A DNA stretch of 64,000 nucleotides, from positions 2,048,001 to 2,112,000 of the forward strand of contig CM075995.1 in assembly GCA_038087875.1 (NCBI GenBank), in the 5' to 3' direction. The notes beneath the pieces were generated by a model. The model had not been told where the DNA came from. It worked only from the letters and a program-made list of their open reading frames with translations, and searched no databases. Source of the DNA: Malacoraja senta. Taxonomy: Eukaryota. Position 1 is the stretch's first letter; each line of letters begins with the position of its first letter. This document shows, piece after piece, positions 1 through 64,000 of this stretch. A program made the translations under genes and the position numbers.

Positions 1-169
1 CCTAGGCACACGTTCAGTCATGGACGAGGCCATGAAATCTGAAACTGAAATATCACACACTCCTGCAAATGCACCAAAATCAACAAATATATATATTTTC
101 TGTAGCTAATTGCAAGATTTGCAATCTCAGCTGCTCCAGGCAATCTTTACATACTTGTATTATAGTGGA

Positions 170-304
170 TTGATGCAGAATATTAAGATGCATGGGATTC
201 ACGGTGACTTGGTGGTTTGGATTCGGAACTGGCTTACCCATAAGGGTTGTGATGGGTGGGTGTTATTCTGGCTGGTGTTCTGAGATAGGGCCCCTGTTGT
301 TTCT

Positions 305-344
<40 letters not shown>

Positions 345-880
345 TTAGACTTAAATGTATATGGGTTGGTTGGTAAGTTATCAGACAATGCTAACATTTG
401 TGGAACTGTGGGCAGTGAGGAAGACTGTCAAAGGATAACAGCACGATTTAGATCAGCTACAGATATGGGTGGAAAAACAGCAGATGGGCTTTAATCCTAG
501 CAAGTGTGAGGTGATGCACTTTTGTAAGTCAAATTTAAGGAGAAAGTAAACAGTTAATGGTTAGACACTTCACAACATTGCTGTACAGAGGGATCTCAGA
601 GTCTCTGAGATTGGCAGCACAGGTAGATAGAGTGGAAGGGAAAGCATATGGTCTGCTTGCCTTCCGGGGTCAAAACATTGAGTATAAGAGTCAGGAAATC
701 TGTAGGAAGATCATTAAGCTGGAAAGGGTGCAGAGATTTACTGGCTCTCAATCAAAGGCCTGAGCTAAAGGGAGGGATTGGGTTGCCTATTCCTTGGAAG
801 GTAGGAGTCTGAGGGGTGATCTTACAGAGGTATATAAAATCATGAGAGGAATAGATAGGGTTAATGCACAGAATCTTTGA
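170..880 (+). mobile_element. Decayed CR1/HER1-type LINE ORF2 fragment (RT and C-terminus)
   Basis: Frameshifted CR1-like peptides (HGIHGD.V.WI.NWL, FNPSKCEVMH, KLERVQR, RGDL.EVYKIMRG); (TA)n inside. Confidence 0.8.
308..341. repeat. (TA)n microsatellite
   Basis: Directly visible. Confidence 0.95.
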
Positions 881-2063
881 GCAAGGGAACCGAGACTTGA
901 GCTAAACTGGTAAGAAAATTAAACTTGATCTTGCAAGATAGAGAATCATGACATGATAGACAATCAACCCATAATTATAATGGAGCCTTTGGTACCCATT
1001 TTATGTGGTATTACTTAAGATTCCCTCATCACTCAAATGTGTCCCAAACTTCCAAAATTCTATTTCTGCACTTTCTTCCAGCTTACACAATCAAATATCT
1101 TACGCTATTAAATTTAAATAGCTGTTAGATCTCCTTTCATTTTTCTATTCTAGGCTTTAAAATTTCCTTGTATTTTTTTGTTTTGCCCAATGATACCAAG
1201 ATGATTTTGAAGTATGTTGAATTATTGAAATATTAACATTTGAACTCTGCTGCACCTGCTTTGAGGGTGGAATTTGATGTCCATACATTGCTATATTAGT
1301 GCATGACAGGCGATAAGTTTCTACCCCATCTACATTTTAAACAGCCAGCTAAGCCACAATACAGAGGGAGCCTTATTGAAACATACCGAACAGTGAAAGG
1401 CTTGGATAGAGTTGACTGTGGACTAGAGGTCACAGCCTTAGAATGAAAGGACGTTCCTTTAGGATGTAGATGAGGAAGAATTTCTTTAGTCGGAGGGTGG
1501 TGAATCTGTGCAAATCATTGGCACAGAAGGCTGTAGAGGCCAAGTCTTGATGGGCCGAATGGCCTAATTCTGCTCCTATCACTTAATACTTTATGACCAA
1601 CTAGATATCTCCCTATGGGTGCAGTTCGACCAGATGAAAGGAACACCCTCTTCCCTAGCAGAAAATATTTTCTTGAGTTTCCTCTTCCCCCTACCAAAAA
1701 GGTCCTTTTCTTTCCACCCCAGCCAAATTCCTGTCTTCATTTCCCCATTTTTAATTCAAAATAAATGCTTAGTTCTCCTTGTGCCGAAGCCAGGCGACTC
1801 CCAGAAGAGGATCTGCTATTATCCACTGCAATGTTTTCACTCTTTCAAATCTTTAGTTCAGCAACAGCATTTCTTACAATGCTGTCTTTGATCTCCTTGC
1901 AGACCTGTCGTAGACTTTATCTTGTACTAAATGTTGCTTTCTTTATCTGTACAATGTGGACGGCTTGATTGTTATAACGTATAGTCTTTTCTTTGACAGC
2001 ATGCAAACGAAAGCATTTCACTGTATCTCGATGCACAATGCAATAATAAACCAAACTAAACTA

Positions 2064-2390
2064 GGGCAGCACGATGGTGCAGCGATAGAGATGCTGCTTT
2101 ACAGCGTCAGGGACCCGGTTTCGATCCTGACTACGGGTGAGTGCTTGTCTGTACAGAGTTTGTACGTTCTCCCCGTGGCCCGCGTGGGTTTTCTCCGGCA
2201 TCTCCGGTTTCCTACCACATTCCAAAGACATACAGGATTGTAGGTTAATTGGCTTGGTATCATTGTAAATTGTCACTAGTGTATGTAGGATGTATGTATG
2301 TGCTAGTGCGCAGGGATTGCTTTTCGGCACAAACTCGGTGGGCCGAAGGGCCTGTTTCTGCGTTGTATCTCTAAACTAAACCAACCTAAA
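2064..2390 (+). mobile_element. tRNA-derived V-SINE (HE1-like), full length
   Basis: A-box-like TGGTGCAGCGA, B-box-like GTTTCGATCC, V-domain GAGTTTGTACGTTCTCCCCGTG..GGGTTTTCTCCGG, tail GGGCCGAAGGGCCTGTTTC..TGTATCT(CTAAA)n; ~19 copies in window. Confidence 0.9.
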
Positions 2391-2770
2391 TTAGCCATGA
2401 GGGTCTTATTCAATTTTATTCCCATCCACAAAATGATATCCTGGGTTGATGCACTTTTAAATTTTCCTCCTGAGATGTCCCTTTTTGACATTCACTGCCC
2501 ACCATCTTTCCACATTTCCCCATTACCACCTCCATTTCCGCAATCTCTGATCATTTATCAAGTTTTTCCCTTCTGTTTCATCTGCGTATCTCCCCAATAT
2601 TTTACCACACATTATCATCCTCACACATTTCAGAAATTTATGGAAAGGAGAAAAGCTGCACCACACACATGAACTTTATTGTAAGTCTGACTGATGGTGC
2701 ATCTAGCCTATCAGTAGTCAGAGGTATTACTGCCCTTAAAATACAATAAATGTTGCTTGTATTCTTTTAT

Positions 2771-3068
2771 GACTTTAGACTTTAGAGATACAACGCAGAA
2801 ACAGTTCCTTTGGCCCAACGAGTCCGCGCCGACCAGCAATCACCCCGCACACTAGCACTATCCTACACACTAAGGACAATGTACAATTCTGTTGAAGCCA
2901 ATTAACCTACAAGCCTGTACGTATTTGGAATGTGGGAGAAATCTGGAGCACCTGGAGAGAACCCACGCGGTCACAGGGTGAATGTACAAACTCCGTAAAG
3001 ACATCACCCGTAGCTAGGATCTGGCGCTATACGTCAGCAACTCTATTGTTATGCCACAGTTCCGCCCC
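2771..3068 (-). mobile_element. HE1-like V-SINE
   Basis: Reverse complement matches copy at 2064. Confidence 0.88.
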
Positions 3069-3789
3069 TGTTTAGACATTAAGAACTTTGATTACATTAG
3101 TAAGAGGAAACTGGGAAGATATAGTCCAACTTTGATTAGTTTGTATGCCTCTTTACAAGAAAATTAATCCTTTGTAGAACTTGCTTGAAATGAAATAGAA
3201 AAACTGAAAATGTTCAGAAAATGAGCAGTATTGCCGCGTTCTACAGATTTACAATGCTCAGTGCACAGTGCTTCAATCATTTTTGTGCTTATCAAAATAT
3301 TTCCAGAATTAAGTTTGCAGTCGGCTTCTGTTAAAATTGCTGTGAGCAGGAATTGAAGAATCTCTGTTCGTTTTGATTGCCTGTGTGTAGACACCACAAG
3401 ATACTGTTTTGAAATGTTGATGAGATATATTATTACACAGACAATGTCAGCCAGTGGTTTCAATTGCAATTTTGAGATTTAGGAATACACACAATTGATT
3501 ACGTGAATAATTCTTTATGCCTTTTTAACAATGCTTGAGCAATAATTGAATTGCACAAGATGCCAAACCCACCATTATTTTTCATCTGTGGAAGTTTAAA
3601 AAAACAAAATAATTCATTTAAAAACTCCCTAAAAAGCAAGAAGAGAGTAGATCTAAAATATACTGAAACTAAAGAGTTTTCTCGTGAGCCTGTAATCTGT
3701 TATCTAATCTCTGCATGGATATTTATCAAAAGCTGTTTCCACTCTATGCAGCTTTTGATGGATATCCCTGCAGAGATCAGATCACAAGG

Positions 3790-4275
3790 TGTGGACCTTA
3801 CGGTTCTGACCCCGGTGGCTTGGCAACCCCCCAGTCCCGGAGAGAACGCTGCCGAGCCCGGCCCTGCTCGCGCTGTGGACTAGGAATCGGAGAGGAGGTG
3901 GTGGTAGACGGCGGTAGACGCTGGACAAAGGGCCCGGTGAGAGGAACCGGGGGGGGGGGGGGTCTTACGTTCCGCGCCCTCGAGGTCAGCTGCGGGGGGA
4001 ACAAGGGGTGAAGAGAGCCAGCGAGGAGTTGGACATCGGGTCGCGGGACCACCGGGATGGAGACGACGGATGCAACGGGCCATTGTGGCCAGCTAAAGCT
4101 GGGACTGTAAAATGGCGCCAAAATAGCGACATTTGCATAAGGACTGTTCTGTACATTCTGTACTAACCTGGGGATTATGCTTATGTATGGTGATAGTCTT
4201 GCTGTGCTGTATGCAAAACAAGTATTTCACTGTACCTGGTACACATGATAATAATGACCACCATTGAACCATTGA
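3790..4275 (+). mobile_element. GC-rich non-coding element with Rex1/Babar-type 3' tail
   Basis: CpG-rich body, AAAATGGCGCC, ends ATTTCACTGTACC..ACATGATAATAA like the tails of in-window Rex1 fragments. Confidence 0.5.
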
Positions 4276-4318
4276 AAAGCTAAAATGTAAAAAGTGTAGA
4301 AACAAAGAACTGCAGATG

Positions 4319-4870
4319 TGTTGGAAAAAACTGTAGATGCTGGTTTAAATCGAAGATACACACAAAATGCTGGAGTAACTCAGCGGGACAGGCAGCTTCT
4401 CTGGAGAGAAGGAATGGGAGATGTTTCGGGTCGAGACCCTTCTTCAGCCTGATGTCAGAGGAGTGGGCGGTACAGAGATAAAATGTAGTCGGAGACAGTA
4501 AGACTGGTCGGAGAACTGGGAAGGGGGAGGGGATGGAGAGAGTGGGAAAGCTAAGGCTATTTTAAGTTAGAGAAGTCAATGTTCATACCGCTGGGGTGTA
4601 AGCTACCCAAGCAAAATATGATTTGCTATTCCTCCAATTTGCGCTGGGCCTCACTCTGACAATGGAGGAGGCCCAGGACAGAAAGGTCAGTGCAGGGAAT
4701 GGGACAGGGAGTTAAAGTGTTGAGCAACCGGGAGATCAAGTAGGTTTAGGCGGATTGAGTGGAAGAGTTCAGCAAAACGATCACCAAGCCTGCCCTTGGT
4801 CTCGCCGATGTACAGGAGTCCACACCTGGAACAGCGGATACAGTAGATGAGGTTGGAGGAGGTGCAAGTG
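4319..4870 (-). mobile_element. Penelope-like element 3' part: GIY-YIG endonuclease remnant plus terminal repeat with hammerhead-like motif
   Basis: Peptide FTCTSSNLIYCIRCSRCGLLYIGETKGRLGDRFAE..PVAQHFNS; minus-strand CTGAAGAAGGGTCTCGACCCGAAAC at ~4423-4447. Confidence 0.9.
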
Positions 4871-5503
4871 AACAAGAACTGCAGATGTTGGTTTACACAA
4901 AAGGACTTAATGCTAGAGTAACTCAACGGATCAGGCAGTGACGTTTCTGGTTGAGACTCTTCCGGTTGCTTCCAGCTTGCTTGATTTAATGGGGAGAGTT
5001 TGGAAGTGGGATCCACTCAATACAGTTAGTGAACAGTGACAGATCATGGAATGAACCTCTGTTGAAAGTATATTGACCATAGCTCCACCTCTGTGTTATT
5101 TGTCTATTGGATAAAAACATGCTGTTTCACAATATTTACAAAATCAGAACTCTGGAGTTAAAAAAAAGGAACTTCAGATATTCCAATACTGTGGCCGAGG
5201 CCAATATTTATGGATAGCAGAGGCCTATTACTGACATACAACTATAGCAGGGATCTGTGGAGATTATATGTAATGCTGACAAAATACAGGCCAATTAATT
5301 TAACAGCAATTAACGGCATGAAGTTAATCACTTAGGAAAACTGAATATAATTAAACTTAGTTAACATGGTTTTGTGAAAGTTAAATCATGTTTGACAAAT
5401 TTGTTCATATTCTTTGAGGATGTGACAGGGAGAGATAATAGATGGGAACTTGTAGATGCTTTGGTCACCATGTTATAGGAAAGATGTTATCAAGAATGAA
5501 AGG

Positions 5504-5859
5504 TCCTAAGGTCATAAGTGATAGGATCAGAATTAGGTCATTCAGCCCATCAAGTCTGATCAAGTCCCATCATGGCTGATCTATCGTATCCTCCTAACCC
5601 CATTCTCCTGCCTTCTCCCCATAACCCCTGACACCTGTACTAATCAAGAATCTATCTATCTCTGCCTTAAAAATATCCATTGACTTGGCCTCCACAGACC
5701 TCAGTGGAAAAGAATTCCAGATTCACCACCCTCTGACTAAATTTCTCCTCATCTCCTTCCTAAAGGATTGTTCTTTAATTCTGAGGCTATGTCCTCTGGT
5801 CATAGACTCTCCCACTAGTGAAAACATACACTATATCCAAGCCTTTCACTATTCGGTTC
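5504..5859 (-). mobile_element. CR1 3' fragment nested in another CR1
   Basis: Flanked by AATGAAAGG at 5495-5503 and 5860-5868. Confidence 0.8.
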
Positions 5860-6347
5860 AATGAAAGGGTTCAGAGAAGATTTACCAGAATGTTGCTAGG
5901 ACTTGTGGGACTAAGCTATGCAGAAAGGTTGAGCAGGCTAGGATTATATTCCTTGGAGCGCAGGAGGATGAGGGGTGATCTTATTGTGGTGTACAAAATA
6001 ATGAGTGGAATTGATCGGGTAAAAACACAGAATATTTGGTCCAGAGTAAGGGAATCGAGAAGCAGAGTATATAGGTTTAAGGTAAGGGCGGAAAGATTTA
6101 ATGAGAACCTGAAGGGTAACCTTTTTACACAAAGGGTGGTGGGTGTAAGGAACAAGCCGTTGGAGGAGGTAGTTGAGGCAGGTACTATTGCAACGTTTAA
6201 GAAACATTTAGACAGGATAGGATAGGTTTGGAGGGATACGGGCCAAACGCAGGCAGATGGGGCTAGTATAGATGACATATGTAGGTAGGCGTTGGCAAGT
6301 TGGACAGAAGGGCCTATTTCCAGACTGTATAACTCTATAAATCTATG
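5860..6347 (+). mobile_element. CR1/HER1 LINE 3' end
   Basis: ERVQRRFTRM..SYAERLSRLGLYSLERRRMRGDLI..FKKHLDR; 3' UTR ends in the SINE-shared GGGCCT.TTTCC..CTGTAT tail. Confidence 0.92.
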
Positions 6348-6349
6348 TG

Positions 6350-7485
6350 GTCTATTTAGATTTCCAAAAAGCATTTGACAAGGTGCCACATAAGAGGCTG
6401 GTTCATAAATTAAACCCCAGGGTGCCAAACGAAGTGTGTTAGAATGGATTGAAAATTGGCACACCGAAAACAGAGAAGGAATAAATTGATTATTTTCAGA
6501 CTGGAAGGAGGTAACCACTGCAGTACTGAAGAAGTCAGGTCTTAGCCCTCAATTGTTCACTATTTATTTTAATTAGGAAGGAATAATATGAAAGGTTCCC
6601 AAATTTGCTTGATATGGAAATAGGAGAAGGGACATGCTGTGATAACAAAGTTGTGATTTTGCAGCAGCATGTAGCTGGATTGAGTGATTCTGAGAAAATC
6701 TGACCAATAGAGTTTATTGTGTGTTCCTTCACTTTGGTAAGAAGAATATTAGAGAGACTGCAAAGGAATGAAGTTCAGAGGGGTCTAAGTGTTCTGATGC
6801 ATGAATCATAAAAAAACTAGCAGGCGGGCCCAACTATAAAATCATGAGAGAAACAGATCGGGGAGATGCATAGAGTCTCGTACCCAGGGGAATCAAGAAC
6901 CAGAGGACATAGGTTTAAGGTGAGGGGGGAAAGATTTAATAGGAACCTGAGGGGCAAAGGGTGGTGCATGTATGGAACGAGCTGCTGGAGGAGGTAGTTG
7001 AGGCAGGTACTATTGCAGCATTTAAGAAACATTTAGACAGGTACATGGATAGGACAGGTTTAGAGAGATATGGGCCAAACGCAGGCAGATGGGACTAGTG
7101 TAGATAGGACATGTTGGCCGCTGTGGACAAGTTGGGCCCAAGGGCCAGTTTCAACACTAAGACTATGACTGAGATAACAGCATGTTGGCCATCAGTTCCA
7201 AGGGGCTAGTGTTGACAAATTAGGGAGGTTTTGCTGCAATTGTAAGGCTGTTGGTGAGGCCTCAACGGGTATACTGTATTAAGTGTTGGTTCCCTTACCA
7301 AAAAATAGATATCGTAACATTGGAGGCAGCACAGCGGAGATTCACCAGGCTAATTCTGCGATGTGAGAGTTATCCTCTCAATAAACACTAAACAGTTTGG
7401 GTGTGTAAATCTTGGAATTTAGAAGAATGAAGAGTGACCTTATTCAAATATATAAGGTCCTAAGGAGGATTGACAGGGTAGATGT
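6350..7485 (+). mobile_element. Old CR1 RT remnant interrupted by a younger CR1 3' end (~6835-7170)
   Basis: YLDFQKAFDKVPHKRL at ~6353; later LEFRRMKSDLIQIYK. Confidence 0.75.
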
Positions 7486-8171
7486 TCAGTTTAGTTTAGT
7501 TTAGTCTCACATTTACCGATTAACAGTGCTTTTGTAAATGATCCCCTTACTCTTTCTACGGCCTTCAAATCAATGAAAATCCTATTGCTTAAAGAATTCA
7601 CCGCACAATGTTTGCAAGAGTGAAATGATGAAGTGACTTTGAATCTGAGCTTAATGCAATTCCATAAAGTGCTGCTCAATTTTATCTCCTTTCCCTGGCA
7701 AGATTTCTGATCCCAGAGGAATCTGTATTGGAGGCATTAATTTAATTTTGTTTCAATTAATTCAAAATCAGCTCAATGCCATATCCTAATGATGTGAGCA
7801 GAGGTGCTAATGTGCCAAACCTAATGATATTGTACTTGGCAAGCTCCCAACCCATCCAAGCCCACCTCCATTAAAATGAAAAGGCTTCAGATCAATTGAA
7901 ATTAATTCCCTCCTGAACTGAATTCTTGGGGTTAAGGTTTCTTTACCTGAAAGGCATGAAAAAAAATCAAAGGAAACAAAATTTTGCTCAGTGTTAGAAG
8001 ATGATACTTGCTAAAATGTTTCCTTGATGTTGCATTGAGAAAACTTTCAAGTCCAAGTTAAACACACAGTTTGCCAACTCTCAAAGTTTTTAACAAGTTC
8101 GAACCCAGACAAAATGCATGATCTGGATCACAAACATCAAAGAACCAATGTAAACCTCTTAAAGAAATGAC

Positions 8172-8675
8172 TCAGTCATAGTCATCGAGACATACAGTGC
8201 GGAAACAGGCCCTTTTTCCCCAACTTGCCCACGCCGACCAACATGTCCCATCCTCACTAGTTCCACGCCTGCATTTGCCCCATGTTCCTCTAAATCTGTC
8301 CTATCCATGTACCTGTCTAATTGCTTCGTAAACATTGCGATAGTTCCTGCCTCAACTACTTCCTCCGGCAGCTCGTTCCATATAACCACCACCCTTTGTA
8401 CAAAAAAGTTACCCTTCAGATCTTAAACCTATGCCCTCTGGTTCTCGGGTCCCCTACAATGGGCAAGAGACTCTGTGCATCAACCCAGTCTATTCCTCTG
8501 ATGATTTTATACACCTCCATAAGATCACCCCTCATCCTCCTGCGCTCCAAGGAATAGAGTCCAAGCCGGCTCAATCTCTCCCTGCAGTTCAGACTCACAA
8601 GTCCTGGCAACAATCTTGGAAATCTTCTCTGCACCCTTCCAACTTAACAGCATCTTTCCTATAACATGGTGCCCA
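8172..8675 (-). mobile_element. CR1/HER1 LINE 3' end
   Basis: ORFs 8416-8634 and 8159-8392: ERLSRLGLYSLERRRMRGDL..WNELPEEVVEAGT. Confidence 0.92.
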
Positions 8676-8929
8676 GATCTGACTTGATGAAACTGTGGAA
8701 GAATGTTCATACCCCTATAATGCTTAATCCTTTGAGGTAGTCCATCCGTGGTTGGGCCTGAGGAACACATCCAGCAACTACCACTTTCTTGTCTTGTTCT
8801 TGAGCTTTTCTGAAATGATTACAAGAAGAAGCAGAGTTAGTTATATTTTGCAAAGGTGTAAAACTGCAATTTCCACATTAGCACGTCTATTTATCCATCT
8901 ATCCAATCAAGTCCATAGCTTCCTGAAAG

Positions 8930-9180
8930 TGGCAACACAACAGTGGTAGAGTTGCTGCCTTACAGCACCAGAGACCCGGGTTCGATCCTGACCAGGGGTA
9001 ATGTCTGTACCCGTGACCTGCTTGGATTGCCTCCCATACTCCAAGGACTTACAGGTTTGAAGGTTAATCAGCTTCAGTAAAATTGTAATAGTCCCTATAG
9101 TGTGCAGGATAGTGTTAGTGCGCGGGTTCACTGGTTGGTGCGGACTCGATGGGCCGAAGGGCCTGTTTCCGCGCTGTATC
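8930..9180 (+). mobile_element. HE1-like V-SINE with its tail interrupted by a DNA transposon
   Basis: A/B boxes and tail GGGCCGAAGGGCCTGTTTCCGCGCTGTATC. Confidence 0.85.
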
Positions 9181-10074
9181 CAGAGCTGCCAAGTTTTTTC
9201 AGAGCATGTCAGTATTCTAGTACCTGAAAATCAGTATTTTGCTGAGGAAATCAGTATTTTTACGCACAGCCATATTGCTGAAAAAAGTGTTAGTTTTTAC
9301 GTGTGGTCCTACCCATGTAAGAGTACAAGAATGCATAACTTTGCTACCATTTGACATGTCTTCCACGCACCTTACTTGACAGTGCATTCATTGCCATCTC
9401 TTTGTTTACTGCTGTTTGAACGTTTGCTTCCTGCTTTTAGCACCAGATGATGATGTAGAAGCCATTTTGGAAGCCTCCCTCTCCCTCCCTCGCTCTCTCT
9501 CCCTCCTTCCTCTCTTTCCCTCCCTCCCACCCTCCCTCCCTCTCTCTCTCCCACCCTCGCTCTCTCATCCTCCCTCTCTCCTTCCTTTTTTTCTCCCTCC
9601 CTCTCTTATTCCCTCCCTCTTATTCCCTCCCTCCTTCTCTCTCTCCCTCCCCTAACAGTCTGTGATCCATAGTGCTGTGGCCATAGCGCTACTTGTAAAG
9701 CCCATAGCGCTATGTGTAAAGGCAACAGCGCTCCAGCTGGGAGCGCTATTTTTAGAACCCATAGTGTTGTTCGATGAAATTCCCAAGCGTTAAACTGACA
9801 GCGCTGTTTAAACCTGTAGCGGGACAGGCAGATCAAAGGTTACAAAAATTATCATCCAGATCTTGAAATTTAAAGTACTAATAGATTTAATCTGCTATAA
9901 TTTTTAGAGGTACAGTATAACTTTTATATCCTTGCATTTTTTATGCAACAAGATGAAACAGGAAGTCGAGCTGATTTTTTAAATATCCGTATTTTACAAA
10001 GCAAATCCGTACATCCGTATTCTGATCGCATTTCCGTACAAAATACGAAAAATCCTTACTACTTGACAGCTCTG
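9181..10074. mobile_element. Non-autonomous hAT-like DNA transposon
   Basis: 14 bp TIR CAGAGCTGCCAAGT / ACTTGACAGCTCTG (13/14 match); TGTATC on both flanks; subterminal TCAGTA and TCCGTA repeats; CT-rich tract 9474-9652. Confidence 0.8.
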
Positions 10075-10104
10075 TGTATCTAACAAAAATAAACTAGATA
10101 AGAG

Positions 10105-10580
10105 TGGGGAAGAAAACGCTTCAGTATGCTTGTCTTCATCGAACGGCCTTTGAGTATAAGAGTCAGGAAATCATGATGCAGCTTCAGAGGGCATTGAAGA
10201 GGCCTAATTTGGAGTATTGAGTGCAGTTCTGGTTGCCTCGTTACAGGAAGAATGTGGTGGCTTTGGAAGGGGTGCAGAGGAGATTTACCAGAATAATACC
10301 TGGGTTAGGGGCTATTAGCTACAGGGAGGGGCTGGACAGGCTTGGGTTGTTTTCTCTGGAACTTCGGAGATTGCGGGGAGACCGGTTAGAAGTATATAAA
10401 ATTATGAGAGGCAAATATAGGGCAGGCAATCAGAACCTTATTCCCAGGATGGAAAAATCAAATACTAGAGAGCATAGCATTAAGGTGAGAGGGGCAATGT
10501 TTAATGATAATGTTTTATTTACACAATGGGTGGTGATGGAGGCAGCTACAATAATGGCATTTAAGAGACTTTTGAATTGA
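10105..10580 (+). mobile_element. CR1 ORF2 C-terminal fragment
   Basis: VQFWLP.YRK..ALEGVQRRFTR..LDRLGLFSLE.RRLRGD. Confidence 0.9.
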
Positions 10581-10744
10581 AACATGCCCGTCAAGTCCAC
10601 AGTGTGTAAAATAAATAGAAAGTCAGCACATGCAGACTCAGATGCACTAATTCTGCTTCAACCCCAGTGATTCGAGAATAACTCTAAGCAAATTGACAAG
10701 TTGAGCCAAAGGGCCTGTTTATGTGCTTTATGAATCTATGACTG

Positions 10745-11060
10745 AGGCAGCACAGAGTTCCACCTGGTAGAGCTGCTGCCTCACAGTGCCAGAGACCCAG
10801 GATTAATCCCGACCTCGGATATCCATTGCTGTTCTCCCTGTGGCTGCATGGGATTTCCCCGGGCTTTCTGGTTCCCTCCCACATCCAATAGACATGTTAA
10901 TTGGCCTCTGTAAAAAAAAAATCCCCTTGTGTAGGGAGTGGATGAGAACGTGGGATAACATAGAACTAGCAAGAACGGGTGATCAATAGTCGGCGTGGAC
11001 TTGGTAGGTAGATGGGCCCATTTCCATGCTGCATCTCTTAAACTAAACTAAAACTAAAAC
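10745..11060 (+). mobile_element. HE1-like V-SINE (variant subfamily)
   Basis: tRNA-like head, partial V-domain, (CTAAA)n tail. Confidence 0.8.
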
Positions 11061-11385
11061 TTCAGTGCAATAATAAGCTCAGTACTTTTGGAAGTGTCAC
11101 CTCAATGAACCATTAAACTCAGGCCCTCATTGCACCCTTACGTAGATATTGGGGCACCATAGTTTGACTGAAAGATAGCAAAGGAGTTCACCCATAGTAA
11201 AGCACAACATTTACCTCTGAACTAACATACAAAATGAATCAATTAGTAATTTATCTCATTGTTGATTATAGGATCCTGAAGTGCACAAATTGGCTGCTTC
11301 TTTCCCAGAGTTGTAGCCTTGACTACCGTCAACACTTTGGAAGATCTTCAGCTCACTAAGATGTGTGATCGTGATGCAAACCTCT

Positions 11386-11660
11386 TAGTTTAGTTTAGTG
11401 TAGAGATACAGCACGGAAACAGGCCCTTCGGCCCACCTAGTCCACGCTGACCAGCATTATACTACACACTTGGGTCAATTTACAATCTTTACCAAAGCCA
11501 ATTAACCTACAAACCCGTATCTCTTTGGAGTGCTGGAGGAATTTGGAGCGCCCAGGGAAAATCCACGCAGTCACAGGGAGAACGTAGACAGCACCCGTAG
11601 ACTGGTTCGAACCTGGGTCTCTGGCGCTGTAAGGCACCAGGTTGCACCATTGTGCTGTCC
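11386..11660 (-). mobile_element. HE1-like V-SINE
   Basis: (TTTAG)n then reverse complement of SINE body. Confidence 0.87.
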
Positions 11661-12125
11661 TTTTGTTGAATAGATCCTCACCAAAACATACACAAGCTAT
11701 GTGTACATACGACAATTGGATAAATTCAAAAACTTCAGACCAGTCTTAAGTGAAAGTGATACAATCAACAAAGCTTAAGAGGGACAGTTTTTTTTTGTTG
11801 CCAACTAGCATATTTCAGTTACACAAATAAAACACAAAATATTGTGAATGTCAACACAGTGAGAGCAGCAATGGATATTTTCACAGAGTTTGCCAAGAAC
11901 AGCCAATTATTCAGTTTACTCTGAACACAAAATTAATTCTAACTGGACGAAACTGATAAAAACTAGAAAACTAACAACAAAGCAGAAAATTCTGGGAATA
12001 CACATCTATTAGCATATCTATGGAAAGGAATATACACATTTCGGATGACAGCTTTTGTTAGAAATGGACAGAAGGATAAACTGAACCTATAATAGAACTA
12101 AGTAATAAATGGATGTAAGATATAA

Positions 12126-12351
12126 GAAGATAGACACAAAATGCTGGAGTAACTCAGCGGGAGAGGGAGCATCTCTGGATAGAAGGAATGGGTGACGTTT
12201 CGGGTCGAGACCCTTCAATCAGTTTGAGGAAGGGTCACGACCTGAGATGTCACCTATCCATGTTCTCCTGGGATGCTGCCTGACCCTCTAAGCTACTCCA
12301 GCACTTTGTGTCTTATTTTATAAACCAGCATCTGTAGTTCCTTGTTTCATC
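12126..12351. mobile_element. Palindromic Penelope-derived mini-element
   Basis: Inverted arms GACACAAAATGCTGGAGTAACTCAG.. / ..CTCCAGCACTTTGTGTC around two degenerate hammerhead motifs; AGATATAA on both flanks. Confidence 0.8.
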
Positions 12352-12356
12352 AGATA

Positions 12357-12625
12357 TAATAGACAATAGACAATAGGTGCAGGAGTAGGCCATTCGGCCC
12401 TTCGAGCCAATCAAAGTGATCATGGATGATCATCCCCAATCAGTACCCCGTTCCTGCCTTCTCCCCTTATCCCCTCACTCTGCTATTTTTAAGAGCCCTA
12501 TCTAGCTCTCTCTTGAAAGTATCCAGAGAACCGGCCTCCATCGCCCTCTGAGGCAGAGAATTCCACAGACTCACCACTCTCTGTGAGAAAAAGTGTTTCC
12601 TCGTCTCCGTTCTAAATGGCTTATA
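12357..12625 (-). mobile_element. CR1 3' end, (CTATTGT)n-tailed subfamily
   Basis: Near-identical to copies at 16609 and 50450. Confidence 0.9.
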
Positions 12626-12990
12626 AGTTGTTCAGCTCTTCAAATCTACCCTGCAATTCAAAATTGCAGTTGATCTTATACCTTAGCATCAGTTTCTACC
12701 CTATTCCTTGATTCCTGCAATGGAATGATGCTGGCTGAGGAGGAAAGAAAATAAATATCTCAGAATAAGGAGTAGGCCATTTAGGATGTATGGGGTTATG
12801 GGGATAAGGGAGGAGAATGGGGTTAGGAGGGAGAGACTGATCAGCCTTGAATGAATGGCGGAGGTGACTTGATGGGCAGAATGGCCTAATTCTGCTCCTA
12901 TCACTTATGAACATGAATTTAGAATTTAAATGAGGAGAAATTAATAAATGCTTAGAATTCGCTATCCAAAAAAGCTATGGAACCTCAGTT

Positions 12991-14155
12991 ACATAGAAAC
13001 ATAGAAAATAGGTGCAGGAGGAGGCTATTCAGCCCTTCGAGCCAGCACCGCCATTCATTGTGATCATGGCTGATCGTCCCCTATCAATAACCCATGCCTA
13101 CCTTCTCCCCATATCCCTTGACTCCACTAGCCCCTAGAGCTCTATCTAACTCTCTCTTAAATCCATCCAGTGATTTGGCCTCCACTGCCCACTGAGGCAG
13201 AGAATTCCATAAATTCACAACTCTCTGGGTGAAAAAGTTTTTTCTCACCTCAGTCTTAAATGAGTCCCCTTTATTCTAAGACTGTGGCCCCTGGTTCTGG
13301 ACTCGCCCAACATTGGGAACATTTTTCCTTCATCTAGCTTGTCCAGTCCTTTTATAATTGTATATGTTTCTATAAGATCCCCCCTCATCCTTCTAAACTC
13401 CAGTGAATACAAGCCTAGTCTTTTCAATCTTTCCTCATATGACAGTCCCGCCATCCCAGGGATCAATCTCGGGAACCTACGCTGCACTGCCTCAATCACA
13501 AGGATGTCCTTCCTCAAATTAGGAGACCAAAACTGTACACAATACTCCAGATGTGGTCTCACCAGAGCCCTATACAACTGCAGAAGAACCTCTTTACTCC
13601 TATACTGAAATCCTCTTGTTATGAAGGCCAACATTCCATTAGCTTTCTTCACTGCCTGCTGTACCTGCACGCCAACTTTCAGTGACCGGTGTACAAGGAC
13701 ACCCAGGCCTCGCTGTACCTCTCCCTTACCTAACCTAACCCCATTGAGATAATAATCTGCCCCCTTGTTTTTGCCGCCAAACTGGATAACCTCACATTTA
13801 TCTATATTATACTGCATCTGCCATGCATCTGCCCACTCACTCAACCTGTCCAGGTCACCCTGCAACCTCCTAATATCCTCTTCACAGTTCACACTGCCAC
13901 CCAGCTTTGTGTCATCCGCAAACCTGCTAGTGTTGCTCCTAATATATGGTAAACAGTTGCGGCCCCAACACTGAGCCTTGCGGCACTCCACTCGCCACTT
14001 CCTGCCATCCTGAAAAGGACCCGTTCACTCCTACTCTTTGCTTCCGGTCTGCCAACCAATTTTCTATCCATGTGAACACCCTACCCCCAATACCATGTGC
14101 TCTAATTTTAGTCACCAGTCTCCCGTGCGGGACCTTATCAAAGGCTTTCTGAAAG
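12991..14155 (-). mobile_element. CR1/HER1 LINE, RT to 3' UTR, 5' truncated
   Basis: 248 aa ORF: FADDTKLGG..LQGDLDRL..LYRALVRPHLEYCVQFWSP..RRMRGDLIETY; FQKAFDKVPH at 5' edge; (TTCTATGT)n tail. Confidence 0.95.
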
Positions 14156-14275
14156 TTTCGAAGTTATTAAAGGATTATTGTTTTGAATGAACTCAAAGAC
14201 CGAGTCTCAGCCATTTAAGGGAGAGTGTTTCATGGATTTATCTCACTGAAGAAAATTCATCTAATTACATTAGTT

Positions 14276-14503
14276 TAGCACTATCCTATGCACTAGGGAC
14301 AATTTATAATTTAACCTGAATCAATTAACCTACAAACCTTCATATTTTGGAATGTGAAAGGAAACCGAAGCACCCGAGAAAACCCACATGGTCACGGGAG
14401 AGAACGTACAAACTCTGTACAGACAGCACCCGTAGTCAGGATCGAACACGGCTCTCTGACGCTGTAAGGCAGCAACTCTACCACTGCGCCACCGTGCCGC
14501 CCC
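14276..14503 (-). mobile_element. HE1-like V-SINE, tail missing
   Basis: Reverse-strand tRNA head and V-domain. Confidence 0.85.
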
Positions 14504-15289
14504 TACACTCTAACTGACCTACTCCTCATTCAGGGACAAAGGCCTGTACCTTGATATTCAGTCAGCATTCCCCTATCCCCACCTCTGCTCATCCTGCATT
14601 TACCCTGTTGAATCCCCTAAATATTTGCCTGTCTCAACCAGGTCACTTCTCATTCTCATTCACGCAATCTCCCCTCCCGAGGAACCAGGCTGGGGAATCT
14701 TTGTTGCACTAAAGGTCAATCAATCTCAAGGGTTGTGATGAGCTGCATTTCAAAGTATTACACGGGGTAGTTCAGAGATGGTGAACCATTTTGGTTCTCA
14801 CCTTTTACAACTGATTTCTGCATGTTGCCTGTAGAGTGGAGAATAGCAAATGTGACTGTTCTATTTAAAAAAGGAGGGAACCACCAACCTGTTGGCCTAA
14901 CATCAGTAGTAGGGAAGATGCTGATATTTATGTTGAAGGATATTAGAATGAAAAAGTGAGGAATGAATAATAGAACTGGTCATCATTATTGATATATGAA
15001 AGAGAAATCACGTTTGAGTGATCTACTGAGGCATGACTGTGGCAAAGCCAGTGATTATGGTGTGTTTGAATATTCAGCATGCATTTTATAAAAACACAAA
15101 GTGGTAGAAAATCTTAGCAGGTCAGGCAGCCTCTCTGGAGTGAATGAACAGGGGATGTTTCGAATAATAAGTTCTAGGAGCAGAATTAGGCCATTCAGCC
15201 CATCAAGTCAACACCACCAGAGCTGATTTATCTTTCTCTCAACCCCATTCTGTTGAGAGAAAGATAAATCAGCTCTAAATGCGCCATCT

Positions 15290-15620
15290 GGCGACAGATG
15301 GCACAATGGGCTAAGTGTTCGGCTGGCAACCGGAAGGTAGCCGGTTCGAATCCCGCTTGGAGTGCATACTGTCGTTGTGTCCTTGGGCAAGACACTTCAC
15401 CCACCTTTGCCTGCGTGTGAATGTGTGTGAATGTGTGTGAGTGATTGGTGGTGGTCGGAGGGGCCGTAGGCGCAGATTAGCAGCCACGCTTCCGTCAGTC
15501 TGCCCCAGGGCAGCTGTGGCTACAGAAATAGCTCACCACCACCGAGTGTGACTGAGGAGTGAATGAATAATGCGATGTAAAGCGCCTTGAGTATTAGAAA
15601 GGCGCTATATAAATCCCATC

Positions 15621-15650
<30 letters not shown>
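15290..15650 (+). mobile_element. tRNA-derived CORE-type SINE with L2-type tail (AFC-like), young-looking
   Basis: A box TGGCACAATGG, perfect B box GGTTCGAATCCC 15343-15354, CORE-like GTGTCCTTGGGCAAGACACTT, tail TGTAAAGCGCCTTGAG..AAGGCGCTATATAAAT then (ATT)n. Confidence 0.88.
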
Positions 15651-15652
<2 letters not shown>

Positions 15653-15704
15653 TCCTGTAAATCTGTCAATCTCCGCCTTAAAAATATCCATTGACTTGGC
15701 CTTC

Positions 15705-15870
15705 CATATCTCCAGTATCCCTCTCCCCTGACTCTAAGTCTGAAGAAAGGTCTCGACCCAAAACGATACCAATTCCTTCTCTCCAGAGATACTGCCAGTT
15801 CTGGTGAGTTACTCTAGCATTTTGTGTTTATCTTCAGTGTAAACCAGCATCGGCAGTTCCTTCCTACACC
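15705..15870 (+). mobile_element. Penelope terminal-repeat fragment
   Basis: GTCTGAAGAAAGGTCTCGACCC..TCCTTCTCTCCAGAGAT..GCAGTTCCTTCCTACAC. Confidence 0.8.
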
Positions 15871-16429
15871 TTCTGCACAATTTCCATGTTAGCTGTGTAC
15901 AATTACATTTTTGAAGAACTATTTATTCCTGGTAGAAGTAAAGCAGGTTAATATTCCAAGCTTGCTCTAACTGTTGAAAATCACAGTCAAACAGTCAAAG
16001 ATTTCCTTGTAAAGTCTAAAGCATTTTAGGAATGTCTCAATCAGCTTATCAAAACAGTGAATGAAGGACAGATCAGGCTGTACCCACTTGAACACTCATA
16101 AATATCAAACAATAAATTGTAGATTTTATCCATCTCTACTTGTACTGTATTAAGACAGACCAATTAGGGTCTGATGCCCAAATTGATGAAGTGCAACTTT
16201 TCCTGAAGCAGGTTTTCTACCACCAGCCAAGAATTACTCTGAGCAATCAATACTGTATGCGAGTAACATTTTCATCCTTGCGCTAACTAATAGAGAGTGT
16301 GATAAAAAGTCAGTGCAAATGAATTTACAAAAACTTTTATTGTCATTAATGTGTGCTGATAAGAGTAAATAATGAGAAACATTTCCATCTGCAGGAGGAT
16401 TAGTAATTTGGGAGCAGTAATGTAGTTAC

Positions 16430-17190
16430 TATAACATTCTTAAGGGATTGGGCAGGTTGGATGCAGGAAAAATGGTCCCGATGTTGAGGGAGTCCAGAAC
16501 CAGGGGTCACAGTTTAAGAATAAGGGGTAGTCCATTTAGGACTGAGATGGGAAAAGCTTTTTCACACAGAGAGTTGTGAATCTGTGGAATTCTCTGCCAC
16601 AAAAGGCAATATACAATAGACAATAGGTGCAGGAGAAGGCCATTCGGCCCTTCGAGCCAGCACCGCCATTCAATGTGATCATGGCTGATCATCCCCAATC
16701 AGTACCCCGTTCCTGCCTTCTCCCCATATCCCCTGACTCCGCTATTTTTAAGAGCCCTATCTAGCTCTCTCTTGAAAGCATCCAGAGAACCTGCCTTCAC
16801 CGCCCTCTGAGGCAGAGAATTCCACAGACTCACCACTCTCTGTGAGAAAAAGTGTTTCCTCGTCTCCGTTCTAAATGGCTTACTCCTTATTCTTAAACTG
16901 TAGCCCCTGGTTCTGGACTCCCCCAACATCGGGAACATGTTTCCTGCCACTAGCGTGTCCAAACCCTTAACAATCTTATATGTTTCAAGGCAGTGGAGGT
17001 CAATTCACTGGATGTTTTCAAGAGAGAGTTGGATATAGCTCTAGGGCTAATGGAATCAAGGGATATATGGGGAGAAAGCAGGAACGGGGTACAGATTTTG
17101 GATGATCAGCCATGATCATATTGAATGGTGGTGCTGGCTCGAAGGGCCGAATGGCCTATTCCTGCACCTATTTTCTATGTTTCTATGTTT
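16430..17190 (+). mobile_element. CR1 3' end containing an antisense CR1 insertion (16609-16986)
   Basis: AAGGCA duplicated at 16603-16608 and 16987-16992; inner ORF FFSQRVVSLWNSLPQRAV. Confidence 0.9.
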
Positions 17191-17419
17191 AGTTACGAAG
17201 AAAAAGAAATCATGCATTTATAGCATATAAATTTCTATGGCATAAAATTAAAATTAATGCCACCACACAACAGGTTTTCTTGTTACAGAAATGCTAACCC
17301 GATGTTCTCAACATATCAAAACGTAACTGATCATTTACTACTTAATGCACATTAACTCTTACCAGGTCGCCCTGCATATGTACCACTGCCATGTTATCTG
17401 TCACATTAGGGGTGTTAAG

Positions 17420-17772
17420 GTACAGAATAATGAAAGGCATAGATAGAGTGGATGGGAAAACTGGTAGTAGAGTTTAGGACCAGAGGTCAAAGCCTCAGAA
17501 GAAAAGGATGTAACTTTAGAAATGAAATGAGGTGTTTTGTTTTATTCAGAGGATGGTGAATCTGAGGAACTCATTGCCACAGAGGGCTGTGGAGGCCAAG
17601 TCAGTGGATATTTTTAAGGCAGAGATAGACAGATTCTTGATTGGAACAGGTCAAGGGTAATGGGGAAAAGGCAGAAAAATGGGATTAGGATGCAGAGATC
17701 AGCCATGATTGAATGGCGGAGTGGACACGATGGGCCGAATAGCCTAATTCTACTCCTATAACTTGTGAACTT
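17420..17772 (+). mobile_element. CR1 3' end
   Basis: GGTGAATCTG.GGAACTCATTGCCACAGAGGGCTGTGGAGGC and 3' UTR. Confidence 0.85.
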
Positions 17773-17826
17773 GTTACATGGTTACAAAACCATGAAGCCA
17801 CATCTAGCCCAACTGCTGAAGCTTGT

Positions 17827-18480
17827 GGGCGGGACAGTGGCACAGTGGTAGAGTTGCTGCCTCACATTGCCAGAGACCCAGGTTCGATCTTGACTACTGG
17901 TACTGATGTTGTGGAGTTTGTACATCCACCGTGACTGTTTTGACTGGTGCTCCGGTTTCATCCCACATTCTAAAGAGGTGCAGGTTTGTAGGTGAATTGG
18001 TTTCTGTAAATTACCCCAAGTGTGTATAATGCAAAACTGGGATAGCATAGAACTAGTGATGGTAGACAAAAATGCTGGAGAAACTCAGCGGGTGCGGCAA
18101 CATCTATGGAGCAAAGAAAATAGGCAACCATTCGGGCCGAAACCCTTCTTCGGCCGAAACGTTGCCTATTTCCTTCGATCCATAGATGCTGCCGCACCCG
18201 CTGAGTTTCTCCAGCATTTTTGTCTACCTTTGATTTTCCAGCATCTGCAGTTCCTTCTTGAACATAGCACTAGTGATCATTGGTCAGCGTGGACTCAGTG
18301 TGCCAAAGGGCTTGAAGAAGGGTCTCGACCCGAAACGTCACCCATTCCTTCTCTCTAGAGAAGCTGCCTGTCCCGCTGAGTTACTCCAGCATTTTGTGTC
18401 TGCCTTCGATTTAAACCAGCATCTGCAGTTCATTCCTACAGGGGCTTGTTTCCAAGCTGTATCTCTAAAATTAAAACTAA
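17827..18480 (+). mobile_element. HE1-like SINE interrupted by two Penelope-repeat insertions (18061-18262 and ~18312-18440)
   Basis: SINE head at 17827 and tail at 18441; first insert flanked by CATAG(A/C)ACTAGTGAT at 18046-18060 and 18263-18277. Confidence 0.85.
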
Positions 18481-19119
18481 AATTTCTTCATTTCTTTAAT
18501 AGATTTGATCGAACTTTCACCATCCACAAACTACATGCACCAACTCAATTACAAAAGGAGCTAGGCATGGGAAGGAGCGGAATTTAGTAAATGAATATTG
18601 ATACCTAATATTTATTATGTATTAAGGTGTATTAAATGAAAAACTATTAATCTCTGAGGCTGGAAATTGGACTGCATTGATTACCAATTTTAAAATAAAT
18701 TATCCCAATGAGAAAGTTAATATAAAAGTGCAGGAAAGTTGCACAATAACGGTAAGCAGCATTTTATAATTGGACACCCTTTTGTTTAACTCGATCTATA
18801 ATCCATTCATCAGAGTAGTTCAGATTCTGCTAACAGAAACAGAACAGTGTTCCTAAAATATTCAAGACTGATTAATCCACTATCTGCTACTAATGTTTTT
18901 CAATAGAATTCAGAGGCTCCAGAATAAATATTTTGACAACAAAATATCTGCAAATGGCCAACAGAAAGTTGTGCAATTTATCAAACTTGAATTGCATGTT
19001 GGAACCCAATTCCATTGTAGTTAAATATGTGCAAACTACCACTGTCCAAACTAACTCTGAAATATTAATCACAGCAACACTTTGGGATAGTTTAGCTCAA
19101 ATTTAGTTTTAGGTGTGGG

Positions 19120-19360
19120 GGGGGGGTGAAATTTAATAGGAACCTGAGGGACTTTATTCCCACAAAGGGTGGTGGGTGTATGGAACGAGCTGCTGGAGGA
19201 GGTAGCTGAGGCAGGGACTATCGCAACAATTAAGAAGCATTTAGTGAGGTACATTGATAGGAAAGGTTTAAGATAAGGGTCAAATGCAGGCAGGTGAAAC
19301 TAGTGTAGATAGTGGTCGGCGTGGACAAGTTGGGCTGAAGGGCCTGTTTCCACGCTGTAT
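19120..19360 (+). mobile_element. CR1 3' end
   Basis: QRVVGVWNELLEEVAEAGT-like segment plus SINE-shared tail. Confidence 0.85.
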
Positions 19361-19828
19361 ATTTACTTCTTTGTTACTTATGTTGCTTTCTGCATGGCTA
19401 ATACTGAACCTTCCCCCTACTTCTGTTTGAAAGACTTACTGTTCTGAACATTTTCAATGTAAACAATCAAAAGCATATAGTAATATTTGCAGTCACTTTT
19501 GAATACCCAAACCTAAACAAGTTTGAATCACCAAAACAAAACATATAAAGACTCCCTTTTTTTTGTAATTGGACTAAGAAATGCTCAGGATTATAAAGTA
19601 TCTACTGGTGGGATTTGTCAGGTTTGGTTTTGATTCAGCATAACTGGTGACGACAAAATGTGAATTGAGTGGGTTGGAGAGAAGTGGGTGAGAGTTTACT
19701 GGTCATGTGCATTGGATTTTGCAAATGCCCCACACAGCAATGGCATCTCCACTTAAAGGTTACGATGTTGAGCTGAACCAAATAGGGAGGGAGAGAAATA
19801 TATTTATTATTGTGGTGAAAAACCTATT

Positions 19829-20285
19829 AAGTAAGTAAGTAAGTAATCTCTTTATTGTCATTGCACTATGGTACAACGAAATTTAAAAGTCAATCCCACG
19901 GTGCGATTCACAAGAGCAATTTTAAATATATAAGAAAAGGTAAAAATATATACATATTTAAAAAAATTACAGATAAATAACAATAGCAGCTGAGGTAGAA
20001 CCATTCAGTTGAATGTGAGTGTTATTTCTTATTTTGCATTGTTAAGTTCACGTATGGCTATGGGGTAGAAGCTGTCTCTGAGTCTGTTTGTGCGAGTTTT
20101 GAAAGACCTGTACCGTCTGCCAGAGGGCAGCAGGTGGAACAGGTTGTGTCCAGGGTGGGAAGGGTCCTTCAGGATGTTGGCTGCCCTGCCAAGGCAGCGA
20201 GCTGAAGATGTCCTTCAGGGAGGGCAGTGGGCAGCCAGTGATTTTTTGTGCGGTGTTGATGACCCTTTGAAGGGCCTATTGTCTG
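19829..20285 (-). mobile_element. Rex1/Babar-like LINE 3' end
   Basis: Minus strand encodes LLPSGRRYRSFKTRTNRLRDSFYPIAIRELN; (ACTT)n tail. Confidence 0.82.
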
Positions 20286-20550
20286 AATGCTATAAATTGG
20301 TGTTCTCATTCCGTTTGGAATCTATCCACTGTGGTATATTAACATGCTCCTTTTAAATCTCCCTTTGAATGAATTCAGTCTATGCTACTTCTTCGGCCTT
20401 CATTTTAGTTCCATATTTTGTCATCTCACTGTACAAAATGAATTCCAGTTTTCCTCATCACTATAGGCTGAAGGGTTTGTGGGCATTGTGGGCCTGTTCC
20501 TGTGCTAGTTCATAGTTTGGTTCATAGTTCCTGTGCTAATTCACAGTTCA

Positions 20551-20808
20551 TAGTTTAGTTTAGTTTACTTTAGAGATACAGCGCTGAAACAGGCCCTTTG
20601 TCCCATCGAATCTGCACTGACCAGCGATCTCCGTACACTAGCACTATCCTCCACACTAGGGAGAATTTACAATTTTTACCAAAGCCAATTAACCTACAAA
20701 CCTGTACGTCTTTGGAGTATGGGAGGAAACCGGAGCACCTGGGAAAAACGTACAAACTCCGTAACGACAGCACCAGTAGACAGGACCAACTCTAATGCTG
20801 TGCCACCT
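20551..20808 (-). mobile_element. HE1-like V-SINE
   Basis: Matches family consensus seen in window. Confidence 0.85.
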
Positions 20809-21468
20809 TTCATTTTTATACTGTGCACTTTGGGACAGGTGGACCAGGTTCATGATGTTACTTATTATGGGCAAGTTACGTAACCTTGTAGCAGATGTTA
20901 CACCTCATGTTAAGAACCCCATAATTAAAGCAGCCGCAGATTTTTCTTAAAGCATGTCCACAGTCACTTGGATGAAACCATAAGAAGCATCTCAGAGATG
21001 TAGCCTTACATTTGCTAAGTAAAAGATATTTCACAAGAGTGGTTCTCGGAAATGTTTCAAACCTTTAATCCATTTCTCCCTGTAAATAAGTTATGCACCA
21101 CCAAAGTTAAAAATGGCTGCTGAGGTCATGCTCCAGTACAAATGTTCTATCAGTTCCAGTTAAATTTTAGGCATTTGATCCCATATATGACCGCAATAGA
21201 TACTCTACGATAGGCAAAACATCATCTATCATTACAAATAATCAGACACCAAACATACACAAGTGTACAAAATCTTACAAATTCCAAATAACGTTGACAC
21301 AATAAACATTACAAAAATCCAACTGGCAATCATCCATATAGTAAATATCCAGAACATAAAAACTTTCTTTGTTGAAGAAGATTGCTCATGTAATCTTCAA
21401 TCCATTTGTGAACCATGTTTTCTGGCTATCGATTCTCTGCTACAGAACACAATTTATTATTTTCAGAA

Positions 21469-21680
21469 TGTGTTAAAAGGGACTGCAGATACTGGTTGAT
21501 ACCATAGACACAAAGTGCAGGAGTAACTCAGTGGGTCAGGCAGCATCCCTGGAGAAAAGGATGGGGTGACATTTCGGGTTGGGTCTGAAGAAGAGTCTCG
21601 ACCCGAAACGTCACCCCTCCTTTTTCTCCACAGATGCTGCCTGACCCGCCGAGTTACTCCAGCACTTTGTGTCTATCTTG
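21469..21680. mobile_element. Palindromic Penelope-derived mini-element with 16 bp TSD
   Basis: TTTATTATTTTCAGAA at 21453-21468 and 21681-21696; ~75 bp inverted arms. Confidence 0.88.
21581..21616 (+). ncRNA. Minimal type I hammerhead ribozyme motif (putative)
   Basis: GGGT-CTGAAGA-AGAGTCTCGACCC-GAAA-C-GTC|ACCC: core CUGANGA and GAAA, GUC site 21610-21612, stem I GGGT/ACCC. Confidence 0.65.
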
Positions 21681-21756
21681 TTTATTATTTTCAGAACCCT
21701 TTTAACTTTATTTATGTTTTCTCCATTTAGAACAATTGCACCTTCTTCAATTTTAA

Positions 21757-22132
21757 GGGCTGTCCCACTGCAGCAACTTAATTGGCGAGTTTAGAAGATT
21801 AGGAGAGTTAGAAAAAGTATCATGTTGAAGACCTCCTTCGACTATGTTGAAGACTAGCTTCGATTACCTTCGACTACCTTCGATTACCTTCGACTACCCT
21901 CGATTACCTACGAATAGCCTACTACCACCTTATTTTTACTCACGGGCTTTTTTCAGCATGTTGAAAAATACGCCGCGACCTAGCTGAGGCCTCGAGTACA
22001 CGGGGACTACTCTCCAGCATGAAGGAGAGTTACAAAGACCTCCTAGGACCTCGTGTCGACCATGCTGCGAGTATGAGTCGAGGGCAAACTCTTCTAAACT
22101 CGCCAATTAGGTCACCGCAGTGGGACAGCCCC
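21757..22132. mobile_element. MITE with ~42 bp TIRs and TTAA flanks
   Basis: GGGCTGTCCCACTGC..TAATTGGCGAGTTTAGAAGA and its reverse complement; TTAA at 21753-21756 and 22133-22136; internal 10 bp tandem CTTCGA(C/T)TAC. Confidence 0.88.
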
Positions 22133-22637
22133 TTAACCTTCCCTCTAAAAACTCCAATCCCTGGGATCATGCTGATAACTTCACTCCACATCCTTTTTAA
22201 CAGAGTGGTGACCAAAACCACTCGCTACGCTCTATTTGTTGCCTTATCAACTGTACTCCGCATGGTGGATTGTTTTACTTGATTGTATCTTGAGATTGTT
22301 TAATAATCTTGTGCTTGACCACAGTGCTTTGGAAGAAAGTAGTGTAATCATTTGCAACAGAACTAACTTCATTGAGTCAATCCAACTCTTCCATGCCAAG
22401 CAAGAAGCCCCATCTAAGCTAGTCCCATTTGCCCACATTTCACCCATCTATCTATATAATTAAAAGTCTCATTTTAACCACTTCCTGTCTGCGCTGTATA
22501 TTGATTTTTGAAAAAACACTACCCTGTATCGCTGTGATTTTTTGGCCATCTTACTCACAGTGCTCCTCCTGAGGATTTTTCCCATCGATGAAAAATAAAA
22601 AAGTTATGAGTGTTTTTAAAAACCTTGAGATCAGCTG

Positions 22638-22731
22638 ATTGGTCCTCTCGCATCTCAATCACCGCGATGAAGATAACGCCCTTTCCCGGGGGGCGGACTA
22701 TAAAACCCCGGATGTCTGGACGTGAGTCAGT
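22638..22731 (+). promoter_or_regulatory. Candidate Pol II core promoter inside the Helitron
   Basis: ATTGG 22638-22642, GGGCGG 22691-22696, TATAAAA 22699-22705, Inr TCAGT with A at 22729 (30 nt after the TATA T). Confidence 0.55.
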
Positions 22732-22980
22732 CACTCTGCAAGATCGCGAGGGAGAGGCCACGACTGTCATTCTAATCTGTGAATCAACTGAACTGTGAGT
22801 CTGCAATGTACTTGCAATAAATGATTTGTTAGCCCTTAATGACAATGCCTTGAGTTGTTTGGCCTGCTGAATTGCACTTTCAAGCCTGTGCTTGAAAGTG
22901 CAATGCTTAATTGGAAATGAAATGAAATGACAATGCCATGAGTTGTTTGGCCTGCTGCCCTGCCTGTGCTTGAAACTGCA

Positions 22981-23230
22981 ATGCTTTATTAGGTCCGACT
23001 ATGTTTGGAAGGAATAAATGCTTTATTAGGTCCAACTGTGTTTGGAAGGAATAAATGCTTTATTAGGTCCGACTGTGTTTAGTCCAAAAGTCCTGCTCAT
23101 TTTGTGACTTCCACTTAGTGGACAGGTCGCGCTGATTGCATAATTTCCGGTGAGTGCAGAGGTTGCGCTGATTGCGTAATTTTCGGTAAGTGCAGAGGTC
23201 ACGCTGATTGCGGAAGTGCCGCTGACTGCA
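22981..23230. repeat. Two minisatellites in the Helitron: 37 bp x2.7 and 36 bp x~3
   Basis: ATGCTTTATTAGGTCC at 22981, 23018, 23055; GCTGATTGC at 23131, 23167, 23203. Confidence 0.9.
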
Positions 23231-23300
23231 GAAGCCCCATAGTGGAGCGGCCGCGCTCAGCCATGTAAGTAGATTCAAGAAAGTTTACTGTCATATATAT

Positions 23301-23935
23301 TGTGTGTGTATGTGTGTGTGTGTGTGGGTGTGTGAGCGTGAGTGAATGCATGTATGTAAGTGTATGTGTGTGTGAGTGTATGTGTGTATGTGTGTGAATG
23401 TGTGTGTGAATGTGTGTGTGAGTGTATGTGTGTGTGTGAGTTTATGTGTGTGCGTGTATGTGTGTGTGTGTGTAAGTGTATGTGTGTATGTGTGTGTGTT
23501 TGAGTGTATGCATGTGAGTGTATGTGTGTGTGTGAGTGTATGTGTGTGTGAATGTGTGTGTGAGTGTATGTGTGTGTGTGTGTAAGTGTATGTGTGTATG
23601 TGTGTGTGTGTGTGTATGTGTGTGTGTTTGAGTGTATGCATGTGAGTGTATGTGTGTGTGTGTGAGTGTATGTGTGTGTGTGAGTGTATGTGTGTGTGTG
23701 AGTGTATGCATGTGAGTGTATGTGTGTGCGTGAGTGTATGTGTGAGTGTATGTGTGTGTGTGTGAGTGTATATGTGTGTGTGTGTGAGTGTATGTGTGTG
23801 TGTGTGAGTGTATGTGTGTGGGTGTATGTGTGTGTGTGAGTGTATGTGCATGTGTGTGTGTGAGTGTGTGTGAGTGCATGTGTGTGTGTACATGTATGTG
23901 TGTGAGTGTATGTGTGTGTGTGTGTGTGTGTGTGC
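23301..23935. repeat. Compound (TG)n microsatellite
   Basis: ~635 bp of TG with GAGTGTAT interruptions; explains the HT/VC-repeat ORFs. Confidence 0.97.
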
Positions 23936-23965
23936 ACATGAGTTGGAGGGTCCCAGTTAGTCTAG

Positions 23966-24545
23966 TATCCCTCTAAACCTTTCCTGGCCATGTACCTCTC
24001 CAAGTGTCTTTTAATGGTGTTATTGGACCTGCCTCAACTACCTCTTCTGGCAGTTCATTTCATATACCCACCACCCTCTGAATGAAAAAATTGCCCTGAG
24101 TTTCCTATTGAATCTTTCCCCTCCCACCTTAAACCTATGTTCAAGAAGGAACTGCAGATGCTGGAGAATCGAAGGTAGACAAAATTGCTGGAGAAACTCA
24201 GCGGGTGCGGCAGCATCTATGGAGCGATAGATACTGCCGCACCCGCTGAGTTTCTCCAGCAATTTTGTCTACCTTAAACCTATGTTCTCTGGTTCTTGAT
24301 TCCCTTACGCTGGGTAAAAGACTGCGCATTCAGCCTATCAATTCCCCTCATGATGTTAGACACCACTATGTGATCACCACTTAGCCTCCTACACTTCAAA
24401 GAATAAAGTCCCAGCCTGTCTAATCTCTCCCTATAGCTCAGGCCCCCAACAGCCTCATAAATCTTCTCTGCACACTTTCCAGCTTAATGACATTCTTTCT
24501 ACAGCAAAACTGAATCAAATAATCCAAATATGACATCACCAATGT
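23966..24545 (-). mobile_element. CR1 3' fragment (continues at ~22355-22446) containing a Penelope palindrome at ~24143-24270
   Basis: ACCTTAAACCTATGTTC duplicated at 24126-24142 and 24271-24287. Confidence 0.82.
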
Positions 24546-24662
24546 TAAATCATTCAGGTGAACTGAAGGGAGCACTTCGGACAGTATCTTTAACTTAGTA
24601 AAGGAGAATTAAACCACACACGTCAATAATTGCCCAATTATTTTGGAGCTCATGTTTTGAGT

Positions 24663-25020
24663 TCGTAAGTGATAGGAGCAGAATTAGGCCATTCAGCCCA
24701 TCAAGTCTATAGACAATAGACAATAGGTGCAGGAGTAGGCCGTTTGGCCCTTCGAGCCAGCACCGCCATTCACTGTGATCAATTACGGCCTCCACAGCTG
24801 TGGCAATGAATTCCACAGATTCACCACCCTCTGACTAAAGAAATTCCTTCTCATCTAATTACTAAAGTTACGTCCTTTCCTTCTGAGACTGGTCCTTGAC
24901 TCTACCTCTAGTGGAAACATCCTCTCCACATCCACTCCATCCAGGCCTTTCACTATTCGGTAAGTTTTAATGAGGTTCCCCCTCATCCTTCTAAACTCCA
25001 GCGAGTACAGGCCCAGTATT
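24663..25020 (-). mobile_element. CR1 3' fragments (nested)
   Basis: Two CR1 3' UTR types juxtaposed. Confidence 0.8.
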
Positions 25021-25233
25021 ACCTTATCAATCTTGCATCTTGGACAAATACTGTGGAATTAAATGAGAACACATTACGCAACCAAATATCACTCCCCAAC
25101 GATATTTCATGCAAATAGGTGATTTATGCAAAAAAATTACTTACCACATTGTTAATTCAAAACAAAACGGGGAAAACAAACTGGAATTGACCTACTATTT
25201 AAGATGAAAAATCTGGGTGAATGTTATAAAGAA

Positions 25234-25760
25234 CTAGATCCAATCACACGGGAGGCCTGGTCCCCCAACGCAACCCATTCCCCAACACAAGATTCCACCA
25301 CTCACCCGTTCCCCCAACGCAACCCGTTCCCTCAACGCATTATTCCATCAATCACCCATAGCCCCTAACTGTGCAGGTGCGGCTCATTTCCCCTCATCCC
25401 CCAGCACACCCTCCCTCTCCTCTTCATGTGCAGGAGGGGAGGGGAGGTGGTATGGGGTGGGAGAGGAGGGGAGTGGGGGTGTAGGAGGGGAGTAGAGAGT
25501 GGTGTGGGGGGAGGGGGGTTGTGGGGGAGGGAGGTGTGTGGCGGGGGGAGGGAGGATGTGGGAGGAGGAGGAGGGGGCGTGGGGAGGGCTGTGTGGGTGG
25601 GGAGGAGGGGTGTGGGGACGGGAGGGAGGGGTGTGGGGGGGGGGAGGGGTGTGGGTGAGGGGGCGAGGGGTGTGGGGCGGGGAGGGGTGTGGAGGCGGGG
25701 GGGGGGGTATGGGAGGGGTGTGGGGGCGGGAGGGAGGGGTGAGGGTGTTGGAGAGAGGTT
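25234..25760 (-). mobile_element. Helitron 3' half
   Basis: Reverse complement matches ~53700-54236; ends CTAG|T at 25234; G-rich tract. Confidence 0.82.
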
Positions 25761-27516
25761 TGGTCATGAGGGATAAAGAGAACTGTTGGTTGAAGCCCCA
25801 GGCAGAGAATGGTTCAGTGGTGCTTTTATTGTCACCTGTGCAAGCTCACAGTGAAATTCCTTTCTATCAAACAGTCCAATAGAGTATTTCCATACCTAAG
25901 CGCATCCCCGATTAGCAAATTGTACAGAAATAGTTTACTGATCCCACAGGCAAGAAGTGCCTGGTTTTTGCCCGTTCCAGGCAAGTCCCTGGTTGCTGCA
26001 GTTCCTCGGCTACCAGCTGCCTTGGACGTGTGGATCGACCAGCGAACCGATGTCCATCTCCTCGCCTGTCCACCTATGTTCCCTGAGCGCGCCTCCCGCA
26101 GCCGACGACCTTGAGGGTGCGGTCGGTCATATCCCGGTTCCCTCTGCTACCGGCCTCGCTCCCCACCATTTGCATCCGTCGCCATCGCTGGCACCAGCCT
26201 CCCAGCCTCTGGTCTTTGGGGGGCGAGCAGGGGGACCTCCAGGCTGTGGTCCGCTGGGTCCTACAAGCCGAGGCCGGCTCAGCATCTTCCCCTTGCAGGC
26301 CGTGGTCTGCCCGGTCTTGTGTTTGCTGGGTCTTGTGTTTGGCCAAGCAAGGGCCGCGGCTTTTGGGGGGTGGAGCAGCCTCTGAATAAAGTCAGATATG
26401 TTTCTTTGGGGCAGAGTGGGGAGGAGCTGAGGTGAGGTCTCCACATTGGAGGCTTGGGCAGTCAGAGATCTAGATCATCAAACAGTCTGTAGCAGGCATG
26501 ATTTGAGTTTCGATGGCAATTGGCGGTGTGAGATTGGAGAGTGGGGATGGGCACAGTGCTGTGATGCATGCACGTAAGGATGGGACTTACAGTCAACGAG
26601 TACCAGTCCAACATGGCGGAAGTAAGGACTTAGTCTTCTGGGAGGCACTGACAAAATGGTTACCTATGTTGACAAAAAGAGCTCTGCATGGTGGAATGAT
26701 AACACTTCACATATCCCAGGGGTTATGAGAAGGCAGGAGAATGGTGCTGAGAGGGAAAGATAGAACCGCCATGATTGAATGGCGGAGTAGACTTGATGGG
26801 CCTAATGGTCTATTCTGTTCCTATAACTTATGAGCCAGCCTGGAACAAACACGAGGAAATGCCCAGTCAGATTTCCAGACACCAAGAAACCAGAAGTTTC
26901 TTCACAAACTCGCAAAGAAGTTGTTCGCACACTTCCCTCCATCCACCTACCATTCTTAGTCACTCTGCTTTGAAGTAAACAATACAAGCTTTTATATTAC
27001 TTTTACGTACTTTAAACTTTATGGCCAATGCAATCCTTGTAAAATTATAAAAGATGCAAAACAAATTCACGATTAAAAAATTATCAAAATCAATTTTGAA
27101 CCTTTAAGCTGGAGAACGTTCCTGGTTACCCGCTATTACATGAGTTTCCTGACATCACACTGAATGGTCTGACTACAGTTCCATGGTTTCCCTTGCCTTG
27201 CCCCACACTCTCCCACACAAAGATGCAGCACTGTTTGCGGGGCAATATTTTTTCCTGTATCTGTTTTCCAAACTGCCCGCTTTGAGGGTTGAGTTCTACC
27301 TCGCTATTGCTTCTCCCCCTGTATTGAGCTCAAGGCTCATTTCCATTATTTTTGCAGCATCACTGGAACATTGGATAATTTTACTGTATTGATCATTGCA
27401 CTATTAAAGTTTGAGGGATCATGATTCTTAATCAATTCTTCCTTCTCCAACATACAACCGTTAAAATCTCAAACTACCTTAATTATTTCCATATTTCCCA
27501 ACATTTGGAGCCTTAA

Positions 27517-28222
27517 TCTATACATAACTAAAACTCTGATCTTGTGCTCTTCCGGTTTGCATGGTCTTTCTATTTGCGCAAAAACGGTACAAGACAGCGC
27601 TACGATTTTTCGCCAGCTCACTCCGTTCTCCTATGCTGCGAGTGCACCAAGTTTCGTTCCGATCGGTGGTCTATTGCAAAAGGTAGCGAGGTATAAAATT
27701 CTTTAAAACCGCGCTAGCGCAGATCGATCTCCTCTCCTGCCAGTCAGCGCCGCGTGGATTGGTCATTTGTCCCGTCACTCCGTGGGACGGTCCGCCCTTT
27801 CCTGCGCCATCGCGTCTTTACTGGAGGTGAGGGACGCTGCGGGTAGCCGGCGGAGGTCTCCACCCGGACACAATTTTCAGAGGGACTGGAGGTGGCCCGG
27901 CGAGGCGCGGGAGATGTCGCCAAATGGAAAGCGGAGAATCTGATCCCGGCGTAGGAGAATGGCCAGCGACCAGTGCCCGCTGTGAGGCCCCATCGCACCA
28001 CCAACTCCAGCCCCTTCCCCTCTGGTCCCCCTCGCTGGCTCCTGCCCACCTCCCCCATGATACCCCCCCTCTCCCCCACAAACCCCGTCTTTTCTCCGAG
28101 CTCTCCCCCCCCACACCCCTCTCCCCCCACAACCCGCTCCCATCCCCCTCCCTCACATCCCTTCCACCCACCCCCCACCCCCCCCGCCCCCACACCCCTC
28201 CCCGCCCACACACACCACACCC
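27517..28222 (+). mobile_element. Helitron 5' half
   Basis: A|TCTATACATAACTAAAACT..; colinear with 52898 to ~53550; ends in C-rich tract. Confidence 0.85.
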
Positions 28223-28250
28223 AATAGTGCGTCCACCAGAAAATAATATA

Positions 28251-28643
28251 CAGGAACATCACCTATTTTCCGGCATCCTTGGTTCCAGAGCATTTCTAGA
28301 TTTTCCGTTTTGCCGGCCAACAGAGATAACAGCATCCGAGAGGAGCCAGAAGGTCTGTCTAGGCAGCCGAGGGGCCGAGATACCGGTCCGCAAAGTTGGC
28401 CTCGGAAGTCAACTGTGGGAACAGATCTGCCGGCTCCGGCAGAACCTTGGCTGCAGGGGGCAAATTCGACCCGCCGATCGGCCGTGGAAGTCCCAACGAG
28501 GATGAGATCGGCCGACCCACCTGCCCAAGGCTCCACATTTTCAGGGGGACTTCTGGAGGGAATTTCAAGTGTGCTCTCGTAATTTTGTCTGGATTAAAGT
28601 AGGTGCCGGACCAGCAATTGCTGAAAAATCAGTGGTGGATCTG
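28251..28643. mobile_element. Probable Tc1/mariner (Tigger-like) MITE
   Basis: TA|CAG...CTG|TA with imperfect ~25 bp TIR (CAGGAACATCACCTATTTTCCGGCA vs CAGATCCACCACTGATTTTTCAGCA). Confidence 0.6.
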
Positions 28644-29450
28644 TAGTCCCTAAGTTTCTGGGCAAATAGATGTAACATTCTGAACATTTGCAATATTGTT
28701 AATAGGTAATTAGTTGAATAAAACCAGCTACGCTGTCTCTGTGTGATTGTGTACTGCCTAGGTGATGTCTGGTAAATGATTTTATCGAGTAGTATGCAAA
28801 GCATTTCACTGCACCTAGGAAGGTACATGTAACAATAAAGTATAATTTAATCATTTAATCATGCATTTGACTTCATCAATCGTGTTCTTTCGACTGTGCT
28901 ATACACAATGGATATTCCATTGGAAGGACTTGGTGGGAAATATTTATTTCAACTGTTTCAAAACTTCAGTAGAAGTTGCAATCACTGTCGTACATAGCAT
29001 TGTAAGGAACCGTGCCCGTTGATGTTTTCAACGATGATGATGATGATGTTTCAAAGATCTTATGTAAGATTAATTGAACTACTTTCATTTGCATGTTTGA
29101 AGACTTAGAATTCAAATTGTATGCCAGGAATAAACACCTCAATGGGGACATTTTGGAGTACCTCTCTTCTTATCTAATCGCAGGCAATTGAACATCTGCC
29201 TGTCCCTGCATGCATGTTAAAATGCAAAGGAAATCCTGGCTGTGGCTTCTCACAGTCACTATTACCTGCTCTGAGACATTTTAATTTAGTTTAGTTTACA
29301 TGCTAAAATAGGTGCAGGAATAGGCCCTTCGAGACAGCATTCAATACGATCATGGCTGATCATCCAAAATCAGTACCCCATTCCTGCCTTTTCCCCATAT
29401 CCGTTGATTCCGTTTGCCCCAAGAGCTAAATCTAACTCTCTCTTGAAAAC

Positions 29451-29726
29451 TTAGTTTAGTTTAGTTTAGATATAGAGCGGAAACAGGCCCTTAGCCCACC
29501 GAGTCCGCGCCGACCAGCGATCACCGAACACACCAGCACACACAATTTTACCGAAGCTAATTAACCAACAAAACTGTACGTCTTTGGAACGTGGGAGGAA
29601 ACTGAAGCACTCTCGCGGTCATGGGGAGAACATACAAACTACCTACAGACAGCACAAGTCAGGATCGAACCCAGGTCTCTGCCGCTGTAAGGCAGCAACT
29701 CAACCGCTGTGCCACCATGCCGCCCA
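29451..29726 (-). mobile_element. HE1-like V-SINE
   Basis: Family match. Confidence 0.86.
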
Positions 29727-29979
29727 CAATGTCAATTCATCTTTGCCAATTAATCCAGCAGTGTTTCCATATATAGCGACAATGCCTTGATTATATCTTA
29801 AAATCTTTTTAAAAATCAGCATGACCATGAATGGGAGATGCTGCAATATGTATTTTCTAGCGGTTTTGTCGCTGATGGTTGCTGACTTTGCAGTGTTTCA
29901 AAGGTAACCTGCAGGGGATGCATGTTCTTTGGAACACTGTCCTCTGTGATATATTCATCTAGGTTTAACTTTCATCTAG

Positions 29980-30951
29980 ATGTGGTGCAGTGGTAGACTT
30001 GCTGCCTTACAGCGCTTACAGAGACCCGGGTTCGATCTTGGCTACGGGTTTATGAAGTATAAGTAACACTCAGTCATAATTAACTTCATAAAAATTACTT
30101 TATTAAGAATACATACAGAGCCCATAGCATCGGCTATTGTAAGGCTCAGCACCAAAGATTAGACTGAGTCTTACTGCGTACCACCAGATGGCATGGTGAA
30201 GACCAGGTATGGATCATGGATCGGGTCGGCAATAACAAGACCAGACATGGATCACAATCAGCTATAGTGAGACCGCCGAGAAAAACATCGCGGAGCTGCG
30301 GGTCTATGGATCGGCCAGCTGCGGGCGGCGGCACTGACTTTAACATCGGGAGCCTCGGATCTCTCACCGAGATCGCCAGTGGTGGAGCTCCATCCAGCGC
30401 GGCCTTGTTGGCTTCGGAGGCCGCGGTCTCCAGTAAGGAAGAGGCCATTTCAGGTGTCCCAAGCCGCTGAGAGGAATCTCCCGACGCCGGAGCACCATCA
30501 CCCGGCGAAAACGGTCTGGAACATCGGGCCTCCGTAAAGGCGACTGCGGAGGCCTCATTAGGCCCGACTATGGGTGGACATGGGATGGGGACTGGACATT
30601 GTGCCTTCCCTCATAATGGGAACCATTGTGGGGGGATGTTTTTTATGTTTAAATCTCTTTATTATTGTTATGTCTGTATTCTTTTTTTTATGTGCTGCAT
30701 TGGCAAGAAGCATTTCACTACACCTATGGTGTATGTGACCAATAAAATAAACTTTGAACCTGTGTGGGGGTTTTCCGAGAACTTCGGTTTCCTCCCACAC
30801 TCCAAAGACGTACAGATTTGTAGGTTCATTGGTTTGGTATAAATGTAATAAGTGTAGGATAGTGTTAATGTGCGGGGATCGCTGGTTGATGTAAACTCGT
30901 TGGGCCAAAGGGCCTGTTTCCGCGTTGTATCTCTAAACTAAATAAACTAAA
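29980..30951 (+). mobile_element. HE1-like SINE split by a ~700 bp GC-rich insertion (~30051-30759) with Rex1-type tail
   Basis: SINE head 29980-30050; body resumes ~30760; insert ends GCATTTCACTACACC..GTGACCAATAAA. Confidence 0.75.
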
Positions 30952-31524
30952 TCCCACAGCAGGTTGTAGGGATAACACTTCACTGTTAAATATTCCAGTT
31001 ACAACACTCCACTGTTAGAAATTCAAGTTAATCGATAATTCACCTCAACATTTTGTTTTCAAACTCGCTGTGGTCTTTTAAATATCGCCCGTTGCTCTCC
31101 CACTGATAGGTTTATGAGCCTGCAAGATGTTGCTGGAATCCATTCCAAATCATAAGGCAGAGCCGTCTGTTCCTTCAACATCTAAACAATAAAGCCAGTC
31201 TTTCTTCGCCTTCCTCCAGCAATTTGCATTGCAGCTTGTCCAAACCTCATCAACAGTGACACACTAAGTATTATCTACATCGCAAAATATGTGGTAAAGA
31301 AATTAATGGACGATCCCTGAACCATCGCTGTTGTTTTCGCCTCGTTGGCGATTTTGGAAAGTTTTCGTTACAATACATTTGAACTCCCAAAATTAACTAG
31401 AAATAAGCCTATGCAGAAGAAAAACAAAACTGTGCAAAACAATCCCACATTTCAGAATGAATGGGCTACTGCTCAGAAAACAGGGAATCTTTGAAAAGAG
31501 ATTTGCAAAAAGATTGGAAAAGCA

Positions 31525-31912
31525 AATTGGAGGAACTGCACCTCATATTTTGCTTGGGCAGCTTGCAACCCAGTGGTATGAATAATGGTTTCTCTAACTT
31601 TAAGTAACCTTGCAACCTATCTCTCTCCATTCCTCCCCCACCCGTCGTATTAACTTCAAAGTCGTCTTGTTGAGTTTCATTGTCTGTAACTCGTTTTCAC
31701 CCAGCCCACAGCTGACAATGGCCTGTTTCCTTTATCATCGCTACTTATTTTGCATATCTTTCATTCATTTGTACTATATCTCTCTATATAGCTACCTTTA
31801 TCTCTCGTTTCCCTTTCCCCTTACTCTCAGTCTCAGCTCCGAAGAGTTACCTATTCCTTTTCTACCGAGATGGTGTCTGACCCGCTGAGTTGCTCCAGCT
31901 TTTTGTATCTAC
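31525..31912 (+). mobile_element. Penelope 3' fragment
   Basis: KLEELHLIFCLGSLQPSGMN-like C-terminus followed by terminal repeat. Confidence 0.75.
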
Positions 31913-33235
31913 CTCTGGAAAAAGAAAAAAAACTGTTTCTTGAAAAAGGTAGATAAATCCAATAACTGTAGCAAGCATTCCACAATCCGATTGTAACAAA
32001 TGAAAATCCAAAATAAAACGGACTCAACTTTCAGCAGTCACAGAGAGATAAAGCACAGAAAAAGGCCATTTGGCCCACCAAGTGCGCACCTACCATCATC
32101 TGCTCGTTGAAGCTAGTCCTACATTAATCCCTTTCTCCCTACGTTGTCCACACCTCTCCCCACCGAGACTCTGCCAACCACCTACATAGTATGGGCAATT
32201 TACAGTTATCAAGGAACCTAACAACCTGCCCGTCTTTTGGGTGTTAGAGGAAATAGGAGCACCTGCAAGAAACTTGAATTGGAACACCTCTTAGAGGCCA
32301 TGCATCAAGATCTCACAGAAGGCATGTGTAAGTGATATTAAGAGCACACCACCCTACAGACTACCTAGAACATAGTACAGAATCAGGTACAGGCCCTTTG
32401 GCGCATGATGTTTGTGCCAAACATGCTAAAGACAGGCACAAATTGCTGGAGTAACTCAGTGGGACAGGCAGCATTTCTGGATAGAAGGAATGGCTGACGT
32501 TTCAGGTGGACTGAGAGTCAGGGGAGAGGGAGACATAGAGATATGGAAGGGTAAGGTGTGAAAACATGGTACATTGGTACATTGTTAGCTGAGGTGACAA
32601 CGAGGCATCAATCTCTTCTGCCTGCACATGATCCATATCTCTCCACACTCTCATCCCAAAGCCTCTTGAAGCACCACTATCTCATTTGCTTCCACCATCC
32701 CTCACATTCCAGGCACTCACCACACTCGGTGAAAACTTGCCCCACACATCTCTTCTAAACTTTCTCCCTCGGACCTCAGAGCTATGTCCTCTAGTCTTTC
32801 ACATTTCCTCTGGGAAAAGGGTTTTGATTGTCCACCCTAATTCCCCAATTCCCCAATTGCCACCATTTGTGCCCTTCAGTCAAAAGCAGATATGCACCAG
32901 AATATCAATAACTGTCCCATAATTATATTTTTTGTTGGGAAATACTTGAGAATTTGTGGACCTGACTGAAGAGTGAAAATTTGCTACTGTCACACTACAT
33001 GATACTTTGGTAAATTTCACATCAACCATGCTTGATCTTGAGGGTTAGTTCAGTTTAGTTTATTGTCACGTCTACCAAGATAACGGTGAAAAGCTTTTGT
33101 TGTGTACTAACCAGTCAGCGGGAAGACAATGCATGCTTACAATCGAGCCGTCCACAGTCCTACAATCCTTCCATTTGGCTGTAACAAAACTTTAAATCTT
33201 GTAATTTTCTGATTATCATCACTCTAGCGATAAGA

Positions 33236-33940
33236 AGGTGCAACGAGACCTGGGTGTGCTTGTACATCAGTCACTGAAAATAAGCATGCAGGTACAGCAG
33301 GGAGTGAAGAAAGCTAATGGCATTTTGGCCTTCAATGCGAGAGGATGTGAGTTTAGGAACAAGGAGGTCCTACCGCAGTTGTACAGGGCCCTGATGAAAC
33401 CGCACGGAGTAATGTGTGCAATTTTGGTCTCCTAATTTGAGGAAGGACATTATTGCTATTGAGGGAATGCAGCGTAGGTCCACCAGGTTAATTCTCAGAA
33501 TGGCGGGACTGACATACGATGAAAGAATGGGTCGACTGAGCTTGTATTCACTGGAAATTAGGATGTGATGGGATCTTATAGAAACATATAAAATTCTTCA
33601 AGGATTGGACAGGCTAGATGCAGGCTAGTGAAGTCCAAAACCAGGGGGTCACAGTTTAAGAATAAGGAGGCCATTTAGGACTGAGATGAGGAAACAAATA
33701 TTCACCCAGAGAGTTGTGAATCTGTGGAATTCTCTGGCACAGAAGGCAGTGGAGGCCAATTCACCGGATGGTTTCGAAAGAGAGTAAGATTTAGCTCTTA
33801 GGGCTAAAGGAATCAGGGGCTAACGAGAAAAAGCAGGAACGGGGTACTAATGTTAGATGATCAGCCATGATCGTATTGAATGGCGGTGCTGGCTTGAAGG
33901 GCCGAATGGCCTACTCCTGCACCTATTTTGCTATGTTTCA
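33236..33940 (+). mobile_element. CR1 3' portion
   Basis: QRDLGVLVHQSLKISMQVQQ..KKANG and 3' UTR. Confidence 0.92.
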
Positions 33941-34578
33941 AAATGATTAAACCAATTAGTTAAACTTAACAGACCTCAAACATAATAAAACTTTTTTTTA
34001 ATTTCGGTTGAATTAATGAAAAGGAGCATAGTAAATTTACATTCAAAATTTTATGTTCAGTTACAAAATATATTTAAATTTTTCATGCTTAATTCTCCAA
34101 TGATTTAAGTTCTCCTTTGAAAGATTATGCGGTATTCAGCGTTATCATGGCAGTACTTAGTTGGGAAGATTTAGAGCTCAGGACATGGCCGATGAAGATA
34201 AAAAGAATTAATGTAATAAGATCTGCGATAAATGAATTAAAACAGAAGATAGGTCGACTCATGGGCTAATCTTTAACTTGAAAATAATTCAAATCTTGAA
34301 AAGTTGAAGGACATTTCACGTTGATTTTGTGGGCACCTAAAAGGCAGGATTTCCTTCTGAGTCAGACAACATTAAAGAGGTATTGTTGTATTGATGTATT
34401 TGTTATCAGACAGAATAGCACGACCGACCAACGATCTACTGACAGGTTTCACATTTGATAAGCACCACAGTCTAACAGCAGATAGGGTTGACAAGGCAGC
34501 ATGTACATACATATGCTGCAGTGCAACTTTACTTCATGGCCGTCAATAGGATATTGTCGCAGCAATAGGCAAAGAACA

Positions 34579-34895
34579 TGGGTGGCACAGTGGTAGACTT
34601 GCTGCCTTACAGTGCCAGAGACCCGGGTTCAACCCTGTCTACGAGTGCTGTCTGTATGGAGTTTGTACGTTCTCCCTGTGACTGCGTGGGTTTTCTCCGG
34701 GAGCTCCGGTTTCCTTCCACACTCCAAAGATGTACAGGTTTGTTTGTTAATTGGTTTGGTAAATTTGTAAATTTGCCCTAGTGTGTGTAGGATAGGGTTA
34801 GTGTGCGGGAATCGCTGGTCAGCACGGGCTCAGTGGGCAGCGGGCTCAGTGGGCAGAAGGGCCTGTTTCTGTGCTGTATCTCTAAACTAAACTAA
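34579..34895 (+). mobile_element. HE1-like V-SINE
   Basis: Full structure; small tandem duplication CGGGCTCAGTGGGCAG. Confidence 0.88.
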
Positions 34896-35666
34896 AAAAG
34901 ATGTCAATGTCTTCAAAATAAGTTTTTCTTTAATATTTAAAATACATTCTTTATAATGTAATCAATCAGATCGAGCGTGCGGAACGGATGCGGCCTGCAG
35001 CGGCACAGAACAACAGAGCAGCGGTAGAGGACATCGATACATTGCCTGCTGGGCCGACCGCGACAACTCCGATCTAGTGTCGCCACCAGGACAATGGACC
35101 TTTATGGCCAAACTAAGACTTTTATAAAAAACTAACTTTTTTTTAAGTCTCAGACTTGAAGGGTACAAAATGGCACCTAAAAAGTGTCCGTACACAGGAG
35201 AGTGTGATCTACCATCTTACACTTATACCTAGTATGATTGCGCCTAATGTATAGCAGCATTGACACGGAACTGTCTGCAAAAAAAAGAATTTCACTGCAG
35301 TTCAGTTTGGTTGATTGTCACACGTGCCATGGTAGAGTGAAACGTTTTTGGTTGCGTGCTATCCAGTCAGCTGAAAGACTATACACAATTACAATCAACT
35401 ACTTGTGTACAGATGATAATAAAGTACCATTGAACCATTCAACCTTTGCAGGGTTACATTCTTCATACTGAACAGAATCTGTTCTCTATTAGGCTGGATG
35501 CTTAATTTGTAAAGATTATGTTATTTACATTGAAGCCAATGCCACCTCAGAAATGCACACATGACTGTCAAGTTACTATCAGTGAAATGAGAGCACTCAA
35601 ATGTTTGAACAAGAAACCATTGCCTATAAGAGCCAGGTGCAAGAGTTTTAAGAAACTACATCTTTT

Positions 35667-35918
35667 GTTCGATCCTGACCATGGGTGCTTGTCTGTACGG
35701 AGTTTCTACATTCTCCCCGTGACCCACGTGAGTTTTCTCCGGGATCTCCGGCTTCCTCCCACACTCCAGAGGCATACACATTTGAAGGCAAATTGGCTTG
35801 ATATAACTATAAATTGTCCCCAGTGCGTGTAGGATCGTGTTAGTGTGCGGGTATCGATGGTTGACGCATACTTGGTGGGCCGATGAGCATGTTTCCACGC
35901 TGTATCTCTAAACTAAAC
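35667..35918 (+). mobile_element. HE1-like V-SINE, 5' truncated
   Basis: Starts at B box. Confidence 0.85.
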
Positions 35919-36249
35919 CAGATACAAATCTCCGCAGAGGTATCACAGGTTCTGTATATATCCTGATAATATACCTGAAAAACTGCTGATAAAGAAAATT
36001 CTCCAAAATGCTCCTGTAGTTTGCGAAAAGGCAGATAAAATTAAAGAAAACATTACAGCTTTTAGCACTCTTTCACGAACAACTTTCAACCAATGAATAT
36101 TGCATTCTGCAAGTAACTCTTTAAAAAATATTGAAATGCGACTCTTAATCAGAAACAATCTTTCAAATTTAAATTTGGAGCAACAAACTCTTAGAGTTGC
36201 ACGGTACAGAAACAGGCCCTTGGGCCCATCAAGTCCACAATAGCTAGAG

Positions 36250-36625
36250 AGTCATAAAGTCATCGAATTTTACAGTGTGGAAACAGGCCCTTCAGCCCAA
36301 CTTGCCCACAACGGCCAAAATGTTCCAGCAACACTAGTCCCATCTACCAGTCCATATCCCTAAAAAACTGTCCTATCCATGTACCTGTCTAACAGCTTCT
36401 TAAATATTCGGTTAGCCCCTGCCTCAACTACCTCCTGTGGCAGCTTGTTCCATACATCCACCACCCTTTGAGTGAAAAAGTTACCCCTCAGCTTCCTATT
36501 AAATCTTTTCTCCATCACCTTAAACCTATGTCTTCTGGTCCTCGATTCACCTACTCTGGGCAAGAGACTCTGTGCATCTACACGATCTATTCCTCTCATG
36601 ATCTATACACCTCTATAAGATCACA
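36250..36625 (-). mobile_element. CR1 3' end
   Basis: MRGIDRVDAQSLLPRVGESRTR.HRFKV..FFTQRVV. Confidence 0.9.
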
Positions 36626-36837
36626 CTTATTTACACTTGTACACTTATCCTTTATACAGACGCCGTCCAAGATTAGGACTATTCCCGTGTCGCTGGGTGC
36701 TGCCCTACTTATTCACAGGATGTGGGTATCAATGGCATTTATTAAATCTATTGCCTCAAGTTCACTCCACCCAACCCCAATCCAGATTATCATCCCCTCT
36801 CTATGCTGACTCTGCAAAGAAACTCTGAGTGACAAAC

Positions 36838-37215
36838 AACAGCTCGGCATTCAATACCATCATCCCCTCCACGCTGGTTACCAAGCTCATGGAACTGGGT
36901 CTCTGCAAATCCATGTGCAATGGGATCTTCGACTTCCTCATCCACAGACCACAGTCTGTTTGAATTGGCAGAAACACTTCTTCCTCATTTTCAAACAGTA
37001 CGGGAGCACCTTAAGTAGAGCCCCCTGCTCTACTCACTCTATACTCATGACTGTGTAGCCGGACACAATGTGTACTCCATCTTCAAGATCGCCGACGACA
37101 CCACCTGTGTTGCACGAATCCCAGATGGGGATGAGTCAGAGTATAGAAGCGAGATCGACCGATTGACCAAATGGTGTCAGCACAACAACCTGGCTCTCAA
37201 TATCAGTAAAACCAA
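36838..37215 (+). mobile_element. Rex1/Babar-like RT fragment
   Basis: [46 protein letters not shown]. Confidence 0.82.
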
Positions 37216-37430
37216 TGAGCAGCATCTCTGGAGAACACGGATAGGTGACGTTTTGAGTTGTGACCCAAGGTGACGATTCGGGTCGGGAGCCTTCTTCAGT
37301 ATGAAGAATCGCTCTGACCCGAAACATCACCAATCCATGTTCTCCAGAGATGCTACCAGACCAGCTGAGTTACTCCAACATTTTTTGGTGTGTTTATATT
37401 TGTAAACCAGCATCTGCACTTCCTTGTATC
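37216..37430. mobile_element. Palindromic Penelope-derived repeat
   Basis: GCAGCATCTCTGGAGAA.. / ..TTCTCCAGAGATGCT with hammerhead-like remnants. Confidence 0.75.
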
Positions 37431-37997
37431 CTCAGTTCACACTTCATCAGTTGATCTGGATCCTATTGTAACTTTGGACAAAATACTTCAATGTCCATTA
37501 AACCACAAATTTACTGCAGACTAATAAACCACAATATATATATATACATATATGTAACAGAGGATCCAACACTTAATCTTCTTTCTGCTGCAACACATTC
37601 AACATAGAATCACTTCACAAATAATTGATCTGCATTCTCAAATTAATAATCTTATATTTTTGCCCAGAGCTGTCCTTGGAGTTTGGCAAGAATCGAGAAA
37701 TAGCTACGACAAATGAACTAACCATGGTCACACAAAGCACATTCTTCCAAACCACAAATATAAATACAGTTATCTCTAAAATAAATGGGAAAGCACAAAA
37801 TATTTTCAGGTGAAAGTGCAAAAAATTGCATTTAGATGGCACTTTTCATTCCCCAAATCGCTATATAGCCTGTGATGCAAAATGTGAAATATGATTAAAG
37901 AATAAGGAGTAAGCCATTTAGAACAGAGACGAGGAAACACTTTTTCTCACAGAGAGTGATGAGTCTGTGGAATTCTCTGCCTCAGAGGGCGGTGGAG

Positions 37998-38784
37998 GCA
38001 GGTTCTCTGGATGCTTTCAAGAGAGAGCTAGATAGGGTTCTTAAAAATAACGGAGTCAGGGGATATGGGGAGAAGGCAGGAACGGGGTACTGATTGGGGA
38101 TGATCAGCCATGATCACATTGATTGGCGGTGCTGGTCGAAGGGCCGAATGGCCTACTTCTGCACCTATTGTCTATTGTCTATTGATTGCTGCAATTTGGA
38201 TTCAGGAATCTCCCACAAACAACAATGCTAATTGAGGATAGACACAAAATGCTGGAGTAACTCAGCGGGACAGGCAGCATCTCTGGAGAGGGTGACGTTT
38301 TCAGTCTGAAGAAAGGTCTTGACCCGAAACGTCACCCATTCCTTCTCTCCAGAGATGCTGCCTGTCCCACTAAGTTACTCCAGCATTTTGTGTCCATCTT
38401 CGGTTCAAACCAGCATCTGCAGTTCTTTCCTACACAATGCTAGTAGAGGGATATATACTGTAGTGGCCAAGACATTTGGGGCAACTTCCCTGCTCACCAC
38501 TGAATTAATGCCATGAAATCTTCTTTAACATTCACTTGAGAAAGCAAGTTAACACAAGACGCACTTCCAACATTGCACTGGCATGTCACCACAAAGTTCA
38601 GCATTTACATCCCTGGAGCGGCTCTGCAACTTTCCGACCCTGAGCTAAGCGTGCCACCAGCTGTGTTACAACTGGTCATAGACACAAAAAGCTGGAGTAA
38701 CTCAGCTCAACTCATGCAGAGACAGCATCTCTGGAGAAAAGGAATAGATGACATCTCGGATCAAGAGAGTCAAGTTTTATTGTC
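37998..38784 (+). repeat. Direct duplication, copy 1 (787 bp)
   Basis: Matches 41847-42632 with about 20 differences by manual count. Confidence 0.95.
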
Positions 38785-41700
38785 TTTCTTTTAAAATCTT
38801 TTAATTCGTTTTTTTTTCAAAAACAAAAACAAAACAAAAAAAAGAATAATGATAAACATAACAATGATATTGATACATAGGGATCAGGCTTACATTAATA
38901 ACAGATATAACCTAAATATGAGTCCAGTATCAAAATACACATTGAATATAGACCTCCCGGTATCTATGTATAGTTAAATGTTTAATAGAAAAATTATATA
39001 TAAAAAAAACAAAAAGAGAAAAAGAAAAAAAAAGAAAAAAAAGAGAAAAAAGGAAAAAACAAAACCCCCCTAAACTAGAAAAAAAAAGCAAAACAGAATC
39101 TGGGCTACAAAGAATTTCAACAATTTAAGTCCCTGTTTGTCGTCAAGTCCGTTCCACCGTATAAAGGTAAAAGAATTATTATAACGGTTGGAGAGGGGAC
39201 AATTTATGTTGTGTGAAAATGTTGAAAGAATCTTCCCCAAGTCCTATCAAATTTAACCAAGGGTTCAACAATGTCACTCCTGATTTTTTCTAAATATAAA
39301 CATGATATCGTTTCAAAGTACCAATGGAGTGTGGTCAGAGGGTTAGAGTCTTTCCATTTAAATAAAATAGATCTTCTGGCAATTAATGTGGTAAAAGCAA
39401 TCAGCCGATGGGCGGAACGGGACAAATGAATAGAATCTAACATTGGTAGCCCAAAAATTGCAGTAATAGGATGAGGTTGTAAATCAATACCTAAAACTAC
39501 AGAAATAGTATCAAAGATTTCTTTCCAATATTTTTCCAAAAGTGGGCAGGACCAAAACAGTGAGGCCACTTCAGAGTTACATCTGTCACAGGTAGGATTT
39601 ATATGACCATAAAAACGAGCTAACTTATCTTTTGACATATGAACTCTGTGAACCATCTTGAATTGTATCAAAGCGTGTCTTGCACACATTGAGGAAGTAC
39701 TAACTAATTGAAGAATCCTCTCCCATTTCTCTATAGAGAAATTTGGAGTTCACTTTCCCACTCATTCTTAATTTTATCAAATGTATCTATTTGTAATTTC
39801 AAAATCAACTCATAAATAGTCATTATTAAGCCTTTCTGATAAAGGTTCAAATGTAAAAATATTTTCCAAGATTTCAGTTTGATGTGGTAACGGAAAAAAG
39901 GGTAGAGTAGCCTTCAAAAAATGTCTAATTTGTAAATATCTAAAAAAAAGTGTGAGTTAGGTAAATTATATTTATTGGAGAGTTGTTCAAAAAACATAAA
40001 AAACAAATCACGAAAAGCTACTAATCCCTTCCTCTTCCATAACAGAAAGGCTTGATCAGTACCAGAAGGATGGAAGAAAAAAAATTAGATATGATAGGAC
40101 TCGATAAGATAAAATCATTCAATCCAAAAAACTTACGAAATTGAAACCATATTCGGAATGTATGTCTTATTATTGGATTAGTCGTATATTTATTCAATCT
40201 CGTAATTGTAAAAGGTAACGAGGCCCCTCGAATAGAAGCCAATGATAGCCCTTGCATAGAATCATGTTCAAGATTTATCCATCCTGGGCATTGGGTATCT
40301 TCTAAATCTTTTGTCCAAAACATTAAATAACGAGCATTAACTGCCCAATAGTAGAATCTAAGGTTCGGCAGTGCCAAACAACCGTCTTTTTTTGATTTCT
40401 GTAAGTATTTATTATTTAGTCTGGAATTTGTATTCTGCCATATATATGAAGACATTTTGGAGTCAATAATATCAAAGAAAGATTTAGCAATAAAAATTGA
40501 AATCGTCTGAAATAAAAACAAAAATTTAGGTAAGATAAACATTTTAATAGCATTGATTCGGCCGATTAAAGATAAGGACATTGGTGACCATTTAGTAAAC
40601 TGTTGTTTGATATGGTCAATTAGAGGCGTAAAATTAGCCTTAAATAAATCCTTGTGTTTCTTGGTAATCTTAATATCTAAATAAGTAAAACATTCGGTAG
40701 TCAATCTAAATGGAAACTGTCCATAATTCGAAACTAGATTGTTTAATGGAAAAAGCTCAATCTTACTAAGATTTAGTTTATAACCAGAAAAACTACTAAA
40801 TTGATTAAGTAGTGCTACTATTGCCGGAATAAATTTCTCAGGATTAGAAATGAATAATAACAGATCATCTGCATAAAGAGATAGCTTATGTGTCTTATTC
40901 CCGCGGACAATACCAAAAATATTAGGGGATTCCCTAATAGCGGTGGCCAAAGATTCCAAAGCGATATCAAACAGTAAAGGACTTAAAGGACAGCCCTGTC
41001 TAGTACCTCGAAAGAGCCTGAAAAAAGGAGATCTCTGATTATTGGTAAGTACGGAAGCCTGAGGTAGATGATATATCAGCTTGATCCAAGAAATAAATTT
41101 TGGACCAATCTTAAATTTTTCAAGTGTATTGAATAAGTATTCCCATTCTACTCTATCAAACGCCTTCTCGGCATCAAGTGAAATTACACATTCTGGAGTT
41201 TTATTTGACGCTGTATATACGATATTCATTAATCTCCTAACGTTAAAGTATGAGTAACGATTTTAATAAAACCTGTCTGATCTTCAGAAATAATTTGTGG
41301 TAAAATATTTTCCAATCTCATAGCTAATATTTTGGAAAGAATTTTGGAATCTACATTTAACAGTGATATACGTCTATATGATGTCACTTCAGTAGGGTCT
41401 TTATCTTTTTTAAGAATTAAAGAAATAGATGCTTCATAAAAGGATTGTGGTAATCTATTCATTAAAAAGGCTTCTTTAAAAACCTTGCATAGCCAGGGAG
41501 ACAGTAAACTTGAGAAATACTTTAAAAATTCCACTGTAAACCCATCTAAACGGGGAGCTTTACCAGAATTCATCGAGAGGATTGCTTTCTGTATTTCTTC
41601 CTCCGTGATGGGTTTGTCTAACAACAGAGACTCATTATATAATAAATTTGGCAAGTTCAGTTTCTTTAAAAACTCATACATTATATTGGAATCAGTAAGA

Positions 41701-41846
41701 AATTCTGATTGGTATAGGGAGGTATAAAATTCCTGAAAGGATTTATTAATTTCATCATGGTCTACAATCAGTGTACCATCCCGTTTACTCACTTTAGTAA
41801 TCTGCCGTTTGGCCGACACTGCTTTCAACTGATTATCAAGTAATTA
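38785..41846 (-). mobile_element. 5'-truncated L1-clade LINE (frameshifted ORF2: RT and C-terminal Cys motif)
   Basis: ISLDAEKAFDRVEW, GTRQGCPLSPLLF, LYADD, CDRC..FWSC; T-rich 3' UTR and A-rich tail at the 38785 end. Confidence 0.95.
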
Positions 41847-42632
41847 GCAGGTTCTCTGGATGCTTTCAAGAGAGAGCTAGATAGGGTTCCTAAAAATAGC
41901 GGAGTCAGGGGATATGGGGAGAAGGCAGGAACGGGGTACTGATTGGGGATGATCAGCCATGATCACATTGAATGGCGGTGCTGGTCGAAGGGCCGAATGG
42001 CCTACTCCTGCACCTATTGTCTATTGTCTATTGATTGCTGCAATTTGGATACAGGAATCTCCCAAAAACAACAATGCTAATTGAGGATAGACACAAAATG
42101 CTGGAGTAACTCAGCGGGACAGGCAGCATCTCTGGAGAGGGTGACGTTTTCAGTCTGAAGAAGGGCCTTGACCCGAAACATCACCTATTCCTTCTCTCCA
42201 GAGATGCTGCCTGTCCCACTGAGTTATTCCAGCATTTTGTGTCCATCTTCGGTTCAAACCAGCATCTGCAGTTCTTTCCTACACAATGCTAGTAGAGGGA
42301 TATATACTGTAGTGGCCAAGACATTTGGGGCAACTTCCCTGCTCACCACTGAATTAATGCCATGAAATCTTCTTTAACATTCACTTGAGAAAGCAAGTTA
42401 ACACAAGACGCACTTCCAACATTGCACTGGCATGTCACCACGAAGTTAAGCATTTACATCCCTGGAGCGGCACTGCAACTTTCCGACCCTGAGCTAAGCG
42501 TGCCACCAGCTGTGTTGCAACTGGTCATAGACACAAAAACTGGAGTAAGTCAGCTCAACACAACCAGAGACAGCATCTCTGGAGAAAAGGAATAGATGAC
42601 ATCTCGGATCAAGAGAGTCAAGTTTTATTGTC
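41847..42632 (+). repeat. Direct duplication, copy 2 (786 bp)
   Basis: See copy 1. Confidence 0.95.
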
Positions 42633-43543
42633 ATATGTCCCAGATAGAACAATTAAATTCTTACTTGCTGCAGCACAACAGAATCTGTAAACAGAACGTC
42701 GAGACCCTACTTCAGACTGTGAGTCAGGGGAAAGGGATACGAGAGAAATAGACAGTTTTATAGGGAGATATAGAACAAATGAGTGAAAGATATGTAAAAA
42801 AAGTAACAGTTATAAAGGAAACAACTGGTTTCATGAACGGGTGCCAAGGGTTATGGGGAGAATGCAGGAAAATGGCATTAGGAGGCAGTGATCAGCCATG
42901 ATTGAATGGCGGAGTAGACTGGATGGGCCGAATGGCCTAACAACTAATGTGGTTCTTCAATTCTGCCCAATAAATTGCTCTTTGCATTCAGTTCAGTCGG
43001 GTGGTATTATCATAAACTAAAGTTGATGGATAGTGGCAGATTTCTGGAAGAGATTCAACATTTTGATAATAAACCAGCAATCTGGTAAGCACTAAGTCCC
43101 AAGTATACATAAGATTTGTGTGATTACCTCCACAACAAATCTGTCAACCACCAGGTAGCTATGAAAACAATATGGCAAATAAATATGTTCAAAGCCAAAT
43201 TCAACTTCTCCTGGCATATGTTGCCCCAGCAAACATATTTACTATACAGTAGACACAAAATGTTGGAGTAACTCAGTCGGGACAGGCAGTATCTCTGGAG
43301 AGAAGGAATGGGTAATGTTTTGGGTGGGTGGGTTACTACTACAGGCAGATGGACTGTATGTGCATACACACATATATATGTTGTGCTTCAGGAAACATGC
43401 AGCATGTTTTTTTTCCAATGCACCCAGCACCTTTCATTTAATCTGTGCCTTCAATGTAGTAAAATATCCAATTTGTAGGCACTTAGCAGGAACAAAGTTG
43501 ACGCCATATCCAAGGTTCAAATCACCCAGAAAATGCTTTCCAG

Positions 43544-44057
43544 AGTGGCACAGTGGCGCAGCTGGTACAGCTGCTGCCTTTCTGCGCTATAGACCCGGGT
43601 TCGATCCAGACTACGGGTGCGGTCCGTACGGAGTTTGTACGTTCTCCCCATGACCTGGCGTGAGTTTGCAACGGGATCTCCAGTTTTCTCCCACACTCCA
43701 AATACGTACAGGTCATTAGGTTAATTGGCTTGGTATAATTGTAAATTGCCGCATGTCTGTGTGGGATAGCAATACTGTGTGGGGATCGCTGGTCGGCGCT
43801 GACTTGGTGCGCCAAAGGACCTGTTTCCACGCTGTATCTTTAAACTAAAAACAAAAGACTGAACTGGTTTCCTCCGGGTGTTCCGGTTTCCTCCCATATA
43901 CCAAAGACGTGTGTGCTTGTAGATTAATTGCCCCTCGTGTGTGGGGAGTGGATAAGAAAGTGAGATAACCTAGAACAGGTGTGCTCCGGTGATCGATGTC
44001 AGCATGGACTCAATGGGCCAAAGGGTCTGCTTCCATGCTGTATATCTAAACTAAACT
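43544..44057 (+). mobile_element. Two adjacent HE1-like SINEs (43544-43850; 43866-44057 truncated)
   Basis: B box GGTTCGATCC, V-domain, two (CTAAA) tails. Confidence 0.85.
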
Positions 44058-44094
44058 TTCCACCTACAACCCTCCCTCTGCTTTTACATTTCAC

Positions 44095-44430
44095 AATGGG
44101 GAGATGCATGAGAATTTCTGCTTCACCTGTAGGGCTGTTTGGGTCCCTGGATGAGGGTGGAGGTGTAGGGACAAGTGTTGCACCTCCTGAGAAGAGGGAA
44201 GGATGGGTGGGCAGGGACGAGCGAACCAGGGAATCACAGAGAGAGTTGTCCTTGTGGAAAGCAGGAAAGGGTGGAGATGGGACGATGTGACAGGCGGTGG
44301 GACTATGCTGCAGATGCTGGAAGTGTTGAAGAATGATGTGCTGGACGTGAAGAATGGAAGTGCGAAAGGTGAAGACCAGGGGGACTCTAACTGGGGGCAA
44401 GACCGAGGGAGAGCAGATATGTCAGAAATG
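44095..44430 (-). mobile_element. Old Penelope-like ORF fragment
   Basis: RVPLVFTF..QHIILQHFQHLQ..PPFPAFHKDNSLCDSLVRS. Confidence 0.7.
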
Positions 44431-44943
44431 GAGATTGTGGGAAATGTGGGTCCCATATCTGAGGAAGGCTCTGGAGAGGGTCCAGAGGAGGTTTACAGGA
44501 ATGATTCCAGGAATTTTGCAGATGACACAAAGCTGGGTGGCTATGAGAATGCAGGGTGACTTGGACAGGTTGGGTGAGTGGGCAGATGCATGCAGATGCA
44601 GTTTAATGTGGATACATGTGAGGTTATCCACTTTGGTAGCAAAAACAAGAAGGCAGATTATTATCTAAATGGTGTCAAGTTGGAAAAAGGGGAAGTATAA
44701 TGGGATCGGGGTGGTCCTTATTCGTCAGTCAATGAAAGTAAGCATGCAGGTACAGCAGGCAGTAAAGAAAGCGAATGGCATGTTGGCCTTCATAACTAGA
44801 AGAGTTGAGTATAGGAGCAAAGAGGTCCTTCTGCAGTTGTACATGGCCCTAGTGAGACCACACCTGAAGTATTGTGTGCAGTTTTGGTCCCGTAATTTGA
44901 GGAAGGACATTCTTGCTATTGAGGGAGTGGTTTACAAGATTAA

Positions 44944-45680
44944 GGGACTGTCCCATTGCGGCGACCTTTCAGCGACTGTCTTTGACCTTCAAGCTCGAGG
45001 GCACTCGCCTGAAAAACCTCGAGCTGGGTCGATGGTCAGCGATGAAACCACAAGCTGGATCGACCGACCATACACACACACACAAACACATCGTAAAGGC
45101 AGGGGCCAGGGAAAGCGGGGGAGCGCTGTCTGAAATTCACACCCGCGATGAAAAGAAAGATAAAAGACGGCTGCGCAGTGTACGGTAAGTCCTTTAGAGA
45201 GCGCGGGTGGGGGGGAGAGAAGGGGAAAGAGGGGGAAAGAAGGGAAGAGAAGGGGAGAGAAGGGGGGGGGAGAAGTTGTGGAGACACATTTAAGGTCAGG
45301 CAACGTTTAATAAAGTTTAGCGGGCATTTAACCTACCGGTCAGTTTTCCTGTGTCCTGAAAACTCCAATGAGCCAATTAAAATGCCCGGTCAGCAAAGGA
45401 GATTGCCTGCGTCTGCCCTCGGCTGCCTGTAACTACATAGCAACCCCACTCCACTGCACTACGAGTTCAAAAGAACCATGCCGACCAATTTTTACTCGCG
45501 GAAAATTTTTCCACGACCTAGCTGAGGCCGCGAGTATTCAGGAACTTCCCTCGAGCATGAAGGAGAGTTCCAGTGACCTCATACGACCTCCTAGGACCAC
45601 ATGTCGACCATGCTGCGAGTTTGAGTCGAGGGCAAACTCGTCTAAACTCGCAGATTAGGTCGCTGCAGTGGGAAAGCCCC
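44944..45680. mobile_element. TTAA-flanked MITE related to 21757-22132
   Basis: TIR GGGACTGTCCCATTGCGGCGACCT / AGGTCGCTGCAGTGGGAAAGCCCC; TTAA at 44940-44943 and 45681-45684; shared 3' ~190 bp. Confidence 0.88.
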
Positions 45681-45713
45681 TTAAATTCCGGGGACTGTCA
45701 TATGCTGAGAGAA

Positions 45714-47203
45714 GACGCTGGGGGACTTTCACTTCCGAACTTTTTGTATTATTACTGGGCAGTGCATATTAAGAATATAATTTATTGGTTGGACAGTCCT
45801 ACCCAACAGACAGAATGGATATGAATGGAGAAAGAGGATTGTTCTCCTTGTAATATAGGAGCGATCCTCTTCTCCCCGATAAAACTGAACAACACAATAT
45901 ATAAGAATAACCCAATTATACATAATACAATAAGAATTTGGAAACAAATAAAATTAACTTTAAACTTAAGAAACCTATCATTGTTAACGCCAATAGTGAA
46001 TAATCCTTCATTTAAACCATCTCTTATTGATAAAACATATAACCAATGGGAAAGAATGGGAATAAAAAAGATCGGCGATATGTATGAAATGGGAAATCTG
46101 TTATCATTCCAACAATTACAATTAAAATTTAAGCTGAAAAATAACCAATATTTTAAATACCTTCAGATCTGCGACTTCATGAAGAAATACATACAAAGAC
46201 ATCAAACTATAATTTTAGACCCACTGGAAGAAGCAATGAATATTAAGGCTGACACAGAAATTAATATCATATTTATATAATAGTATTTTAAATATAGAAC
46301 TACCATCGACAGAGGCACTTAGAGAAGATTGGGAACGTGAATTAATGTTAAAAATCATAAAAGAAACATGGGAAACGTCTTTGATATATATACACAAATG
46401 TTCGATTAATGTAAGGCATAACTTAATTCAATTTAAAATTTTCCATAGATTATATTATTCAAAAACTAGACTGAATAAATTCTATCCAAATACTTCTCCC
46501 ATTTGTGATAAATGTTTATCTCAAAATGCCACTATAACACACTCTTTTGTTTCCTGCATAAAACTTTATAAATTCTGGAGCGATATCTTTGAAATATTTA
46601 CAAAATTATTCAAAATAAAAATGGAGCCTAACACTGAAATGATTATACTTGGAGTAACGGAAGACGGGAACAAATTGAACACATTTCAAAATTCATTTTT
46701 TAATTATGAGTTAATAACGGCAAAAAAACTTATACTTAAATTTTGGAAAAATACACCCATACCAACGCTTAAAATGTGGATTTCAAACATGTTGGACACC
46801 ACACATCTTGAAGATTCCTCCTAACAGATAAATCAGACCAATTCTTAACGAGTTGGTCTCCATTTATCGACTTCTTGGAAGCATATGGTGCAACAAAATC
46901 GTAGAAACCAACTGTTTCAGGACTGGGTGAAGGATAGTCAAGAATATAAATAACTATCTCCTATAATCTCCTACTATCTACTCTTTCTCACTCGTTTTTT
47001 TTCCACTTTCCCCCCTTTTCCTTTTCACACACCATACATCACATGTTTTTCTATTTTTTATTATCTATTCTCTCTTTCTCTCTTTTATTATTTAAAAAAA
47101 TAAGAAGCTGTACATAAAATGTAACCTGCCAATATATATTAGGCACCTTGGTGCCACATTACTGTACTTACTTCTAATAAAATAAAAATATTTAAAAAAA
47201 TAT
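45714..47203 (+). mobile_element. 5'-truncated L1-clade LINE with 14 bp TSD
   Basis: GGLSLPNFLYYYWA..CDKC..HSFVSC; AATAAA and A-rich tail; ATATGCTGAGAGAA at 45700-45713 and 47204-47217. Confidence 0.93.
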
Positions 47204-47566
47204 ATATGCTGAGAGAATGGAATGGCTGGGCTTGTATACTCTGGAATTTAGAAGGATGACAGGGCATCTTATTGAAACATATAAGATTATTAAGGGTTTG
47301 GACACGCTAGAGGCAGAAAACATGTTCCCTATGTTGGGGGAGTCCAGAACCAGGGGTTAAGAATAAGGGGTAGGCCATTTAGAACGGAGATGAGGAAACA
47401 CTTTTTCACACAGAGAGTTGTGAGTCTGTGGAATTCTCTGCCTCAGAGGACGGTTGAGGCCGGTTCTCTGGATACTTTCAAGAGAGAGTTAGATACGCTT
47501 TTAAAGATAGCGGAGTCAGTGAATATGGAGAGAAGGCAGGAACGGGGTACTGATTGGGGATGATCA

Positions 47567-48149
47567 AGAGTCAAGAGTCAAGAGAGTTTATTGTCATGTG
47601 TCCCAGATAGGACAATGAAATTCTTGCGTTGCTGCAGCACAACAGAATATTGTAGTCATAAATACAGATCAGATCTGTGTGTCCATATACCATAGAATAT
47701 ATATATATATGCACACATCAGTAAACAGATAAGTTGCAATAGGTTGTTATATAGTCTGATGGCCGTGGGGAAGAAGCTGGTCCTGAATCTGGATGTTGCA
47801 GATTTCAGGCTCCTGTACCTACTACCCGATGGCAGCGGAGAGAGGAGTGTGTGGCCAGGATGGTGTGGGTCCTTGATGATGTTGGCAGCCTTTTCGAGGC
47901 AGCGCCTGCGATAGATCCCCTCGGTGGTAGGGAGGTCAGAGCCGATGATGGACTGGGCAGTGGTCACAACTTTCTGCAGCATGCTCTCTACTGTGCACCT
48001 GAAGAAGTTCGAGAGAGTCCTCCTTGACATACCGACTCTCCGTAATCTTCTCAGGAAGTAGAGGCGCTGATGTGCGTTCTTTATGATTGCATCAGTGTTC
48101 TGGGACCAGGAGAGATCCTCGGAAATATGTACGCCCAGGAATTTGAAGT
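47567..48149 (-). mobile_element. Rex1/Babar-like LINE 3' end
   Basis: NFFRCTVES..HPGHTLLSPLPSGSRYRSL..RFRTSFFPTAIRL; (CTCTTGA)n tail; TCA at both junctions. Confidence 0.88.
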
Positions 48150-48509
48150 TCAGCCATGATCACATTGAATGGCGGTGCTGGCTCGAAGGGCCGAATGGCC
48201 CACTCCTGCACCTATTGTCTATTGAATGAGTGGGTTAGCATTGAAGGGTGCTCTTTTAGAAAGGAGGTGACGAGGAACTTCTTTAGTCAGAGGGTAGTTA
48301 ATCTGTGGAACTCACTGTCACATAGGGCTGTGGAGGCCAAATCAGCGGATATTTTTGAGGCAGAGATGGACAAATTCTTGATTAGAAACGGTGTCAAGGG
48401 TAATGGGGAGAAGGCAGGAAAATGGGATTAGCAGGCAGATATCAGAGAATAGCGGAGTGGACTCGGTGGGCCACATGGCCTAATTCTACTCCTATAACGT
48501 GAACTTGTG

Positions 48510-48912
48510 AGATGATGTGAGTGAGGGCACCATCAATCACAGTGAGGGGGAATCATGTTTCTTGAAGAATGAGGACATCTCTCATGCTCTGGAATGATAG
48601 GCCTTATCTGGAGAAGAGGCGGAGAAACTGATAGGAGGGGAAGACATCCCAACAAGAGGCGGGATGTAGACTAGGTAGCTGTTGGAGTCAGGTGGTTTTG
48701 TATTAAATGTCAGTGGATAATTTGCCTCATGAGAGTGAAAGAGAGATCAAATAAAAAGTGCAGAGAGATGGCAGAAATGGTCCAAATGAATTTGAGGGCA
48801 GAGTGTAGGTTAGTGGGGAAATTCCACAATGAAGTACCAATGCAGTCATCAATGTAATGGAGAAAATGTTGGTGAGTGATAACACAGTAGGTCTGGGACA
48901 AAGAATGTCCAT
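48510..48912 (-). mobile_element. Old Penelope-like RT fragment
   Basis: FLHYIDDCIG..LHSALKFIWTIS. Confidence 0.65.
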
Positions 48913-49081
48913 GAGGTCATAAGGGATAGGAGTAGAATTAGGCCATTTGGCCCATCAAGTCTACTCCGCCATTCAATCATGGCTGATCTATCTCTCCCTC
49001 CTATCCCCTTTCTCCTGCCTTCTCCCTATAATGTTCCACAAAGCCAATTAAAAGGTTACTAAAAGGGTATTGAAAACACAC

Positions 49082-49215
49082 TTGTAGGAAAGAACTGCTG
49101 ATACTGGTTTAAATCGAAGGTAGACACAAAATGCTGGAGTAACTTAGTGGGTCAGGCAGCATCTCTGGAGAGAAGGAATGGGTGACGTTTCGGGTCGAGA
49201 CCCTTCTTCAGGCTG
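49082..49215 (-). mobile_element. Penelope terminal repeat with intact hammerhead core
   Basis: Minus strand CTGAAGA-AGGGTCTCGACCC-GAAA-CGTC at 49184-49211. Confidence 0.85.
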
Positions 49216-50229
49216 ATCAGCATGTTGTGTCTATCTGTTGAAAACACACAATGTAATCCACCAGACTTAACATTGTGTCATGAAGGCAAAAACTATGTTA
49301 ATTTGGAGAATCATGCTGTGGATCTTGCTGCAAGCTTACAGTGGGTGGTGTTAGAGGTGAGTTGGATGGGCAGGGATCACTGGAGCAGAGGGCTTGAGAA
49401 CCACTGGTCACACACCGCAAAATCCTGTTATCAAGGCTTGGCTGGCAGAGGATTTGGAGTAGGTGCAACTCGGGGCATGAGGCAAATATGAAAGATTCCA
49501 TAAATTGAAGGAGGAATTTAGCACTAGGAATCAAATATATTGAAGCCCACTTTCCTTTTGCTGGCCAAATAGATTTTTGATGGAATCGAAATATGTGGAG
49601 GCCGTATATTATTTTTAATCTCCTGAGGATCTGTAACCAATTTCCAAAAGGAAGCACACATCCTCACTGCTTGGTGCCTCGTTTCTTTTGCCTTCATCTT
49701 GTTATTTACGACAAACATCTTGCTGCTTAAGGCGACACCATGCAAGTTTGCTCATTGCCTTTTTCTGGATGGGGGAAACAGGGTCAACATCTCTTGCATG
49801 TTAAATTTCAAACATTACTGCAAGTTGGCCCTCTTTTTTTGTTCCTGTGCCCTGCGAGTGTGTTTAACTGCTCTGACAGTCCGGAAATCTGCTGTGAATG
49901 CACAGAGAATTTGCCGCCACAAATCTTGCTTATTGATTTCAGTGGATGTTCCCACAAGATCTGTTTTTGAAGGGGACTGCAAAACATTTTGCAAATAAAC
50001 TGCAGCTTCTCATAAATGTGTTCAACAGAATAAATGGATAATAACAAAGACAGTTGAAAGCTTTTAAATTTTTTTTCAGCTTTATTAACTCAGACAAAAA
50101 ATTAAATTCTGTAACTAGTGAGTTTCATTTCAATCCACAGCACACATCTCCAAAGGATCATTGCAATTTACTGCATTAAGATGGCTAATTGCCCCATTAC
50201 ATCCACGCTCGCTATCATCAGAAGGCTAA

Positions 50230-51078
50230 GGGCGTCACGGTGGCGCAGTGCTAATGTTGCTTTCTTACAGCACCAAAGACCCGGGTTTGATCCTGACTAC
50301 AGGTGCTGCCTGTATGGAGTCTGTACGTTCTCCCCGTGACCTGCGTGGGTTTTCTCTGGATGCTCCGGTTTCCTCCCACAGATTAACTACCCTCTGACTA
50401 AAGAAGTTCCTCCTCACCTCCTTTCCAAAAGAGCACCTTTTAATTCTGAGACAATAGACAATAGGTGCAGGAGTAGGCCATTCGGCCCTTCGAGCCAGCA
50501 CCACCATTCAATGTGATCATGGCTGATCATCCACAATCAGTACCCCGTTCCTGCCTTCTCCCCATATCCCTTGACTCCGCTATCTTTAAGAGCCCTATCT
50601 AGCTCTCTCTTGAAAGTATCCAGAAAACCGGCCTCCACTGCCCTCTGAGGCAGAGAATTCCACAGATTCTCAACTCTCTGTGAGAAAAAGTGTTTCCTCG
50701 TCTCCGTTCTAAATGGCTTACCCCTTATTCTTAAACTGTGGCCCCTGGTTCTGGACTCCCCCAACATCGGGAACATGTTTCCTGCCTCTAGCGTGTCCAA
50801 ACCCTTAACAATCTTATACGTTTCAATAAGATTCCCTCTCATCCTTCTAAACATCCAGAGTGTACAAGCCCAGCCGCTCCATTCTCTCAGCATATGACAG
50901 TCCCGCCATCCTGGGAATTAACCTTTTTTTTTTCTCTCTTCAGGTTTGTAGGCTAATTGGCTTGGTAAATTGTCCCTAGGGTTTGTAAGATACTGTTAGT
51001 GTGTGGGGGTCGTTGGTCAGCACGGACCCGGAGGGCCGAATGGCTTGTTTCCGCACTGTATCTCTAAGCTAAACTAAA
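50230..51078 (+). mobile_element. HE1-like SINE split by antisense CR1 fragments (~50379-50925)
   Basis: SINE head and V-domain 50230-50378, remainder 50941-51078; inner minus ORF RRMRGNLIETYK..WNSLPQRAVEA. Confidence 0.85.
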
Positions 51079-51079
51079 C

Positions 51080-51619
51080 CATGGAAATTTGGCATGCCAC
51101 CAACGACTCTTATCAACTTCTACAGATGCATCGTAGAAAGTATCCTAATGGGATGCACCACAGTATGGTTTGGCAACAGCTCTGACCATAACCACAAGAA
51201 ATTGCAGAGAGATTTGGACGTGGCCTAGTTTATCACGTTGAACAAACTCCCCACCATTGACTTAATCTACACTTCACCATCCCTTCCTGAGGCCGTGGTG
51301 GTCCCCTCTTCTCCCCTCTCCCATCGGGCAGAGGATACAGAAAAATGAAAGCACATAGCACCAGATTCTAGAATAGCTTCATCCCCGCTGTTTTCATCTA
51401 CTGTCAGTCCTCACATAGGTTAGGGTGTGGTCCCGACTTGCCAACCTACCTCATTGCGGACTTTGCACTTTTTCTGTAACTGTAACATTATATTCTGCAC
51501 TCTGGAATGTTTCTCTTTGTTGTACCTGTTGTACTTGTGTAAAGCTTTATTATACACTTGTAAAGTAGGATTTGGCTCGATAGAATGCAAAGTATTTTAC
51601 TCTATCTCGGTAGACATGA
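51080..51619 (+). mobile_element. Decayed Rex1/Babar 3' end
   Basis: KFGMPPTTLINFYRCIVESIL.GC.TVWFGNS; RFxNSFIPA. Confidence 0.78.
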
Positions 51620-51620
51620 A

Positions 51621-51917
51621 GGGCGGCACGATGGCACAGCGATAGAGTTGCTGCCTTAAAACGGCAGCAACCCCAGTTCGATCCTAACCATGGGTGCTGT
51701 CTGGACAGAGTTTGTACATTCTCCCCGTGACCTGCAGGGGTCTCTCCGGTCACCTCCCACATTCCAATGACGTACAGGTTTGTAGGTTAATTGGTTTTGG
51801 TAACATGGTAAATTGTCCCTGGGGTGTAGGATACTGTTAGTGTGCTGCGATCGTTGGTCGGCGCGGACTAGATGGGCCGAAAGACCTGTCTACCACACTG
51901 TATCATTAAAACTAAAA
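51621..51917 (+). mobile_element. HE1-like V-SINE
   Basis: Family match. Confidence 0.86.
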
Positions 51918-52397
51918 ACATGACAATCAAATGAAGCTTTTTAAATTTGACTTTCCAAATGTTTGATTGGTGTAGGTTAGCACTTTTTAAGTACGCATCC
52001 AAATACATCTTTAATAAGTTGGAGCTTTCTGTCTTCAGGAATCTTCATTTCTCCTTCTCAAAAAACTTTGGAAAAATATTTGTCCTGACACATGAGATTC
52101 TCAGCTCTCTAATTTAAAGTCAAGAAGCCTGCAGAGGGCCTTTAAAATATGAATGAAGCTATTTTAAAAACATTAAACCCAAGGAGGTCAGCGATTATGT
52201 ATTCAAATTAAATTCATTATGTATCTGGATATAACTGGAATAGCTTGGTGTGTCACTTGGAGGTTTGACATAGCTAAACAACCATCATAATCATACGAAC
52301 AATAATCATGCCATTTCCATTTCCCAAATTGAAAGTAAAATCAAAGAGAATAATGAAAAAAGTTTGATAAAATATTGTTTACAAAAGGGCAAGGTAT

Positions 52398-52612
52398 AGA
52401 AACATAGAAAAATAGGTGCAGGTGTAGACCATTCGGCCCTTCAAGCCAGGGCCATGTACAACTGCAGTAGGACCTCCTTGCTCCTTAACTCAAATCCTCT
52501 CGCTATAAAGGCCGACATACCATTAGCTTTCTTCACTGCCTGCTGTACCTGCATGCTTACTTTCAGTGACTGATGTACAAGCACACCCAGGTCTCGTTGC
52601 ACCTCCCCTTTT
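52398..52612 (-). mobile_element. Internally deleted CR1 fragment
   Basis: GEVQRDLGVLVHQSLKVSMQVQQAVKKANG joined to 3' tail. Confidence 0.8.
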
Positions 52613-52613
52613 A

Positions 52614-52895
52614 GGAGTCCTGTCATTTATAACATTGTAATGGGCAGGGGCAGGGCAAGTGGTATTAGACTTTTTAAAGTGAAGTCAATTTTTTAAAGTT
52701 TAAAAAGAGGGAGGGTGAAGAGGAAGGAGGGGGGAGTGCTGGGGGATGAGGGGAAATGAGCTGCACCTGCGCAGTTGGATGCTATGGGTGAGTGAAGGAA
52801 TATTGCATAGGTGGAATGGGTTGCGTTGGGCGAACGGGTGAATGGTGGAATATTGCGTTGGGGGAATGGGACACAATGGGTCCCACTTGGTCTAG
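52614..52895 (+). mobile_element. Helitron unit A (3' end, with an inverted internal piece at 52614-52705)
   Basis: GGGACACAATGGGTCCC hairpin then CTAG 52892-52895; 52614-52705 is the reverse complement of ~54416-54515. Confidence 0.78.
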
Positions 52896-52897
52896 TA

Positions 52898-54236
52898 TCT
52901 ATACATAGCTAAAACTATGAGCTTGTTATCTTCCGGTTTGCCTGGTCATTCTATTTGTGCAAAAAACGGTACGCTGTAGCGCTACGATTTTTCACCAGCT
53001 TACTCACCGTTCTCCTCCGCACCAAGTTTTGTTCTGATCGATGGTCTAATGTAATAGTTAGCGAGGTTTAAAAATTGCGCTGCGCAGATCGATCTACTCT
53101 CCTGCCAGTCGGCACCACGTGGATTGGTCTTTTCTCCTGTCACTCCACGGGATGGTCCGCCCCTTCCTGCGCCATCATGTCTTTACTGGAGCTGAGGGAG
53201 GCTCAGCATGGCTGGCGGAAGTCTCTAACCACACACAATTTTCGGAGGGACTGGAAGTGGCCGAAAACGGCCCGGCCCGAGTCGGAGATGTCGCCTAACG
53301 GAAAACGGAGACTCTAATCCCGGCGGAGGATAACGTCCAGCGACCAGCGACCGCTGTGACTCCACACCACACACAGTGAGTCCTCCAGCCCCTTCCCCTC
53401 TGGTCCTCCACGCTGGCTCCTGCCCTCCTCCCCCGTGATACTCCCCCCACAACCCCGTCTTTTCTCCGAGCGCTCTCCCCCACATCCCCTGCCCACAACA
53501 CCCCCCGCCTCCACACTCCCCCTCCCCCCCACACTCCCCCCAACCCCCCCACTCCGCCCCAACCCCCACAAACCCCCCTATCCTTCACAAACCCCCCCCA
53601 TGCACACACCCCTCCCCCCCGACCACACAACCCTCCCTGGCTCCACAACGCTCACTGCCCCCACAACCCACCCGTCAACTACCCCCCTTGCCCCCACATG
53701 CCCCCCCCCCACACACCCCTCCCCTCCACTACCCCCTCTTGCTCCCACATGACCCTCCCACACACCCCTCCCCTCCACTACCCCCTCTTGCTCCCACATG
53801 TCCCACCCACACACCCCGCACCCACTCCCACCCACAACCCCCCTCTCCCTCACAAGTCCTCCCCCCACAACCCCCGTCCCCCATACACCCCACCCCACCC
53901 CCCCCCCCACACCACCCCTCCCCCTCCTACACTCCCCTGTCCACACACACCCCCCTCCCCTCCCAACCCACACCTCCCTTGCCACACCCCCCCTTCCCTT
54001 CCCCTCCTCCCCTCCCACACATGAAGAGGAGGGGGAGGGAGTGCTGGGGGATGAGGGGAAATGAGCCGTGCCTGCACAGTTAGGGGTTATTGGTGCGTAG
54101 TGGAATATTGTGTTGGGGGAACGGGTTGCGTTCGGGGAATGGGTTAGTGGTGGAATAATGCGTTGGAGAATGGGTTGCGTTGGGGACCAGGCCTCCCGTG
54201 TGTCTGGGACCCAACGGGTCCCACTTAGTCGCCTAG
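52898..54236 (+). mobile_element. Helitron unit B, complete non-autonomous copy
   Basis: A|TC start, perfect hairpin GGGACCC-AAC-GGGTCCC 54206-54222, CTAG|T end. Confidence 0.92.
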
Positions 54237-55175
54237 TATATTACTAAAACTCTCATCTTGTCTATGTGCGTGTCTGTGATGAGTGTGATCCTGAAATTAC
54301 GGCAAAACGGTACACGATAGCGCTACAATTTTTGACCTACCTTACTCAGCATTGTCCTGTGGTGTGGTGTATCAAGTTTCATTCAGATTGATGTTATATG
54401 TTACAAGTTATTCACATTTTAAACTTTAAAAGACTCACTATTCACGATAAAAAAATCAAACTTTTCACTTTAAAACTTGCCCTGACCATTACGATGTTAA
54501 CAAAGACAGGACTCCCAGTGCAATGAGAGATTTGTTGCATTGTTGTAAGGAGAGGGAGGGAATGGGGAGGAGAGGAGTTGTTGTTTAATGTTATTTAAAC
54601 ATTGTGTTTAGTGGGGGAGTGGGATGGGGGGAGGTGAGGTGTGGGGGAGCAGGGAGACAGAGGGAGAGGAGGGGGGTAGGGAGGAGAGAGGGGTTATGGA
54701 GGGAGGGAGGGAGTGACTGGGGGTAGGGGAAGGAGAGGGAGGGAGTGGGGAAGGGGAGGAGAGGGGAAAGAAGAGGGAGGGTGAAGAGGAGGGGGAGGGA
54801 GTGCTGGGGGATGAAGGAGGATAGGGGTAGGAAGAGGAATGATGAGGTAATGGAGGAGGGGAGGGGGAACAGAAAGAGGGAAGGGATGAGGGTAAGGGAA
54901 AGGAGAGGGAGTGAGAGGTGAGGGAGGGAGTGGGGAAGGGATGGAGGAGAGGGGAAATAAGAGGGAGGGTGAAGAGGAGGGGGAGGGAGAACTGGGGGAC
55001 AGGGGGAATGGAGGATCCGGATAGAAAGAGGGATGGCGATGCGCAGTTGAGGAAGAGTTGCCGTGACTACGTCACAACGGGAACCCGTCAGCCGCGCCTG
55101 TGCAGTTGAGGGCTATGGGTGAGTGGTGGAATATTGAGTTGGGGGAACGGGGCCTAATGGGTCCACTTGGTCCAG
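54237..55175 (+). mobile_element. Helitron unit C
   Basis: TATATTACTAAAACTCTCATCTTG start; GA-rich tract; degenerate hairpin and CCAG end. Confidence 0.82.
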
Positions 55176-56570
55176 TATATATATATTACTAAAACTCTCA
55201 TCTTGTTTGTTTGTATATGCGTGCGTCCTGGAAACTCGGCCAAACGGTACACGATAGCGCTACAATGTTTTGGCCCACGTTACTCACTTCCTGGAGTGTG
55301 CATTAGCCAAGTTTCGTACAGATTGATGTTATATTTCAAACTTAAAATAACTTAAAAGGCGTCCCCACTTGCCGACCGCGCCTGCGCAGTTGGGGGAGGC
55401 CCATCAGCCCCGCATGTGCGCAGAGGGCCCGGTATCCGCGCTGGGGTGGGTCTGGGGGCGGGGAGAGGCCGTGCCTGGGACCCGGCCTGGGCACTGGGGC
55501 TGGGGGCGGTGGTGGCGCTACTGCTCCGAGCCCGCGGGGAGTGAGAAGAGCCTTGGCCTCTCCCTCCCCATCCCTCAGGCCTTGGGACCCGGGGCCCGGA
55601 CGCTGAGGCTGGGTCTGGGGCGCTGCTGCTCCAGGCCCGCGGGAGGGAGATGGCCGAGGCTCCTCTCAGTCCCTGTGGGCCCAGAGCAGCAGCGCCGCCG
55701 CCACCATGACCCAGGGCAAGTTCTAGGCTGTAGCCTCAGCCTCTCCCATCCCCTGCTCCAGGCCGCTCGGCCCGATACCCCCCCCCAGCCTCAAGTACAA
55801 CATCGCCAATGTGGTGGATTACATTGAGACCCTGGGGAGGTGAGGAGGGAGAATGGGGGGATTGAGGGAGAGGAGGGGGAAGGGAGGGAGAGGGAGGGGA
55901 AAGTGGGGGAGGTGAGGGAGAATGGGGGAGGAGGGTGGATAGAGGGAGAGGAGGGGGGGAGTGAGGGAGGTAGGGAGTGGGGGATAGAGGAAGTGGAAGG
56001 CAGTGGGGGAGGTGAGGAGGAAGAGTGGGATAGAGGGGAGGTGAGGAGTGGGGAGATGGGGAATAGAGGGAGAGGAGGGGGTAGGGTGGGGAGAGGGGTT
56101 ATGGAGGGAGGGAATGACTGAGGGTAGGGGAAAGGAGAGGGAGGGAGATGTGAGGAAGGGAGTGGGGGAGGGGAGGAAGAGAGGGGAAAGAACGTAGGGG
56201 AGGGGGAAGAGAGAGGAGGGGAGGGAGGGGGTGAGCCGAGTAAGCAGAGGAGGGTTGGTGGAGGGTGGGGAGAGGGAGGATAATGGAGGAGGGGAATAGG
56301 GCAATGAAGAGGGAGAGTGAGATGCGTTCACATTGATCTTATATTTTACGAGTTATTGCCATTTAAAACTTTAAAAACGTCGCAGTCGCGCTCCCACTTG
56401 CCGGTCGCGCCTGCGCAGCTAGGGGAGGGTTGCCGTGACTCGCGTCACAACGGGGATCTCTGGCGTTACAACGTGAACCCGTCAGCCGCGCCTGCATAAT
56501 TGGGGGCTATGGGTGAGTGGTGGAATATTGCGTTGGGGGAAGGGGCCCAAGGGGTCCGCACTTGGTCCAG
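55176..56570 (+). mobile_element. Helitron unit D with GC-rich cargo
   Basis: Same 5' motif as unit C; ends GGGGCCCAAGGGGTCC..CTTGGTCCAG. Confidence 0.8.
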
Positions 56571-57334
56571 GAACTAATAAACTCAAGTTTTTTAAAGTAG
56601 TTGGAAAAACAAATCTTGACTGAATTTACTGCTGGATCTGTCACAGTCATGAGCAGAAGATTAATATTTAATTCCCAGAGACTTCAGGACAAATGAAGAA
56701 AAGTTGGCAATCATTTGATCACAGATGCTGCAGAAACATTTTAACCGCCGTGGTCTTGCCCATCAAAATACCGCCTTTCTCCTGGAGTTACTGCACTTAG
56801 CTTTGCCTTTATTTTGAGATAACAAATACATATCACGATGATCTGATGATCGCATATCACAATGATCTGAGGCAAACAGTATTTCAAGTAATTGTTGACA
56901 AGCACAAGATTTGTTTGTCATTGCTACCTTCTGAGCAGTTCATCAACTGTTTAATGAAAGCAATAAATGTCTGTCTGCCTACTCATTCGTTTCGTTTTAT
57001 TGTAGTATTAATGCTAGCCTGTTGATTTATGGACCGCTGTAATCATTTGATTCCCAAAGGAATAATTACGTGGATATTGCTGAATGAAAATAAAATCACA
57101 TTGGTCGGTAGTTATTTGTTATTCATGCAGAGGCTGCAAGATTTCATGTTGCAAGATTTTGTGGATGAGGTCAAGCAGGTTCATTCCTCGTTGGTTCATT
57201 CATGACCTACCACAGTCCCAGCTGTGTCTTTCAAGTCTCAGTCAGCTCAGCCAGTGGTGCTGTAACCAAGCCACCGATGGTGGAATCCCATGCGGAATAC
57301 ATTTTGTGCCCTTGTTACCAGGAATGCTTCTGTT

Positions 57335-57645
57335 ATTTAGTGTTACAATGTGGAAACGAGGCTTTTGGCCCAACAAGTCCACGCCGACCACGCGCACATC
57401 ACGCGCACATCAGCTCCATGTTATCCCACTTTCACATCCTACACACTCGGGGCAACTTACAGCAGCAAATTGACCAACAAACCTGTGCGTCTTTGGAATG
57501 AGCAAAGAAACCAGAGCACCTGGAGAAAATCCATATGGTCGCAGGTAATACGCTCAAACTACACACAGACAGCACCCGTAGTCAGGAACGAACCTGGGTC
57601 TCTGGCGCTGTAAAGCAGCAACTCTACTGCTGCACCGGCATGCTG
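57335..57645 (-). mobile_element. HE1-like V-SINE (variant)
   Basis: Family match. Confidence 0.82.
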
Positions 57646-57821
57646 CAGTGCAAAACGGTGTCCAACACGGAGGCATACTGATTCATCAGCTGAGGGTGGA
57701 CAATAGTTGATGGTTAGGAAGAGGTGCTCGATCTGACGTCATGAAGATTCATTAAAACTGAAGCCAATGTTGAGGATCCCAGGGCTGGTACTTCCAGCCT
57801 GAACATTAAAGTACTGCCGTA

Positions 57822-58015
57822 GAATCATAGAGTGATACAGTGTGGAAACAGGCCCTTTGGCCCAACTTGCCCACACCGGCCAACATGTCCCTGCTACATT
57901 AGTCCCACCTGCTCGCGTTTGGTCCATATTCCTCCCAACCAGTCCGATCCATGGACCTGTCTAACTGTTTCTTAAGCATTGGGATGGTCCCAGCCTCAAC
58001 TACCTCCTCTGGCAG
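57822..58015 (-). mobile_element. CR1 3' end
   Basis: 3' UTR with SINE-shared tail. Confidence 0.85.
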
Positions 58016-58683
58016 TTTACCCTTTATACTGCCATCTCCAGTTGGTTTTGTTCTGCTCTTGGGTCAGGACATGCACAGCAAGTATGCAAGATATGTGAGT
58101 GCGTCTGTGTCGAGCTGTTAGCAGAATAATCTTAGGCACAGCTCTCTTAATTTAATTTTGTGAGAAGAAATCATTAAAGATTTAAGAGGCTAGGAGTGAT
58201 TTTGCTATGTCTGAATTCAATGTCTGGGTCGATATCAGGTGGTCCATCTGGTTTTATTATTTTTCTGCTTCACAAAGCAGTTTTGATATAACTGAGTGGT
58301 TTACTCAGCTATTTCAGAAGGCACTTAAGATTCCAACAGAGTTAAATTTAACCAGATCAGGCAAGGGCAGGAGATTTCTTCCTCTGAAGGAGAGCAGTCG
58401 AGGGTTTAGACATGAACATCATTTTCTTACAGCTGGCAAGGGAACTATGGGCCAAATGGTTTCTTTTTGCGCCAAAACAATTTATATCGTTGCGAAGAAT
58501 AATGTACTTTCAAACAGATGATTTTCTGCTATTTTTCCAGCACCTTTTGCTCTCACACACTTTTCTCATTGTTACCATCTTTTTCCTTTTGCTTCAAATC
58601 ACTTATGATATTCAGAAGTTCATTGCAACCTTCTGTATTCATGTAATCAACCCATCTTTTCTCTGTGAAACCTTAATTTATAC

Positions 58684-59188
58684 AGGGTGGTGAATCTGTT
58701 GAATTCTGCCACAGAAGGATGTGGAGGCCAAGTCAATGGATATTTTTAAGGCAGAGATAGATTCTTGAATGGTACGGGTGTCAGGGGTTATGGGGAGAAG
58801 GCAGAATGGAGTTAGGAGGGAGAGATAAATCAGCCATGATTGGCGGATTAGACTTGATGGGCCGAATGGCTTAATTCTGCTCCTGTCACTTATGAACCTT
58901 ATAGCTATATCGATGGATCTGAGGTGAGATGTGATGGAGCCTGATTTTCCAAGAGACAGTGCGGCACATATCAGAAATAGTGAAAGACCTGGACAGAGTT
59001 AATGTGGAGAGGATGTTTCCACTTTTGGGCGAGTCTAGGACCAGACGCTATAGCATCAGAATAAAAGGATGTACGTTTAGAAAGAAGATGAGGAGCAATT
59101 TATTTAGTTAGAGGGTGGTGAATCTGTGGAGATCATTGCCACTGAAGGATGTGGAGGCCAAGTTAATGGATATTTTTAAGGCAGAGAA
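58684..59188 (+). mobile_element. Two CR1 3' fragments
   Basis: AGGGTGGTGAATCTGT..GCCAC.GAAGGATGTGGAGGCCAAG occurs twice. Confidence 0.82.
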
Positions 59189-59215
59189 ACAGTGCCCTCC
59201 ACAATGTTTGGGACA

Positions 59216-59415
59216 NNNNNNNNNNNNNNNNNNNNNNNNNNNNNNNNNNNNNNNNNNNNNNNNNNNNNNNNNNNNNNNNNNNNNNNNNNNNNNNNNNNNN
59301 NNNNNNNNNNNNNNNNNNNNNNNNNNNNNNNNNNNNNNNNNNNNNNNNNNNNNNNNNNNNNNNNNNNNNNNNNNNNNNNNNNNNNNNNNNNNNNNNNNNN
59401 NNNNNNNNNNNNNNN
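59216..59415. other. Assembly gap (200 N)
   Basis: Run of n. Confidence 1.
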
Positions 59416-59740
59416 CCTGCCAATTCTTCCACCAGACTTAATTGACTTATTCTCATGCTGATACAAACCAGCCTCCACTCTTTTCACAGCTGCCCAATTC
59501 ATACGTTCAGCAATTAATGTACTGAATCAGATCGAAATTCTAAAATAGTAGAATATTGAAGATAGGGTCCCTTACCAAGAGATACTGGTGAATTTATAAT
59601 GGGAAACGAGGAAATGGCAGAACAGTTAAATGAGTACTTATATTCTGTTTTCACTAAGAAAGATACAAACAATCTCTCGGAAATACTAGGGGACCCAGGA
59701 TCTAGTAGGAGGGAGTAACTGAAGGGAATCCACATTAGTC

Positions 59741-60257
59741 AACCTCGTTCTATTGCATCCGCTGCTCTTGGTGTCAACTGCTCTACATCGGTGAGACCAG
59801 ACACAGGCTTGGCGATCGCTTCGCCCAACACCTCCGCACAGTTCGCAATAACCAACTGATCTCCTGGTGGCTCAGCACTTGAACTCCCCCTTCCATTCCG
59901 AATCCGACCTTTCTGTCCTGGGCCTCCTCCACGGCCAGAGTGCCATCGCAAATTGGAGGAGCAACACCTTGTATTTCGCTTGGGTAGTTTGCACCCCAGC
60001 GGTATGAACATTGACTTCTCCAATTTCAGGTAGTCCTTGCTTTCTCCATCCTTCCCTCCCCTTCCCAGCTCTCCCACAGCCCACTGTCTCCGTGTCTTCC
60101 TTTCTTCTTCCCGCCCCCACCCCCCATCAGTCTGAAAAAGGGTCTTGGCCCGAAACATCACCTATTCCTTCGCTCCATAGATGCTGCCTCACCCGCTTAG
60201 TTCTCCAGCATTTTGTCTACCTTTGATTTTCCAGCATCTGCAGTTCCTTCTTAAACA
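59741..60257 (+). mobile_element. Penelope-like element 3' part (GIY-YIG remnant plus terminal repeat)
   Basis: YCIRCSWCQLLYIGETRHRLGDRFAQHLR..KLEEQHLVFRLGSLHPSGMNIDFSNF. Confidence 0.9.
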
Positions 60258-60342
60258 TTCTATGTTTAGTACAGACTTTTAGACCAAAGGGCCTGTTTTT
60301 GTGCTTTAAAGTTCTATCAGAGAAAACTGGTATTGCATAGAT

Positions 60343-60541
60343 CAGTTTTGTTTAGAGACACAGCGTGGAAACAGGCCCTTCAGCCCAACGAGCCGACCAG
60401 CATCCCGTACATTAGCATTATCCTACACACTAGGGACAATTTACAATTTTTACCAAAGCCAATTAACCTACAAACCTTTACGTCTTTGGAATGTGGAAGG
60501 AAACTGGACATCCCAGAGAAAACCACGCAGGTCACAGGGAG
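60343..60541 (-). mobile_element. HE1-like V-SINE, 5' truncated
   Basis: Family match. Confidence 0.85.
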
Positions 60542-61199
60542 ATTGAGTGTATTCCCTGCTAGAGAAAGCCCCATCTTTGTGCTGAAATGGAGGAACACTC
60601 ATCCTAGACCTGAAAACAGGCCATTCATCCTGTTCCTGGTGAAGTGTCCAGTGCACTGTCAATAATAGATTAAGATTGGGGATAAGTAAACTCCTATTAT
60701 GATTTTAATAATATTATCACCTTTTCCCAAATGCTACTGACCTGCTGAGCATTTCCAACATTTTCTATTTTTATTGCGACTTTCCTGCATCTGCAGATTT
60801 TCTTTTATTTTCACTTATCCTGTCTATATTTCCCTAAAACATCTCCACATTTCCTCCTTACCAGCACTACGACTTGACTTGGCACCACCTGAAAACTTGG
60901 ATGGATGACATTTTAGAAAATGTCATCCCAATCGCTGATCTGAAACCGCAGGGGTCCCAACATCAATCCCAGCCTCACACCCCTCGTCTCAGCCTCCCAA
61001 CCTCTCGTCTTTTTCTGCTTGTTGTTTTTAGTCTGTTGTTCAATGTATGTTTTCGGTGTGCCTTTCGTTTTTCATTATTGGGGGGGGGGGGAACTTTATT
61101 TATCTCTTTCCTCGACGGAGATGCGACTTTTTTTTGTATCGTATCTCCATCCGTGCTGCAGCCTAACATCATGGAACTGGCGGCTTCTTGCTGGGGATC

Positions 61200-61380
61200 G
61201 ACCTCGGAGCTCCAACCACGGGCGCCTGAAGACTTGTGACCTCGGGAGCTCCAAGCCACAGGAGCTTCGACCGCCCTGACGCGGAACTTCGACCGCTACG
61301 ACGTGGGGAGCTTTGATCACCGGCTATGGGAGCTTCGATCGCCCCGACTGCGGATGGTTCGACTGCCCCGACCACGGGAG
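61200..61380 (+). repeat. Imperfect ~22-24 bp tandem repeat within an unclassified GC-rich element (~60975-61565)
   Basis: GGAGCTTCGA(C/T)CGCCCCGAC-like units x6-7. Confidence 0.75.
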
Positions 61381-61576
61381 AAAAGGAGGAAAGAAGATAA
61401 GACTTTATTGCCTTCCATCACAGTGGGGAATGTGGTGGAGCTACTGTGGTGGATGTTTATGTTAATATTTATGTAGTTGTGTGTCTTGTTGCTTTTTTTG
61501 GTATGACTGTATGGCAAAAATCAAATTATTTGTACACTGCAAAACATACTTGGCTAATAAATGTATTACGATTTCA

Positions 61577-61870
61577 TCAGCTAGCCCCGCATTCCCCTTC
61601 TCTCTATCCCTACCCCACCCAAGTCGTTTTCGCTCAACAGCTAACATTGGCCTGTTCCTTTATCATCGTTACTTTTTTGCATATCTTTCATTAATTTTTC
61701 TTTATCTCTCTACATTATCGTCTATATCTCTTGTTTCCCTTATCCCTAACCAGTCTGAAGAAAACGTCACCCATTCCTTCTCTCCAGAGATGCTGCCTGT
61801 CCCACTGAGTTACTCCAGCATTCTGGTGTCTCTCTTCGGTTTAAACCAGCATCTACAGTTCCTCCTACAC
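61577..61870 (+). mobile_element. Penelope terminal repeat (hammerhead stem II deleted)
   Basis: CAGTCTGAAGAAAACGTCACCCATTCC..; homologous to 31690-31912. Confidence 0.8.
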
Positions 61871-62392
61871 ATTAGTTCATCAGCAATGAACATGGACATT
61901 GGTATGACCATGGGGCATTAAAGTTGAATATGATTAACTGCAATCAATACAAAACAGTCTGAGTGATCTTGAAAAGACCTTGAAGCCTTTAGAAATGTGA
62001 CCAGTGAAATAATATTGACAAATCAAGGGGAAAATGTCTTCAAATGGCATTCGCTTTTTACTTATTTGGAGACATGCCCGGAAATTAAATGTTTTATTTT
62101 TACCCTGTCCATGGTTAAGATGAAAGTAAAACATAAATATTTTGACAAATATTTAGAAAGCCCTAAAGCAAAATACTGCAGATGCTGGAAATTAGATATT
62201 AAAAACATTCAAAAGATCAAACACTAACTATGAACAAAGCATCCAACAATGACCTTTCATCAGAGCTCTTGGACTATCTGGCCATCAATATTTATACCCA
62301 CAATATTTGTTAATCTTATTAAGCCATAGTTTACACTAATCATCACAAGAAGTGGGCAATGTAGAACAAGATTCAAACTTCGGAACACAAGG

Positions 62393-62935
62393 TGTGTACG
62401 AAAAAACTACAGATGCTGGTTTAACACCGAATATAGACACAAAAAGCAGGAATAACTCAGCGGGTCAGGAAGATATAAGGTATTGGTGACGTTTCGGGTC
62501 GAGATCCTTCTTCAGACTGAGAGTCAGCGAAGAGAGAACGAGAGATACGAAAAGGTACATAGAACAAATTAATAAAATATATGCAAAAAAGACAGTTCAA
62601 AGCCAGCAACAATGATCAAGGAAAGGTGGAGCCCACAATGGTTCATTGTGGGTGACAAGCTATACATACAGTTGAAACTTAGCAGGACATAAAAACATAG
62701 AAGGAGGCCACACGACAGTGGAAACTATTACGACGACTAGGGTGGGAGAGGGACGGAGATGGAGAGGGGTTGCAAGAGTTACTTGAAGCTAGAGAGATCA
62801 ATATTCATACTGCTGAGTTGTTTGCTGTCAAATGAAATATGAAGTGCTGTTCCTCCAGTTTACGCTTGACCTCACTTTGACAGTGGAGGAGGCCCAAAAC
62901 AGAAGTCAGTGTGGGAATGGGAGTGGGGGGTGGGT
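62393..62935 (-). mobile_element. Penelope 3' fragment with hammerhead core
   Basis: Minus strand CTGAAGA-AGGATCTCGACCC-GAAA-CGTC at 62488-62515; homologous to 4319-4720. Confidence 0.85.
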
Positions 62936-63039
62936 TAAACCTGCAGATATTCATCAATCTTTATTACAGTCACCTTGCTATACTAAATGTAGTCAGCCCA
63001 AGACTTGCCCAAGACATGTTGCCCACTAATCTTACTGTT

Positions 63040-64000
63040 ACATAGAAACATAGAAAATAGGTGCAGGAGTAGGCCAATCGGCCCCTTCGAGCCTGCACCG
63101 CCATTCAATATGATTCATGGATGATAATCCAACTCAGTATCCTGCACCTGCCTTCTCCCATACCCCCTGATCCCTTTAGCCCAAGGGCTACGTCTAACTC
63201 CCTCTTAAAGCATAGCCAATGAACTGGCCTCAACTACCTTCTGTGGCAGAGAATTCCACAGATTCACACTCTCTGTGTGAAAAATGTTTTTCTCATCTCG
63301 GTCCTAAAAGACTTCCCCCTTATCCTTAAACTGTGACCCCGTGTTCTGGACTTCCCAACATCGGGAACAATCTTCCTGCATCTAGCCTGTCCAACCCCTT
63401 AAGAATTTTGTAAGTTTCTATAAGATCCCCCCTCAATCTTCTAAATTCTAGCGAGTACAAGCCGAGTCTATCCAGTCTTTCTTCATATGAAAGTCCTGCC
63501 ATCCCAGGAATCAGTCTGGTGAACCTTCTCTGTACTCCCTCTATGGCAAGAATGTCTTTCCTCAGATTAGGAGACTAAAACTGTACACAATACTCCAGGT
63601 GTGGTCTCACCAAGGCCCTGTACAACTGCAGCAGAATCTCCCTGCTCCTATACTCAAATCCTTTCGCTATGAATGCTAACATACCATTCGCTTTCTTCAC
63701 TGCCTGCTGCACCTGCATGCCTACTTTCATGACTGGTGTACCATGACACCCAGTTCTCTTTGCATCTCCTCTTTTCCTAATCGGCCACCATTCAGATAAT
63801 AGTCTACTTTCCTGTTCTTGCCACCAAAGTGGATAACCTCACATTTATCCACATTATACTGCATCTGCCATGCATTTGCCCACTCACCCAACCTATCCAA
63901 GTCACCTTGCAGCCTCCTAGCATCCTCCTCACAGCTAACACTGCCCCCCAGCTTCGTGTCATCCGCAAACTTGGAGATGTTGCATTCAATTCCCTCGTCC
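63040..64000 (-). mobile_element. CR1/HER1 LINE 3' kilobase (runs off the window)
   Basis: ISKFADDTKLGGSV at window end; (TTCTATGT)n tail; homologous to 12991-13930. Confidence 0.93.

Follow-up and report, generated by a model that had tools for sequence, protein, structure and literature searches.

Canonical L1 insertions are flanked by target-site duplications (TSDs) of about 5-30 bp, and the question raised by the locus described here is how a truncated L1 came to lie between two direct repeats of 787 and 786 bp. The window (the whole 64-kb stretch of DNA that was analysed) consists of repeat-rich vertebrate DNA, in which the repeats appear to be of cartilaginous-fish type. The analysis deals in turn with the junctions, the element, the host repeats around it, the ages of the parts, and the events that could have produced the arrangement.

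Duplicated block and junctions

The features of the locus are as follows.

37998-38784, strand not applicable (.): copy 1 of the block, 787 bp, from self-comparison, with 5 private changes
41847-42632, strand not applicable (.): copy 2 of the block, 786 bp, from self-comparison, with 7 private changes, adjoining the truncated 5' end of the L1
38785-41846, minus strand: 5'-truncated L1-clade LINE, 3062 bp, with Pfam RVT_1 and a short A-rich tail at the copy 1 end
39204-41843, minus strand: remnant of ORF2, with at least 4 frameshifts and in-frame stops at 0 of the 762 codons counted

When the whole 64-kb window was compared with itself, the two copies were the longest near-identical pair, with 97.3% identity and 21 unlike alignment columns (11 transitions, 9 transversions, and one 1-base indel). 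The remaining pairs of at least 200 bp were 65-96% alike, and those inspected were interspersed repeats. Direct copies of local DNA adjoin both ends of the L1, with the duplication on the side downstream of the first nick. The L1 tail starts at 38785, which is the first base past copy 1. At the other end, protein homologues of the element align up to 41843 (the starting point of 8 among the 14 alignments that pass 41780), so that no more than the 3 bases next to copy 2 are unaccounted for at the 5' junction. The first-pass annotation had the repeats abutting the tail and the truncated 5' end of the L1 exactly, and its coordinates were confirmed with this leeway at the 5' junction. A search for matches of at least 5 bp between 38730-38840 and 41790-41900 found none at the position of a TSD; a hidden short TSD was rejected on this result, and the annotation's claim of a long flanking duplication stands. 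The two breakpoints show no in-register homology; within 50 bp of them, the best local match is a 9-mer that lies out of register. The duplication was therefore not seeded by recombination between host repeats, and homologous recombination between the breakpoints was rejected.

The L1 between the copies

The element carries ORF2 with a reverse transcriptase (RT) domain (Pfam RVT_1, E 8e-29) nearest to vertebrate L1-type proteins, and has 31-33% amino-acid identity to a second L1 at 45714, where a weak Pfam zf-RVT match falls below the cut-off. The clade name is a putative one, given on the basis of motifs. The truncation point lies just upstream of the RT domain and downstream of the positions of the N-terminal APE endonuclease and ORF1. 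The short A-rich tail, read in the L1 sense, lies directly at 38785. A protein search with a threshold of E<=1e-50 returned 719 homologues, of which the 120 listed had identities of 36-60% and those with names were fish RT proteins. No close relative was found in this search, the best identity being 60% for a partial match and about 50% at full length. Elsewhere in the window, 5 alignments of L1-type homologues match weakly at 13945-14151 on the minus strand, which is probably the RT of another LINE.

Host repeats around the insertion

The block and its flanks were resolved into the repeats that compose them, of which two extend beyond the block as follows.

37895-38184, plus strand: 3' end of a young CR1-type LINE, whole on the copy 1 side only, with its last ~187 bp inside the block
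42633-42752, strand not applicable (.): right flank, with the remainder of a LINE tail to about 42697 and then the interrupted SINE

Copy 1 contains the CR1-type end, SINE pieces, and the start of another LINE's tail, and about 240 bp of the block has no match elsewhere in the window. CR1 and Rex1-type are provisional labels, and the sole test result bearing on them is a Pfam ALKBH8_N match in the element at 47659-48159. To the left of copy 1 the CR1-type repeat runs on, and copy 2 begins mid-element. The interrupted SINE picks up again at 42698, beyond copy 2 on its right, and 42698-42752 matches other SINE copies; the end of the block lies in the LINE tail nested in this SINE, and both continue to the right of copy 2 only. 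Because the host repeats run beyond the block on the outer side of each copy and not on its L1 side, a coherent nested series is restored when the L1 and one copy are deleted. The first-pass annotation had described an uninterrupted CR1 upstream of copy 1, a Rex1-type tail that continues beyond copy 2 as at 47588, and a coherent allele once the L1 and one copy are taken out. The first description was borne out by 96.2% identity between 37895-38184 and 16607-16897 (93% to 50449-50735), the second by 88% identity of the tail to 47574-47648, the label being provisional, and the third by this internal reconstruction from the nested repeats. The layout of the host repeats is the geometry of a target-site duplication.

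Two other kinds of structure were considered. A 3' transduction was rejected because what is repeated is local DNA that runs into the flank on either side. An LTR element was rejected since the block is pieced together from other repeats that break off mid-element at both ends; its repeats are nested host repeats running into the flanks and not terminal repeats owned by the element.

Three further observations concern the repeats of the window. One CR1-type copy, at 44480-48230, has three interruptions: an inverted-repeat element, the L1 at 45714, and a minus-strand LINE (about 47567-48150) with the ALKBH8_N match. The first of these, nested at 44943-45681 in this CR1-type copy as the second L1 is, has imperfect terminal inverted repeats between TAA triplets and is presumably Harbinger-like. 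Two inverted pairs, 27516-28202/52897-53578 and 25245-25730/53753-54202 (490-710 bp, 75-78% identity, including G- or C-rich low complexity), probably represent one GC-rich repeat family.

Differences between the copies

Differences between the copies were polarised by eye, with further copies of these repeats from the window serving as outgroups, and a polarity was obtained for 12 of the 21, with 9 left unpolarised. The private changes fell on both copy 1 and copy 2 (5 and 7 of the 12 polarisable; symmetry p 0.77), although in 4 of the 12 cases the minority base also occurs in one outgroup copy, which makes the call soft. A further 2 changes are common to both copies relative to other CR1 copies. 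The ratio of transitions to transversions to indels was 11:9:1, compared with 38:26:5 in 4 control repeat pairs (Fisher p 0.61, computed with 10:10, the true 11:9 being nearer the control). Since private changes occur on both copies and their spectrum is ordinary, the differences reflect ageing or allelic difference and not read error.

The first-pass annotation had taken about 20 differences as an argument against an assembly artefact. The argument holds for read errors, but it does not reach the case of a haplotype with the L1 merged with one lacking it, which would also display the block twice, because private changes on both copies are also expected of two haplotypes. The frameshifts of the L1, too, could be consensus errors. 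However, an assembler jump needs an overlap, which is lacking at the L1-to-CR1 junction. It would also require the loss of the 5' end and the short TSD that belong to the L1, and the differences consist of 20 substitutions against 1 indel. The sole assembly gap in the window (59216-59415, 200 N) is 16.6 kb off, and a difference of 2.5% is high for two alleles of one vertebrate. On this balance, a merging of haplotypes was judged improbable. Of 22 sequencing runs returned by a search, 20 matched part of 36400-44400 (best share 0.61, with 19 at 0.32-0.40 and 2 at next to none), figures that speak neither for nor against the arrangement.

Age of the copies and age of the L1

The divergence of the copies corresponds to 1.27% per copy (95% 0.78-1.96). 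Because no close relative of the L1 was found, its age was estimated indirectly from stop codons and conserved columns. The absence of stops in 762 codons corresponds to a decay of less than 2.8%, and 8 of 70 near-invariant columns are changed in the L1, compared with 2-3.5% in the homologues. Two parts are excluded from the count of stops and columns, namely the frameshift-rich stretch 40078-39738 and the codon at the junction (a stop here, but K or R in most homologues); the decay count assumes a 1:1 ratio of transitions to transversions, and the C-terminal piece, with 14 homologues, too few for the purpose, stands outside the column test. Joint estimates of L1 decay, which vary with the baseline assumed, lay between 1.2 and 3.2%, with wide intervals that all overlap the per-copy range, and 11 of the 12 exceeded 1.27%. 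The L1 has at least 4 frameshifts in 2.6 kb, compared with 1 indel between the two copies. The age of the L1 and that of the copies appear compatible, with a lean to an older L1.

One part of the block departs from the rest in that 214 bp (38379-38592/42228-42441) are without any difference between the copies (P 0.025-0.058), with 2 CpG in the stretch. This may be due to chance, to low mutability, or to later gene conversion, whose effect would be to lower the apparent age of the copies. The stretch resembles an ancient SINE.

These ages bear on the order of events. If a 787-bp tandem duplication was the older, and the L1 later inserted bluntly at its junction or patched it, the L1 should be the younger part; the L1 is not younger than the copies, and the estimates lean the opposite way. 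Blunt LINE insertions do exist, forming a category in PMC2666801, but a base-exact hit on the junction without a TSD would be needed, and the breakpoints have no homology that could have seeded the earlier duplication. This order of events is accordingly given little credence.

The lean to an older L1 suits a different sequence of events, in which the L1 was inserted first, with an ordinary TSD, and a rearrangement between alleles followed while the insertion was polymorphic. Either a broken end inside the L1 became attached to position 37998 on the homologue lacking the insertion, or a crossover took place between two L1s of the same family that had inserted 787 bp apart on different alleles. 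By either route the original 5' end and short TSD are lost and the block is duplicated, which yields the same structure. Against this, two rare events would be needed at one spot within the polymorphic period, no second copy of the flanked L1's family was found within the 64 kb, and the age intervals overlap. A later rearrangement of this kind was considered unlikely.

Probable duplication during integration

The reading in which the block was duplicated while this L1 was being integrated, making it a giant target-site duplication, is the best available, and we would put its probability at roughly 75%. It agrees with the host-repeat geometry, with junctions that are clean and show no short TSD, with ageing on both sides, and with age ranges that overlap. 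The tail of the L1 is joined to the plus-strand end at 38784 and its truncated 5' end to the sequence equivalent to 37998, so that the 5' join lies 787 bp downstream of the tail join in the L1 sense; a join on this side results in a duplication. Under the model of PMC2666801, a minus-strand element primed at 38784 duplicates its target when the second cut falls 787 bp toward lower coordinates.

Target-primed reverse transcription would have started at a plus-strand nick at 38784 and stopped after about 3.06 kb. With no nearby second nick used, the end of the cDNA would have been joined at a distant nick in the other strand and the 787-bp stagger filled in; alternatively, the cDNA end could have been joined to the broken end of a sister chromatid. 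The distant-nick and sister-chromatid routes leave the same sequence and are indistinguishable here. The event would then have passed through the germline, with both copies and the L1 decaying since. The older-leaning decay of the L1, its excess of frameshifts, and a priming end of GTC count against duplication during integration. The mechanism put forward in the first-pass annotation, an integration that duplicated host DNA, is thus retained as the best reading on geometry, junctions, and ages, but the surprise that it implied was overstated, as long LINE duplications are documented.

A second L1 and the insertion site

Another L1 in the window served for comparison.

45714-47203, plus strand: comparison L1 of another family, with an exact 14-bp TSD (45700-45713/47204-47217)

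The 14 bp reported for this element by the first-pass annotation were found to be exact, at 45700 and 47204, and ordinary TSDs therefore occur in this genome. The GTC priming end of the flanked L1 has a T-run 6-9 bases upstream; the T-rich motif is mammalian (given for L1 insertion sites in PMC11702581) and may not be that of this family. The priming site of the L1 at 45714 is not canonical either. Both insertion points fall at the same break in TGTC/ATATG (the slash marks the break), at 42629-42637 and 45696-45704. On the plus strand of the window the 9-mer occurs at these two sites only, with two more occurrences on the minus strand, at 13436 and 50891. The break is shared by two L1s of unlike family and opposite orientation, for which the post hoc chance is about 1.5e-4 for random pairs. 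The L1s here may favour a defined insertion site.

Significance

What the locus adds is modestly new, namely an aged, inherited long L1 target duplication in a non-mammalian vertebrate, of an outcome type already known and rare. Long L1 target duplications were formerly ascribed in part to oddities of cultured cells, and an aged, inherited example indicates that such duplications can be transmitted through the germline and can last, even with 787 bp of direct homology between their copies. As with LTRs, the pair of copies also dates the insertion. The locus changes no model, being a single one in DNA full of repeats and with a block in which no gene was seen; its weight would increase if its L1 family duplicates targets often. 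It is a long shot that the case is not a one-off, and that this L1 lineage or the germline repair of the host regularly resolves truncated insertions by a distant second nick, as in Dualen, possibly with a defined site favoured. If so, many old L1s would lie between long, LTR-like copies that date each insertion and are missed by annotation with a capped TSD length.

Comparison with known long LINE target duplications

The literature search found no long L1 TSD from a fish genome; subscription papers were mostly outside its reach, and the supplements of PMC8219666 and bioRxiv 10.64898/2026.06.26.733778 may hold some. The latter, covering >600 vertebrates, gives L1 TSD length as short and lineage-typical, and bins long flanking homology apart.

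The nearest L1 cases come from cultured cells. For an engineered human L1, PMC5223499 reports TSDs >100 bp in at most 10% of HeLa events, and TSDs of 5 bp-5.3 kb (median 1495 bp) in NER-deficient cells, for which a distant second nick is proposed; such loci are expected to be short-lived owing to recombination between the copies. The present locus is alike in having an L1 flanked by directly repeated host DNA hundreds to thousands of bases long, and differs in being endogenous, inherited, 2.5% diverged, and non-mammalian. According to PMC2912911, long TSDs go with 5'-truncated L1s in HeLa cells; its genome-wide in-vivo survey was capped at 30 bp, and in-vivo cases were called for. The zebrafish L2-type LINE ZfL2-2 produced a 1228-bp TSD in 1 of 25 wild-type insertions in chicken DT40 cells (PMC2666801), a case that differs in its L2 clade and in being engineered and in cultured cells.

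Duplications in human samples share the definition used here, an element between two copies of a local region. PMC8219666 lists 6 L1-mediated duplications in long-read germline calls from 20 people, and PMC7058536 describes tumour L1-bridged tandem duplication, the case being one of 22.6 Mb, with a model of sister-chromatid bridging; the events in both differ in being recent polymorphic or somatic ones. Small tandem duplications at insertion sites were also obtained in an L1 expression model (PMC11702581), and for HERV-K there are cases of 111 and 250 bp (PMC5488345).

Natural, heritable LINE insertions with long flanking duplications are known from two further systems. The R9 LINE of rotifers has a flanking duplication of 126 bp, as cited in PMC9977147. 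The Dualen-4b LINE of Chlamydomonas (PMC9977147) makes duplications of median 900 bp, a size near the present 787 bp, in over half of its insertions, possibly by means of two endonucleases. In Dualen-4b the duplication is a family trait, whereas the present case is one L1-clade locus with the endonuclease part missing and a neighbouring L1 with 14 bp. On the features tested, the locus is a member of the known class of LINE-mediated long target duplications and not a canonical L1 insertion.
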